64,000 nt of DNA from Sphaerodactylus townsendi (lineage: Eukaryota), in contig NC_059436.1 of assembly GCF_021028975.2 (NCBI RefSeq), positions 25,792,001-25,856,000 on the forward strand, written 5' to 3'. Below the pieces are notes generated by a model that saw nothing but the letters and a program-made list of their open reading frames with translations, had not been told where the DNA came from and searched no databases. The position numbers and the translations under genes are program-made. Below, one piece after another: positions 1 through 64,000 of this stretch. Numbering within the stretch: the stretch's first letter is position 1; each line of letters begins with the position of its first letter.

Positions 1-436
1 CCAGCTCTCGCGGGGCAGGGCGAGGAGGGGGGCGGCGGCGGGGGGGGGAGTTGTTTCTGGCCGCTCCCCGCCGGGCTCTGGGCTGCTGCGGAAGGGAGGG
101 CGGGCTGCTGGGGCCGCGGGACCCGGGCGAGGCAGCGCAGGGTTGGGCCCCCTCCACGGCTGGGCAGCTGCTGGCCTGACCGGACTGGAGCGCTGCGGGG
201 AGAGCCCAAAGCAGCCTCCTCCCGCCGGCTCAGGGGCTGCAAGAAAAGCGGACCGGGGAGCCGGGCCTGGCCTCAGGTAGTTTCTGGGGAGGCCGAAAGC
301 CCCCCCCCCCCTCGCATAACCTGGGCCAGCCCGCCGGTGCTCTCCTCCCTCTGGCCTGACTGACTAAGGAACAGGTTGCGGGAAAGCCGGGGGGGGGGGG
401 GGCGGATCCATCCCTGCTTCCTGCTTTGAGGAGTCT

Positions 437-720
437 GAGCAGCAGCAGAAGAACAGTCTGGATTTGTACCGCACCTTTTTCTCCTGTAAGGTGATTCAAG
501 GTGGCCTACAAGCTCCTTTCCCTTCCTCTCCCCACAACCTTGTGGAGTAGGTGGGGCTGAGAGAGTTCCAAAGAACTGTGACTAGCCCAAGATCACCCAG
601 CAGGAATGCAGAATCACATCTGGTTCACCAGATAAGCCTCTGGCACTCAGGTGGAGGAGTGGGGAATAAAACCTGGTTCTCCAGATTAGAATCTACCTGC
701 TCTTAACTACTACACCAGCC
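437..720 (-). mobile_element. tRNA-derived SINE (squamate MIR/CORE-like type)
   Basis: Reverse-oriented SINE: short-repeat tail, ccacaaccttgtggagtaggtggggctgagag core, and tRNA-like head ending ctcttaactactacaccagcc. Related pieces occur at 11196, 37255 and 55020. Confidence 0.7.
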
Positions 721-808
721 TAGACAGTTTCTTCTTTCCTCCCTGGATCCATTTTCATCTCCCCCTTGCTGCACGGCTTGGTTTTTACCCTCACAACAAC
801 CCTGTGAG

Positions 809-1668
809 CAGGGGCGTAACGAGGCAGCCCTGGGCAAACTGTAGCCCTGGGCAAACCCTGAGTTGGATGCCCCTCCCCCCCCCATGGGCGGCCACTCCAC
901 CACAACCAAATTTTTTTTTGCACCAGGACATTGGTGCCTGCAGGCAGGGGGTGATGTTTTTAGACATATCAGCACCAACATTTCAGCGTATCATCAGGAG
1001 ACTGTCCTTATGCTACTCCCCAAGTTTGGTGAGGTTTGGTTCAGGGAGTCCAAAGTTATGGACTCCCAAAGGGGGTGCCCGATCCCCCATTGTTTCCAAT
1101 GGGAGCTAATAGGAGATGGGGGCTACAGTTTTGAGGGTCCATAACTTTGGCCCCCCTGAACCAAACTGCACCAAACCTGGGGGGGTATCATCAGGGCAGT
1201 CTCCAGATTAGACCCTGAAAGTTTTGACACTGTGCCTTCAGAATGCCCCCCCCCCCCCTGCAACCCCCATGGACAGCAATACAGAAAACTCAATGCAGAA
1301 CAAAGATTCTTGGGCAAATTTCTGGGATGTTCCTGCAGGGGGCGCATTTTTGGATGTATCGGCACCAAAATTTCAGGGTATCATCTGGAAACTGTCCTTA
1401 TGGTACCCCCAAAGTTTGGTGCAGTTTGGTTTAGGGGGTCCAAAGTTATGGACCCTCAAAGGGGGTGCCCCATCCCACATTCTTTGCTAAGGAGATGGGG
1501 GCTACCCTTTTGAGTAGCCTAAAACCCTAGCCTAAAAACTGTGCCCCCTGCAGGCCAAAAATGGAAAACCACTAAAAATACCCAAAAACGAACCCAGCAT
1601 TTTGATGCCCCCCACAAGGTGATGCCCTGGGCAGCTGCCCACCTTGCCCAATGGGCATTACGCCAGTG
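809..1668 (+). mobile_element. Non-autonomous hAT DNA transposon inserted into an older SINE fragment
   Basis: Terminal inverted repeats (TIRs) caggggcgtaa / ttacgccagtg and an exact 8-bp TSD cctgtgag (801-808, 1669-1676). Contains internal inverted sub-repeats. The flanks rejoin into a SINE core. Confidence 0.85.
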
Positions 1669-1793
1669 CCTGTGAGGTAGGTTAGGCTGAGAGAGCGTGA
1701 TGAATCACCCAGTAAGTGCCATGGCTGGAAGACCCTGGGTCAGCTCCAGCCTAATCGTGGTACCCCTCCCCCCCGATGGCTTCCTTCCTGCAG

Positions 1794-4221
1794 TGCTCTG
1801 GCCGGTGGCAGCCATGGACATCTACACCCCGACACCCCTGGAAGTCCTGAATGGGACAGACGTGCGCCTGAAGTGCACTTTCCACAGCGATGTCCCTCCT
1901 GGGAAACAGGTGACCGTGACCTGGAACTTCCGACCCCAGACAAGTGGCCCAGACCAGAATGTGAGTCCTGCGTGTCTCTAGAGGCCTGAGGCAGGCCCAG
2001 GGGGTGGGCAGGGCCGGATGTGGCACTGGGACTCCCTCCACGTGGCAGACAGACTTCCCTTGGGGGGGGGGCTTGGGGTCTCTGGCAGCTGAGCTGTGCT
2101 AGCCCCTCCCCCATGACCACCCCCACACACCTCCCTCTGTTTGGCACCCCACCCTGAGCCTCACAGATCACCGTGGGGCAGGGGCAAGGGGGGATCAGGC
2201 CCAGAGCCCCCTTGTGGACCACAAGAAGGAGCCTGTAGGCCCCAGGGCCTGACCCTACTGGGAAAGCCCACCCAAATATTCAAAAGACCCTATTGGGTAT
2301 TGAAATGACTTCTTATTTACTGAAAACCACTTCCATGACGTTGCTCGAGGGAGCTCACTAAGTAAAACACGACGAAGTCATAAGACATGAAGGCATCATA
2401 ATTAACAGCCAGTAAAAACCCAGCGGCACGAAACATCTGGCGGAGTCGGTGGCCTCCCTCGTGGTCCACAGGCCAGGTTCAGGTGGCGACAACGGCTGGA
2501 AAGAGGCACTCCCAGCTACAAGTCTGGCTTTGAGGAAAAAAGGTCGAAAATGCCACCCCCCCCCCACCCACCCCCCGGCCTCATGTCTGCAGGCAGGTGT
2601 GCCAAGAGCAGGGCCTGTGTGTGGGTGTGGGTGTCTGAATGCACCCTCGACTCCCGAAAACAGTGAAAAGCAAAGGAATGGGGCCAAAGGGGGCTCCTGG
2701 TGAGCCCCAGACCATTCTGACTGGTTCTTTGGGGCAGCTCTTGCCTTCAGAGGGCAGCAGGCAGGGCCAGGACTCTGTGCCTGTTCAGACTGCGCTCTGA
2801 GGTGCCTGCCCGGGGGTCTGTGGAGAGTAGGAGAAAACTGTTGGAGCTCCGTGGCTGTTTCTCAGGTGGTGGCTTGGAGTGTTTGCTGTCATTCGTGCCG
2901 CCTAGTTGGGCACTTGCTCAATCCCAGGCAAGCTGTTTCCGCCCTCCGCCCCCCCGCCACACTGTCCATTGCTGGAGCTGCCTGGTTTTCCAGGACGAGG
3001 CCCCCTTCTGAAGGGGGCAGAGGCTCAACACAGAGAGGAGCAAAACTGCCCCAATGAATGCAGCACTTGCCCTCCATGGGGAAATAAATGGGCCCCTCCG
3101 TGGCTCCCCAGGTATTCTACTACCATGAAGAGCCGTACCCCCCGACCACGGGACGCTTCTCTGGCCGAGTGACGTGGGACGGCAACATCCACAAGAGCGA
3201 CGCTTCCATCATGCTGTGGAATGTGAACCCGGCCGACAACGGGACTTTCCAGTGTCACGTCAAGAACCCCCCTGATGTGGGTGGGAACATTGGGGAGATC
3301 CAGCTGGCCGTAGTCCTGAGAGGTGAGTAGCGGGGTGGGGGGAGGTGCTGCTGGCTTCAAAGTTAGGGGGAGGGGCTTTTGCTTCTGCTGGCCCCCTGCT
3401 CCTTCCCCTCAGTCACGCCTCTACTCTCCGCACAGTGTCTTTCTCGGAGATCCACATCTTGGCCGTCACCATTGGCTCTGCCTGTGCGCTCATGATCGTC
3501 ATTGTGGTGGTCGTGGTGGTCTGCCAGCAGCGGCGAAGGAAGCGACGAGAGAAGAACGTGGAGATGGTGGAGACAGAATGGTAAGGAAGGGGCAGAGGGG
3601 GAAGGCTGCGGCGGCGGGGGGTGGGTGGGGAGGGAGCACTGAAGGGTTGTGCAGGGTGACCTGGAGGTGCCAGCGTTTGCTCCTCTGGCTTTTGTGAAAC
3701 TGGGAACTAACATAAAGCCACCAACTACAACCCTGCTACAAGGATTATAGTGATAACTTATGATGTTTCTGTACTGATGCTTTGCCTGGGCAGTTATCAC
3801 CACTGCTGTTGTCAGTGCACTTTCATGTCGTTGTGTGAAATTTTGGAGAAACAGGTTTCCTAGTTGTTCCTTAAATCCTTTCTTAGGGACACAGAATATG
3901 ACAGTAGCAGGGTTATAGTTTCTGGTGGTATGTTTCTGTGTATAGTATTCTGTGCCCCCTTAATTTGTTGGTATTTGATCTCATGAAACTCAGGCAGGTC
4001 GCAGGTGGGTAGCAAAGGGGCCAGATCCATGAGGTTACCTGTCTTGCCCTCCACTGTAGCTCTGAGGCGGGGGTGGGGGGAGGGTACCTGCTCTCAGTTA
4101 ATGCTGCTTGGCTGGCTCTTTGAGGATTGTTTCTGCTGCCTTTAGTAACAGGTCAGAGAAGGAGAAGTTGAAGAGCAGTGAGCCGCAGGAGGCTGTGCTG
4201 GGGCACGCAGAGAGAGTCTGA
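1794..4221 (+). CDS. MPZL2: Myelin protein zero-like 2 (EVA1), 5'-partial; coding exons 1794-1960, 3112-3322, 3436-3580, 4152-4221 (alternative acceptor at 4146)
   Basis: Spliced translation [29 protein letters not shown]...VTVTWNFRP / [25 protein letters not shown]...[15 protein letters not shown] / [29 protein letters not shown] / SEKEKLK...ERV* matches the MPZL2 V-set domain, TM segment and tail. GT-AG sites are canonical with consistent phases. The signal-peptide exon is not found in the window. Confidence 0.95.
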
Positions 4222-4432
4222 AGCACTGGTAAGCTCCTGGAATCCCCGGCCCCTTTCTCCCGCTAGCCTTCTTGGTTCCTGGGAGGGGGGCCAGCTGAAG
4301 CAGTGACGCTGTCACATAGCCAGCCACTCCAGGCATGGCAGAGAGACTTGTGGCACGGGACCCCCTTGGGTCAGAGCTTCTGCTTGGAGAGCAGAGCAGC
4401 CCCCTACTGGTTCTGCCACCAGGGGGTGGGTG

Positions 4433-5370
4433 CAGGGGTGTAACAAGGCAAACTGTAGCCCTGGGCAAAACTTGAGTTGGATGCCCCCCCCCCCATGGGT
4501 GGCCACTCCACCACGACCAATTTATTTTTGCACCAGAACATTGGTGCCTGTAGGGGGTGCATTTTTAGACATATCAGCACCAGAATTTGAGCGTATCATC
4601 AGGAGACTGTCCTTATGGTACTCCTCAAGTTTGGTGAGGTTTGGTTCAAGGAGTCCAAAGTTATGGACTCCCAAAGGAGGTGCCGCATCCCCCATTGTTT
4701 CCAATGGGAGCTAATAGGAGATGGGGGCTACAGTTTTGAGGGTCCATAACTTTGGACCCCCTGAACCAAACTGCACCAAACTTGGGGGGTATCATTAGGG
4801 CAATCTCCTGATGAGACCATGAAGTTTTGGTGCAGATACATCAAAAAATGCACCCCCTGCAGGAACCTCCCAGAAATTTGCCCAAGAATCTTTGTTCTGC
4901 ATTGAGTTTTCTGCATAGTTGTCAATGGGGGTTGCAGGCTGGTGGGGGGCACATTTCTGAAGGCACAGTCTCAAAACTTTCAGGGTCTCATCAGGAGGCT
5001 GCCCTAATGATACCCCCCAGGTTTGGTGCAGTTTGGTTCAGGGGGGCCAAAGTTATGGATCCTCAAAACTGTAGCCCCCATCTTCTATTAGCTCCCATTG
5101 AAAACAATGGGGGATGGGGGCATTCCCTTTGGGAGTCCATAACTTTGGACTCCCTGAACCAAACTGCACCAAACTTGGAGGGTAGCATAAGGACAGTCTC
5201 CTGATGATACGCTGAAAATTCAGTCCTGCTAGCCTAAAAACTGTGCTCCTTGCAGGCCACAAATGGAAAACCACTAAAAATAGCCCAAAACTAACCCTGC
5301 ATTTTTATGCCCCCCACAAGGTGATGCCCTGGGCAGCTGCCCACCTTGCCCAATGGGCATTATGCCCCTG
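4433..5370 (+). mobile_element. Second copy of the same non-autonomous hAT family
   Basis: TIRs caggggtgtaa / ttatgcccctg and 8-bp TSD ggtgggtg (4425-4432, 5371-5378). Highly similar to 809-1668. Confidence 0.85.
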
Positions 5371-6687
5371 GGTGGGTGGGCTTTTCCAGGCAGCAGCTGC
5401 CAGCTCTGCCCTGCTGCCAGGATGAGGAATGTTTCTGAAGGATGGACAACTTTTGTGCAACCATTTCTTCTCTCGCAGCCTTCTCTGCCCTCCATGCCCC
5501 TGGGACTGGGCAGCTGGTTCTTTGGACTGCTCCATTAGCAACAGCCGCTGCCGCCAGCCTGTCGTGCCTGGGCATTTGGGCAGAGGACAGCCTGACTGCC
5601 AAGGTCTGCTTTTCTGGAAGAACGTCCATTGACCCAGGAGGAAAGAGATGCCCCAGCCTGCAAAGGACACTCTCCAGCTGGTGACGGCTCTGGCCGGCCA
5701 GCCAAGCTGCAGGAGGCCCAGCTGGTCCTCATGACTCTTTGCTTCATCACTGGCTTCTTTTGGCCACTGTGTGCCCAGATGCTATGTAAACACAACCTTG
5801 CCTGCTCCAGAACTGCTCCAGCACAAGTGAGATGGACTTGCTCCTTTTTCTAGAGACAACTCCATGAGAACTACTGTGGGACAGAGTCTGAGCTCCACGC
5901 CCTCTTCCCAGCCAGCCAGCCAGGCTACTGTGATGGCGGGGGAGGGGCAGGTTTCTCTCCCCAGGAGGGTGGTGTGTAGGTGGCTGCCCTTCAGCTAGCC
6001 TTTTGGTCACGACTTCTGTTGCTGCTCTTTGCTTCTTCAGCTCCACCCCCCCTCCTTCATCAACACGAGGTCCCCAGTCTGAGCTCACAGTGGAGGCTGG
6101 AAACTGGGGAGTGGAGGCTTCCGGGGGGGTGGGGTGGGGTGGGGTGGGGGGAGCGCAGGTCCTGTTCTTTGTGTGTCGAATCCTGCTGTCAAATCCCAAG
6201 TAGGACTTTCAAGGCAGGAGATGTTGGGAGGAGGTTTCCCTTTGCATTCCTCTGGATAGGGACCCTGGTGGTCTCTCAGGGCTGATCTTGTTTAGCCTCT
6301 GAGATCTGACAATATCCAGCTAGTCTGGGATTAACCAGGTCAGTCGGGGCCGTGCCCTCTCTCTCATATTTGTACGAGTCAATGGCCAGAGACCTTCTCT
6401 TAAAGGTGAGGCATTCCAGCAATGCGGCCTCTCTATCCTGGCCCTCTCAGGAACAGACACCAGGCCTGTTCTTTGCAAATCCAGCTTCTGAATGGGAGCA
6501 GCCACGGACTGGCATCCCCTCCTGGTCCACAGCCGAGGCTTCCCCCCCACCGGGAGACACTGGAGAGCTTCTGAAAAAAAAAATCTCCAACTGTATTCCA
6601 CCCCCACCCCCCAGCCAAAGTCTTAGAAGAGCCTGTCAGCCCTGGCAACGGAAGAGGCGCGAGGAGCGCAAGCACAGGGGACTAAGC

Positions 6688-6922
6688 ACAGGATTTATGG
6701 AGGAGAAGTCGATTTATGGCTACCAATCTTGATCCTCTTTGATCTTAGATTGCAAATGCCTTAACAGACCAGGTGCTCAGGGGGAGCAGCAGCAGCAGAA
6801 GGCCATTGCTTTCACATCCTACATGTGAGCTCCCAAAGGCACCTGGTGGGCCACTGCGAGTAGCAGAGAGCTGGACTAGATGGACTCTGGTCTGATCCAG
6901 CTGGCTTGTTCTTATGTTCTTA
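6688..6922 (+). mobile_element. 5'-truncated CR1 LINE 3' end
   Basis: Near-identical to the 3' end of the CR1 at 43605-43828, ending ttcttatgttctta. Confidence 0.8.
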
Positions 6923-7450
6923 CTGTGGGGCAGGAAAGAGGGCACCGAGTTCTCCTGCACACCCTTGACTGCCAGCGCCTCTGTGCTGAGGGCAGCAATG
7001 AGGGGGCACAAGAGACCCCCACAACTGGTGGGCTGCTGCTGCTGCTGCTGCTCAGGATGGCTGAGGCCCCCTTCTGAGGAGTTCACTGCAGTTGGTGGGC
7101 TTACACGGGTGTAATTCTGCTCAGGATGGATCTGTGGAGGCTGCTCTGTCACCCTGCTGGGAAGCACCACCAGTGTTCTCCACCTGTCCAACCACCTAGC
7201 CTGCCGGGGACTGCAGGGTTGAAGCCTGGGGGGGTGGGGGGGTGTCTGGGGCTCCCAGGGGACCGTGCTGTGGCGCAGCTGTACACAGGCGGACGCCGCT
7301 GCCTCTGCCCCAGCCGTGCTCCCCCCCCCGGGGGACTGCTGCTGTTCTTTCGCAGGGCGGCCGGTCGGCGGGGGGGGCGGGGGTGGTGTCTGCCGGCGTC
7401 GGTGCCGCCGCGTCTTTCCGAGGTGCCGGAGTTTTGTACGCGCGTCGGAG

Positions 7451-7456
7451 AATAAA
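7451..7456 (+). terminator. Candidate MPZL2 polyadenylation signal
   Basis: AATAAA followed by GT-rich sequence; the last such signal before the MPZL3 start. Confidence 0.5.
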
Positions 7457-7622
7457 GGCTGTTGTTGAGCGCCAGCTCTGTGGCTCTTCTGCCTGTGTGG
7501 GGCGGGGAAGTGGCCTGGCCGGCTGGGGCGGGGAACGACCTGCCCGCCCGCCCGCCCCTTCCGCCCGGCCCTGCGCAGGGGACGCGCGTGCCCGAGCGTG
7601 AAGCGGCTGGCGAAGGCGGCCC

Positions 7623-10164
7623 ATGGGCAGCCTCAGGGCGGGCGGCGGCGTGGTTGCTGCCAGCGCTCTGCTACACTACAGAAGGGGTGAGGGAGTGGGG
7701 CGCTGGGAGGTCTGGTGGGAGCTGGTGGGCCGGCGCCCGGAGAGGGGCGGGGCTGGCTTCTTCCCGACGGAGGCCTCCTCCGTCTGGAGCCAGGAAGTGG
7801 CGGCTTGCCCGGCAGGAGGCCGCCCGGGGGTGGGGGGCTGTGGCTGCCGGGAGGGAGGGAGGGAATTGCTCGAGGTGCCCCCCCGTCGCCTCCCCGCAGC
7901 CCTGCGAGGTGGGGCTGGGGCCCGGCCGGGAGTTCGACGGCCGAGGGCGGCGGGCGGGGCGGCCGGGCAGGTGGCAGGGACTGAGGCGCGCCTGGGCTTC
8001 CGCATCCCCCGCAGCAGCAGGCGTCTCTCGAGTGCGCGCGCTGGAGGTCCAGGCGGAGGGCCGGGTGCGCGCCTTCGTGGGCGAGGCCGTGGTGCTGCGC
8101 TGCTGGTTCCGGTCGTCTTCCCCGCTGACGGAGAAGCTGACCATCGACTGGACGTACCGGGCTCTGGCAGGAGGGGCGCTGGAGCCGGTGAGTCGCCGCC
8201 CCTCGTGGTTGAGGCCCTCTCCGCGGTCCGGGGGGGCGGGGAGCAGGGCGGCGGGGGCGCTGGCACTCTCCAGGGCATCACGCTCCCCTTCTCGGATCCC
8301 TGTAGATCTTCCACTACCAGTCGCGGGCCTACCCGGCCAGGGAGGGCACCTTCCGCGACAGAGTCTCCTGGGCGGGAGACGTGGCCAAGCGCGATGCCTC
8401 CATTGTCATCAGCGACCCCAGGATGGAGGACAACGGCACCTTCACCTGCTCTGTGAAGAACCCCCCCGACGTGCATCACAGCCTCCCCCAGGTGGTGCTG
8501 ACGGTCACCCAGAGAGGTAGTTGCAACCCTTCTGCCCCCCCCCTCACCTTTTCCGGGCAGGTGCAGATCGGCTGCTCAGAAAAGAGAGGCCGCCGGCAGA
8601 GTCAGACCCAAAGCCCTATAAAGCTCGTCTCCCTGGCCCCTGGGCAGCTTTTTAGCATGGGCGGCTGTGGCAGTATGGGCGCAGGCATGTTGGCAGTGGT
8701 GAGGGGCCAGACCCACCCACTCACTTTCTCAGCCGGCAGAAATGTAGCAGGAGCCAGCTGGCCTGCCCTGCCCTGCTGTGGGGTGGGGGCTTTTCAGTTG
8801 CTCAGATATCAGCCCCCTTCCTCCTCCTCCTCCTCCTCCTCCTCTCTTTGGAGATTCCCAAGAGCCCCCTCTCTGCCTGCCTGCCTGCCTGCCTGCCTGC
8901 CGACTGCCGCCTTGACTGGGCCTCCTTCTGCAGGGTCCTCCTCCCAGCTGAGCTCGGCCGGGCTGCTGTCCCTGCTGGTGTTCCTGCCCTCAGCCGTGGT
9001 GGTGGCTGCGCTGCTGGTCAGGATGGGCAAGAAGTCTGGGGTGCTCAACAGCCGGAAGAAGTTTGCCTACAAGATGTCCTCCATTGAAGTTGTTGATGAG
9101 TGAGAGCATGGAGGGGGGGAGGCTGGAGTCAAGGAATTTACTGCAGGGGGGGGTTAGTTAAAGATGCTCTGGGGTCTGTTGCAGAAGAGTCCTGTGGGAC
9201 CTGAGGCTGCACCAGCTGCCATGGGCTGGAGTGTGTTTAAGCACTTCAGTTGTGTCAGTGGCTCCATGCGACACTCCGGGTCCCCCTTGGAAGAGGTCCA
9301 GCCGTGGAGGCCACAGAGAGGGCAGGCTGTGGCTGGAAACCCTTTCTGAGGGAGAGGGAGCTCAGGTCTCTTGGTGACTTTGTGCCCAGGAGTTTTGCTT
9401 CAACCTACCTGCTGCCCCCAAAATGTGTCCTGCCCTCCGATGGCTCTTACAGGACAGGAAGTGGCTGCCTTGCGCTGCCTGCCCACCAGCTGCTCCGGGA
9501 GGCTGGTCCATCTGAGGTGCAGCGGGCTCGCGGGGAACCTCTGGCGCCCCCATAGAGTGGTCATTGGGCCATGCCGTAGCAGTGAAGAGTCCCCACCTGG
9601 TTGTCAGACTGGAGAAAGGGGGCTTCTTCGGGCCCCCTCAGGAGGAGGCCGTGGGGACAGGAGCCAGAGTCACGTGGCTTGGCTGTGAGGAGTCCCTGAG
9701 CCACGTGGTGGTTGTGGTCGGGACACAGGGAGTTGGTGCTGCTGACTCGACGTTCTCTGTCAATTTTTGCAGACCTGAGCAACCGGGCTGTGCGGCGAGG
9801 CTGGCGGGCAGGTGTGTGCAGTGCCTGGTAAGCACCAGCAGGGTTCTGACGCGCAGCCTGGGTGCCAGCGTGGGGCACCGCAAGAGCAGCCAGATGTCCC
9901 TTCCCCTGTGACCCAGTCCTGGGGCAAATCGTGATCCCACGTCCCATTATGGGGGGGGGGTGTCAGCAGCAGGGTGCACACACATGCCTGATGGGGCTCC
10001 TTAGCAGCACTGTGCTACGACGGGCTTGGCCGGTCATCTCCCGCTCGACTTCTGCTGCAGCTGAGTTTGCGCTGAGCACAGCCTTTAAGAATGAGGCTGG
10101 TGGTGGCTTGGACTGATCTTGTTTCCTTCCAATTCAGGACACAGATGACGAAGACCCTTACTGA
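7623..10164 (+). CDS. MPZL3: Myelin protein zero-like 3, about 229 aa; exons 7623-7686 (tentative), 8021-8187, 8306-8516, 8934-9099, 9773-9827, 10138-10164
   Basis: LEVQAEGRVRAFVGEAVVLRCWF..TEKLTIDWTYR / IFHYQSRAYP..GTFRDRVSW..DNGTFTCSVKNPPDVHH / LLSLLVFLPSAVVVAALLVRMG..YKMSSIEVVD / CAARLAGRCVQCL / DTDDEDPY*. All junctions are GT-AG and in phase. Exon 1 is less certain than the others. Confidence 0.94.
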
Positions 10165-10699
10165 CAGCAGGATGAAGACCCCCCCCCCCCCCCGTCTCTG
10201 GCCAGAGGAACGTTGGTCTTGTGCTTACTTGTGGCGGCAGCGGGCCCAGCTGTTGCAGGGGCCTTTCAGAAACTTGATCTGGGGGTAAAACTTGGGGTTG
10301 TTCTGCCCTTTCGTCCTAGTCGTTTGGACTTTCTTGGTCTGTGGGCCTGGTCTCAGCCCTGGCCTGTGGGGAACGCTCCTCTCTTGTCTGTCCACACGAG
10401 GGCTGCTGGACTTTCTCAGTGGAGCCTCGCACTGGAGCTGAGCCTCTGTGTGCTGCTTGGCCCACAGTTGTGGCTGACGGTTGCCCTCCTCATCTTGGCT
10501 GCAGAACCATCGCCTGGGGCCACAGAATCTTCTTTGGGTGCTGCGCGTGGAGTCGCTTGGAGCAGCAGCAAAGTTTAAGAGCTCAGGGTGGCTAGCTTCG
10601 CAAAGTGTGGGAGGAGGCAGTCTACTTGTGCCTGATGCAGCCAGGGACCCAGGGGGTGGCGAGTGGTAGCGGGCAAAAATGCTCTGGGTGGTAGCGGGC

Positions 10700-11195
10700 A
10701 AAAGGTGTGGCTGATTTCTGTTGACATGGGAGGAGAGGGGGAGTCAGATGGGCGTTGGTCTAAGCAGCATTCCAGAGTCAATTTCCTTGTCCCTTAATAT
10801 CAGCCTCTACGGGCTACTGCCTTTGCTGACAAACACAAATCTTAAAAATAACATTTTTAAACTTAATCATGAGGGAACATAGTACAATACAGACACATAA
10901 GAATCTCCTAAATTAACAGTAACAAAACCTTAAGCTAACTGGGGAACTTAGTCAAACTAAAATCCTAAGCAGCGGGCAAATCATAAATTCAACTCTAAAG
11001 GGGCTTTTATTACATCCTAGAAGGGCATAAACAAGAGGGAAACCATACAACATTGGCATAATCGCACGTTCATGACCTTTGCAAGCCTTATGAAGGCTTT
11101 TGAGCCACACAAGTCTCTGCGTCCGGGCATGGAGCCGGTGTAGTCAGGCAATCTGACTCAGGGAAATATTTTGTTTATTTTCCTGGGTGGTAACA
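10700..11195 (-). mobile_element. Partial LTR related to the solo LTR at 57452-59209
   Basis: Collinear similarity with 58030-58160 plus 58885-59209, ending in the same ggtaaca terminus. The left boundary is approximate. Confidence 0.65.
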
Positions 11196-11305
11196 ACAGG
11201 GTGTTTGTTGTGAGGGGGCAGGGCAAGGAAATTGTAAGCCCCTTTGAGTCTCCTGCAGGAAAGAAAGGGGGGATATAAATCCAAACTCTTCTTCTCTTCT
11301 TCTTA
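11196..11305 (+). mobile_element. SINE 3' fragment
   Basis: cagggtgtttgttgtg...gtaagcccctttgagtctcc...ataaatccaaactcttcttct, the reverse-complement counterpart of the SINE at 437-560. Confidence 0.6.
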
Positions 11306-12137
11306 TTGCACCCGATCATTACTGTGGTAAATAGAATTCAAGGCCAAGCTGGGCCAGGAGCTCTGCGTTAAGGATGGTGAAGATGTGGAATGTTTTCTGC
11401 TTCATATTGAAGTTCTCTGGCTATCAAAAGGCAACTGGGTCTGTGAGATGCTTTTACAACCTTTTTGACATTGTTCGAAGACACAAATGCTTTTATGTGC
11501 TAAACTCCAAGATGAGGCATGACATTGCTTATTTATCAGAACTATCTGCAAAGAAATGAGGCCAGTCATATTCAGCCCCAAACGGTCATATCTACATTTA
11601 TTTCAAAGTTAACTCTATTCAAATTCAACCTGGGCTGTTGTGAGCTGTATCAGCTTCAGAGACTGTTTGAGCTAGAAGAGAAAGGTGGGGCACAAGATAA
11701 TTATCTCCCTCCCTCCCTCCCTCCCTCCCGCCCGCCTCCAAGGGGAGATGTGTGAGTGATCCCAGGATCTTCTTTCAATGAAGATTCCCATCAGGAGACA
11801 AAACCCTTGTCACAGACTGGGGAAATTGGGAAATTAAGTGAGCTGCAAATTGACCTTGAGCTGAAACAGAAGTTTAAGAAATGGCACCAAGAGTTTTGGT
11901 AAAGGAAAGAGATTTGTGATGGCCGTCCAGCACTGCAGGGATGGGCTTTTGCGTGGCCATCTGGCTTCTCCAAGCAGGTCATTGAATGTGGTCCCAGAAG
12001 ACTCCTGCTGAATAACTTGAAACCAGACACTGAGAAGCTGGCATCACTTCATCAAGCCCATCCACCGAAACTAAACAGGGAAGTAATTCCTAAATGTGGT
12101 ATCAGACTGTGAAAAGCTCAACCAAGTTCATTACTTG

Positions 12138-12143
12138 AATAAA
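12138..12143 (+). terminator. Candidate MPZL3 polyadenylation signal
   Basis: AATAAA with T-rich downstream sequence, just before the SCN2B CpG island. Confidence 0.45.
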
Positions 12144-12399
12144 TGCATCTGGTTTTCATTGCATTTCTAATATCTATCTGATTCATTATGTCTGTTTTGA
12201 ATGTTATTGTTAGGGGCCGTGTGAACTGCTGTTCTGAGGGTCTTCTTGGTGATGTGTTTATAGACCCAAGAAGAGGAGGCCAGGCCTACAAAGGCTGGGA
12301 GGGGGGCGCTGGGCTGGGGGCTTGCTGCCCCAGTGGGGATTTCCCCATGCAGGATGGGCACGTGAGGTCAGGCCCGGCGGCTTTGCTGATGCTCTCACT

Positions 12400-14160
12400 C
12401 GCCCTGGAGCTCTACACGGCAAAGAGGGGTGAGGGGGGTGGGACAGGAAAGGGGTACAGCGGGCATTCACCCGGAAGCGCAGGGCGGGGGGAGCCCTGCG
12501 GGAGAGGCCGCCTGGCGGCTCAGCTCCTCCGTCCCTCTCGACGGCCCCGAGTCCCTCAGCCGGGAGATGCTTGTTTGACGTGGCCGACCGCGTGGAGTTT
12601 TCTGGCGAGGGCCCGACGGTCTGTTTGCTTTGTGCGAAGCGGAGGTCGAGGGTTGCTCCCCCCCACCCCTCGCTGAGGCCATGGCCTGCCGCCAAGCCTT
12701 CTGGCCCCAATCCTGGCATTGCAGGGCAGGAACAGCGAAGCACCGCTGTTTGGCCAAGACGGAAGGGACGCGGGGGGGGGGGTAGCTTGCCTGGGTCTTG
12801 AGCACCAACCGGCCTCCCGGCAGCCGCCCATGAGCGGGGGCGGGGGGGCACATCCCCTGGCCTCGGGCGGAGAGGAGGAACGGAGGGCAGCGACCCCTCC
12901 CCCCCCGCTGGCTCCCGAGGTGAACGGGCCGGGTCGGAAGTCCCGGGTCAGCCTGACTCCGCCGACGCGCCCTGCCCCGGTCCGCAAAGAAGCAGCGGGA
13001 GTTCCGGCCCTGGCCGGAGGGTGGCGGTGGGGGTCAGGGCTCTTCCCCTCGAGGGCAGCTGGGGCGGGGGGCGCTGGGTGGGCAGGGCTGCTCCTTGGCT
13101 CCGTGCGCGCAGCAGGTGAGGGAGGAGGGCGAGCGGGCGGCCTTGGTCTTTCGAGGCGGACAACGTCGAGGCGGCTCTTGGCCGGAGATGCAGGAACGGC
13201 CCTGATCCCCGGGGGACGCTTCGGCCCAGCCCCCCCCCCCCCGCACGCTGGCCGCCCCGCTCCGTGGGGGGGGGTGGGAGGAGGCCGGGGCTGCGCGGGA
13301 CAGGATGCTCGAGCCCAGGCCGTCGCAGCTCGCGCGCCCTCCCGCGCGCCCAGGCCGCCGCGCCAACCGCAGAATCGACCTGCGCCCGCCCGGCGGCGAG
13401 TCAGCCGCGCAGCCCCGCCATCTTGGCGCGCCCCCGCAGATGCTGGCCGTCCCCCCCGCCCCGCGCAGCCGGGCCATGCGGCAGCCACGCACCACGCGCC
13501 CCGGCGGGCCCCCCCGGCCCCTCCTGCCGGCCCTGGCCCTCCTCGGTCTCCTCCTGGCTCCGGGTGAGCAGCGCTGCTGCCGCGGGCGGGAGGAGCCGGG
13601 GCTGGCAGGAGGGGCCGGGGCTGGCCGAGGCGGCGGGCGGGCGGGCGGGAGCCCGGGGGGGGGGGGGCGCCTCGCCTGCCCGGGAGGAGGTCGGGGCAAG
13701 CCAGGCGAGGGGGGGCCGGGGCGGGGAACCGGGGCCCCGGGCTCAGCCCCCCCTGAGGCGGCAGAGGCCGGCCAGCCGCGTGCCCCCCCCCCCCCCGCGG
13801 AAGCCGGCAGCCCGGCAGGTCGAGCGCTTTGCTCGGGGAGGGAGGGGTTGGCAGGAGAGCGGCCACCACCCCACATCCGGGCCCGGGCCCCTGCTTGCTA
13901 GCTGCCCTGGCCTGCCGGGGCGACGCGTTGCGGGCCGGGGCATGAACCTTTCTCCCGCTGCGCGCAAGACGCCCTGGGCAGAGGCCAGCAGCAGAGGGCG
14001 AGGGGGCACAGGGAGGGGGCCTGGGATGGGGTGGGGGGTGGGCGGCCCGGACAGCCAGGTAAGAGGGCAAGGAAGAGGAGAGGGGACGTCGGTCTCCCAT
14101 GTTGCAGTTTTCAGGGCGCAGAGACCGGGGTGGGGGTGGGGGTGGGGTGGGGGTCCGCGC
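12400..14160. promoter_or_regulatory. CpG island / SCN2B promoter
   Basis: Very high GC and CpG density spanning SCN2B exon 1, with GC boxes and ETS-like CGGAAG motifs. Confidence 0.7.
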
Positions 14161-16066
14161 TCCAGCTACAATAAAATCTATGATAGCAGCTGAAAATGGC
14201 CACTGCAGTCGCTGCATCCCGGTTCTGCAGCGCTATGCAGATTCTGCAGCAGCAAACTCCTTGCCAGTAGCAGGGGTGGGGGCTGGGACAGAGGGGAGAC
14301 AAGGAACAGTTTGGGGGGTGGTCCAAATGGCGGTCAGCATTTCCTTGCCCCACCCGGGAGCTCCCTGCCTGGCATGTGATGATCTTCAGGGTTCCTGCTG
14401 GGGCCTGGCATGCCTGCAGCAACTGCACCCCCTCCCCCAATTCCTGCAGCAGGACCGGCTGGCATGCCCACTGGACAGGCGCCAGGCAGCCCAGCCGCTG
14501 CAGACACGGGGCCCCTGCAGATGAGGCCATGGCTGCGGACTCTGGATTTGTGTAGTGAGGCTGGCTGACCTGAAGGCATGCGTGGGGCCCAGGACCTGCC
14601 CTTTGACCTTTTCACGCTCTGTGTGGGGGCAAGGGAGGAGGTCAGTCTTGGGGCCCTGTTTGCAGCCAGCACGCGAAACCCCAGGGCAAGTTTTCACCCC
14701 AGCATAAGACTGCCAGCAGCAGCTCCTGGCTACTCTCCTGCCCCCAGCAGGAAAGAAGGGCTGCCTGTCCGGCCCCAGGAAGGGAGGAGTAACACTGGTT
14801 TCTTCCCCCACTCTCCCGACAGTGCCCAGCGGCCTGGCCATGGAGGTCACGGCCCCGATGACCATCAATGCGCTGAATGGCTCCTCCGTTCGCCTGGCCT
14901 GCACCTTCAACTCCTGCTACCAAGTGGTAGAGAAGCAGTTTGCCCTCAACTGGACCTACCAAGAGTGCTGGAACTGCAGTGAGATGATGGTGAGCCTCCC
15001 TCCCTCCCTCCGAGAAGGTCACAAGACAGCCCTGGACCTTCCTGTGGGGACTTGGCCTGACCGAGTGGGCGGTGGGGGGCAGAGGTCGGGTGGGAGGTCT
15101 GAGTCTGCCAGGAAAGGAAGTTCTCTTCAGCCCTGGGCCCCAGTGGACAAGCAGCTCCAGTGCCAGGCCGGCTCAGTGGCTAGCTCTGCTTGGGGGCCTT
15201 GGAACGGAGGTGTGTCCCGAGGGGAGGGCTGTGGCCCCTTTGCTCGGCTCTCCCAGGCACCTTGCCTGGTATTTGGAAGCCAAAGCAGATGCCTCTTCCC
15301 CTCACTGCTCCCTATAGAGCTTAGGGGTTCAGTCCAGGCTTCCCAAGACTTCTAACAGGCCTCTCCATGTCTGGCCACTGGCTCACGGAAGGGTGACTGC
15401 TGGTCTGAGACCCCCTGCCTTTGTGTCTGCCCCCTCCCCCTCCCAGCTCTTGCAGTTCAAATCCAAGATCATCCCCGTGGAACAGACTCGCTTTGGCAAT
15501 CGTGTGAAGTTCACAGGGAACGTGGCCAAGTATGACGTGTCCTTCACCCTCCACAATGTGCAGTTGGATGACGAGGGATTCTACAACTGCTTTGTGCTGA
15601 ACCCCCCTGATCGGAATAGAGGCCATGCCAAAATCAACCTGAGAGTCATCACGGAAGGTGAGTATCCAGGCAGGTGACGTGACCCGCCCCCAATCTCAGC
15701 CCCATCCGGAACTCCCCCCTGGCGACATGACACCAGCAAACCCCTGCTGTGGCCGGGCGGGCGGTCTGGAAGCCCTTCAGCCGGGAAGAGAGGAGACCTG
15801 TCAGGCCCTCTGCTCCTCCTCCTCCTGGGCGCGAAGATCACCCTTGCCTCGGCCTTGTCTCCACAGAGCCCCCAGAACGGGACTCCACCGTGGCCGTGGT
15901 TGTGGGCGCTTCTGTGGGCGGCTTCCTGGCTGTGGTGATCCTGGCCCTGGTGGTGGTCAAGTGTGTCCGGAGGAGGAAGCAGCAGAAGCTGAACACGGAT
16001 GACCAGAAGACTGAGGAAGAGGGGAAGACAGATGGCGAGGGGAACCCCGAGGAGGGCCCCAAGTAG
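13476..16066 (+). CDS. SCN2B: Voltage-gated sodium channel beta-2 subunit, about 221 aa; exons 13476-13563, 14823-14989, 15447-15657, 15867-16066
   Basis: Signal peptide MRQPR..LLPALALLGLLLAP; MEVTAPMTINALNGSSVRLACTFNSCY..LNWTYQECWNCSE; RFGNRVKFTGN..YDVS..DEGFYNCFVLNPPDR; PPERDSTVAVVVGASVGGFLAVVILALVVVKCVRRRKQQKLNTDDQKTEEEGKTDGEGNP. The alpha-linking Cys and the CxxC pair are retained. An in-frame upstream ATG exists at 13440. Confidence 0.96.
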
Positions 16067-17239
16067 AGGGGGCGGGGCCCCTTCCCATGGCCGCACACGC
16101 TCCCCCCACTCACGTGCTGTATGCCCTGCCCAGCTGCCTCCACCCCGGCCCCATGGCATCATCTCTTTGGGGCAGGCTGGAGAGGGGGCAGGCCGTGCAG
16201 ACTGGGATGCCTGGGCGGGGGGGGGGGGGCTGTTCTCTGCTGGCTGGCCAGTGAACCTGATGCTGCAGCCCCTCCCCCACAGAGGGTCCCAGCTGAGCCA
16301 GCCTCTGCTCCTCCCCGTCTCCCTGTGAAGCCAGGCCCTGAGGCTGCAAAGCCGAAGGGGGAGTGTGTGTGTGTATGTGTGGGGAAGAGTGCTTCTTGCC
16401 TGAGCTGGGTGATCTCCAGGTACTGGGGGTGGGGTGCAGAGTGGATGAGCCATTCAGGGCAACATTCAGGAACAGAACGGGGCGGGGCGGGGGGGAAGAC
16501 AGGCGGGTTCTCTTTGCCAACGCAAAAACTGCCACTGCTAACAACCCACAACTGCCAAGACAATTCACTGCCAGTGGGAGGCAGCAGCACCCCAACACCC
16601 CACTCTGGCCTGCAGGAGACCCCCTCCCCCTGCCTCTCCAGGCCCAGGCAAGGGAAGGGGCTGCCTCAGGCTCAGGATAGCTAGGTATTCCCACGAGTAC
16701 CATTTTTCTCACCTGACACCTCCCTCCCCCCCTCCCCCCGACAACCCTCTTTGTACAACTCGGTGGTCTTCCCTGGGCTCTGCACTGGGGAGTGGGAGAT
16801 GCTGGTGGGAGATGCACGCTGCTTACTTGCTTCTCAAACACCTGCTGCCCATGGGGAGACCCCCGGGGTTCTGTTGTGGCGGGAGCAGGAAGAGGCGGGA
16901 CTCCTGCTCTTGGCAGGCCCTCTGCTGCTTCCTTGCCTCTGAGCCAGCAGCGCTGCCAGCTGCCACCACCCCTCCCCATTGGCCACCAGCAGAAGCTGTG
17001 TTTCCTCTTAGCCTCCTCGAGGCCTCAGGGGCATTCTTAGACCGTGGGGCCAGGGGCCCCTCCTCCTCCTCCCAGCTGGTTCCCTGGCCTAGCAAAGGTG
17101 CAGGCCCAAAGCCTGAAAAGCCTCACGCACGCACCCTCCCCCCCCCCCCCCGAACTCACCTGTCATGGAGCCACAGGGCTGTGTTCCTTTGGCTACCACA
17201 CCTGGACTCAGAAGCTGCAGTAAGGGATGGGGTGGAAGT

Positions 17240-17560
17240 GAGCATCTCTCCCACAGTTCTAGAGCCCAGGTCATCCACTGAAGCTGGAGGACGGCAGATC
17301 CACGGCAGATAAAAGGAAATACTTCTTCACATTGTACATAGTTAATTTGTGGAACTCACTGCCACAATATGGGGTGACAGCCACCAACTGGGAAGGTTTG
17401 AAAAGGCTGGTGGACAAATTCATGGAGGAGGGGGCTGCCTATGGCTCCTTGCCTGATGGATCTCTAATGTCTCCAGGGCCAGTGGCAGGATGAGGCCTTT
17501 GCACCAGTCTCCCTGCTCTGGGGCTTCCTGGAGGCAGCTGGCCAGCCTTGGCTCTGATGG
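17240..17560 (+). mobile_element. Old CR1 3' fragment in the SCN2B 3' UTR
   Basis: aaaaggaaatacttcttcac...tggaactcactgccaca...ggacaaattcatggagga resembles the CR1 ORF2 end at 43500-43620. Confidence 0.7.
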
Positions 17561-18024
17561 AACAGGGCTGCTCGGCTGGCTGCGGCTCTGCTGGGCTGGG
17601 CCCCCTCAGGCAACCAAGCCAAGTAGCGCTCTCTCTCTCTCTCTCTCTCTCCCCCCAGCAGAGCAGGGAGGGGTACCCGCCTGCTGAAGAGGGTGGGGCT
17701 GGCCAGGGACTCACCTTGGCAGTCCCCGCTTGCCTTGGCATCCTGCTTTCATCCCTGCCCCCCCTCCCCCCGCTGTTGTGCTTGGCTGAGGATCCTCCCC
17801 CTCTCCGGCCTTCCCTCAGCTGGAAGGTGCCTGCAGTTTGGATTCTTCCCAAAGCCTCCCAACACAGCGTTTCTCTTGCTTTTTGCATCTCTATGACGAG
17901 CAATTGAGTTCACTAACGTGTGTGTGTGCGTACGTGCGTGCATACATACGTGTACGTGCTGCTGGTCTGTGTTGAAAATCAGTATTAGCCTGTGCTTGCC
18001 CAGACAAACTCAAGTATTAAGCTC

Positions 18025-18030
18025 AATAAA
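18025..18030 (+). terminator. Candidate SCN2B polyadenylation signal
   Basis: AATAAA about 2 kb downstream of the stop codon, followed by T/G-rich sequence. Confidence 0.5.
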
Positions 18031-19779
18031 ATGGAATGTGTATCTCAGAAGAGCTTCCTCCTGGCACCTCTTCTTCCTTGGGTTGGGGTGAGTGTGTGAC
18101 CAAGTGTGTGAGAAACCCATCCCTCTTCGCCTCACCCAGCCTGGGCACTCTGTTGCTCTTGGAGACTCCTGGTTTGGGGGGTGCTAGAGTACTGGTTCCC
18201 TGAGGTCATCTAGTCCACCCACATGCAAACTGTCCAATGGCTATGAAAAAAAAGAGCGCATGGGACCTTGCACAACTGCACCCAGGCATTTCCTGGCCTA
18301 AGTCATGCCAGTGCCCAGGACTGTTGAGGCCAGCCCCTGGCAGGGGTGTGTGTGTGTGGGTGGGTGGGTGGGTGGTTGGTGGGTGGGTGGGTGGAGTGGA
18401 TCTGGGCCAGCAGGCCTTTCCCCAGCTGGATCCTTTCAGAACAGAAGCTGCGACCAAGTGGAGGAAGAAGTTCTGGGCCCCTGCCCTGGTTTCTTGGGCT
18501 TCTGGCCAAGCTGGGCCCCCAGAAATTGGCTGGTCAACCAGCCTGCTTTGGGACTCGATTGGGTGGGTGGGGAGTTCTCAGCAGCCCCTTTTCAGATCAA
18601 AGGAGGACCTCTCCCTTCTCACACGCCAATAAGAAAAGGACCCAGCCTCAGCGCTGCCCGTCAAGGAAGGGGGCATGGAGAAGGCTGCCGGCCTGGCTCC
18701 CTGGGACCCCAAGTCGCGGGCACTTCAGTGATCCCGTCCAAGAAAAAGGGAAAAAAAGGGACACAGCAGGTGGGCAACACTGACTGGAAGGTTCCCTACC
18801 CTGCTAGCTCCGGGGACGCTACCTGCCCCTCTGGGACTCTCACCCCAACCCCTTCTGGGACTGCCACCTCCGGCCAAGCCCTGCTGCGACTTCGGCCCGT
18901 TTGGGGGCAGGGAGGCTGGGTCTGCTGCGCTGCTCCTCGGCCACCGTGGCCGCCCCAGCTGCCCCTCCACCCAGTGCGGCGGCCGCCTCTCCACCCAAGG
19001 AGCCTCTGCCAGGGCTAGTCTGTGTCCAAAGGCCCGGGAATAGGCCGCTCCATCTGCAAGCAGCATGCTTCGCCCGCCTGACCTACCTCATCTGACAGGG
19101 CGGTCGGTGCGGGCGGGAGGAGAACACGGGGCAACGACCAGGGAGGATTTGTCAAATGAAGGGGAAAGCAGTAAAGGGGGGGGGGCAAGGACTGGAGGGG
19201 CCTCCCGCAAGCAGCGCCTTCCCCCGCCGCGTGACTGGCAGTGATCTAGGCTTTGGCTGCAGAGGGGCAGCCGGAGCTTGCCTCCTGAAACTTCCGGAGC
19301 TGGCCGCCGCACCCCTCGCCCCGGTTCCGCTCTGCTTACCCTCGGAGGGGGATGCTGCTCCGTCAGCGCTGGGGATACTCCTGCCGCTGCCCCCGTTTGT
19401 GTCCCTGGGATGATCCATCGCGGGCGCCTGACGGCGGGGAGCGGGCACTGCCCTGCTGGCACCTGGCCACGGGGTGCCGCTGGTTGACAAAGCCCGCCTG
19501 GCCGGCGAGGGCCGGGGTCGCCGGGCGCCTCTTCCAGCCCAGGCCAATCCACAGCGGAGCGCGGCTCTTGCAGAAGTCCCACGAAGACCCGTCGGCGTTG
19601 CCGCTGCCGCTGAGTGTGGGATGAGGCCAGCAAGAGCCGAATGCCTGGGAGGGGGACCGGGGAAAGGGGCGGTCAGGAGTCACCACCTCCCAGGTCCCAG
19701 ACGGTCCACCCCGTCCAGCCGTCTAAGGCTGCCCTCCCCTCCCACTCCAACGCCGCCCGTCCCTTGCCCAGATCGGTCT

Positions 19780-21290
19780 CCATTGCAGCTGCTGAGGCCA
19801 GGACAGGAAGCCCAGGAAATCCATTCCAGGGCTTCTCAAGTTGTGAGGCTCTCCAAGTGTGAGCTGGTGCACCAAAAGATAAACTGGGTTTCTTGGGCTG
19901 CCGGATCCGGGCAGCTGGAATGGAGATGGACCCCCCAGCAGGGAAGGCGCAGGCTGGCGGAGCGCGACGACCGGGCAGCTCCAGTCCCGCCTCCGATTCG
20001 GCATTTTTTGTTGCAATTTTATTCCCCGTTTTGGCCGGGCTGCTGCGCTCCTCCTGACAGCCAACTACTCAGAGTCAAGGGGAAGGGCCAGAAAGCGGAG
20101 GCCCCCGCGGGTGGGGAGGGCTGCTTGGACTGGCCACACCAGCGTGCCAAAGGACTTCTGAGGCATTAACAAAACTGTTCACCTCAGAGTCCATACTGCA
20201 GCCTGCTGACCGTCCAAACCTTTTGTGGTGCAGGTAGACGCCAGTGATGTGGCAATGGGGGGGGGGGGGTTGTATGCGCTCTCCTCAAGCGGAGGGAGGA
20301 GGGAAGGGGGGCGTGCCTGCCTGTCCCGCAGAAGCTGAACAGAATTGGACTGTGCGGAACAGGCTGTCTGTCCATGCTGCGTTCACCCCAAAGCAACTAG
20401 GCCAAGCTCAGCCTCCCAGTCCGAGGCTGGAGCTGCAGGACCCCCGGCTCAACGGCTCCTTGAAGCCCTGTGCGGGGTGGGGCTGGGGGGTGGGGAGGCT
20501 TCCCCGGTGGTGGAGAAGGGCCGGCTGCTGTGGTTGGGGGCCTGGCGCTGTGCTCCTGGACCCGCCCACAAACAGGCACTTGTGGTTTGTCAAGATGACT
20601 CAAAGTGAGCTGGACATTTGGGATTTGTGAAGACCTCGCATTTCACTCGCAGACACTTTTGGCGGAAGTCTCTCTGCCAGCATGTTGAGGCTGCTATTGG
20701 GGCGTCCTGCGCGTGCAGTGGCTGAGTGCACTCTGGGAAAGCCCCCGGGACGACTGCGCAGACCTTTGGAGGCTCCTGAGAGGGACCGTCTCGGGCTGTG
20801 ATTGCTGCGGATTTCATTACGGATCTTCCTTCCAGCCACGGGAAGACCGTCGGCTGGACAGTGGGAGGCAGATCCCTTCTCCAAACAAGCCCACTTTGTG
20901 CCTTTGGAACAACTCCCCTTGGCACAGAAGTTGGCCAAACTGTTTGTGAGCCATATTTACAGGTTGCCCTCAGATCCAACCAGAATAATTTCAGGCCGAG
21001 GGTCTCCGTTTGTGTCTAAATTTTGGGGTTCTTTTCTCAAGTTGTGGGGGGGGGAGGGGGGGACAGGGCCTAAGCTCCCGCCTCTACGCGGAGAGTCACG
21101 GTCCGTCAGAGAGAGTGAACCCGGTTGCTCAAGCAGGACTTCTGTGACTATATTAGCTGCCCTCAGGACAACCGGACTGACTTGCCCTTGTTCGCGGAGT
21201 ATTCCTATAGCAATGCTGTTCATTGCTATAGGCACCTTTTGAAAAAGGCACCTTTTGAAAAGTGGCCTATGGAGGGGTGGGGGTGGGGGG
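19780..21290 (+). mobile_element. Highly degenerate Ty3/Gypsy LTR-retrotransposon pol (RT end, RNase H, integrase)
   Basis: Frameshifted motifs in correct order: LSKCE..FLGCRI..MDP, LFTSESILQPAD, PFVVQVDASDVAMG (20219), EAEQNWTV, GHLGFVKT, IAADFITDLPSSHGKTV, PFSKQAHFVPL..AKLFVSHIYRL..IISGRGSPFVSKFW, FAEYSYSNAVH. Confidence 0.85.
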
Positions 21291-21339
21291 CTGATGCTGT
21301 TTCATAATAATAAAGAAGTCCACTGAAATCCGCTGAGTC

Positions 21340-23900
21340 TTGTTCAGCGGACGAGAGTCGCCTCCGGGCGCGAGAGGGCCTCGCAAGGACTCCAGGCGGC
21401 GCACGAAAGACTTTGTCCGTGGCGCGGGCCCTTTGCCGATCGCCCGGAGGGACGAGGCTGCGAGGCGATGCTGCTGCTGCGACCAGGAGGGCCCGGGAGG
21501 CGTCGGCCTGCCTGGGCGCGAAGGCCTGCTGCCCTGCCCCTGCCCGGCCAGGCGGCGGAGCGCACTGGCGCGGGGCGGGGGGGGAAAGAGGCGGCGGCGG
21601 CGTGTGTGTGTGCGGGGGGGCGGGGTGGATGGGGCGGGCAAGGCGCGCCTGACTCTGCAGGGCCGGGCCGGGACAGCCAGCCCCCTGGCCGCCTCGCTGG
21701 GTCGCTGCCGGGCCGGCTCGCTTGTCTCCGCCCCCGGGCCGGTGGGGGCTACTGCAGGGGGCGGGCCGGGCAGCGCGGCGCGGCGCGGCTACTTGAGCGG
21801 TGGCGGCGGAGCAGGAGCGCGACCGGGCAGCCGGCTGCCAGCACTGCGGCGGGGGCCGGGATCCAGGGCGGCCATGGCCGGAGGCTGGCTCGGGGCGGCC
21901 TTGCTGGGTAAGTGGGGGGCCAGGGGGAGCCGGTCGGGTAAGTCTCGCTGCGGGCGGCGGCTGCGCGGGCGACTCGGGCAGGGCCAGGCGCAGAGGCGGC
22001 CCTGGAGACTTCTGACGGGCCAGCCGCAGCGCCTGAGAGGTGGGCCGAGGAGAAACTCTGCACATGCTCGCTGTCCCTGCTGCTAGCGGGGTGGGAGGCT
22101 GGGGCAGACAGCCCCCGAGAGGCAGCGCCGCTGGACTGGAGGAGGCTTCGGGAACGACTGCTGCGCCGGCTCCGCCAGAGAGGCGTGCCCAGCCCGGCCC
22201 CGGGGCCTGCCTTGCTGCGACTCGGGGGTCCCTCTCCTCACCCGGCCCCTGGGAAGACCGCCCGCTGCTCTCTCCCGGCCTCCCCGGGAGGTCCCAGAAA
22301 CCCTCTGAGAGCAGCGGTTCTTCCCACAGAGAAGGGACCCCGGTCGCGTCTCCATGCCGGCATCTGCGGTGTTCAGAGTAGCCGGCGAGGCCGCTGCCAG
22401 TCCGAGCGGGAGGGAGAGGCCGGCCTCTCGGGCCCGGGGGATCCTGGCTCGGCAGAGGGGAGCTTCACCTGTCCTGCCTCTGAGTGAGAACCTGCTGAAG
22501 GAAGGAAGGCGCCAGGCGAGGCCGAAGCAGGTGCCCGGCGGTGGCTCCCTCTCCCTCTGCGAAGGGGGTTAAGGGGGGGAGGTTAGCCGAGGGGGAGGGG
22601 AGGGGAGGGGGAGGAGGGTCCGGCGCCTGCCCGCTTCTGTCCCGCCGAGGCTCTCCGGTTTCCAGCGCGCCCCAAGGGATCTTTGTGGTCCTTCGCGTTT
22701 CGCTTTCTCCTTCCAAGACCGCGAGGCGGGTGAAGCCGAGAAGAGCCGTCGTGGAACGTGTGGGGAGAGTCCCCCTTGCTACCCCTGGTCGGACTCGCGG
22801 GGTGGGGGGCGCTGGGGGTGGAGGGGAAGCAAAGGAAGGGGCCACTCCAGGTGACTGTCCCGCTTTGGGAGGATCCGTCCTGGCCCAGCTTGGCACAGTT
22901 CCCCCCCCCGCCGGCCCCAGAGGGCTCTGGCGACTGCTGCGTGCAGTTCTGGGCGGGGCGGGCCCAGATCCGAGCCCCCCCGCCCCCCGGAGAGGGCTCA
23001 GCTGCAGCAGCAGCTCCTTCTTGGAAGGAAAGGGGGGGGGAGCCACCTGCGTACTTGGGTTCATGAGGCGTGCAGCTCCTGGACTGGGGGTGGGTGGGGG
23101 TGAGGCGGGGGGGTCGGGAGGGGGGGATCTGGCTGCCTGGGCCCAGCCAGCCGCGCTTAGGCGGCCCCAGGCACAGCACCCTGGCAGACGGACCTCCGGG
23201 CAGCGAAGGGGGCGCCCTGCCTTGGCCGGAGCGGAAGCTGCCCTGCAACCCTTTCGGCGTGGGGCTGGCCGGCCTGGTTGGCTCCGGGCGCTCCCCGGCC
23301 GCGGCTGGTGCTGGTGCTGGGGGTCACCGGACGCCTCTTCTCTCCCGCTCAGGGCTGGGCCTGTGCTGGGCGCCGCTGGCCTTGGAGGTGTCGGTGGGCA
23401 AGGCGGCCACCATCTTCACGCAGAATGGCTCCGACGTGCTGCTGCCCTGCCACTTCACGGCCTGCATCGGCTTCGAGAACGCCCAGTTCTCCTGGTGGTT
23501 CCAGTCGGCCCAGTGGTTCGAGTCGGACCAGGTGCGCGGCCCCCTCCCTCGCCTCGAGGCAGAGGCCGCCGGGACTAGGGCCTGGGGGAGGGAGGCAGCT
23601 GCCGCCCCTCCGAAAAAGAGACGGCCGGCGGGCGCCGGAGGGCCATTCCTAGCGCCCCAGGCCCAGGCGACGAAGGAAGCGGGTCTGCTGTCCCCTACCC
23701 CGCTTTTGCCTCGGAGGAGAGGCGAGGCTGGTTCGGAGCCCGGCGGCGGCTTTTGGGGAAACGGGGGCCTGTCCCGGGGGATGGGCCGGCAGCAGCTGCA
23801 GTGAAGGCCCAGGCGCGTGCCCCGGGCGGGCCTCCTAACTGTGTGTTCCTTGGCTTCCCTCCCTCCCTCCCTCCCGCCCGCCCACCAGGGAAGTCCTTTG
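21340..23900. promoter_or_regulatory. CpG island / SCN4B promoter and 5' exons
   Basis: Dense CpG and GC boxes around SCN4B exons 1-2. Confidence 0.7.
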
Positions 23901-24848
23901 GAGCCCTGACCTTCCCTGACGGCTCTCCCTCCCCCTCTCCACAGCTGTACACGGGGACGGTGCGCAACAGGAACTCCCGGCCGGTGTGTAAGCTCTGCAA
24001 CCCGCGCGTGCAGCTGCCGGAGGACATCCTCCACAAAGACCGGGAGTACAACCTGTCCATCATCTTGCTGTCTGTGGATTTCAGTGACTCAGGGAAATAC
24101 ACCTGCTTCGTCAAGAACCCCAAGGAGAAGGGGGCCGAGCACAACGCCACCATCACCCTGGCCGTGGTAGTGGAGTGTGAGTACTGGGGGTGGGGGGTGG
24201 GGGGAGGGGCCTTGTGCCCAGCCCAGAAGCTCCCTTGGGCCTGGCTGACCTGAGGTTTCTGGGTGTCCAGTCCTCCTGGCACCTTCTGCCTGACCTTCAC
24301 TGCTGTTATCCCCCCACCTCCTCTGCAGTGGAGAAGGTGGACAAGACGCTGACCAAGATCATCGCAGCCGTGGTGGGCGGTGTCATTGGGCTCCTGGTCC
24401 TCATCCTGGTGGCCAAGAAACTCATCCTGTTCGCTCTCAAGAAGAGGAAGGAGAAGACGTGAGTGGGCGTCCCTGGCCGAGAGAGCTCTCTCCTGCCGCC
24501 CCAACCTGCCCCTGAGCAGCACAGGTGGCCACTGGGAGGGAGGTGCTGCTAGGCCTTCCCAAAGTGGAGCAGGGCAGAGGGCTGGTTGGGTTCATCAGAG
24601 ACAGCCATGACACCCTCTGGGTGGCTTCAGCACATGAAACTTCTTTGCCAGGGCAGGGGCGAGGGAGGCTGCTCGGCCAGTCTTGTGGGAGAAGGTGTGG
24701 CCTGTGGCCTATGGCCGTGGCCAGCCAGCCTCTTCTCTGCTCCTCTGTCCACAGCAACGAGTGTCTTGTGAGCTCCTCAGGAAATGACAACACTGAAAAT
24801 GGGCTGGCCGGTTCCAAAGCAGACCAGAAATCTGCTCCCAAGGCCTGA
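21874..24848 (+). CDS. SCN4B: Voltage-gated sodium channel beta-4 subunit, about 222 aa; exons 21874-21907, 23353-23531, 23945-24176, 24329-24458, 24755-24848
   Basis: MAGGWLGAALLG / LEVSVGKAATIFTQNGSDVLLPCHFTACIGFE / DFSDSGKYTCFVKNPKE..HNATITL / LEKVDKTLTKIIAAVVGGVIGLLVLILVAKKLILFALKKRKEK / NECLVSSSGNDNTENGLAGSKA. Splice sites are canonical and phases consistent. Confidence 0.95.
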
Positions 24849-27800
24849 AGCGGCTGTGGGAAGGCTGTCCCGGGAGGCTCCGGGATCCAGGCCCAGCCGA
24901 GAAGAAGAGGAGAGGCCTATGCAAACCCACAGTTTGATGCTTGAGACACGACTATATAACACCGCTGCCTGCAACCAATGCTGCTTTGCAGAGATACCTG
25001 CACACCTTGGCTGGGCTGGCGGGCGCGGAGATGCCCACTGCCTGGGGGTGGCAGGGAAGAGGCATGGGCCTGGCCCCATCGGGGTCCAGGAGGCAGAAGG
25101 GGATGCGTGCTCAGGCAGGTCCTGAGCCACAGTGGTGCCAGGCTTGGGGGGGGGGACACCCACAGCCGGCTGTGGGCAGGTAGGTGGGCTGGGAGTTCTG
25201 TGCCAGGGACTCCTTTCAAGCACCACTCTCAGCCAACGGGCCTCAACAGATAAAGCCTCTCTCTGGAGAAAGGGAGGGCCAGGCAGAAGGGGGGTGGGAA
25301 GGAGGGGCAGACAGGGGGTCCTGCCTGGGTGTGGGCCTGGTGGCCTTTCTCCAGGCACAGTTGCCAGACTTGACTTTGTGGCCTGCATCCTGGTATGAAA
25401 GAGCCCCCTCCCTCCCTCCCTGCTTCCCATAAGGCCGGTGCTGGGCCTGGGAGCCTTGAGTTCCATGACTGGGTGGTGGGGGCGGCCTTGGAGGGCTTGG
25501 CTGGGGAGGGGAACTGAGGCCTCTGGCAGCCAGCGGAGGGAACGGTCCTTCTCAGGAGTTTGCCCCCTGCCCCGCCTGCAGCGCTGGCCTTGGGGCCTTG
25601 GGGCCATGCCACGGCCTCAACCAGAAAGCCACACTCGTGGCTTGGCACGTCCCTGCTGCCAGGCTGCCCAGCTGCACCCCCATTCCAACTCCTGCATGTG
25701 TTCTTCCTGGGCTCCCTCCCTGCTTGTGGAGGGGCCAGGACTCGACCATCCTGACTTGCTTCTGCCTGGGCTGGGCTGGGCTGGGCTGGGCTGGCAGGAG
25801 AGGCCGGCCAGCAGCCTTTGTGAGGTCCCAGCCCTGAGCTGGCCTGGCCTCCTGCAGGTACAAGGCCATGGCCATAGCCCCCTTCTTGCCTGCCTATCCT
25901 GCCGTGCGGGGCTGCCCGTGAGCATGGCATGTGGGGGCCTGGAGGCCTCAGAGCCCCTCCCTTTAGCTACCAGCCCTGATGGGGCCCGAATGAGACACCT
26001 GGCAGCACAGGTGCATTTGTCATGCTTGCATGCTGAGCCCATCTGAGTGTCCTGCGGGGGCATTTCCAGAATTAGGATTTTGTGTTCTGTTTTTGAAGAT
26101 CAGGAATGAGGAAAGACTGTAAGTTGGAGGAGTCCAGAATTTGGCACGAGACAGAGAGGCTGGCCCGGGCCCTCCTCCTGGAGTTCTGGCTCAAGGTGGC
26201 ATATCGGGCCAGTGCATTCTCAGCTTTTTAACCATGAGGGCTAGATTTTTTTTAAAAAAGAAACCCGATCCTTTGCTAATCCCACTCAAAAAACCCAAGT
26301 CCACCAGACATTGTTTTTCCGTGCTCCTCAGTCCTGTTGGGACGGAGCGCTTAGGTGGAATTCTGGACGTCTCCCAGCTCCAGGAGTCAAATGGGGAGGC
26401 CCCGTTTGACTCCTGTGAGATTCCTGGCAAGAGTTTCACCCCCCACCCCCACCCCACCCCACCCCACCCCCTCCTTCCCTGTGCATTTAAGTGCTGAAGG
26501 GCAGACCTTGCGTCTGCCTGTTTACCTGACCTGCTGGCTGCTCCACCTGTTGGGGGTCGGCAGTAGGAAAAGCAATCGATTTCTCAGGGCAGGATTCTGC
26601 TGCCGCCCCCACCTGTCTTCTCAGGAGAAGGGAAGATGTCGCCCGCGTAGCTTTCAAAAAGGCAAACCCTTCCCCTGTGCGTGCCTCAGTCTCCCCAACT
26701 GCAAACTGGGGGTTGTAATCCTGACCTACCTCACAGGGAGTGTGAGGAGGCCCCGCTACTGATGATTGCCAAGGGCTCTATTGGGGCGGGGGCGGGGGGG
26801 GCACTGCATTTTAGCAGCAATGGATGGTCTTCTTGCGCTCCTTTGCCAGTTCATTTTGTTTCTAGTTTTTGTAATCCTGGCCTGTTGCTTGGTTAACCAG
26901 ATACCTCTCATGCTATTGGAGTGCATAGTTTCAAACCATGTAAGCTGCCTCGATGAGGCTGGAAATAAAGGAAATAAACAAGACAGACAGATTTTTCTCC
27001 TGCGTCTGGTCAACTGTCAGCCTCCTGGGCCCCGCGGGTTGCTCTTCCTCACAAGCTTGGCAAGAGGGCTCCGAACGCACGCGCTGGTCAGTAGCCAGGC
27101 TGGGAGAGAGTGCCTGGACCCCTTGGTTTCCCGGAGCAGGGTCCTCCCAGTCGGGGAATGTCATGGGGAGTGCTTTGCCCTAACCATCCTCTGTGAGGGG
27201 TGGGAAAGGGGCAGCTCCGCCTGGCAGGGTTCCCTAACTCCATGGGCTGAGCAACCCCCTCTCCCCCTCCTTTCACCTCCAATGGGAAGCAGGGCCAAGC
27301 GTTGGTCCCCTTGGGAAGCAATCCTTGGGAACGGCCTCCCTTGCAAGACCCTAGCTCCTGGAAACCTCTCCATGCCCTTATTCCACCCAAACAGAGCCTC
27401 CAACTAGCTCTCTGCAAGGGCCTGGGCCCCACAGTAAGCAAGTTCTCCCCAGCAGCTGCATGGAAATGGGCTGCCTGCCCCTCCCTGGCCCACGCACGCA
27501 CGCACGCACGCACGCACGCAGAAGGCTCCTCCTGCCCACTGGCTGCCTCCTCTGCCACCCAGCCAGCAGGGGCAGGCCTGTTCAAGAGCCTCCTGCCTGC
27601 CTGAGCAGATCTATGGTGGAGACGGACTCAGGCACACCCAAAGGCCTCCTGCCAGCTGCAGCCAGTGTTGGTTCAAAGCAGGAAGGCTTTGTAGTGCCTT
27701 TCCCCTTTTTATGCCCATGGGAATAAAATGTAGGTGGTGAGCAGAGAAGGATGTCTGCTCGGGTGCAGCAGGGCCCAGATTCAACCCCCGGGCATGGCTC

Positions 27801-28016
27801 CCGTTAGAGCAGCCAGAGACCCTGGAGAGTGGCCGTCAGTCTGAGCCTTGGTGGACAGGTGGTCAGACTCAACACCAGGCAGCTCCCTGCCCCCCCCCCA
27901 TCCCCAGCTCCCTCCCTGGAGCCTCCTCCATCTCTGCCTGGGTTCAATGAGGAGCCCCTTGTGCCTGCCGGCCACCGTCCCTCCCCAGCCGGCTCTGGGC
28001 TGGTTCCAGCAGCTGG

Positions 28017-28018
<2 letters not shown>

Positions 28019-28067
<49 letters not shown>
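28019..28067. repeat. (CT)n microsatellite
   Basis: Perfect CT dinucleotide run. Confidence 0.95.
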
Positions 28068-28070
<3 letters not shown>

Positions 28071-28134
28071 CTGGCCAGGCCTGAGTGGGGCTGCATCAGA
28101 TGCAGCAGAGCACAGGAGAGAACAGCACCGACCC

Positions 28135-28276
28135 TCCTGACAGCTCAAACAGGCCTGGACTTTGGTGCAGACGCCAAGGTAGGGGAGCTCCCCCAGCCTT
28201 GGCCTTGACTGACCATGCCCACCATTCACCAGTAGCCTCTCTCTCTTGTGCCCTGCGGGGCTCTTCTGCTGTCTGC
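28135..28276 (-). pseudogene. TMPRSS4: Decayed catalytic-serine exon of a trypsin-like protease; TMPRSS4 remnant by synteny
   Basis: A minus-strand acceptor (ctgtctccctctccag) is followed by ADSRRAPQGTRERGYW*MVGMVSQGQGWGSSPT and, after a frameshift, LGVCTKVQACLS. This corresponds to GDSGGPL..W.VVGIVSWG.GCG..TPGVYTKVSAYL. In-frame TGA at 28228-28226. Position between SCN4B and SMIM35 on the opposite strand matches TMPRSS4. Confidence 0.8.
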
Positions 28277-31200
28277 CTGGAGAGGGAGACAGCGTGGCAC
28301 AGGGGAGGGGTGGAGTCAGGCCTGCTGGGCAGTCAGGGAGTCCAAGGATATGTCTGTCCAGCTGCATTTCAAACACCAGGTGCCAAACAAGGGTAACTTG
28401 CTGTACTCCCTTCCCCCTCCACTGCTCCCCCCCCCCAGCTCAGCTAATTGTTCTGGCTCTAAGAGAAGGGGAGCAGGCAGCCCCCACTATCCCTGCAGCA
28501 AAGCAGGCAGAAGCCTCTGCAAAAAGTGTTGGAAGTAGCAATGCCTAATTAATGTGCAAAGGAACTAAGAAGACTCAGCTGGCTGGACAAGTGGTCAGCT
28601 AGAGAGGGCTGTAAGGGTCATGACCTCTTGGTCCTTTTGTGTCACCTCTTGCCTGTCCTTAGAATGACACTCTTGGGTTGAAGGGATTCCTCCTTCTCAG
28701 AAAGGGGGCTCTCCTCCTTCCCTAGCTAGCCAGGCAGCTTACCCTGGTCCCATCTGAACCGTAGTTCCCTAATTAACATTTACCTTTTAATCAGCGTGGC
28801 TGGCATTTATCTGCACTCCTAGCACACTTTGAACAAAAATAACCTCCAGGTCGTCATTGCTGTGGCCAGGAATATGGGGAGCAGCTGCTGGGCGAAACCA
28901 CAAGGGCTGGGGGGCGGGATGCATTTGCAGGCTGGAACCAAGGCTGGGCCTGGCCTCTCAGCCAGATGTGCCAAACATGGAGTCCACAGATCCAGAACAG
29001 AACAGCCTTGGAGAGGGGTAAAGAATGAAGGAGTCCCACACTGTCAGGAGTCTCTTGTGTGTCACAAAGAGTATAATGAAGATCTGTAGCTATCATGTGT
29101 GTCTGGGCCCACATGCGAGAAAGAGGCATCCGGGAATGTAAGGAAGTCCCAACTAAACACAGCAGAAAAGACATGGGGGGGGGGGGGGGGGCTGGCTGGA
29201 GCCCGGCAGCTCGGTCCTGCAAGAGGAACTGGAAATTGCACATTTTTGCTATTCTTTGTTATGAATAAAAAATATCGAGAATTAGCTGACATGATGGCTT
29301 TTTAAAATCTTAAGAATATATTTGAATATGGAAAACTTTGTGTGGTGCTTGGAAGTTATGATCCAGTGAGCCAAGGATGTGAGTCTGATGGGGGGGGAGT
29401 GGGGGGGGTTGGAGATGATTTTGACAACCTCTAAATGTGCGGGGATGAACGAAGAGCCTCCGCAGAACCCTGCTGGAGCAGAGCAGTGCTCCAACGCCTG
29501 GCAGGGCGCCATGAACACAGAAAAATACAGACTGATAGTAATTTTAGAGGTTACATCATAGGTGGAATTATGCAATCACAATACAGGGCCACCAAGGGCC
29601 ATTAAGCGGCTTCTTCCAAGATGAGACTCCAGGTCTTATCTTTGGTGAGGAAACACCTCCAAATGGGGATAGCACAGATGTTTGCCTACTGGCTCTTATG
29701 CATATTCACCTTGACTTATCTGGCTGTTAATGGGTTTTTACAGCATTTAGTGGGGTGAGGTGATTAGGTTATTCTTTAGAGATTTTTTCCCAAAGTAGGA
29801 GGAAATTACTTAACATAACTTTTGCCATCAGCTGTGGTCTCTTCCTGGGTGTGTGTGACAATTACTTGGGGCTCTGTCAAAATGCAGAAGGGGTTTGCCG
29901 GATTCATCTACTGTCTGCATCCTGTTTATCTGGGTCCACCTGTAGCATAACCTAATCTTTTTGTTTCAGGAAGCTTGTGACTTAGACAGTGGTTTCAGGA
30001 ATGCATTTTACAGCAGGAAGGAAAACTTTACAGAAAATCAAAATAAAACCTAAATTCTACTAACATTATATATCTATCAAAACTAAATTAAAAACAAAAT
30101 AATTATTATCTGTCTCTCTGGCTACAACACTCACTGCCTGCGAGCAGCCCAAAGTTTTGTTCTACAGTGTGGTGAATGGTGGGGGGACATTCATGGGGAC
30201 TGCCACCAGCTGGGAGTTCAAATCCTACACCCCAACCCTCCCCCCCTTCCTGGGCTCTCCTGCTGACATTTCCTTGGGCCAGAGAGTCCAGGGACCGGGC
30301 CTGAGAACGCTGCCTGCCTTGTAATCCTGCTGCAGACTCAGCAGTCAAAAAGAAAGGGGGAGGCGACGACGTTGCCGGCAGGTCAGCACTACAGCGGTGG
30401 ATCTTCTACTGCTGGCAGCTTCGGCTGCAGCGCTTGCTGTCAATTTGCCAGCCGCAGCAGATCCTCGGCTGCAGTGCAGAGAAGCAGGCGGGCAGAGGGC
30501 CAAGAAGAGAAGGCTGCTGGTGCATCCCCACCAGAAAGGGCAGAGGCAGGAGGGGGGGAGGTGGCCTCATCTCTCCCCCCCCCCCCCAGTTGCTCTGCTG
30601 CTGCTGCAACCCAGGGAGGAGGAGGGGGGACCCTTCTTTTCTGCTCTGGGGTGGGGAAGGTGTGTAGCCCTTGAAACATCCAAGGCAGGAGGGGAAACTC
30701 CTCCATGCAATCAGGCATGCCTGGGTCAGGGGCCAGAAACAGCTGGAGCCAGAGTGGCGGCAGAAGCAGCGGCAGCGGCGGCAGCAGCCCACTAGTGAAG
30801 GTTGCCCAGACACAGACGGTGGCTGCTGCTGTGGAAAAGCTGCTTGTTGTCTTGCTGGAGCAGGTGCCCAGCCAGGGGAAAGGTGACCTCCCACCCACAA
30901 GGCTGAATGGGGTAAAGGACCCAGGGTACCTGCTGTGTGGGAAAGCTAGGGATGCTGGGAAATGCAGTGCTTGGACTGGGGATCTGGGGTGGGGTTGGTG
31001 GTGGATTGGGGTCACTAACATCTCCTGCCCCCAAAGGAGGGCAGCCTGGTGGTCCCTGCACAGAAGAAGGGATGCTGTTGCAGGGAGGGGAAGAAGAGTG
31101 GCCTCTGCTAGACCCCCCTCCCCTCCACAGCCACGACAGGTGGTGTCTTCCGTGGCTCTTCTGTGCTTGGCTGAGAGGCCTGCTGGGCCCGTGGGGCGGG

Positions 31201-31549
31201 GGGAGGGGCACGGTTCATGGCAGGCTGCTTTACACATGTTCAGCTGCTGGGCTCAGAGGCTACAGCGGCCGCACCTGCCTGCCTGCCTGCCTGCCAGGCC
31301 AGGTCAAAGGGGGCGCGTCCAGGCCCAGGTGGCCCTCTGGCTAACCACTTGCAGTCCAGACTGGTGCCCTTCCCACACCTGCCAGGCGGCTCCCTGCTGG
31401 GGTCAGGGGGAGGCAGCAGGTCCAGGCAGGGCAGCCTGCCAGGGCGGGGGGGGCATTTTTGCCGAGGAGGGGCCAGTGGGCCTCTTTGTCCTGAAAGACC
31501 CACCTGGGGGCTTGGGCTGCAAGGCCAAAGGTCCCCCCGGGCCTTCCCG

Positions 31550-32350
31550 CCCCCTGGCCAGCGCCGAGCAGCGCGCGTCTCTGCGTCGGGCGGGAGACCG
31601 GGGAGCACGGCCCCCCGAGGGCGCTGCTAGGAGACGCCGCCCGCGGACCAGCCCTCCAGGTCCGGCTGTCGCCGCGCCAGCAGCAGCCCGGATCCTCTCG
31701 GTCGCCGTCGCCGGCCGTTCCAGGGAGCCCCGCCCCGCCATGACAGGTAGGCCCGGCTGAGGCTCTCAGACCGCAAAGTGGCGGCCCTCCCTGCAAGGTG
31801 GGCGCCGTACCTGCGAGAAGCGCTGCCGCGGAGAGTCCCTCGAGGAAGCCCCCGCCCGCCCCGACAGTGCCGCTGCGCAGCGAAGAGAGGACGTGTCTGT
31901 GTGATGCACCTTCTGGCGGGCTTCTGCCCAAGCCGTGGCCGGTGGGGGGGCACTCGGTGGGGGGCTCTCAGCCAGGCGAGGGCGGAAGACAGTAGTTGGG
32001 ACTGAGGCGGCCCGGGGGGCTCGGGCTTTGCAGGGCGGGGGCTTGCGAGGAACCGCGCTGCCGCCTAGCTGGAGGTAGGCGGGGCAGTCAGGCCTGCTGC
32101 GCTGGCGGGGAGATTTCCCAGGGCAGGCCCAGGAAGAGCGGCTGGCAGTAGTCGGTCCCCCTGGGGCTGGAGGTCAGCCTGCCTGCCTGCCTGCCTGCCT
32201 GCCACGGAGCCCCGCTGGGAGGGAGCGGGGGCTCCGCTGGAGTTTATGGCACAGAGAAGCGGGCGAAAGGAAGGAAACCGCGTGTTAGCAGCAGGCTGGG
32301 AGGGAGGGCGAGGCCTCCAGGCGCTGCTCTCATGCTAGCGAGGGGGGAGG
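31550..32350. promoter_or_regulatory. CpG island / SMIM35 promoter
   Basis: CpG-rich block containing the SMIM35 ATG micro-exon. Confidence 0.65.
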
Positions 32351-35300
32351 AGGGGGCGTCTCTGCTACTGACTTGACTGCCCAGCAGAAGCAGGAGGAGG
32401 TCAGCCCCGAGAGCGGCGGTAGGCCTTTGACAAGGTGCCCCACAACATCCTCCCAAGCAAGGCTAGACAAGGCTACTGTTAGATGGATTTGTGATTGGTT
32501 GACTGACCAAACCCAAAAGGTGCCCACCAATGGCTCATTGTTATCCTGGAGAGAAGTGACTAGTGGGGTTCTGTCCCGGCCCCAGTGCTATTCAATATTT
32601 TTATCAATTACTTGGATGTTGGAATAGAGGGCATGCCAATCAAATTTGCAAATGATATCAAATTAGGAGTAGCTAATACCCCAGAGGACAGGGTCAGAAT
32701 TCAAAATCACCTGGACAGATTGGAGAACTGGGCCAAAACTAATAAAATGAATGTCACAGAGATAAATGTAAGACACTATAGGTAGGCAGAAAAAATGGTT
32801 TGATAACAGTACACATGAAAGGGATCTGTACATGAGTCAGAAGTGATGCAGCAGCCAAGAAAGCCAATGCAATTCTAGGCTGCATCAATCTGAGTATAGT
32901 GTCCAGACTGAGGGACGTAATAATACCACTCTATTCTGCACTGGTCAGACCTCACCTGGAATACTGTGACCAGTTCCGGGCACTACAATCCAAGAAGATA
33001 TTAACAAGCTGGAACAGGTCCAGGGGAGAGCAACCAAAATGGTCAAAGGTCTGGGATGCATTCCTTGCGAGGAGAGACTTAGGGAGCTGGGGATGTTTAG
33101 TCTGGAAAAGAGAAGGTTAAGGTGTGACATGATAGCCATGCTTAGATATCTGAAGGGATGTCATGTTGAAGAGGGAGCAAGCTTGTTTTCTGCTGCTCCA
33201 GAGACCAGAACCAGGACAAATGGATTCAAGGTCCAGGAAAAGAGATTCCACCTAATCATCAGGAAAAACTTCCTGAGGGTCAGGGCTGTTTGACAGTGGG
33301 ATGCTCTACCTCGGAGAGTGGCGGAGTCTCCTTCTCTGGAGGCTTTTGAGCAGGGGCTGGATGGCCGTCTGTCAGGAGTGCTCTGACTGTGTGTTCCGCA
33401 TGGCCAGGGAGTGGGCTTGATGGCCCGGTGGTCTCTTCCAGCTCCATGATTCTACACGTAGTTCCTAATAAACATTTACCTTTTACCCTTCTAATCAGAG
33501 TGTTAGCTGCTTCTCTGTGTAGTGAAATCCAACAAGGAGTTGGGGGGAGGTCCCCAGGCAGAAGTGCGTGGTGCCTGCTTGTCTTGCAACACAGGAAGCT
33601 TCCCTGCAGAGTGGCCCCGGAGGACGCAGGCTGGTGCCGTGGCATCGGAGTGTGCCAGCTGGCTTATGCAACAGCGACTTCTGATTCCCAGCAAGGGAAG
33701 CAGGGAGAAGCTCTGGCGGGCAGGGCTCCGAGGGGCAATGGTTGCCAGGAAGCCCGGAGTGCTCTGGGGCCCAGGCTCTGCTGCGGCATCTTTCCCCGGC
33801 TTTCCGTCTTCAAGAGGGCCCCCTCCTGGCACCGGCCTCCCTTTCCTGGTGGCCTTTTAGTGGGTTCTGTTTTTAGGCTATTACCAGGCTGAGCAGCACA
33901 TGATCTCCTGGTTGTCCTTATGCCTGGATTGCAGGGGGCCAATAGGGAGGGGGCCCTGCTTCCAGCTCCCTCTGGATTCACAGTGGAGGAGAGCCAGTGC
34001 AGTGCCCCTGCTCGCCCCAAGGGGATCTCTGGGATCTTCCACGACACAAACTGAATAGAACCTCCATGCTCAAAGGGAATATTTCTGGAATGCCAGATCC
34101 TGGGGTGAGGCGGGTGGCGGGTGGGGGGGACGGAGAGAGAGAGAAAGAGAGAGGGAGAGAATTAATGCTTTTCCTGGATGTGAGTTGTGGCAGAACCTGA
34201 TGGGCCTGCCAGGCTGGGTTAATTGTTTATAACATTTAAAACTTGTGTTGGGGTGACAGGCAGGACATGGCCCATGCCTGCCTGCCAGGTTCTTTCCCAC
34301 CTCCCTTGATTGGCCTTTGTCTGGCTGCCCGCCCTCCCACGTCATCTCAGCGCCGCCGGTGGTGAAGACGAGACTGCTGGGCCCTTTCCTCTGGCCCCTG
34401 ACGTCAGATGGCCTCAGCCCAGCCAGGCAGTTGTGGAGGAGGCCCTGTAGAAAAGGACCCGTCTGTCCTAGGCCCCACCCAGCGTGGTGTTGTGTTTAGG
34501 AGCAGGTGGGCCCTCGTCTGGAGAACTGAGTCTGATCCCCACTCCTCCAGGTGGGGGACGGGGGACAGAGAGGGGCTTTTGGGCATGGGCTATGCAGAGG
34601 CCCCCTAAATCTGGAATCGGCCCTGCAGTTGACTATTCATGTGTTCCATTTTCCCATGAGTTTAAGAAAAAACACCCTTAAAAAAAAGAAAACACTCATG
34701 CAGGGGAGGAGGCTGCACTACCTGCTGAGAAATGTGGGCAAAGTTTGACCCAGCTGGTTTTCTCCAAGTGGGCCAGAAGGTTGGTGGTTGGTTCATTGGA
34801 CTGGTGGCCCCTTCTGGGTCACGCTCAGACTTGGCCCACCGCCTGGTCAGATTTGTGTGCATGGCGGGGCGTGCCTGCTTCTGTGGCCTGGCATCCAGGT
34901 GCAGAGTGAGTGTGAGGACGCTGCATTCCCCACCTGGGCGCACCCAGGCAAGGTCAACAGCTGCGGGTCACCCTGGCGTGTTCTGCTGATGCAGCAGTGG
35001 TGCTGCGTGCAGGGCCGGCTCCTTTTCTGTGCCTCTGCATTAGTATTCCTCCTGATCCCAGCAAAACTGATTTTGGAACATCAGCATTAAGGCCATTTCC
35101 ACCGGTGATGCTGCAATGAATTTTTTATTTCCTGTGTTTGTAGTCGTGATTTTAAAAGGGCTCTCTCTGACCTTCCCTTTGGCACGGAGGGTGTGCAGGA
35201 GCGAGGGACTGCCCAGGCAGGACTCCTGGCCAGCAGCGAAGGAAACAGGGCGGCCTGGGTGTGCTCCTGCAGCGCCACAAAGGATGAGGGGTGGGGGAAA

Positions 35301-38189
35301 GGGCTGGGAAGGGGCCGAGCCATGCTCAGGTCTTAGGAGGAAGCTGGATAGGGAAAATCCTGGTGGCAAGCCATAGGAGCTAGTAGTGAGCTCCATGTGA
35401 CCTGTGCCCTGGAGCATGTGAACAAACTGTGACAATGAGAGGCAAGGTTACTTCAGAACATGTGCAAAGTGCCCTTTCATTCCATGGGAACCCAGGATTA
35501 AAGGGGAGCCTCTCTCCCAGGGAGCTTTAGAGTAACTTCTGTTCCCCTGAGTCTGCTGGTTGGGAAGGGGTGTGCCTATCATCATGACCCTTGTCTGGCT
35601 CTGGGAGTGTGAAGGGGAGCTGGGGGGCTCAGCGCCTGCCCCCAGCCGGGGCCTGGAGGAGGAGTTTGTCATCCCAAGCAAAGGACATCCAGAGAGGGTC
35701 CATCGGGTCCAGCGTCCTGCTACGTGCAGTGACCAACCACTTCCTCAGGAGGTCCAACCAACAGCGCAGAGAGTCCGAGGTCTTCCCCCAAGGTGGCCTC
35801 CTGGCCCTCAGACTCAGCAATTTGGTGCCTCTGAATGTTGGAGGTTCCCTGCAGTCACCGGGGCTAGACCCTTCTTCCAAGAATCTGCCACTCTTAAAGC
35901 TGTCTTGGCAATCACTACCTTCTCTGGCCGCATTTTGACCACTTGTTAAGAAGCATATCCCTTTGTCCACCCTGAATCAACTGCCGACTAACTTTATTGC
36001 ACGCCCTCAAGGTTTTTGGGATTTAGAGAGAGGGAGAGAAGACGTTCAGTGCCTCCCTCTCCGCCTCATGCATGATTTTATAAACCTTTTGCCTACCCCC
36101 GACCCCCAACTGTCATTTCTCTACCCTGCTGCAATGCTCAAGACTCTCCAGCCCTTTCGTCACAGGGAAGGTGCTTCAACCGCTTGGCCATCTCGGTTGC
36201 CTTCCTCTGTCCTGTTTCCATCTTTATTTTTGGGCAGGAGGCAGGGCAAAGGCCACAGAGGACTGCCTGCTCACTGCCCTGCAGATGGCTCACCCCAGGG
36301 CACCAGCCCTCCTCCCCCCTCTCCCAAGATGGGTCAGCCTCAGGGGGGCGGGGCGGGGAGTGGGCACTGCCTGGGACTCCGCCCGTAGCCTGCAGGGGCT
36401 CCCTGAGGAAACACGTGATCTTGAGGTTCATATTTAAAACGTTTGTCCCTTCCTTGCCTTTGAGCCAATATAAGCCCCAAAGGTGGCTAATAAATAATAG
36501 TTAATCTGTATTTTATGTATTTGAGCTGTTTACATCCCATCTTTTCCATTAGCCAAAGGGCACTTACAGCCGTGAGCACGATGCCCACACAGTTAAAAAA
36601 GCATCGCATGAAAATACAGGATGGAACCATGGACCCAGCAAAACCAACACAGACACAAAGGAACTTTTAAAAGAGCAAGCATTAAACCATTAACAATGAA
36701 ACAGTCAAAGCTAACAAATGCTCATCACAAGGTCAGACTCAGAGATGTAGATCAGGCACAGAGTTGGGATTTTGGGCTCTTTACAGGGGAAGCCCAAAGG
36801 CTCTGTGGAAGGGGACCCTTTTCTCAGGTGCCATCAAGTGGATTCCAATTTAGAGCAACCCAGTGAATCAATGTCCTTCAAAATGGACAGTTTTTATTGG
36901 GCAGCAAAATGCAGTCAAGAAGGGGCGAGGTGGGCAGGGAGTGTCCTACCTGGCCTGGGTGCTGCTATCCTAAAGGGCCATTCTTGAGCAGCAGGCAGGC
37001 AGGCAGGCAGGCAGGCAGGAGTGGTGCTGAGAGGCAGTGGCACCCAGTGGAGGCCTGGGAGGCAGGTTAGTGTGCTGGGGAAGGGTGACCACGGAGGACT
37101 TTCCAGGCTACCATCAGGGCTTGAGATGGGGTTCAGGCCAGGGCCAGACTGGCACAGAACAGGCTCACCTCAGTTAACCCGTGGGATGCTGTGGTCTGTC
37201 GCTTCCAGACATTCTCCCAAGGCAACCCCGCAAGGAGTCTGCCAAGCCATGGCCTCTTGTCATGAGCCAGTGCGGCGTGGGGGTTGGGGATCTGGGTGAA
37301 GATCTGAAAGGCCCTGGTTCAAATCCCTGCTGTGCCCTGAGGCTTGCTGGGTGATCTTGCCCCAGTTATACTCTTGGCCGAACCTGCTTCACAGGGTTGT
37401 TGTGAGCATAAAACTGCAGAGGTCAGAACCAACACCCACCACTCCGAGCAGGTCCTTGGAAGAAGAGTGAGATTAAAACGAACTCAACGGGTCATGCCCA
37501 GAATAGCATATTCCATTTGGCCAGGAGCCGGAAGCGCCTTCGTCGGCCTCCAGGTTTTCTCCAGAAGAGGGAATTCAGCCGACAGGGCGTGGAGTTGTGC
37601 AGACTATCCTCAACAGGCCTCACAGCTCCTGGGATCTCAGCCTCCTCTCCAAGATGCGGAGGCAGGGAAATACTCACAAACACGTCCAATGCACACGGTC
37701 TGCTCTGGGTGCGTTTCTTTTTCACACCTGTATCCAAAGGGGCCAGCACTGGCAACAGGTGCGTTTTCAGGCCTTAGACTTAATGGGTCGTGGTGTGGGG
37801 GAAAACGCTGCATGTTCCGTCAGTGTTGGCAGAACAGCATTTCTCCTCCTGGCTGGGCTCCAACCTCCGTCTTGTCTCTCATTTCAGGAAAGGAACCCAC
37901 CAGCTTCCTTGGTCTGGTGCTGGGCCTCAGCCTCTCCCTCTTCATCTTGGGTATCCTTGGCTATGCCTTGGCTAGGTGGTGTCGGGAAGGACCGTTCTGG
38001 CACAGTAAGTCCGCACAGACAGACTCCCTCCCTACTGGGGGCCAATCAGGATTCTTTTGAATCTTAACTTTGCACAGCTGGTACGCAGTTTGAGGCAGAC
38101 CACACAATGCCTTGAGTGACTTGTTTAGAATAGTTGGCTTGCCTTCCCCACAGACTGCTTCTTTACAAAAGAAAGAAAGAAAGAAAGAA

Positions 38190-38225
<36 letters not shown>

Positions 38226-39983
38226 AGGAAAGAAAGAAAGAAAGAAAGAAAGAAAGAGAGCTCGAACAGGCTCAGAACGGTACGGGAGCCCCCTCCTTCT
38301 CCCCCCAAGTAGTCTTCTCATGTGAAAACTGTGCTGGGATGCAGTTATTTTGCCATCGCTGCCCCATGTGTGCAGATACTCCACACAGTGTAGCAAGGCT
38401 GGTAAAATAACCTCCCTCATGAGAAGACTGGGGCGGGGGGGGGGGGGGGCCAGGAACTCTTCCGTCCCTCCCCTGGCACTGTTCCAAGCCCACTGGGGAT
38501 TTTGCAAGCGTCTGTCACAACTCAGTAATAAAAGGGTTAACTGTTCGTATGAAGTCACTGTTTAAGACCTGAACTACTGGTTAGCTATTGGTCAGTCAGA
38601 TAGCCTTTGCTTACATGTTAGTGAGCACCTACATCTGAAGTTATAAAGTTGACTCTGTTTCTTTGTTTGAGCAGACACGACACCAGCCCCACCACGAGCA
38701 CAAGGCAGCAGACAGGTACCCAGATGTAGCCAAACGTGCCGTCATGTAGACGTGGAACAGGAAAGAAAGGATTTGACTTTTTTGTAGAGAAGCAGTTTGT
38801 GGGGCCGCAGTTAACACTGGCAAAGAGGTGTAGATGAGCGAAGAAGGGGCCTTTTGGGTCCCTTTGCCTGCAAGTGAGGCCCTTTCTGCTGGGCTGGACA
38901 GTTCCCTCAGCCAGGGTACTACAGAGTGAGGAGTAGACCAGGGCTCAGAGTAGAGGCCAGGCAGAGACAGGTGTTAAGAGTCCGACATGGACTTCTGATC
39001 AGAGATGCTCTATGGGTTTTGTGCTTGAAACTTCAGTCCCAGGGGCGTGGGGCCTGATTAGGGCTGCAACCTGCTAAAATTGGCCATGGGAGGGAGGGGC
39101 CTTGAGCTCCCAACTCCCCCCCCCCCAACACTGCCTCCCGAACTTGAACAACCCTGAGAAGTCCCAGCCCTACACATCTGGGATTCTCCAGCAGGGAAAA
39201 CAGCAATGCCATGGGGCTGTTTCGGGGAGGAAAATGATGCGTATGTGGGGGGAAGGTTAGTAGGCTGAATCCCTCTCTCCCGGCGTGCAACAATCCCAGT
39301 TTGACTTGGGCCCCCAAACCCCTGGGAATGGAGTCCCAAGCATGAGAGTCACAAGGTACATCTGACCCAACCTGCTTGCACTGGGACTGGAGTGCCGACG
39401 CTGTGATTTGTCTCGGCAGGGAAAAGGGGAAGAGGCTGCGGAAAAGATGAGATTGCTGCAGTTCAAGCCCTGGGCATGCAGAGGCAAGGGAGGCCAGAGA
39501 GCGGAGTGCCAATGAAGGGAGATATCCCTGGGGGCCTCCTCAAGCCTGTGGAGAGTGAGGGGGGCCAAGCCTCTTCCCTCCAGTGCTGGCCTCCAGCCAC
39601 GCCATTCCCCATGGCCACGCACCCTGCTCCTCCTCGTCTCTCATGGCCCTGTCTCCCTTTCCCCTTCCAGGGCCATATTTTGTCTTCAACCTCTACCACA
39701 TCCGGTGAGTACACCCACCCCCTCCCTTGAGGCTGGAGCTCCTGCCAAGGGGAGGCTTCCATCTTGCCTCTGCTGCTCTGGTCAGGCAGAGGGAGAGCAG
39801 ACCAGAGAGGCAACCAGCCGCCGGCCTGCCCACAGGGTATCCCCATTGGCACAGGCGCACGCACGGTGTGCAGGGAATTCTTCCTGTTGTGTCCCCTTCA
39901 GCAACCTGAGGTCGGTGGAGCTAGAGGTGCTCCCCCCCTTCACCATCAGTGGCTCAATGTGTGATTCCAGCGCAGCCCCATGA
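31740..39983 (+). CDS. SMIM35: Small integral membrane protein 35, 79 aa; exons 31740-31746, 37888-38004, 39671-39704, 39902-39983
   Basis: cccgccATGACAG|gtagg micro-exon in a CpG island. Spliced product [79 protein letters not shown] matches SMIM35 motifs ([27 protein letters not shown]). The gene is not seen as one ORF in the track. Confidence 0.92.
32420..33455 (+). mobile_element. 5'-truncated, degenerate CR1 LINE (RT C-terminal region and 3' UTR)
   Basis: [55 protein letters not shown], and a 3' end cttccagctccatgattcta. Confidence 0.9.
33885..34410 (-). promoter_or_regulatory. Putative orphan TMPRSS4 promoter and first exon, antisense within SMIM35 intron 1
   Basis: Ordered on the minus strand: CRE TGACGTCA 34399-34406, GC box about 34327-34334, CCAAT 34313-34309, p53/p63-like CATG half-sites 34263-34280, and TATAAA about 34231-34226 overlapping an HNF1-like GGTTAAT. 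Downstream lies ...GGAGATCA..TCAGCCTG|GTAA (donor at 33884), resembling the ATG|GT end of human TMPRSS4 exon 1 as I remember it. Confidence 0.5.
37255..37490 (+). mobile_element. Old tRNA-derived SINE
   Basis: B-box-like ggttcaaatccc, then gctgggtgatcttg and cacagggttgttgtgag core. Confidence 0.6.
38167..38256. repeat. (AAAG)n microsatellite
   Basis: Long AAAG tetranucleotide run in SMIM35 intron 2. Confidence 0.95.
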
Positions 39984-40596
39984 AGGAGGCAGGTAGGACT
40001 GAGCTCCAGCTGCACGTGTCCCCCCCCCCCCCGCACCTCTTCTTTCCCCATGAGGCTGGGATGCCAGCAGCGTCTCCTCTGGCGAGGGTCTCCTTCTCCC
40101 CCTAGGCCAAGGAAGGAGCAGCCATAGGGAAGGGGTGAAGCCATTTGGGCAGGTGGCTTGAGGAGTCCCTTCACCGCTGGTTTCCCAACCCACATAGCTG
40201 CCCAGTCCCACCGGTGTGTGCATGGGACTGTCTTCCACCAGACTGTCTTCCACCAGAGGTGGCATTCCACCTGACACGGCCCCAGACAAGGGGGAGGGCA
40301 CTGCTGGGCATCATGCAACAGAGCCTCTGATTGGGCCTGGTGAGAAAGGGGCAACCCCCCCCCCCCCCCCCCCGGGAACCCTTTTCTGTCTTTCCAGCCT
40401 CCTTTCCTTGGAGCAGGTGGGCGCCAGTCAGCAAAGTCTTCAGCACCTGAGAGATCGACGCATCAGTTGTGGCACCAACGTCCCCAAACTGCCGATCCCA
40501 TCATCGGAGGCGTGAAACGTTGGGTTAAATCTCCAGTTAGGTTTCTATTTAAATATTTATTTATGTATCTTTACTACATGTACCTTCATTCATGGG

Positions 40597-40602
40597 AATA
40601 AA
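40597..40602 (+). terminator. Candidate SMIM35 polyadenylation signal
   Basis: AATAAA preceded by overlapping ATTTA motifs at about 40547-40565. Confidence 0.45.
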
Positions 40603-40869
40603 CAGAAGGGGGGAGTTGTTAGGAATGGTGGGCAAAACATAAGGAATGCCACACTGCAAAGCGCACTGCTGAGGACACAGGATCTGGCCCCGGTCGATTG
40701 GTTCTGGATTGCTCTCTGCTTGGAATGACCTGGTAAAGCACTGACCCCTGCTGGGACCTGCATAAACTGCATGAGGGGAAATAGCTGCTCAGATAGCGGC
40801 CGCCACGGGCCTCACGCAAATGCTTCAAGATCATTCTCTGACTTGGAATTTTTTTGGTAGTTTGATGCG

Positions 40870-43828
40870 AGCCAGGAGATGCGCATATGCTAAATGACAG
40901 TGGCTTAGAGCAGATGGTTGTGGAACCAACCAGGGGAGAGGTGATCCTAGATCAGGGGTATGGAACCTTTAACACTCAAAGAGCCATTTGGACCCATTTT
41001 CCATGGGAAAAGAAAACACAAATAATTTTTGACACTTAAAATAAAGATAACACTAAATATATAGAGTTTTTTTAACCTTTCACTCCACTCATTCTGAGAA
41101 GCGCATGGATGCGCCCGCCCTGCTGCCTGCAGGGCAGGCAAGGATGAAGCTGGCGGCTTGGCCTTGCCGGCCGCCAGGAAAGCACCTGCCCCCGCTCCAA
41201 CGGGGCGGGTGAGAGGGGAAGCCCACGGCGCGGCCCAGCCGACCATGGGCAGTTCAGGTGGCCCTCACTTCCTGCCTGCAGGGCAGGCAGGGGTAAAGCC
41301 AGCGGCTCGGCTAGATGAACCCACAGTGCAAGGGCAGAAGAGCCGCATGTGGCTCTCGAGCTGCAGGTTCCCTACCCTTGTCCTAGATCTAATTCTATGT
41401 GGGACCCAGGACTTGGTGCGGGAAGTCAGTGTTGTTGAGCCGATAAGGAACAGCGACCACAATGCTGTCAGATTTAGTATCTCTGCATGCAAACAAGTGA
41501 CAACTACTAATGTAGTTACATTTGCCTTCAGAAAGGGAAATTTCTCAAAGATGAGGGGGAAAGTGCACAGGAAGCTGAAAGGGAAAATCAAGAGAGTCAA
41601 AACTGTCCAAGATGCTTGGAGGTTATTTAAAAACACAGTCTTAAAAGCTCAGCTGGAATGTGTTCCGCAGGTTAGGAAAGGCAGCGCCCAGTCCAAAAGA
41701 AAGCCACCATGGTTAACAAGGGAGGTTGAGGAAATTGAAAATGAAGATGAAGATGTCTTTTAGAAAATGGAAGTCCAATTTGACTGGGGAGGAATACCAG
41801 AGGGAACACAAATGGTGGCAAAAGAGAAGCAAGTTAGCTGTAAGGGAGGCAAAAAAGGATTATGAGGAATGCATGGCTGCGAACATCAAGACCAGCAACA
41901 AACAGTTCTTCAAGTATATCAAAAGTAGGAAGCCAGCAAGGGAAGCGGTAGGCCCGTTAGATGACAAAGGAACAATGGGTGTGCTAAAAGATGACAGGGA
42001 GATTGCAGAGAAGCTGAATGAATTCTGTGCATCTGTCTTCACCCAAGAGGAGGTGAGGAAAATTCCTGCACCTGAACCATGCTTCTTAGGAGGCGAATCC
42101 GAGGAACTAGTGAAGATAGTGGTAGACAAGGAAGAATTTCTGGCAGCCATTGATAAATTAAATGATACTGAACCCCCTGGCCCAGATTACATTCACCCAA
42201 GAGTTCTTAAAGAGCTCAAGCATGAAATTGCTGATCTTCTCACTTTAATGTGCAACTTATCCCTGAAATCTGCCTCCATCCCTGAAGACTGGAAGATGGC
42301 CAATGTCACACCAATCTTTAAGAAAGGGTCTAGGGGGGACCCAGGAAATTACAGGCCAGTCAGTTTGACATCTGTTCCTGGTAAAATTAGTAGAATCTAT
42401 CATTTAAGATAAAATTATAAAACATGTAGAAAAACAAGACCTGCTGAGGAAGAGTCAGCATGGCTTTTGCAGAGGCAAGTCCTGTCTTACAAACTTACTA
42501 GAGTTCTTTGAGGGTGTAAACAGGCATGTGGATAAGGGGGAACCAGTGGACATTGTCTGCTTGGATTTCCAAAAGGCTTTTGACAAAGTTCCCCATCAAA
42601 GACTATTGAGAAAACTCAGCAATCAAGGAATAAGAGGGGAAGTCCTCCTATGGATTAAAAACTGGTTGAGGAACAGGAAACAAAGGGTGGGTGTAAATGG
42701 GAAGTTCTCGCAATGGAGAGATGTAGGGAGTGGTGTCCCCCAAGGAAAAGTTTTGGGATCAGTGCTCTTTAACCTATTCATAAATGACCTGGAAGTAGGG
42801 GTGGGTAGCGTGGTGGCCAAGTTTGCAGATGATACCAAATTATGTAGGATGGTGAGAACCACAAAAGATTGCGAAGAGCTCCAAGCGGACCTTGATAAAT
42901 TAGGTGAGTGGGCTCAGAAATGGCAAATGCAGTTCAATGTAGCAAAATGTAAAGTGATGCACATAGGGGCAAAAAAATCCAAACTTCACATACATGCTAC
43001 GGGGGTGATTGCTATCAGTCTGTGAACCAGGAAAGGGATTTAGGCATCTTAGTTGATAGTTCCTTAAGAATATCCAACAGTGCATAGCAGCTGTATAAAA
43101 GGCAAACTCCTTCTGGGGATCACATTAGGAAAGAAATTTGATAATAAAACTGCAAAGATTGTCATGCCCTTATATAAAGCAGTGAATGCTGACCGCGCCT
43201 GGAGTACTGTGTCCAGTTCTGGTCGCCGCATCTCAAAAAGGATATTGAGGAGATAGAAAAAGTGCAGAGAAGGGCAACAAGGATGATTGAGGGACTGGAG
43301 CACCTCCCCTATGAGGACAGGCTGCAGCGTTTGGAACTCTTTAGTTTGGAGAGGAGGCGGCTGAGGGGGGATATGATTGAAGTCTACAAAATTATGCATG
43401 GGGTAGAAAATGTTGACAGAGAGAAATTTTTCTCTCTTTCTCACAATACTAGAACCAGGGGGCATTCATTGAAAATGCTGGGGGGAAGAATTAGGACTAA
43501 TAAAAGGAAACACTTCTTCACGCAACGTGTGATTGGTGTTTGGAATGTGCTGCCACAGGAGGTGGTGATGGCCACTAACCTGGATAGCTTTAAAAGGGGC
43601 TTGGACAGATTTATGGGGGAGAAGTCAATCTCTGGCTACCAATTTTGGTCCTTCTTGATCTGAGATTGCAAATGCCTGAGCAGACCAGGTGCTCAGGAGC
43701 AGCAGCAGCAGCAGAAGGCCATTGCTTTCACACCCTGCACATGAGCTCCCAAAGGCCACTGCGAGTAGCAGAGAGCTGGACTAGATGGACTCTGGTCTGA
43801 TCCAGCAGGCTTGTTCTTATGTTCTTAA
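40870..43828 (+). mobile_element. CR1 LINE, 5'-truncated; disrupted ORF2 (end of endonuclease plus RT) and 3' UTR
   Basis: LEQMVVEPTRGEVILDLILCG..SDHNAVRF, PEDWKMANVTPIFKKGSRGDPGNYRPVSLTSVPGK, LDFQKAFDKVPH, GVPQG, KFADDTKL, LFSLERRRLRGDMIEVYKI; several frameshifts; terminal ttcttatgttctta. Confidence 0.95.
40953..41380 (+). mobile_element. Non-autonomous hAT (Charlie-like) element nested in the CR1
   Basis: TIRs caggggtatggaacct / aggttccctacccttg and exact 8-bp TSD tcctagat (40945-40952, 41381-41388). Confidence 0.85.
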
Positions 43829-46800
43829 GGCAGGATTCTTAATACAAGATTTTATCCTTCCATCTTTCTTATAGCCCCTTTTCTACTTTCTCCGCTGTCT
43901 TCTCCCCTGGCCCCCACTTCTGCTCTCCCCCCTCAGCCCAGTTTATCCACTAACAGCCTCCCCAATAGGACCAATGTCTGAACATCAGCAGTGAAACACA
44001 CAACAGGTATGAAAACACAACCCACCCCTCTCCTTTGGGAAGAAAAAAACTACAGGAAGCTCCAATGTGGTCAGATGTTTGTAAAAAAACAACAACCCTG
44101 AAGTCTTTTAGGCAGGTCTGGCAGGAATGACCAGATGCTGGCGCTGAGTTCCAGCATGTGGAGTTCTCCAGTCGTGCCCATCAGACTTTCTAGTCTTGTG
44201 CTGCTTTCTGGGTCTAGGAAGGGCTTCAGAGGTTCCATTTTCTTCCCCCCTTGAAGATAGAAGAATCCCAGGAGAATCTCTTATTTGCCGTTGTCTTGAA
44301 TATCTCGAATGTTTCTTTTCGACCCTGTATGTTAGTTTGACACAAAGTCTCCAGCTTTGAACTTATGAGATGCAGCTTCCTTTGTAAGAGACTGAAGAAC
44401 TGTTTATGTTTACCTTGTTTATTTTTAGCATGTTCAGAACAAGCTGTATCAGGTGACTTATAGGAACTGGAGATTCCGGGCCAAGCTGTTGATCTGGTAT
44501 TGCCTTCTGCCTGTTCAGCAACTCCAAAGGTGACCCACTTGTCTTGGAGGGCGGAGCAGTCCTCTAAGCAAACATCGTCTCCGATGAAACTCCTGGGCAC
44601 AGTTTTGTGCACTGTGGACACTCCTTTGCCAATCTGTTCATTCTCTCAATAAGGCCACTGGCTCTCAGGTGCTCTAGAGGAATGGCTTGTTGTACGTGAG
44701 GCTGCTGGGGTGGAGGTGCATTTCGACAGAGATCAGTCATTCCTGTTGTCTGCCAGGAGCTCTTTAGGGAGCCCTGCCTGGGGGGAAATATTCCTCATAG
44801 GAACCAACTTGCAGTTGCTGCGGGTAGAGCTACCCACACCCACCGACAAAAAAACAAACATGCCACAGCTGTTTCAGGTGACGGCAGCAACTCCCTAACC
44901 CTCCATATTTAGCAAATTAGTCCAGAAACAGATTTATGGGCCTCCCTCTCAAAAGGTCCCCATCTAAACTCCCCCCCACACAAAAAAATCTGTGTTAGCC
45001 TGGCCTGTTGAGCTAAGCCCCTGTTCACTGAGCTCCAGAAATGGAGACCTTGCGGCTGAAGCCTCAGCCCTGACTCCAGTCTCTAACTCACCTTCTACTC
45101 TCTCTCAAAAGATTGGTCCTTACTGATGAAAACTGTATGCTCCTAGGGGTGGGTGCCGCTGCCTCTCAGAGAGTGCTCAAAAGAGCCGGCTGGCTCCCCA
45201 GAAGCCCCACCTCTCAGAAGTTGGAGGCAAGACCCCCCACCCCCCATCACACAAACAAAAGCCCTCACAGGCACTCAAAACATACCAAGATAAAGATATG
45301 GTTTTAAGGCAACCCTTCCCCTCCCCCCCCAAACCCCAGAGTTCACCTTTTGCTCTTTGCTAAGCTTCTTCTGACCGTGCCACGAGATGGCGCCACACAT
45401 GGGAGGAGGTGCCCAAGGATGATCTGCTCATAATTCCTCCCAAGGAACAAGCCAAATAGCAACCAGGAAGGTGACTTTGGGGGAGACTGTGCAGCCTCAA
45501 CACGTTGCCCAAGGAAGTGGCTCTAGAGAGGGCACAATCAACCCAGGGTGGTGGTGGGGGGGCCTTGTAGAGCTGTCGGGGGGGGCCCTGCCTGGGCCTC
45601 CTGGGAAAGGTCGACTAGGTCTTCCTTCGCTGGACGGAGGCGACACGGGACTCACCTCCCAGGAGGCTGCTTGCTGAGAGCAAGTCTGTCGTTTAGCAGT
45701 TCAAAATTGTTTACAGGAACATCTTTATACGTTTGTTAAAGAACTAACTGTGATGACTGTTCATTGTAGAAAAGGTGAGGCTGAAGGCCCCGCTCCAGAG
45801 TTGGGCTGGTGGGGTCTGACCTTCCTGCAGCTGAGAATACAGGCGACCGTGATGTGGAGCGCTCAGCATGCAAACGCCCTCCCAGGGTGTGGCAGCAGTG
45901 AAGAAGGAAGGCTGGAGGGGGTCGGGAAAAGGCTGGAATGAAGCCCCACTAGACCAGGTCAACAACCCAACTAGTCCAGCATCATCTTGTTTCCCATGGT
46001 GACCAACCTCTGCAGGCCAACAGCTGGTACATAGAAGCCAAGCCCCCCCCCCCCATTTGTGCTCCCCAAAAAGTTCAATTCCAGGATGCAATTCAGTGCT
46101 CATTGCTAACAGTCCCCGATGGGCCTCCTTTTAAAGTCATCAAAGCCGGGGGTCACCTCTCCGTCCTGCAGCAGTGAGTTTCCTGGGCTCATGACGGGCA
46201 GTGTGAAGATCAAGCCCTTGATCATCCTGAGGGTGAGACTTGAGTCCAGCAGCACCTTGGAAGCCAGCAAGATTTTCAAGGTGTCAGCTTTCCAAAACAA
46301 AAGTTTCCTTTATCAGATCAAATGACTGCCCTTTTGTGCAGTCATATAGGATAATGAGCCCTTCAGGGGAGGGCAGTATAGAAATATAACCAATAAATAA
46401 AATAATAAATAAATAAAGAAGAAGAACTGGACACTTAGGGTTTTTTAAAAATACGAGTCTGGATTAACAGATTCCCAAGTCTGAACCAACAGAGCGCTTT
46501 CTGTGATCTTGAATTCATCCAAAGATCCACTGCCAGCTAGATGGAGCTGTTTGTGTACCTCAGCACCACACTTCATCCAAGGAAGTTCATTCAGGCTCAT
46601 CAGCATGTAATTTATGCAGAGGGAAACTTACCCAATGATAAAAGTAGTTCAGAGGACAATGAGTTTAAACAGAATGACATCATTCCGGTTTATGGAAGGA
46701 CACTTGGATGCAGGCGGAGGCACCACGGCCAGTCTCTGCCAGGCTGCTCCAGCTGAGGCAGCATTGAAGGAGGGCACAAGTCTGCTGAATTCTTTATCAT

Positions 46801-48806
46801 ATGACTGGAGGAGGCAGCCAAAGCAGGCTCTTGAGTGAGGGGGGAGTTGCCTCTTCCAAGCCAGGTATCGTCCCTCTGAAAAGCAAGCACAACTAGACCT
46901 CAAACTTGGTCCAGCAAAACTGGCTCCCTGCCCTACTATCTTTTCTCTGCAGCTGGTCATCAGCTGAGCCAGATCAGTTTGCTCCAATTTCACGGTCACT
47001 TCTTTACTTGGGCAGCCGCCGCCCATCTCGCCTGCTCAAAATGACTTCTGCCCAGTGTTCCTCATATTGTTTCCAGTACATCCCCACTCTGGTTCGTTTT
47101 TACCTCCACAGGAAATTCCTCCACAGTAGTTCCATTTTCAGTCCCTTTCTTTTAAATCCCCAGCAGGCAATATAACATGTCCAGCCCTTGCTGCCCAACC
47201 AACCCACATGCACACTGACAAAGCCTCTTCATTCACTTCTCTGGCAGGAGTGCAGGGTCATCGCGGGGGCCTGGCCAGAGCCCCCCAGTTTAGGCTCCTC
47301 ACCTTCCAACTGGATCTGCTTCTCCTTCAGGTGGGCTTATTCTGTTCTCCATCATTGTATGCAAAACTGACATGGAACTAATGGTGCCATTATTCTCTGC
47401 CCACGGGGAATTTGAAAATTGTTTTATATTTACTATTTTCTGGTCCTCCATTAGTGCCAATATTGAAAAACCAGTCCTTTTATATTTGAGTGTCTTAAGC
47501 CTTCGTCTGGACTCTCTTAGCTTTTCATTGGCCCATATAACATTATTCTTCCCACTTGACTCAGCTCTTTGGCAGCGCCGCTGAGAACAGCGATTCTGGG
47601 GTTGCCACCTGGCCGTCTATCTCCCAGGCAAAATGTCTCCCTTCTGAGCCACCGTCAGCCCCCAAGAGCCCCGCCATCTTCCCAACAGCTCTCCAGGATG
47701 TGTTCAGCAGGAAGTGTGCGGTCCTGCTCCACAAACCCGCCTTTTGCTTGCTTTCCTGGCAGCTCACATTCACTTTGCCACAGCCTGTGCTTCTGCATTT
47801 GTGGGCTGCATTCTTCATGTGCTCACTTCTTGGTAAATGGCATTGCTGCTTCCCAAGAGATTCGACCCTGTTTGCTCTCCCTTTCAGATTCTGTGTGACT
47901 AGCCCCCTGGTTTTTGGGAAGCCTCTTCTTCCTCCGAAGTCAAATGCAGCTGTGGTGGGCCTCTCAGGCAACCTCCCAGGGACTCATCATAGCGTAAATG
48001 GAGCTTTTCCCAAATGAAGCAACCCTGCTCAGCCAGGACCCAGGCCAGGGCGCCCTTTCGTGAACGGCTATTTGGACTAACAACTCCAGTGCCAATTGAT
48101 GTATGGGATTTAGCCATGTTGTGCATGTAAGTCACCCTGAGAACACTTGGAATTCCCCATTATTATTACATTTCCTGCTTTGGTCCCGCCCTGGGCCATT
48201 TTTTTTTGGCCATCTCTAGAGCACCCTCCGTCTTCTGGACAGGAGAGCAGTCACCATGTCCCCTTTCTGGGGCTGAATCCCCCAGGCCTGGTTATCCTGG
48301 AAAGAGATTCATCTGCTGATGCTTTCTGTCTTATTTGACTGGATGCCCATTCTAACAGTTACAGCAGGTCCCCTCTCCCTGACGGGCTCGATATCTACTG
48401 TCAGGGAGTGCCAGAGCAATCCTGACCAGTGGAGGGGGCCAGTCCCTTTCTCCCCTTTCATCAGAAGACCCTATTTTATCCCCTCCCCTTCTGCAGAGGG
48501 TCCACCGGAAGCAGACTGCTGGCCAAGGCCAGTACCCTGTTGTCATGGTTGGCTGCAGCATCGCTGGTTTCTGGGGACTTCAGCGTTTCCATTGCATGCA
48601 ACGCAGCCTGTCTCAGCATTCCTGAGAATACAGACTGGCCATTCTGGAAGTCCCCCGCCTGCTGAGGTTGCTCCTGGCCATGCAGTCTCCCGCTCTGAGC
48701 CCAGCCTGCCACCTGAGCAGCTCCTCCTTTCCTTGCTCCCCCCCCCCCGCCCCGCCACCAGGGCGGCTCTGCTCAAGGAAGCCAGTGGCATGGAGCATGG
48801 CTGTCT

Positions 48807-48812
48807 TTTATT
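48807..48812 (-). terminator. Candidate IL10RA polyadenylation signal
   Basis: Minus-strand AATAAA about 1 kb past the stop codon, preceded by an AU-rich tract. Confidence 0.55.
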
Positions 48813-49783
48813 AGGCACACGAAAGCACAGCACACAGCGCTCCCAGCAGAGGTACAAAATAAATACAATAAATAAAGTCCACTTGCACAAGAGCGGAGGC
48901 GAGAGCTCTGCCGCTCGCCCCAAAGTCAGCAGCACACCCAGGAGTGCAGCCCGGCAGTTGCCCTTCGTGCCTTCCCCCAGGGAATCTGCCCTGGAGACCT
49001 GGACCTTCCCGGAGAAAACGCTGGCCTGGGCAGCCCCAGCAGAATCCCTGCCCCACCCCCCCGGCCCCTGCTGAGCCCGTGGCCCCTCCCGGCTTTGGGG
49101 GCCAGGCCAGAGCAAGCCTCGTCTCCGGAAAAAGCCTGGGGGGAGGCGACAGACAGCCCCACTTTCCTCCGTGCCACTGTCCAGACCCCACGTGGGCAGT
49201 GAACTGGACTGCCTCAGGCAGACAAAGCCTTCCCCCCCCCGCCCCTGCCCGGGCCTTTTAACGGGCAGTGCTGCTGGGGAGTCATCCTGGGACCTCCTGC
49301 CGTTCCAGCAGAGGCTCTGCCCCTGAGCCCCCACAGCCCCTCCCCCCGCGACAGTTTCCTCAGCTGCCGGGCGATTGCAGGGAAATCCAGACCCGGCTCA
49401 TGGAAGAGCCCACATGGGGCGGTTCGGCCCCTGCAGGCCTGAGCGGGCAGTTCCCCGGGAGGGGGGCAGGCAACACACACACACCTGATGGAAAGTCCTC
49501 ACGGCAGATGTGGCCGCTGTTGTGCGTAGTCAGTGCTCTGAGTTACCCAAGTGTGGGGTGCCTTGAATGCGCAGCAGCAGTCCTACCCACCCACCCCTAC
49601 AAAGAGGAGACACGGTGGGATGACTCCGCCTGCTCTGCCATTCCACCAGTCGCCGTGTCGTGGCTCCTCCAGTTGTGTCTCTGGAGTGACTCCTCCCTAC
49701 GTCCGGCACCAGCGAATGTTCAGGCTGAGGTGCACGGGGGAGGGGGCTCCAGGAAGCCTGGCGTCAGGAGGGCCTTGATCCAC

Positions 49784-52700
49784 TCAGGCAGGCCCGGCAA
49801 GGACTCCGAGCCCCCCTGGGCCCACGCCAGACAGGAAGTTCAGTCGCTCGTGGTGTGCAAGAGCCCAGGGGCCCAGGGTTGAGGGAGTGGCAACAGACGC
49901 CTGCTTCAGATAGCCGGACCCCAAGACTGGCCTTGATGGAGCGATGCCCTCAGAGTTGGGCAGGCAGCTGAAGGAGCCCAGAGCCTCCTGCGGGGGCCCG
50001 GCTTGCCTTTGATACCCAGGAAGCTGAGCAGGAGGCGGCTCCCCTTGCTCCTGTGCCTCCTCCGCCCCAGCTCCCAGACTGAAACGCTCCTCCACCCCCC
50101 GCCCCCCATCCTCCCAATCACTCCTCAGCAGGGGCCCCCTGGGCTCCTCCAGAAGTCTCAGAAGGAGGCTGCAGCTGCTCAGGGGGGCTTGCAAGCAGAT
50201 ACCACTGTCGCTGCTGCTGCTGCTGAACGTGCCGCTGTCCGACAGGTCTCTGAGCTGCACACTTTCTGCTCTACTGCTGGCCAAGGCTTCTGGCAGACAG
50301 GGCCTTGCTTGCCCTGGCACTCGCCAAACTGGAGCTCCACTGGAGAGGCTCACGCTGGAAGGATGGGTTTGGGAGGGGTCCTTCACGCCCATGGAAATCT
50401 GATGGGTAGACTCCACTTCCAAGCACAGATCCACACCTCTCATCCCAAGAGGCCGGGGAGAAGAAGTCTGCTTCTGGAAAGAATTCTGGCAGCAAACAAG
50501 AAGGAAGCCTTAGCTGGCCGGCCAGCCTGGCCATTGATGACCCACATATTTGCTATCCCTTCCGTTGCTCACAGGAGCTCTGAGCAGCACACATGCCCCT
50601 GCCCAGGGGTTGCCCCCGTAGCATCTGTGTGAGGCAGGCTGCGTGGAGGAAGTGGGATGGCGGCCCCACAGTCTCAGCTTCTGCTTCTATCTCCCATAAG
50701 TTGCCCAGAAGGCAAGTTGTTTATCATGTGTGTGGAGCGTGTGTGTATCGGCCTCTGATTCTATCTATCCTCAGTCAACACAGCTATGCCTGCCTGGCAG
50801 CAAGCACAAGCAAAGTTTGGGTCCTTTTTATCAGGCTCAGCCCTGGAGACAGGATCTATGCTTGTCTAAAATTAGAAATCCCCCCCAAAGCTCCTGAGTA
50901 CAATAATTCATAGAAACCTCGTGCAGAGCAGTGCTGACTGGGACAATCCTGTTCTGCAGAAACATCTGCTGTTTAGGCTGGAGAGCGCCCGTCAGTCACT
51001 TAGCCAAGGTTTGTTCGTTTGTTTGTTTATGACACTCATTAGCCATTTTCCTCCCTCATGGGACTCAAGGCGGCTTGCAACAGAAGTGAAGTGATGATCA
51101 AGAATGCAACCCCTTTTCTCCCTCTTTGCCCCCCCCCCCCCCGCTGCCCTGGACTGACGCCAGCCTGTGAAGTGTCGCAACAGCAGTCAGAAATGGAAAC
51201 TTGCAACAATGATCAAATGTTAGAAATTATTGCAGCTGGATCCTGTATGTTAACTATTTTAAGGAATGGGCATGTTACTTCGTGCTCCTGGCTTATTTGC
51301 ATATCATAATTATTTCATCCATTATGTTTCTTTTGTGACCTCTGCAGGAGGAGCAATTTGTTTTCTGACTAAGGAACACAATGATCTGATGAACAGCAAA
51401 ATAAAAGCAATCCTTTGATTCAGCGGCCAGGGGCAGGGGGGAGGCCCGTGGCCGCTGTGCTTGCCTGGGAGGCCGTCCATCAAGAATCTGCTTGGCGCCC
51501 CTCCCCCAGGGCTTCTCACAGAAGAGGGACGAGGCCTTCCTTGTGGGGTGTATAGGGTTGGCATTCAGGCACTCCCCGTGGACCCCCAAAGCCAGACGCA
51601 ATGGTGAGGGGAGAGGATCTCAAGGGAAGCACGTACCAGCACAGAGGGGGTCTCCATGGGTTTCTTCAGATGTGCCCAGACCTGTGCCGCAGCTACACCA
51701 CCAAGAGCCACCAGAATGAAGAGGGCCACGCTGAGGATTGCTCTGGCTTGTGCGCTGTCTGCCAAGAAAGCATCTCCAAGGGTTATTTGGCATCTGTCGC
51801 ACACGCCATTATCATAATGCTATAAATGTTTTCCGCCCCTTGTCTGGGAAAGAGGGCCCCAGCTGCCACTTCAGGGATGCACCCACTGCTCCCAGCCAGA
51901 AGACATCTGAGGAGGTGGGGGGTGGGTGGGTTCAGAGGCACTAGAATAGTGGTTCTCAGCCTTCCTAATGCTGCGACCCTTTAATATATTTTCTCATGTT
52001 GTGGTGACCCCCAATCCTAACATTTATTCATTTTACAGATGGAGAACACTGATGCAGAAAGCCTTAGGCGGCCCCTGTGAAATGGTCGTTCGAGCCCCAA
52101 AGGGGTCCTGACCCACAGGTTGAGAACCACTGCACTAGAAAGATAGACCAGCAGACCAGAGATCACCGCATTGCTGCCTCGGGGTTTGCAGCTGAGGCCT
52201 TGGCTGTCCCTTGCCCTCCTGGCCTCTAAGCAGCCCCGACTTCCTGACTGAAGGGTGCCGAAGGGCCTGCATACATTTGCAACACCCAGAAAACTCTGAG
52301 GGGAGACAGGGAGGGAGCCCCCACCCCGTACTGGATGCCCCTGGGAGGACTGTCGAGAAACGCTACCAGTCAGGTGCCCATTTAAACTCGGGCACAAGGG
52401 CTCTCCTGCTGCTGACGGGCAGTTGTGTGGCCTGCTGACTCCTTACCCGGCCTGCCCGTCTCCTGCTTCCCCACGGGTGGACAGGGAGGTGGCAGCAGAG
52501 GTTGCTGGCCTCTGATCTGTGCCGTGGCTCACCTTTCAGGGGGGGAGTCGAGACACACTGCTCTTCTGTCCGCGTGGCAGGATTTGGCCGGGAGGGCAGG
52601 TAGGGCTCCACGCTCACACAATACCGCTCACCCCACACAAGCGCAGGGAGGTCAAAAGTCCGGTTGGTTTTAACCAGCAGATACTGCAGGGGGCAGCATG

Positions 52701-54300
52701 AGAGACATCAAGCCAAGGTTGCGTGGGCCATGTGGGCCTCTGGCCAGACAAGGGTGGCGGCTGCACAGGAGCTTGCCTGAAATGGGGCCCCTGCAGCAGG
52801 CGCCCACACCCCGGGTTCCAGGAGGTGGCGGTGCCTCCCTGTGCCCAAAGCTCTCAGGCTGCTGCCTCTCTCCTCCATGGAGACCAGCCCCACAAAGCCC
52901 CTGCAGAGAGGGAATCGGCAGCCTGGGGTGGGGTAGAGGGAACTGAGTTGCACCATGCCTTGGCCAAGAACCCAACCCCCATGTCAATGGACCCCCACCT
53001 GGGATGTTGGCAGGGCGTGGCGGAGGAGAGGGGAGCCCTCCCAGGGGATGGTGCTGCAGCCTCACCTGGTCATTGCTGGATGCCCTCCGAACATAGACCC
53101 GGTACTGCTCCCACCCGCCTGGGTGCAGGTCCTCGTGGGCGATGGTGGCCTGCTGCCCTCTGTGCACGGGCAGCTCCAAGGTCACCCGCAGGATGTTGCC
53201 GGAGAGGGACAGGTTCACCTTCCACAACCGGAGAGTGGCTGGGAAAATAAAACGACCCCAGTCAGTTGGGAGGATTTCCCAGGCAGGATGCTGGAAATGC
53301 GCGCGCCCGGGTGACCCCGCTCATGCTGAGGCGCAGAAGCTCCTCCTCCTTCCCACAGCAGCAGGACGGGGCAGGGACTCAGCGGGCCGCGCATGCGGGA
53401 ATAAGGGCACCTGGCTGGGCACGGTTTTTGGGAGCAGGGGAGGGCACCCCGCCCCCAACACACACAGGCCCCAAATCAAGCCGAGGAAAGGAGGGCGGCA
53501 GGCAGGCCCAGGACGGTTAGAGGCCTCTGACCGCCGGTTGGGGGCTCCCGGAATGGGGGCGAAGGGCCAGCCCCAGAAAGCCCAGTCCCAAACCCAGGGA
53601 GGTGGGGGTGGGGGTGGGCTGGCTTAATAGCCCCTCCCCGGCAGGGCGACCGCTCCGACTGGGACCCAGCGTGGCTTCCGAGTGCCGAGCAAGGCCACCT
53701 CCAGCCCACTCCCCCCCCCCCCCGCCACGCGTGCCCCAAGGCCGAGCCGGGCTCCGACTGACGAAGAGGAGGGGGGCCCTCCGCCGCGTGGTCGCCTACC
53801 CTCCTTGGGCGAGAAGGGCGCGGTGGCCGTCCAGTGGGAGGGGGTGCCGTGGGCGTCCAGGGCGCGCACCCGGGCGAAGTAGCGGTGCGCCGGCTCCGCG
53901 GTCTCGGCGGTGAGGTCGCAGTCCAGGCGGGCGATGGCGGTGCAGCGGCCCACCGGCGTCCAGCTGTGGTTGCCATATCTGCGGGTGGGCGGGTGGGGGG
54001 GAGGGGAGAGTACGGATGATGATGGGCAGGCAGGCAGGCAGGCCTCCGTCGCGCAGGGGGCTCCGGGCCGGGGCCGGTGACAGGGTCTTACCGCTTGTAC
54101 TGCACGTCGTAGAGGACGAGGCGCGGCCCCGGCGAGCGGCTGGCTGCAGGCGCCCAGAGCAGCAGGTGCTGGAAGGTGCGGGCCACGAGGCGCACGCGCT
54201 CCGGGGCCCCCGGGGCAGCCTCAGCGGAGGGGTCGGGCCGGCCGCCCTGCAGCCACAGCAGGAGCAGGAGCAGGAGACGCGCAGCGCGGCACGCGCGCAT
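49784..54300 (-). CDS. IL10RA: Interleukin-10 receptor subunit alpha, about 511 aa; exons 54300-54092, 53978-53800, 53238-53066, 52683-52533, 51758-51637, 50485-49784
   Basis: Signal peptide plus class II cytokine receptor FNIII domains (FQHLLLW, CDLTAET..YFARVRA..SHW, YCVSVEP..SRPN..EEQC), a TM segment, box1-like PSVL, DSGTFS and DSGICLQ motifs, and two YxxQ sites (YQRQ, YLKQ). Synteny with SMIM35 supports the call. The extreme C-terminus is uncertain. Confidence 0.92.
51947..52132 (-). mobile_element. SPIN-like (hAT) MITE in an IL10RA intron
   Basis: Minus strand begins CAGTGGTTCTCAACCTGTGGGTC and contains GGTCACCACAACATGAG..ATTAAAGGGTCGCAGCATTAGGAAGG, as in SPIN/URR1 ends. 8-bp TSD cactagaa (51939-51946, 52133-52140). 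Confidence 0.85.
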
Positions 54301-54582
54301 CTCCAGCCCAGCGCAGCTCGTCGCGTTCAGGCGGCTGCCGCGCAGCTTCTCAGGACTGGCCAAGGGAGTGGGTGGTCTCCCTTCTTCCCCCTTGGCCGCT
54401 TCCTGCGAGGGGCGGGACGCACCGCCAGCCTGGCCAGGCCGGGCCATTCCCGGGGGATCTCCCCCTGCGCAGCAGCAGCAGCAGGAGGGGAAACCCCTCG
54501 GGAGGGGGGGCGCCACTCCCCCACAGGCACCGGACAGCGCCCCTCCGCCGCTCCTCCTCCTGTCTGTGGGCCCCTGAGGGAG

Positions 54583-54620
<38 letters not shown>
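54583..54620. repeat. (CTG/CAG)n trinucleotide repeat upstream of the IL10RA ATG
   Basis: About 12 consecutive CTG units inside the IL10RA CpG island. Confidence 0.9.
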
Positions 54621-55019
54621 GGGCTCTCCCGCTTGGGGGGCTGCTGCGCCGGAGGAGCGCCTTGGGACGAAGAAGGCCAGGGAGGGCTTCCAAGCAAAGG
54701 CAGGCAGGCGGCCCCGCTTCTTGTATGCAGCCAGCCAGGCCGGCCACCCGCCCTGCCAGGCAACCTGGCCCTCCTCCTGCCCTGGGCTGAACCATCTGTC
54801 TTCAAGGGCAGCCCCCTCCCCGGCACCGGATTGTAGTCAAGGCTGGGTGTGCTAAAGCAGAGCTGGCCTCTGAGATGCCCTTCACTCGGTGCCCCCGCCC
54901 ACCTGCCCGCGGAGAGAGGTTCCTCTCCCTCCTCTGTAAAGGCAGAGCAGGTTGCAGGCGCCCGTGGAAGCTGGCTGGAGAACAGGCCTTTTCCACAGAA
55001 GAAGTGAGTGGTGCCTGCT

Positions 55020-55235
55020 CTGGATACTCTTGCTGTTTGCCACCTTCAGGACTCCCAAAGCAGCTGACACAAGGGGAGGCCGCCAGAGTCCAGAGAGAAC
55101 CACGACTGACCCGAGGTCACCCAGCAGGGCAGGCTTCCTGGGGAGAAGTGGGGGACCGAACCCAGTTGTCTCCAGATTAGAGTCTGCCCCACCCCTGCTG
55201 GCATCAGGCACTCCTCCCTGCCATGAACTGTAGTG
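55020..55235 (-). mobile_element. Old SINE copy
   Basis: gagagaaccacgactgacccgaggtcacccagcag...tctccagattagagtctgcc, similar to 560-700. Confidence 0.6.
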
Positions 55236-55889
55236 AAGGGCGGTTCCTTAGATGGCTTTTCAGGCCACCCCTGGCCAGGGTCAGTGGAGCCTCCAGGCTG
55301 GGAGGCCACAGAGCTCTGAGCAGCAGCAGCTACGGGGAGAGGGGCCTGCTGGCGGTGAGGGGGGCCTCCTGAGAGCACTGCTCCTCCCTGGCTTCAGAGG
55401 TGGGTGGGGGAGGGGGCAAGTGATGCTCCATCTGCTTTGAGGGCTCCCTGGACAGCTGGCTAAGGAGCTTGGGAGACTGGCCAGGCCACGGCAGTTTTGT
55501 TTCACACTGTGGGGGCAGAAGATTCCCCCCTCCCCCCCAGGGCAGGGATTTCCTCAGGAGGAAGTGACATCTGCAGTTCCTCCTCTGAGAGGGGTGGGGG
55601 AGGGGAGGCGGTCCTACTGCTGGCCTGAGGCCTCCCCAGTTGTCAAAAGCAGAACTGGCTGCTCATCCCCAGGAGGTTTCTGTGCCTGGCGGTTGCGTTT
55701 CCCTCGCAGGGAAGAAAGTGTGAATTTCCCCACAGTGTTCTGACTTATTTGGGCAAAACCCAAATGTGCAGCTGATGCTGCTGACTCCCCTGCCCTGATC
55801 CAGCCTTTGTGGCAGTTTCGTGTGAAAACTCTAGGAGGAGAAAAAGGAGGGAAGAAGGAAGGCCAGAGAGGATGTGCCAGAGAGCTCCA

Positions 55890-56081
55890 NNNNNNNNNNN
55901 NNNNNNNNNNNNNNNNNNNNNNNNNNNNNNNNNNNNNNNNNNNNNNNNNNNNNNNNNNNNNNNNNNNNNNNNNNNNNNNNNNNNNNNNNNNNNNNNNNNN
56001 NNNNNNNNNNNNNNNNNNNNNNNNNNNNNNNNNNNNNNNNNNNNNNNNNNNNNNNNNNNNNNNNNNNNNNNNNNNNNNNNN
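55890..56081. other. Assembly gap (192 N)
   Basis: Run of N bases. Confidence 1.
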
Positions 56082-56197
56082 GAATAAAAAGGGAGGATCA
56101 CAGAGTTGGAGGCAGTGCCTGAGTGCCAAGAAGGAGGCAGGGAGAACTTCTTGCACTGCCCCCTCCCTGCCACAGACCACTTTCCACCACGGGATGG

Positions 56198-56345
56198 TTA
56201 AGAACATAAGGAAAAGCCAGCTGGATCAGACCAGAGTCCATCCAGTCCAGCATTCTGCCACTCGCAGTGGTCCACCAGGTGCCTTTGGGAGCTCACCTGC
56301 AGGGTGTGAAAGCAGTGGCTTTCTGCTGCTGCTGCTGCTGCTCCT
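56198..56345 (-). mobile_element. CR1 3' tail fragment
   Basis: Reverse complement of the 43690-43828 and 6770-6922 tails. Confidence 0.8.
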
Positions 56346-57451
56346 GGTTTCTTTAGAGCCAGGTTCTAAAGAAATGCCCTCCAGGAGCGATCCATTTGGC
56401 CCACTTCGTGGAATGCTACCAGTGGGGGAGCCTTCCTGACCTCCCCAAGCAGGCCGCTTGACAGGGTGGGGTGAGACCACTGCAGAGAGTGCCTGCTTAT
56501 GGGTAGCAGCAGCCAGCCCCGCCCATTAGCAAGGGGCCACCCTCAGAAGGTTGTGGTCAGAACAGCAGGGAGGGTTGCTGAGCTGACGGATTTCTGTACT
56601 GGGGGAGTTGAGATGTTGCCTCTCCAGACTTCTGCTTGGCAACAGCTTCTGCCAAGACCTTCCTTTCCCGGCACTCCGACAAGGACAACAGCCCCGAGCT
56701 CAGCTGCTTCTGTCCACCAGCCATGGTCTCAGGGCCAGGCCATCTGGCCTGATGCGCAGGACTCTTGTGTCCCTCTCCGCTCCGGGCTTTTCAGAATGGC
56801 TGCCAGGGGGCATTTGGCAATTGAGGGAGGGGGAGCAAGAGGATTTTATCTTGCCGCATTGCAGGCCCAATCAGAATTGGGCCCTCATGGCATTTCTAAA
56901 GGACTTGAACATTGCAGTGGCGTCTAGTAGGGCTCTCCTGCTCTCAAGGGTGGGCGGGAACCCCTCTGCCAGAGATGCCATTACGGGCAGGCGGGCGGGC
57001 AGCTGGGGTGGCGTGGAGCTCTTGCCGGAAAGCAGTGGCTTCTCGCCCCACCAGCGGTCTCTGGGCCAGCCCATTGCGGTGGCAGCGGCGGGGCTCGCCC
57101 GGGCCCTGCGCGTGGTGCGAGTGGCGGGGACGGTCATGGGCAGGCTGCTTGTGGTGGACTGGGCTGGCCAGGGTTACAGCAGCGCTGACTCCTCCTTGTG
57201 AGGGCTGCCCAGCTGCTCTGCCCCGGGGGCGCCCACAGCCCCCATCCCACTAAATGCGGCCCGCCCACACTGCAACACGGCAGCCCCGAGAAAGCGCCCA
57301 GAGGCGCCCGCCACCATGGATTGAACCCCCCGCAAAAAACATGTCAAGGTGGGGAAGGGCAGTGGGGCGCCGCCCGCCCCCACCCCCTGCCGCTCTCTCC
57401 CGGCTGCCGCTCTGCCTTGACCGCGGCTCAGCCTGCTTTGTGGCTTGGCCT

Positions 57452-59209
57452 TGTTACCGCTGCTGTTCGGGTAACATTAAGTGATTTCAGCTCAGGCAAT
57501 GTAGTGAGGCCCAGGAAGCCGGTTTCTTCAAAAGCAAAGTATTTTATTCAGAAGTGGTTGCTACAGCTTGGGCAGGGGAATTGCACTTTCGTAGCCAAGT
57601 GCTGGAACTTTTATACACACCGATCCAAAGGGGCAGGTAAGGGGGCAGGTCCCTTACCGTACAACAATAAAGAAACATCAACACATAAAAGAAAAGATAC
57701 AATTACAACTTTGTGAATGGGACCATGAGATCTCGCTGTCAGGCATCTTCCCGCGAGACTTTACGATAGTGCTGAAATGGAGAGCGGAGAGTGTCCATTC
57801 ATAAAACTGGGTGAGCCTGTTTAACGCACCCAGGAATCTGGTTATCAGATGGGCTGCTTCCTTGAGTTATGACCTGAGGCTCCTGCGCCTCGATCCCGCA
57901 ACAAATGAAAGTTCAAATGGTCCAATGGTTATCTTGACACGTTCTTCAACGGCTGGGATATCTGGGGCGCCATCATCAGATTCAATTTGTAAATCCAAAG
58001 GGGTCTTTGTTTCCGCTAAAGAGATCTACCGGGTGTTGGCCCAAACTGAATTCCAAGGCTAGCTTCCTTGGCTCTTCATATCAGCTGCTACAAGCCACTG
58101 CTTTCTCCAACATATACAGATATCTAAAATAACATTTCTAAACTTAAGCATTAGAGGAAACTAGCAGGCCCAGCCATGCGTTGCTGTGGCTCAGTCTGGT
58201 GAAGTGGAAAAGAAAGAAAAGGGGAAGCGAACGGTTTGAACATGTGTCATTGCACAATGCTTGCAAGGGAGGGGATGGGCAAGGAGACCCTCGCTTCCCT
58301 CCCTCTCTCCCGTTCCCTTGCATGGCACCCCGCCCCGTCCCTCCCTAACGTTCTCCTTCCTCTGCTAGAGTGGCTGAGCCTGTCCCTTTCACTCCCTTCC
58401 CTTGCAGGCAAATTATGTAGCTGAAAACACGCTGGGAGACATGAGCTACGTTGTGTTCAAATTTCAGAGCGTTTGGTCCAGCAAACCCCCGGGCCCTCCC
58501 TCACTTTCCCCTTCCTCCACTAGGGTGGGTTGGCCATGTCCAGATGGCGGACCCCATCCGTTTCACTCCAGATGGCAGCGGTTTTCAAGGAAGGCATGGT
58601 TGTTTCCCTTGTATCAGAGGGTGTTGCTTTGACGGCCAGCAGATGGCGCTGTTGCAGAACAGAACTGTGGTTCCACCTGTCACAGGTGTGGCATGTACAC
58701 AATAACGGGCACAGTTGTGACATGTACACAACAGGAGGTGTGGAAACAGTATGGAAACCTGGCCGCACGCGAATGCGACGTTGTGTGAAAATTTCAAAGC
58801 AATCGGTCCAGTAGTTTGGGAGATTACCTGCCAGCAGAAAAACGCACTGATAGATTTTTATATATAGATAGATAGATAGATAACCTCCAATACAGTACAA
58901 GCACATATACATATAAACAAAAGTATCCTAAATTAACAGTATCAAAACTTTAAATCAACTGGAGAACCTAGCTAAAGTATAATTCTAATTGGGCAAATAA
59001 TTCCAACGCTAAGGGGCTTATATTAAACTTTAAAAGGGATAAAAGCAAGAAGGAAACCATGTAAAACATTGGCACAATCACATATATACGTCCTTTCCAG
59101 GCCCTATGGAGACTTTTGGACAACACTGGTCTCTTTGCTCTGCTCCTTAGCCAGTGTAGTTCAGCGATGGGCTCAGGAAAATATTTTTCCTACTTTCCTG
59201 TTGGTAACA
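57452..59209 (-). mobile_element. Solo LTR interrupted by a Helitron
   Basis: Inverted termini TGTTACC...GGTAACA and near-TSD gcct/gtct. On the minus strand, TATAAAAG (57615-57608) is followed by AATAAA (57548-57543), the U3-R-U5 order. A related copy lies at 10700-11195. Confidence 0.75.
58161..58880 (-). mobile_element. Non-autonomous Helitron
   Basis: On the minus strand: 5' TC(TATC)n TATATATAAAAA, subterminal hairpin AGCCA..TGGCT (58191-58172), 3' CTAG, inserted between A and T with no TSD. It is absent from the homologous LTR copy at about 10875. Confidence 0.8.
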
Positions 59210-60320
59210 GTCTGGCCTGGCTCTTGGCTCGCTGTTGCTTTCCCCCTCTGGCACGTGCTCCTCTTCCAGGCCGAGCACGGGACCTCTGCTGACCTGGCAG
59301 GTGGGTGGAGAGTTGCCAGCCTCCAGGTGGTCACGAAGGCAGGAACCTCCCCGAGAAGCCGGATTCTCACGTGTGCCAGCCCGGCTTGATAACTAGTACA
59401 CGTTAACAATGAACAAAAATGTGGCTTCACAGTCTCGTTCTCTTCCTCCTTCGAGCCCCTCACAAATGACTTAGAAACCAGACATGGAGAAACCAGTGGA
59501 CTCTTAGAAGCCCCACCCTATGAACCCACCATTGGAGCAATGGGGGGGGAGGTGCACCTAGACGTAGGGAATGAACACAAGAATCTGCACCAAAAAGCTC
59601 CACACACAACAAACGGGTCAAGTGAGAAACTACATTTTGTTCATTGTTAATATTTATTAGTCACAAAGTTGACCCTTTTGTACATTGAGCTTTTTGGTGC
59701 AGATTCTTGTGTTTATTATTAACTTCCAGGTGGTGGCTGGATTGTTGAAAGAAAGGGACTTTGCGCTGTTTCCTGCCTCAACCTATAGAGGGTTTTTTTA
59801 CTAGATAGCCAGTGACTAGAAAGGGATCAAGGAATTTGTCACCTTTACTCTATCATGCTGGTTCTTTCCTTTGATGTAGACTGATAATCTCAGGGATTTC
59901 CTCCCTTGCTTCCGCCTTCTTCTCAGAACTCTCCATCTTACCTTCACCATGCCTAGGGAGAGGATGTGTCTCCTGCGCATCCGCCTCCATCCAGCTAGAA
60001 TAGGACAGTTAGTGAACCTATCTCTCCACCTTTCTATCCAGAATGGAGTTCACTAATAAATACTCTTTTTAATAGATTAGAAACTACAAACGACTCTGAC
60101 TTTCTTTTGTGCCTAAGCTCTCTCTCTCTCCCAAGCTTGCCCACGTGGTTGTCCAGGTGAGCTCCGCTGTGTTTCAGCCTCTGAGCACTCTGCTCGATGT
60201 GCAAAGGGAAAACACGCACAAGAGGTGTTGCTTCTCCCAACATGGACGATGACTCATCTCCAGGAAGCAGAGATTAGTTCACCTGGAGGAAGTGGCCCTG
60301 TTGGAAAGGGGGCTCTAGGG

Positions 60321-60457
60321 CAGTGGTGGTGAACCTTTGGCACTCCAGATGTTATGGACTACAATTCCCATCAGCCCCTGCCAATTGGCTATGCTGGCAG
60401 GGGCTGATGGGAATTGTAGTTCTTAACATCTGGAGTGCCAAAGGTTCGCCACCACTG
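60321..60457. mobile_element. Palindromic hAT MITE (137 bp)
   Basis: Near-perfect fold-back cagtggtggtgaacctttggcactccagatg / catctggagtgccaaaggttcgccaccactg with 8-bp TSD ctctaggg. Confidence 0.9.
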
Positions 60458-62185
60458 CTCTAGGGCATCAGTCACTCCCCTTCCCAACCCACTGCTGGCA
60501 ACTCCAGGAGCCTGGCCAGGCACAAGCTTCCAGCTTATGGAAATCTTCTCAAGCAAGCCTTCCGAGCGACTCTTCCTTTTGCCCGGCCAGCCACGGGACA
60601 GGCAAGGCTTCGCTTTTGTCAAGCAGGTCACTTCTTAACAGAGGAGCCTGCTAGCGAGACTGGGCCCAGTTCACCAAAGTCAAAATAAAGGGAATGCTTT
60701 GAGCATGGGCAGAGTGCCCACTCCATTTGCTCTGGCTCCTCTCTGGGGCTGCGGTGCAGAGGAGGATGCCTGAGAGCAGACCTGGCCCCAAGCCCCATGC
60801 CCTTTCTCCCTCAGCCTGACCCTGCAGCCCTCCGAGGAAGGGGGCAGAGGTAGCCATAAAGGGGGTGAAAGCTGAGCCCCTCTCAGCTCCAGGCCTGCCC
60901 TGCCTGAAGTTCCCAGAGGCCCCAAATGCTCTCCACCACCTGCCCCTTTCTACTTACGCAGCCCGGGCTTGGGTGGGGTTGGACAGATTCCTGCCTAGGA
61001 ATTCCCAAGGAGGCTGGACCAATGAGGGGAAGGGCACTCAATGGAAGTCTCTCTTTGCAGGGAGAAACTCCTGCCCTGCAGCCCACACGCGGAAGCTGCC
61101 TGCTGCTAGCCGAGCCTGTTCTCCGGCATTTCAGCACTTTGGATCCTGGCTCAGTTGGAACCGATTGTACGGGCAGGACTGGAATGAAGCAGGGGCACCC
61201 TGAGCCAGGCACTCTGGGGAAACCCGACTCTGTAGGGACAGACGGACAGACGGACGGACGGACAGCATCCTGGTCAGAGGGAGGGGGCTTGTAGGCAACC
61301 AGCTGCCCTCAGGGTATGCACCACAAGCCCCCCCCGGGACTGCGTTGCACCACACCCTGGGTGTTGCTACCTCCCCACACAATCTGGTCCTAGGGAAGGA
61401 AGTATTTGGCTGCACCTCTCTTCTGATGATTTATCTATGGAAGTTGCTGGTTTATTGCTTCCAACAGATGCATAGTACTCAACAGAAAAAGTTCTTGCCT
61501 TTTTAGGGAAGATCAGAGGTCCTTGGGAAAGGTCTGGAGTATTAAAAATATTCTGGAAAAAAGTAGCTTGTTTTAATGCCTGGGGGGGGCGGGGGATAAG
61601 CTATTGTGCATAACTGCTGCAGTCTGTGCCCATTCTCTCCCCAAGCAGGGGCAGGCAGAAGCTGTTGCCTTCACTCTTTGTTTTTATGACAGTGAACTCA
61701 CAACAATGCTATGAACTGTACATACTGGGAATGGCTAATGAGAGAGACCGTCTGATTCATTCATTTAGTTATTTCATTTATTGGCATCATTTCTTGCTAA
61801 GACCTGAAGCAGATGACACAGTTTTTTTTAAAAAAACTGCAATAAAATCAATATACAACAGTTGTTTTTAATTATGGTTGCCAGCTACCCCGAGCCTGCT
61901 TGGGTGTGTGGGGTGTGTGTGTGGGATACAAGTCAAAAGTACAAATAGATAAGTAAAATGCAAAAGAACTAGATTACAACATTACAGAATAATGTACTGA
62001 AAGCATATAATGTGTACTTTGATGAAAGCTGCCTCAAAATTCACAGGCATCACTTAAAACCTTCTTAATTTTATAAATAAGCCTTCCTGAACTATTCTGT
62101 TTGTAATCAGAACTACCCAGTTCCCTTTTCTTATAACAATCACATTCAGTCATAACTTCAGAAATATGAAAAACTACCATTTTTC

Positions 62186-62247
62186 AGTAAAAGAAAAAGT
62201 CATCCCTACACTAAATAGTAAAAGAAAAAGTCATTCCTACACTAAAT
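62186..62247. repeat. 31-bp tandem duplication
   Basis: agtaaaagaaaaagtcatYcctacactaaat occurs twice. Confidence 0.9.
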
Positions 62248-63003
62248 AGAAAAAAGCAAAACAGAAATGCTGCATGAACATGACAAACATTCGAACCCTC
62301 CTTCTGTGGGGCCCCTGGTGGCTCAGTGGTGGGCAAAGGCCCCAGGCTCAGCCCCTGGCAGCGCCTCCGGTTAGCTGAAGAGTAGGCAAGGCCAGCCTTG
62401 ATAGGCCACCAAGGGTCTGACTCAGAGGCAGGTGGCTCAGGGGGTTCAACACAAGGACACAACAACCTCTGGCCCTGGGGGGTCTGAAAGCCAAGGAAGA
62501 CAAACCATCCCTCCAAAGACCTCAGGGGCATTCTTCCCACGTCACATCACCGGCTGCAGCTCACGAGTGTCCTTCTATCATGAAAGCAAGCCTGGGAGAG
62601 CCAATGCTTGTTTCATTAAAACCTGGGTTCTTTTCTCCAATAACTCCAACCAGCTGAGGTCTCAACGATTTTTATTGAAAAACAGAAAACAAAGAAATAA
62701 ACATAAATGCTTTTAGAGAAATTGACCAGCTGTATGCTTCTTGTGGATCTCTTGGGACCTCTAGCCAAGAGGTGCTTCTCTTAGCTTAGCCCATGATAGA
62801 GTCACCTAGGCTTTGTTCCCTCACTCTCCAAGAAAACTTTTCCCGCTCGCCATGAGGTTTCCAAAACCTTTGAAGTTTCATGCTAGCACCTCTGCATAGT
62901 TTCCTGTCCTCCCTCCAGGAGATCAAAAGGCAAAGATGCTTTTCACAGTCATATGTGACTTTGCTAGTTTTACAGTACTGTTCCATCACACCTTCCTGCC
63001 GCA

Positions 63004-64000
63004 CAGAGGCGTTCCTCCCGTTGGGCAAAGTGGGCAGTTGCCCTGGGCGCAGCCCTGTGGGGGGCACAGGTTTGTTTGCGGGATTTTTTGTATTTTCAGT
63101 GTTTTTCCATCCTTTGGCCTCATGCAGAGTGGCGCAGCTTTTAGGCTAGCAGCACCAAAATTTCAGGGATGTTTTGGGAGGCTCTCCTGATGCTAATATC
63201 ACCCAGGTTTGGTTCAGGGAGTCCAAAGTTATGGACTCCCAAATGGGGTACCCCATCCCCCATTGTTTCCAATGGGAGCTAATAGGAGATGAGGCTACAC
63301 CTTTGAGGGTTGATAACTTTGGACCCCCTGAACCAAACTTCACCAAACCTGGGAGGTATCATCAGGAGAATCTTTTATTGATACTACCCAGGTTTAATAG
63401 AAGTTTGGTCCAGGGGGTCCAAAGCTATGGACTCCCAAAGGGGGTGCCCCATCATCCATTGTTTCCAATGGGAGCTAACAGAAGATGGGGGCTACACCTT
63501 TGAGGGTCCATAACTTTGGACCCCCTGAACCAAACTTCACCAAACCTGGGCAGTATCATTAGGGGCGTCTCCTAAAGATACCCTGAAAGTTTGGTGCTGC
63601 TAGCTTAACAATTGCACCCCTGCCAGCAGGCACCTCCCAAATTTCTCCAGATTTTCCTTTTAAATCCCCCCCGCCTTTGACATGGCTTTAAAGGGAGAAC
63701 CTGAGGTCTCCCTAGTTGTTCATTGCAAGTGATGCTGTTTCAGGGTGGGGGAGAATCAACCCAAAAACAGCATCACTTCCAATGCGTTGCTTAAACTGGG
63801 AATCCCAGATTCTCCCTTTAAGGTGTGATTTAAAAGGAGAATCTGGGCTCCCTAGTTTAAACACCATTGAAAAATGATGCTGTTTGGGGGTGGATCTCTG
63901 CATCACTTGTTTAAACTAGGGGAGCCCAGATTCTCCTTTGAAACATTGAAAGTGATGTTGTTTCCCCCAATTAAAAAAAATTGATACAACACCATAAAAT
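63004..64000 (-). mobile_element. hAT-type element related to 809-1668 and 4433-5370, running off the window end
   Basis: Starts with a diverged reverse complement of their 3' terminus (cagaggcgtt..ttgggcaaagtgggcagttgccc) and carries the same inverted sub-repeats (ggttcagggagtccaaagttatggactccc). Confidence 0.7.

Follow-up and report, generated by a model that had tools for sequence, protein, structure and literature searches.

TMPRSS4 (CAP2), a type II transmembrane serine protease of the S1 family, activates ENaC in vitro and has been studied as a virus-entry cofactor. In the lizards Podarcis lilfordi and P. raffonei, the gene (P0024; L005 10001-32719; L002) is intact, spans 22.7 kb, and comprises 11 or more coding exons for a protein of 436 aa. 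It lies tail-to-tail with SCN4B and is bordered on the other side by a small gene of 101 aa. Unitary pseudogenes, which are unprocessed and orthologue-less, have been catalogued for primates (PMC2864566). In vertebrate unitary pseudogenes, a single-copy gene that was once functional has decayed in place and is recognized by synteny with intact orthologues together with disabling mutations.

The corresponding locus of the gecko Sphaerodactylus townsendi shares features with both. In the window (the whole stretch of 64,000 nucleotides analyzed here), a relic of TMPRSS4 is found in the same slot as in Podarcis, tail-to-tail with SCN4B and with the same small gene on the other side, but it consists of one broken exon in an interval of 9.5 kb. 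As in unitary pseudogenes, the relic decayed in place and is recognized by synteny and disabling mutations. With one exon left, it is far more eroded than is usual among the catalogued unitary pseudogenes. We conclude that positions 28133-28276 of the minus strand are very probably the only recognizable remnant of the orthologous TMPRSS4, an unprocessed pseudogene that stands in its ancestral place and cannot encode a protease.

Position of the Relic Relative to Neighboring Genes

Location and orientation of neighboring genes are conserved between the window and the two Podarcis loci. On the plus strand, SCN2B is at ~15.3-15.7 kb and is followed by coding exons 2-5 of SCN4B at 23376-24848 (stop codon at 24846-24848), as determined from the S. 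townsendi SCN4B entry and from blastn with Podarcis; that entry matches the exon at 23945-24169 with 100% identity. The relic is 3.3 kb past the SCN4B stop and on the opposite strand, and Podarcis TMPRSS4 is 6.7 kb downstream of SCN4B, likewise on the opposite strand. The upstream neighbor is represented by the first-exon region of a small single-TM protein, presumably SMIM35, at 37838-38013 on the plus strand, which matches the gene of 101 aa located upstream of TMPRSS4 in Podarcis (blastn, 70% over 176 nt, E 8e-22); its protein had no match in Pfam. Because the upstream neighbor matches at these positions, the slot for TMPRSS4 is taken to extend from 28133 to ~37837.

The gene used for comparison was reached via synteny. 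It is the P. raffonei gene downstream of SCN4B, whose 436-aa product has SRCR_2 and Trypsin domains and one of whose exons retrieves proteins named TMPRSS4 by NCBI from Podarcis, Salvator, Pogona, Tiliqua, and birds. Podarcis exons were searched singly, and full-length queries were database proteins. The annotation of the S. townsendi assembly has no gene in the 10 kb downstream of SCN4B, as expected from an earlier note on this DNA, which had predicted that routine annotation would likely miss the gene. Protein-based annotation is blind to the relic because only one exon is left.

Identity of the Surviving Exon

The TMPRSS4 counterpart of the relic is the last protease-domain exon, which in lizards extends from GDSGGP to YTILR; the relic covers 144 nt of the minus strand (28133-28276; blastn, tblastn, and codon-by-codon alignment). 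Read from 28276 in frame 1, it translates as ADSRRAPQGTRERGYW, a stop, and MVGMVSQGQGWGSSPT, with LGVCTKVQACL in a shifted frame. These translations and the acceptor AG at 28278-28277 had been described in the earlier note and were reproduced exactly. Lizard TMPRSS4 has a terminal exon of three codons (TES or SES, followed by the stop) after the counterpart of the relic, and the relic is therefore the last protease exon rather than the last coding exon. The three-codon exon itself was not recognizable in the window, where its expected site is a (CT)25 repeat in which alignment is unreliable.

Comparisons at the nucleotide level single out the relic. The P. raffonei exon aligns to window positions 28151-28291 with 68.5% identity over 146 nt (blastn, E 2.6e-12; runner-up 28 bits), and the alignment takes in ~15 nt from the end of the preceding intron. 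The P. lilfordi gene matches the relic with an E of 1.2e-10 in a search of the window, and the P. lilfordi exon with an E of 9.6e-14 in a search of the slot alone (blastn; runner-up 24 bits). Across the exons of the two species, nucleotide identity is 68-69% over 131-146 nt. At the protein level, the top tblastn match of the Podarcis exon peptide in the whole 64 kb is the relic (E 0.004), and the shifted frame provides a further, collinear piece. When the relic was read through with an X at each of three breaks, it scored 67-94 against nine TMPRSS4 orthologues, relative to 29 ± 5 for shuffled sequences (z 8-13), and it was placed at the correct C-terminal position in every alignment.

A GC-rich stretch could by chance translate into protease-like motifs, and GC-rich DNA in this region does yield many weak, spurious tblastn matches. 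Moreover, the pieces of the relic taken alone have no match in Pfam (three stop-free pieces) or PDB (two pieces), which reflects their length of only 16-26 residues and is not evidence against homology. DNA-level E values of 1e-10 to 1e-13 with runners-up of 24-28 bits, the z scores of the read-through, and a strand, position, and splice sites as expected for TMPRSS4 nevertheless reduce the probability of a chance resemblance to almost nothing. Full-length TMPRSS4 queries missed the relic in tblastn searches with default settings and E ≤ 0.05, and exon-sized queries or relaxed settings reveal it. Since neither protein-based annotation nor family scans pick up anything, only a synteny-guided comparison of DNA uncovers the remains.

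The relic could also derive from another S1 protease, either as a retrocopy or as part of a paralogue (TMPRSS13, for example), particularly as the protein sequence of this exon is among the most conserved parts across S1 proteases. The evidence makes this very improbable. The relic has the same place relative to SCN4B as the TMPRSS4 exon of Podarcis, and read-through scores drop with phylogenetic distance among TMPRSS4 orthologues, from 80-94 for squamates to 67-72 for bird and mammal. Its residues GCGS..T and KVQA are common to sauropsid TMPRSS4 and absent from TMPRSS11D and kallikrein. The relic is not a retrocopy because homology enters the end of the intron and the donor site is kept. Synteny, homology of the intron flank, and TMPRSS4-typical residues thus support assigning the relic to a probable TMPRSS4 orthologue and make an origin from a paralogue unlikely. 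The earlier note had named the gene as TMPRSS4, and this identity holds: there is a significant alignment at the predicted site, to both the Podarcis exon and the end of its intron, next to SCN4B.

Lesions and Splice Sites

The boundaries of the surviving exon are the same as those of its Podarcis counterpart. Upstream, the 3' end of the preceding intron, with a pyrimidine tract and the acceptor AG, is preserved at 28277-28291 (minus strand) and aligns to the end of the Podarcis intron. Downstream, the donor GT is kept at 28131-28132 (minus strand) and aligns in the context GTCGGT, compared with GTCAGT in Podarcis. With its intron boundaries kept, the relic is an unprocessed pseudogene in the ancestral position.

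Between these boundaries, all lesions being on the minus strand, the coding sequence is broken in several places. Codon alignment shows that the catalytic motif GDSGGP at 28259-28276 has been degraded to ADSRRA, with GGA GAC AGC GGA GGG CCA in Podarcis replaced by GCA GAC AGC AGA AGA GCC. Four of the six residues of the motif are replaced and the codon of the catalytic Ser, AGC, is kept. A premature stop, TGA, is in place of a Podarcis CAC (His) at 28226-28228. In the SWG.GCG motif, the Trp codon has become CAA (28205-28207) and the codon of the conserved Cys has changed from TGC to TGG, encoding Trp (28193-28195). Alignment and comparison of reading frames place a 1-nt deletion, which causes a frameshift, at ~28179-28180 between GCGSPS and PGVYTKV. 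An 11-nt deletion at ~28140-28141 causes a second frameshift and removes most of the NWIYT codons (alignment). In the loop after GDSGGP, the relic and Podarcis also differ in length by 6 nt, in frame.

The lesions were partly recognized before. The earlier note had read ADSRRAP in place of GDSGGP; the motif is indeed broken, but ADSRRA is the aligned six, the P belongs to the next codon, and the Ser codon persists. It had also listed a stop and one indel, of which the stop stands, while the single indel gives way to two deletions that break the frame (1 nt and 11 nt) in addition to the 6-nt in-frame difference. With the motif ADSRRA, the TGA stop, and the two frame-breaking deletions, the relic does not have the properties of a functional S1 protease, and TMPRSS4 is predicted to have no present function in S. 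townsendi.

Accuracy of the Sequence

The lesions of the relic are probably not an assembly slip. As stated in the earlier note, the slot contains no gap, and the sole run of N in the window is at 55890-56081. The SCN4B locus of record CM037625.2 (GCA_021028975.2) is identical to window positions 11874-34848, but it comes from the same assembly and is not independent. Read contigs from four runs (organisms A, B, C, and D) span the relic, with the best run possibly being the assembly's own sample. Contigs of organisms A and B have zero differences over 28090-28316 or further. Contigs of organism D have at least two substitutions listed over the relic, and those of organism C have at least five substitutions inside the relic, among at least eight over 524 nt. 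The differences of organism C cluster inside the relic, which speaks against the relic being under purifying selection. None of the differences listed for the contigs of the four runs affects the TGA stop at 28226-28228. Among the listed runs that contain the stretch, none is recorded as RNA.

TMPRSS4 in Other Geckos

The absence of an annotated gene extends to other geckos. The annotations of Eublepharis macularius, Heteronotia binoei, and Gekko kuhli likewise have no gene in the 10 kb that follow SCN4B. G. kuhli has a relic of its own at 17834-17989 (minus strand) of its locus (L004; tblastn, E 3e-11; blastn, E 4e-14). Like that of S. townsendi, it is a solitary exon with splice sites kept, a premature stop, and no called gene. 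The two differ in that the G. kuhli relic is the Asp exon, which encodes aa 248-296 in Podarcis, and has no frameshift; its lesions are the change of CAA to TAG and an in-frame deletion of 6 nt. The last protease exon that survives in S. townsendi is not detectable in the G. kuhli locus within 10 kb past SCN4B. Gecko intervals are not mutually alignable past the conserved 3' region of SCN4B (end at ~27497).

Annotated proteins show a similar pattern. There is no gecko protein among the best 120 homologues of Podarcis TMPRSS4, all of which are at least 49% identical. These homologues include proteins from ten non-gecko squamates, turtles, an alligator, birds, and mammals, and the Logan proteins among them cluster with birds or mammals in a tree. 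No snakes are represented among the best 120. A functional TMPRSS4 could in principle reside at another S. townsendi locus following translocation or duplication, in which case the relic would be the abandoned old copy. We consider this very unlikely, given that no protein of S. townsendi or any other gecko is among the best 120 homologues in a protein database that includes SCN4B of six geckos. The absence of annotated gecko proteins from these homologues suggests that there may be no functional copy elsewhere in the genome. The old, lineage-specific loss proposed in the earlier note is supported by these results and is widened to Eublepharis, Heteronotia, and G. kuhli.

The loci of four geckos and the protein sets of six suggest that TMPRSS4 had lost its activity by an early stage of gecko evolution. 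Later deletions would then have left different single exons, the last protease exon in Sphaerodactylus and the Asp exon in G. kuhli. The age of the loss is poorly constrained because divergence of the relic from Podarcis (~31%) exceeds that of functional SCN4B exons (25-29%) only modestly. An excess divergence of ~10-13% is compatible with ~60 to 200 million years, as a rough estimate.

Several independent and more recent losses among geckos would account for the survival of different exons in Sphaerodactylus and G. kuhli. They would also be in line with the state of both relics, which keep their splice sites and are 66-69% identical to Podarcis, not far from the 71-75% of functional SCN4B exons. 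Furthermore, because the two relics are different exons, there is no common lesion to serve as proof of a single ancestral loss. We nevertheless regard independent losses as rather unlikely. An intact gene is missing from the locus in all four geckos, which represent three families, and no gecko protein was found among the best 120 homologues. The rough excess divergence fits the range given above, and three or four losses are a less parsimonious explanation than a single one. A single early-gecko loss followed by lineage-specific deletions would, from the sequence comparisons, be the most parsimonious history. We give evenly divided confidence to the proposition that a single loss of TMPRSS4 in the stem of Gekkota left the whole clade without this channel-activating protease of epithelia, which is also a virus-activating cofactor, and that snakes perhaps lost it separately. 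Gekkota comprises about two thousand lizard species.

Potential Consequences of the Loss

We found no papers that link TMPRSS4 to geckos or squamates, and matches to "gecko" refer to the GeCKO CRISPR library. Tmprss4 knockout mice are viable and fertile and have normal ENaC-mediated sodium balance (PMC4550455); a defect in renal water handling appears only under potassium depletion (PMC6925205). In view of these phenotypes, loss of TMPRSS4 without dramatic consequences is plausible, and a clade-wide natural loss would fit its dispensability in mice. If the loss is confirmed across the clade, geckos would be natural knockouts for the roles of TMPRSS4 in the handling of sodium, potassium, and water, as well as for the epithelial susceptibility to protease-dependent viruses. 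This raises the question of whether other channel-activating proteases compensate in geckos or whether protease-dependent processes in their epithelia are altered. The loss is a new example of a well-known type of event, and its importance is modest, as such losses occur often and this one comes with no striking phenotype. It is genuine but, as lineage-specific gene losses go, fairly ordinary.

Fate of the Remaining Exons

Between the relic and the upstream neighbor (28292-37837), no exon for TM, LDLa, SRCR, His, Asp, or any other part of the protease is detectable by tblastn or blastn. Neither tblastn with five full-length TMPRSS4 proteins nor blastn with the whole Podarcis gene and with each of its exons yielded a second credible piece in this interval, which bears out the description of the gene in the earlier note as collapsed. 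Likewise, intact S1 motifs in a protease context (e.g. TAAHC, DIAL) are absent from all six frames of the whole window. The Podarcis promoter and exon-1 region had no match in 33885-34410, and its best match is at 35174-35196 with an E of 0.052; the search has little power, as only ~12 residues are encoded by exon 1.

The slot has changed in size and content. From the relic to the next gene it measures ~9.5 kb, compared with a corresponding distance of ~31.5 kb in Podarcis. Interspersed repeats fill much of it, as indicated by very high contig depth at 28490-28689, 29490-30289, and 32290-33689, the last of which includes a reverse-transcriptase-like fragment at ~32373-33300. Because the interval has shrunk and is in part filled by repeats, the remaining TMPRSS4 exons are predicted to have been deleted or to have decayed past recognition. 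The His and Asp exons are well conserved and were most likely deleted. The stem exons (TM, LDLa, and SRCR) are less conserved, and for them decay and deletion are indistinguishable.

Several weak matches were considered as further exons and dropped. Candidates were obtained for PWQAAL at 31427-31554 (E ~1), for Podarcis exon 4 at 31272-31361 (E 0.002), and for the His exon at 35319-35348, with an E of 0.005; further matches lie at 33554-33802 and 39916-40066. All are regarded as chance matches of GC-rich or low-complexity sequence, and they are not collinear. Tetranucleotide repeats at 31274-31295 and 32177-32203 sit inside two of the rejected exon candidates.

Much of the DNA between SCN4B and the small gene upstream of TMPRSS4, the former place of TMPRSS4 (window positions 28133 to ~37837), consists of interspersed repeats. 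In all four runs, one for each of organisms A to D, contig depth reached hundreds to thousands of times background at 28490-28689, 29490-30289, and 32290-33689. Reverse-transcriptase-like ORF fragments, putatively CR1-like, are present on the plus strand at 32373-33300. The same interval includes a GC-rich block (30300-32200; ~63% GC) in which each strand carries long open frames. The block has no match in the Podarcis or other gecko loci, and is divergent in organisms C and D, with numerous gaps. Its appearance is that of neutral GC-rich DNA rather than of a gene.

The Sphaerodactylus relic is the decayed last protease-domain exon of TMPRSS4 (28133-28276, minus strand, 144 nt). Immediately downstream of it, a (CT)25 microsatellite at 28019-28068 occupies the expected site of the 3-codon terminal exon that lizard TMPRSS4 has. 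Of the eight substitutions listed for organism C over 28090-28613, five lie within the 144-nt relic (28138, 28163, 28180, 28210, and 28238), and in each of these five a plus-strand T is replaced by G or C. At the candidate promoter stretch, 33885-34410, the promoter and exon-1 region of Podarcis TMPRSS4 was unmatched, the test being weak at such an evolutionary distance; the best match of this query in the slot is at 35174-35196 (E 0.052).

A different piece of the gene is left in Gekko kuhli. On the minus strand 3.5 kb downstream of SCN4B (17834-17989 of the Gekko kuhli SCN4B locus), the Asp exon of TMPRSS4 survives as a solitary relic that retains its splice sites and carries a single TAG stop and an in-frame deletion of 6 nt. 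The three protease exons expected between this relic and SCN4B are undetectable in Gekko kuhli. Beyond geckos, Anolis, Pogona, and Elgaria are represented among the best 120 homologues of Podarcis TMPRSS4, and no snake proteins are among these 120. TMPRSS4 may also have been lost in snakes, or the snake copy may be fast-evolving and fall below the cut-off.

The neighboring SCN4B is very compact in the window, with exons 2-5 on the plus strand within 1.5 kb (23376-24848). An SCN4B exon-3 query is fully covered by a UniRef entry of 189 aa and is 37% covered by RefSeq isoform X1 (P0023; 236 aa); this unequal coverage suggests that gene models for exon 3 are not the same between entries.
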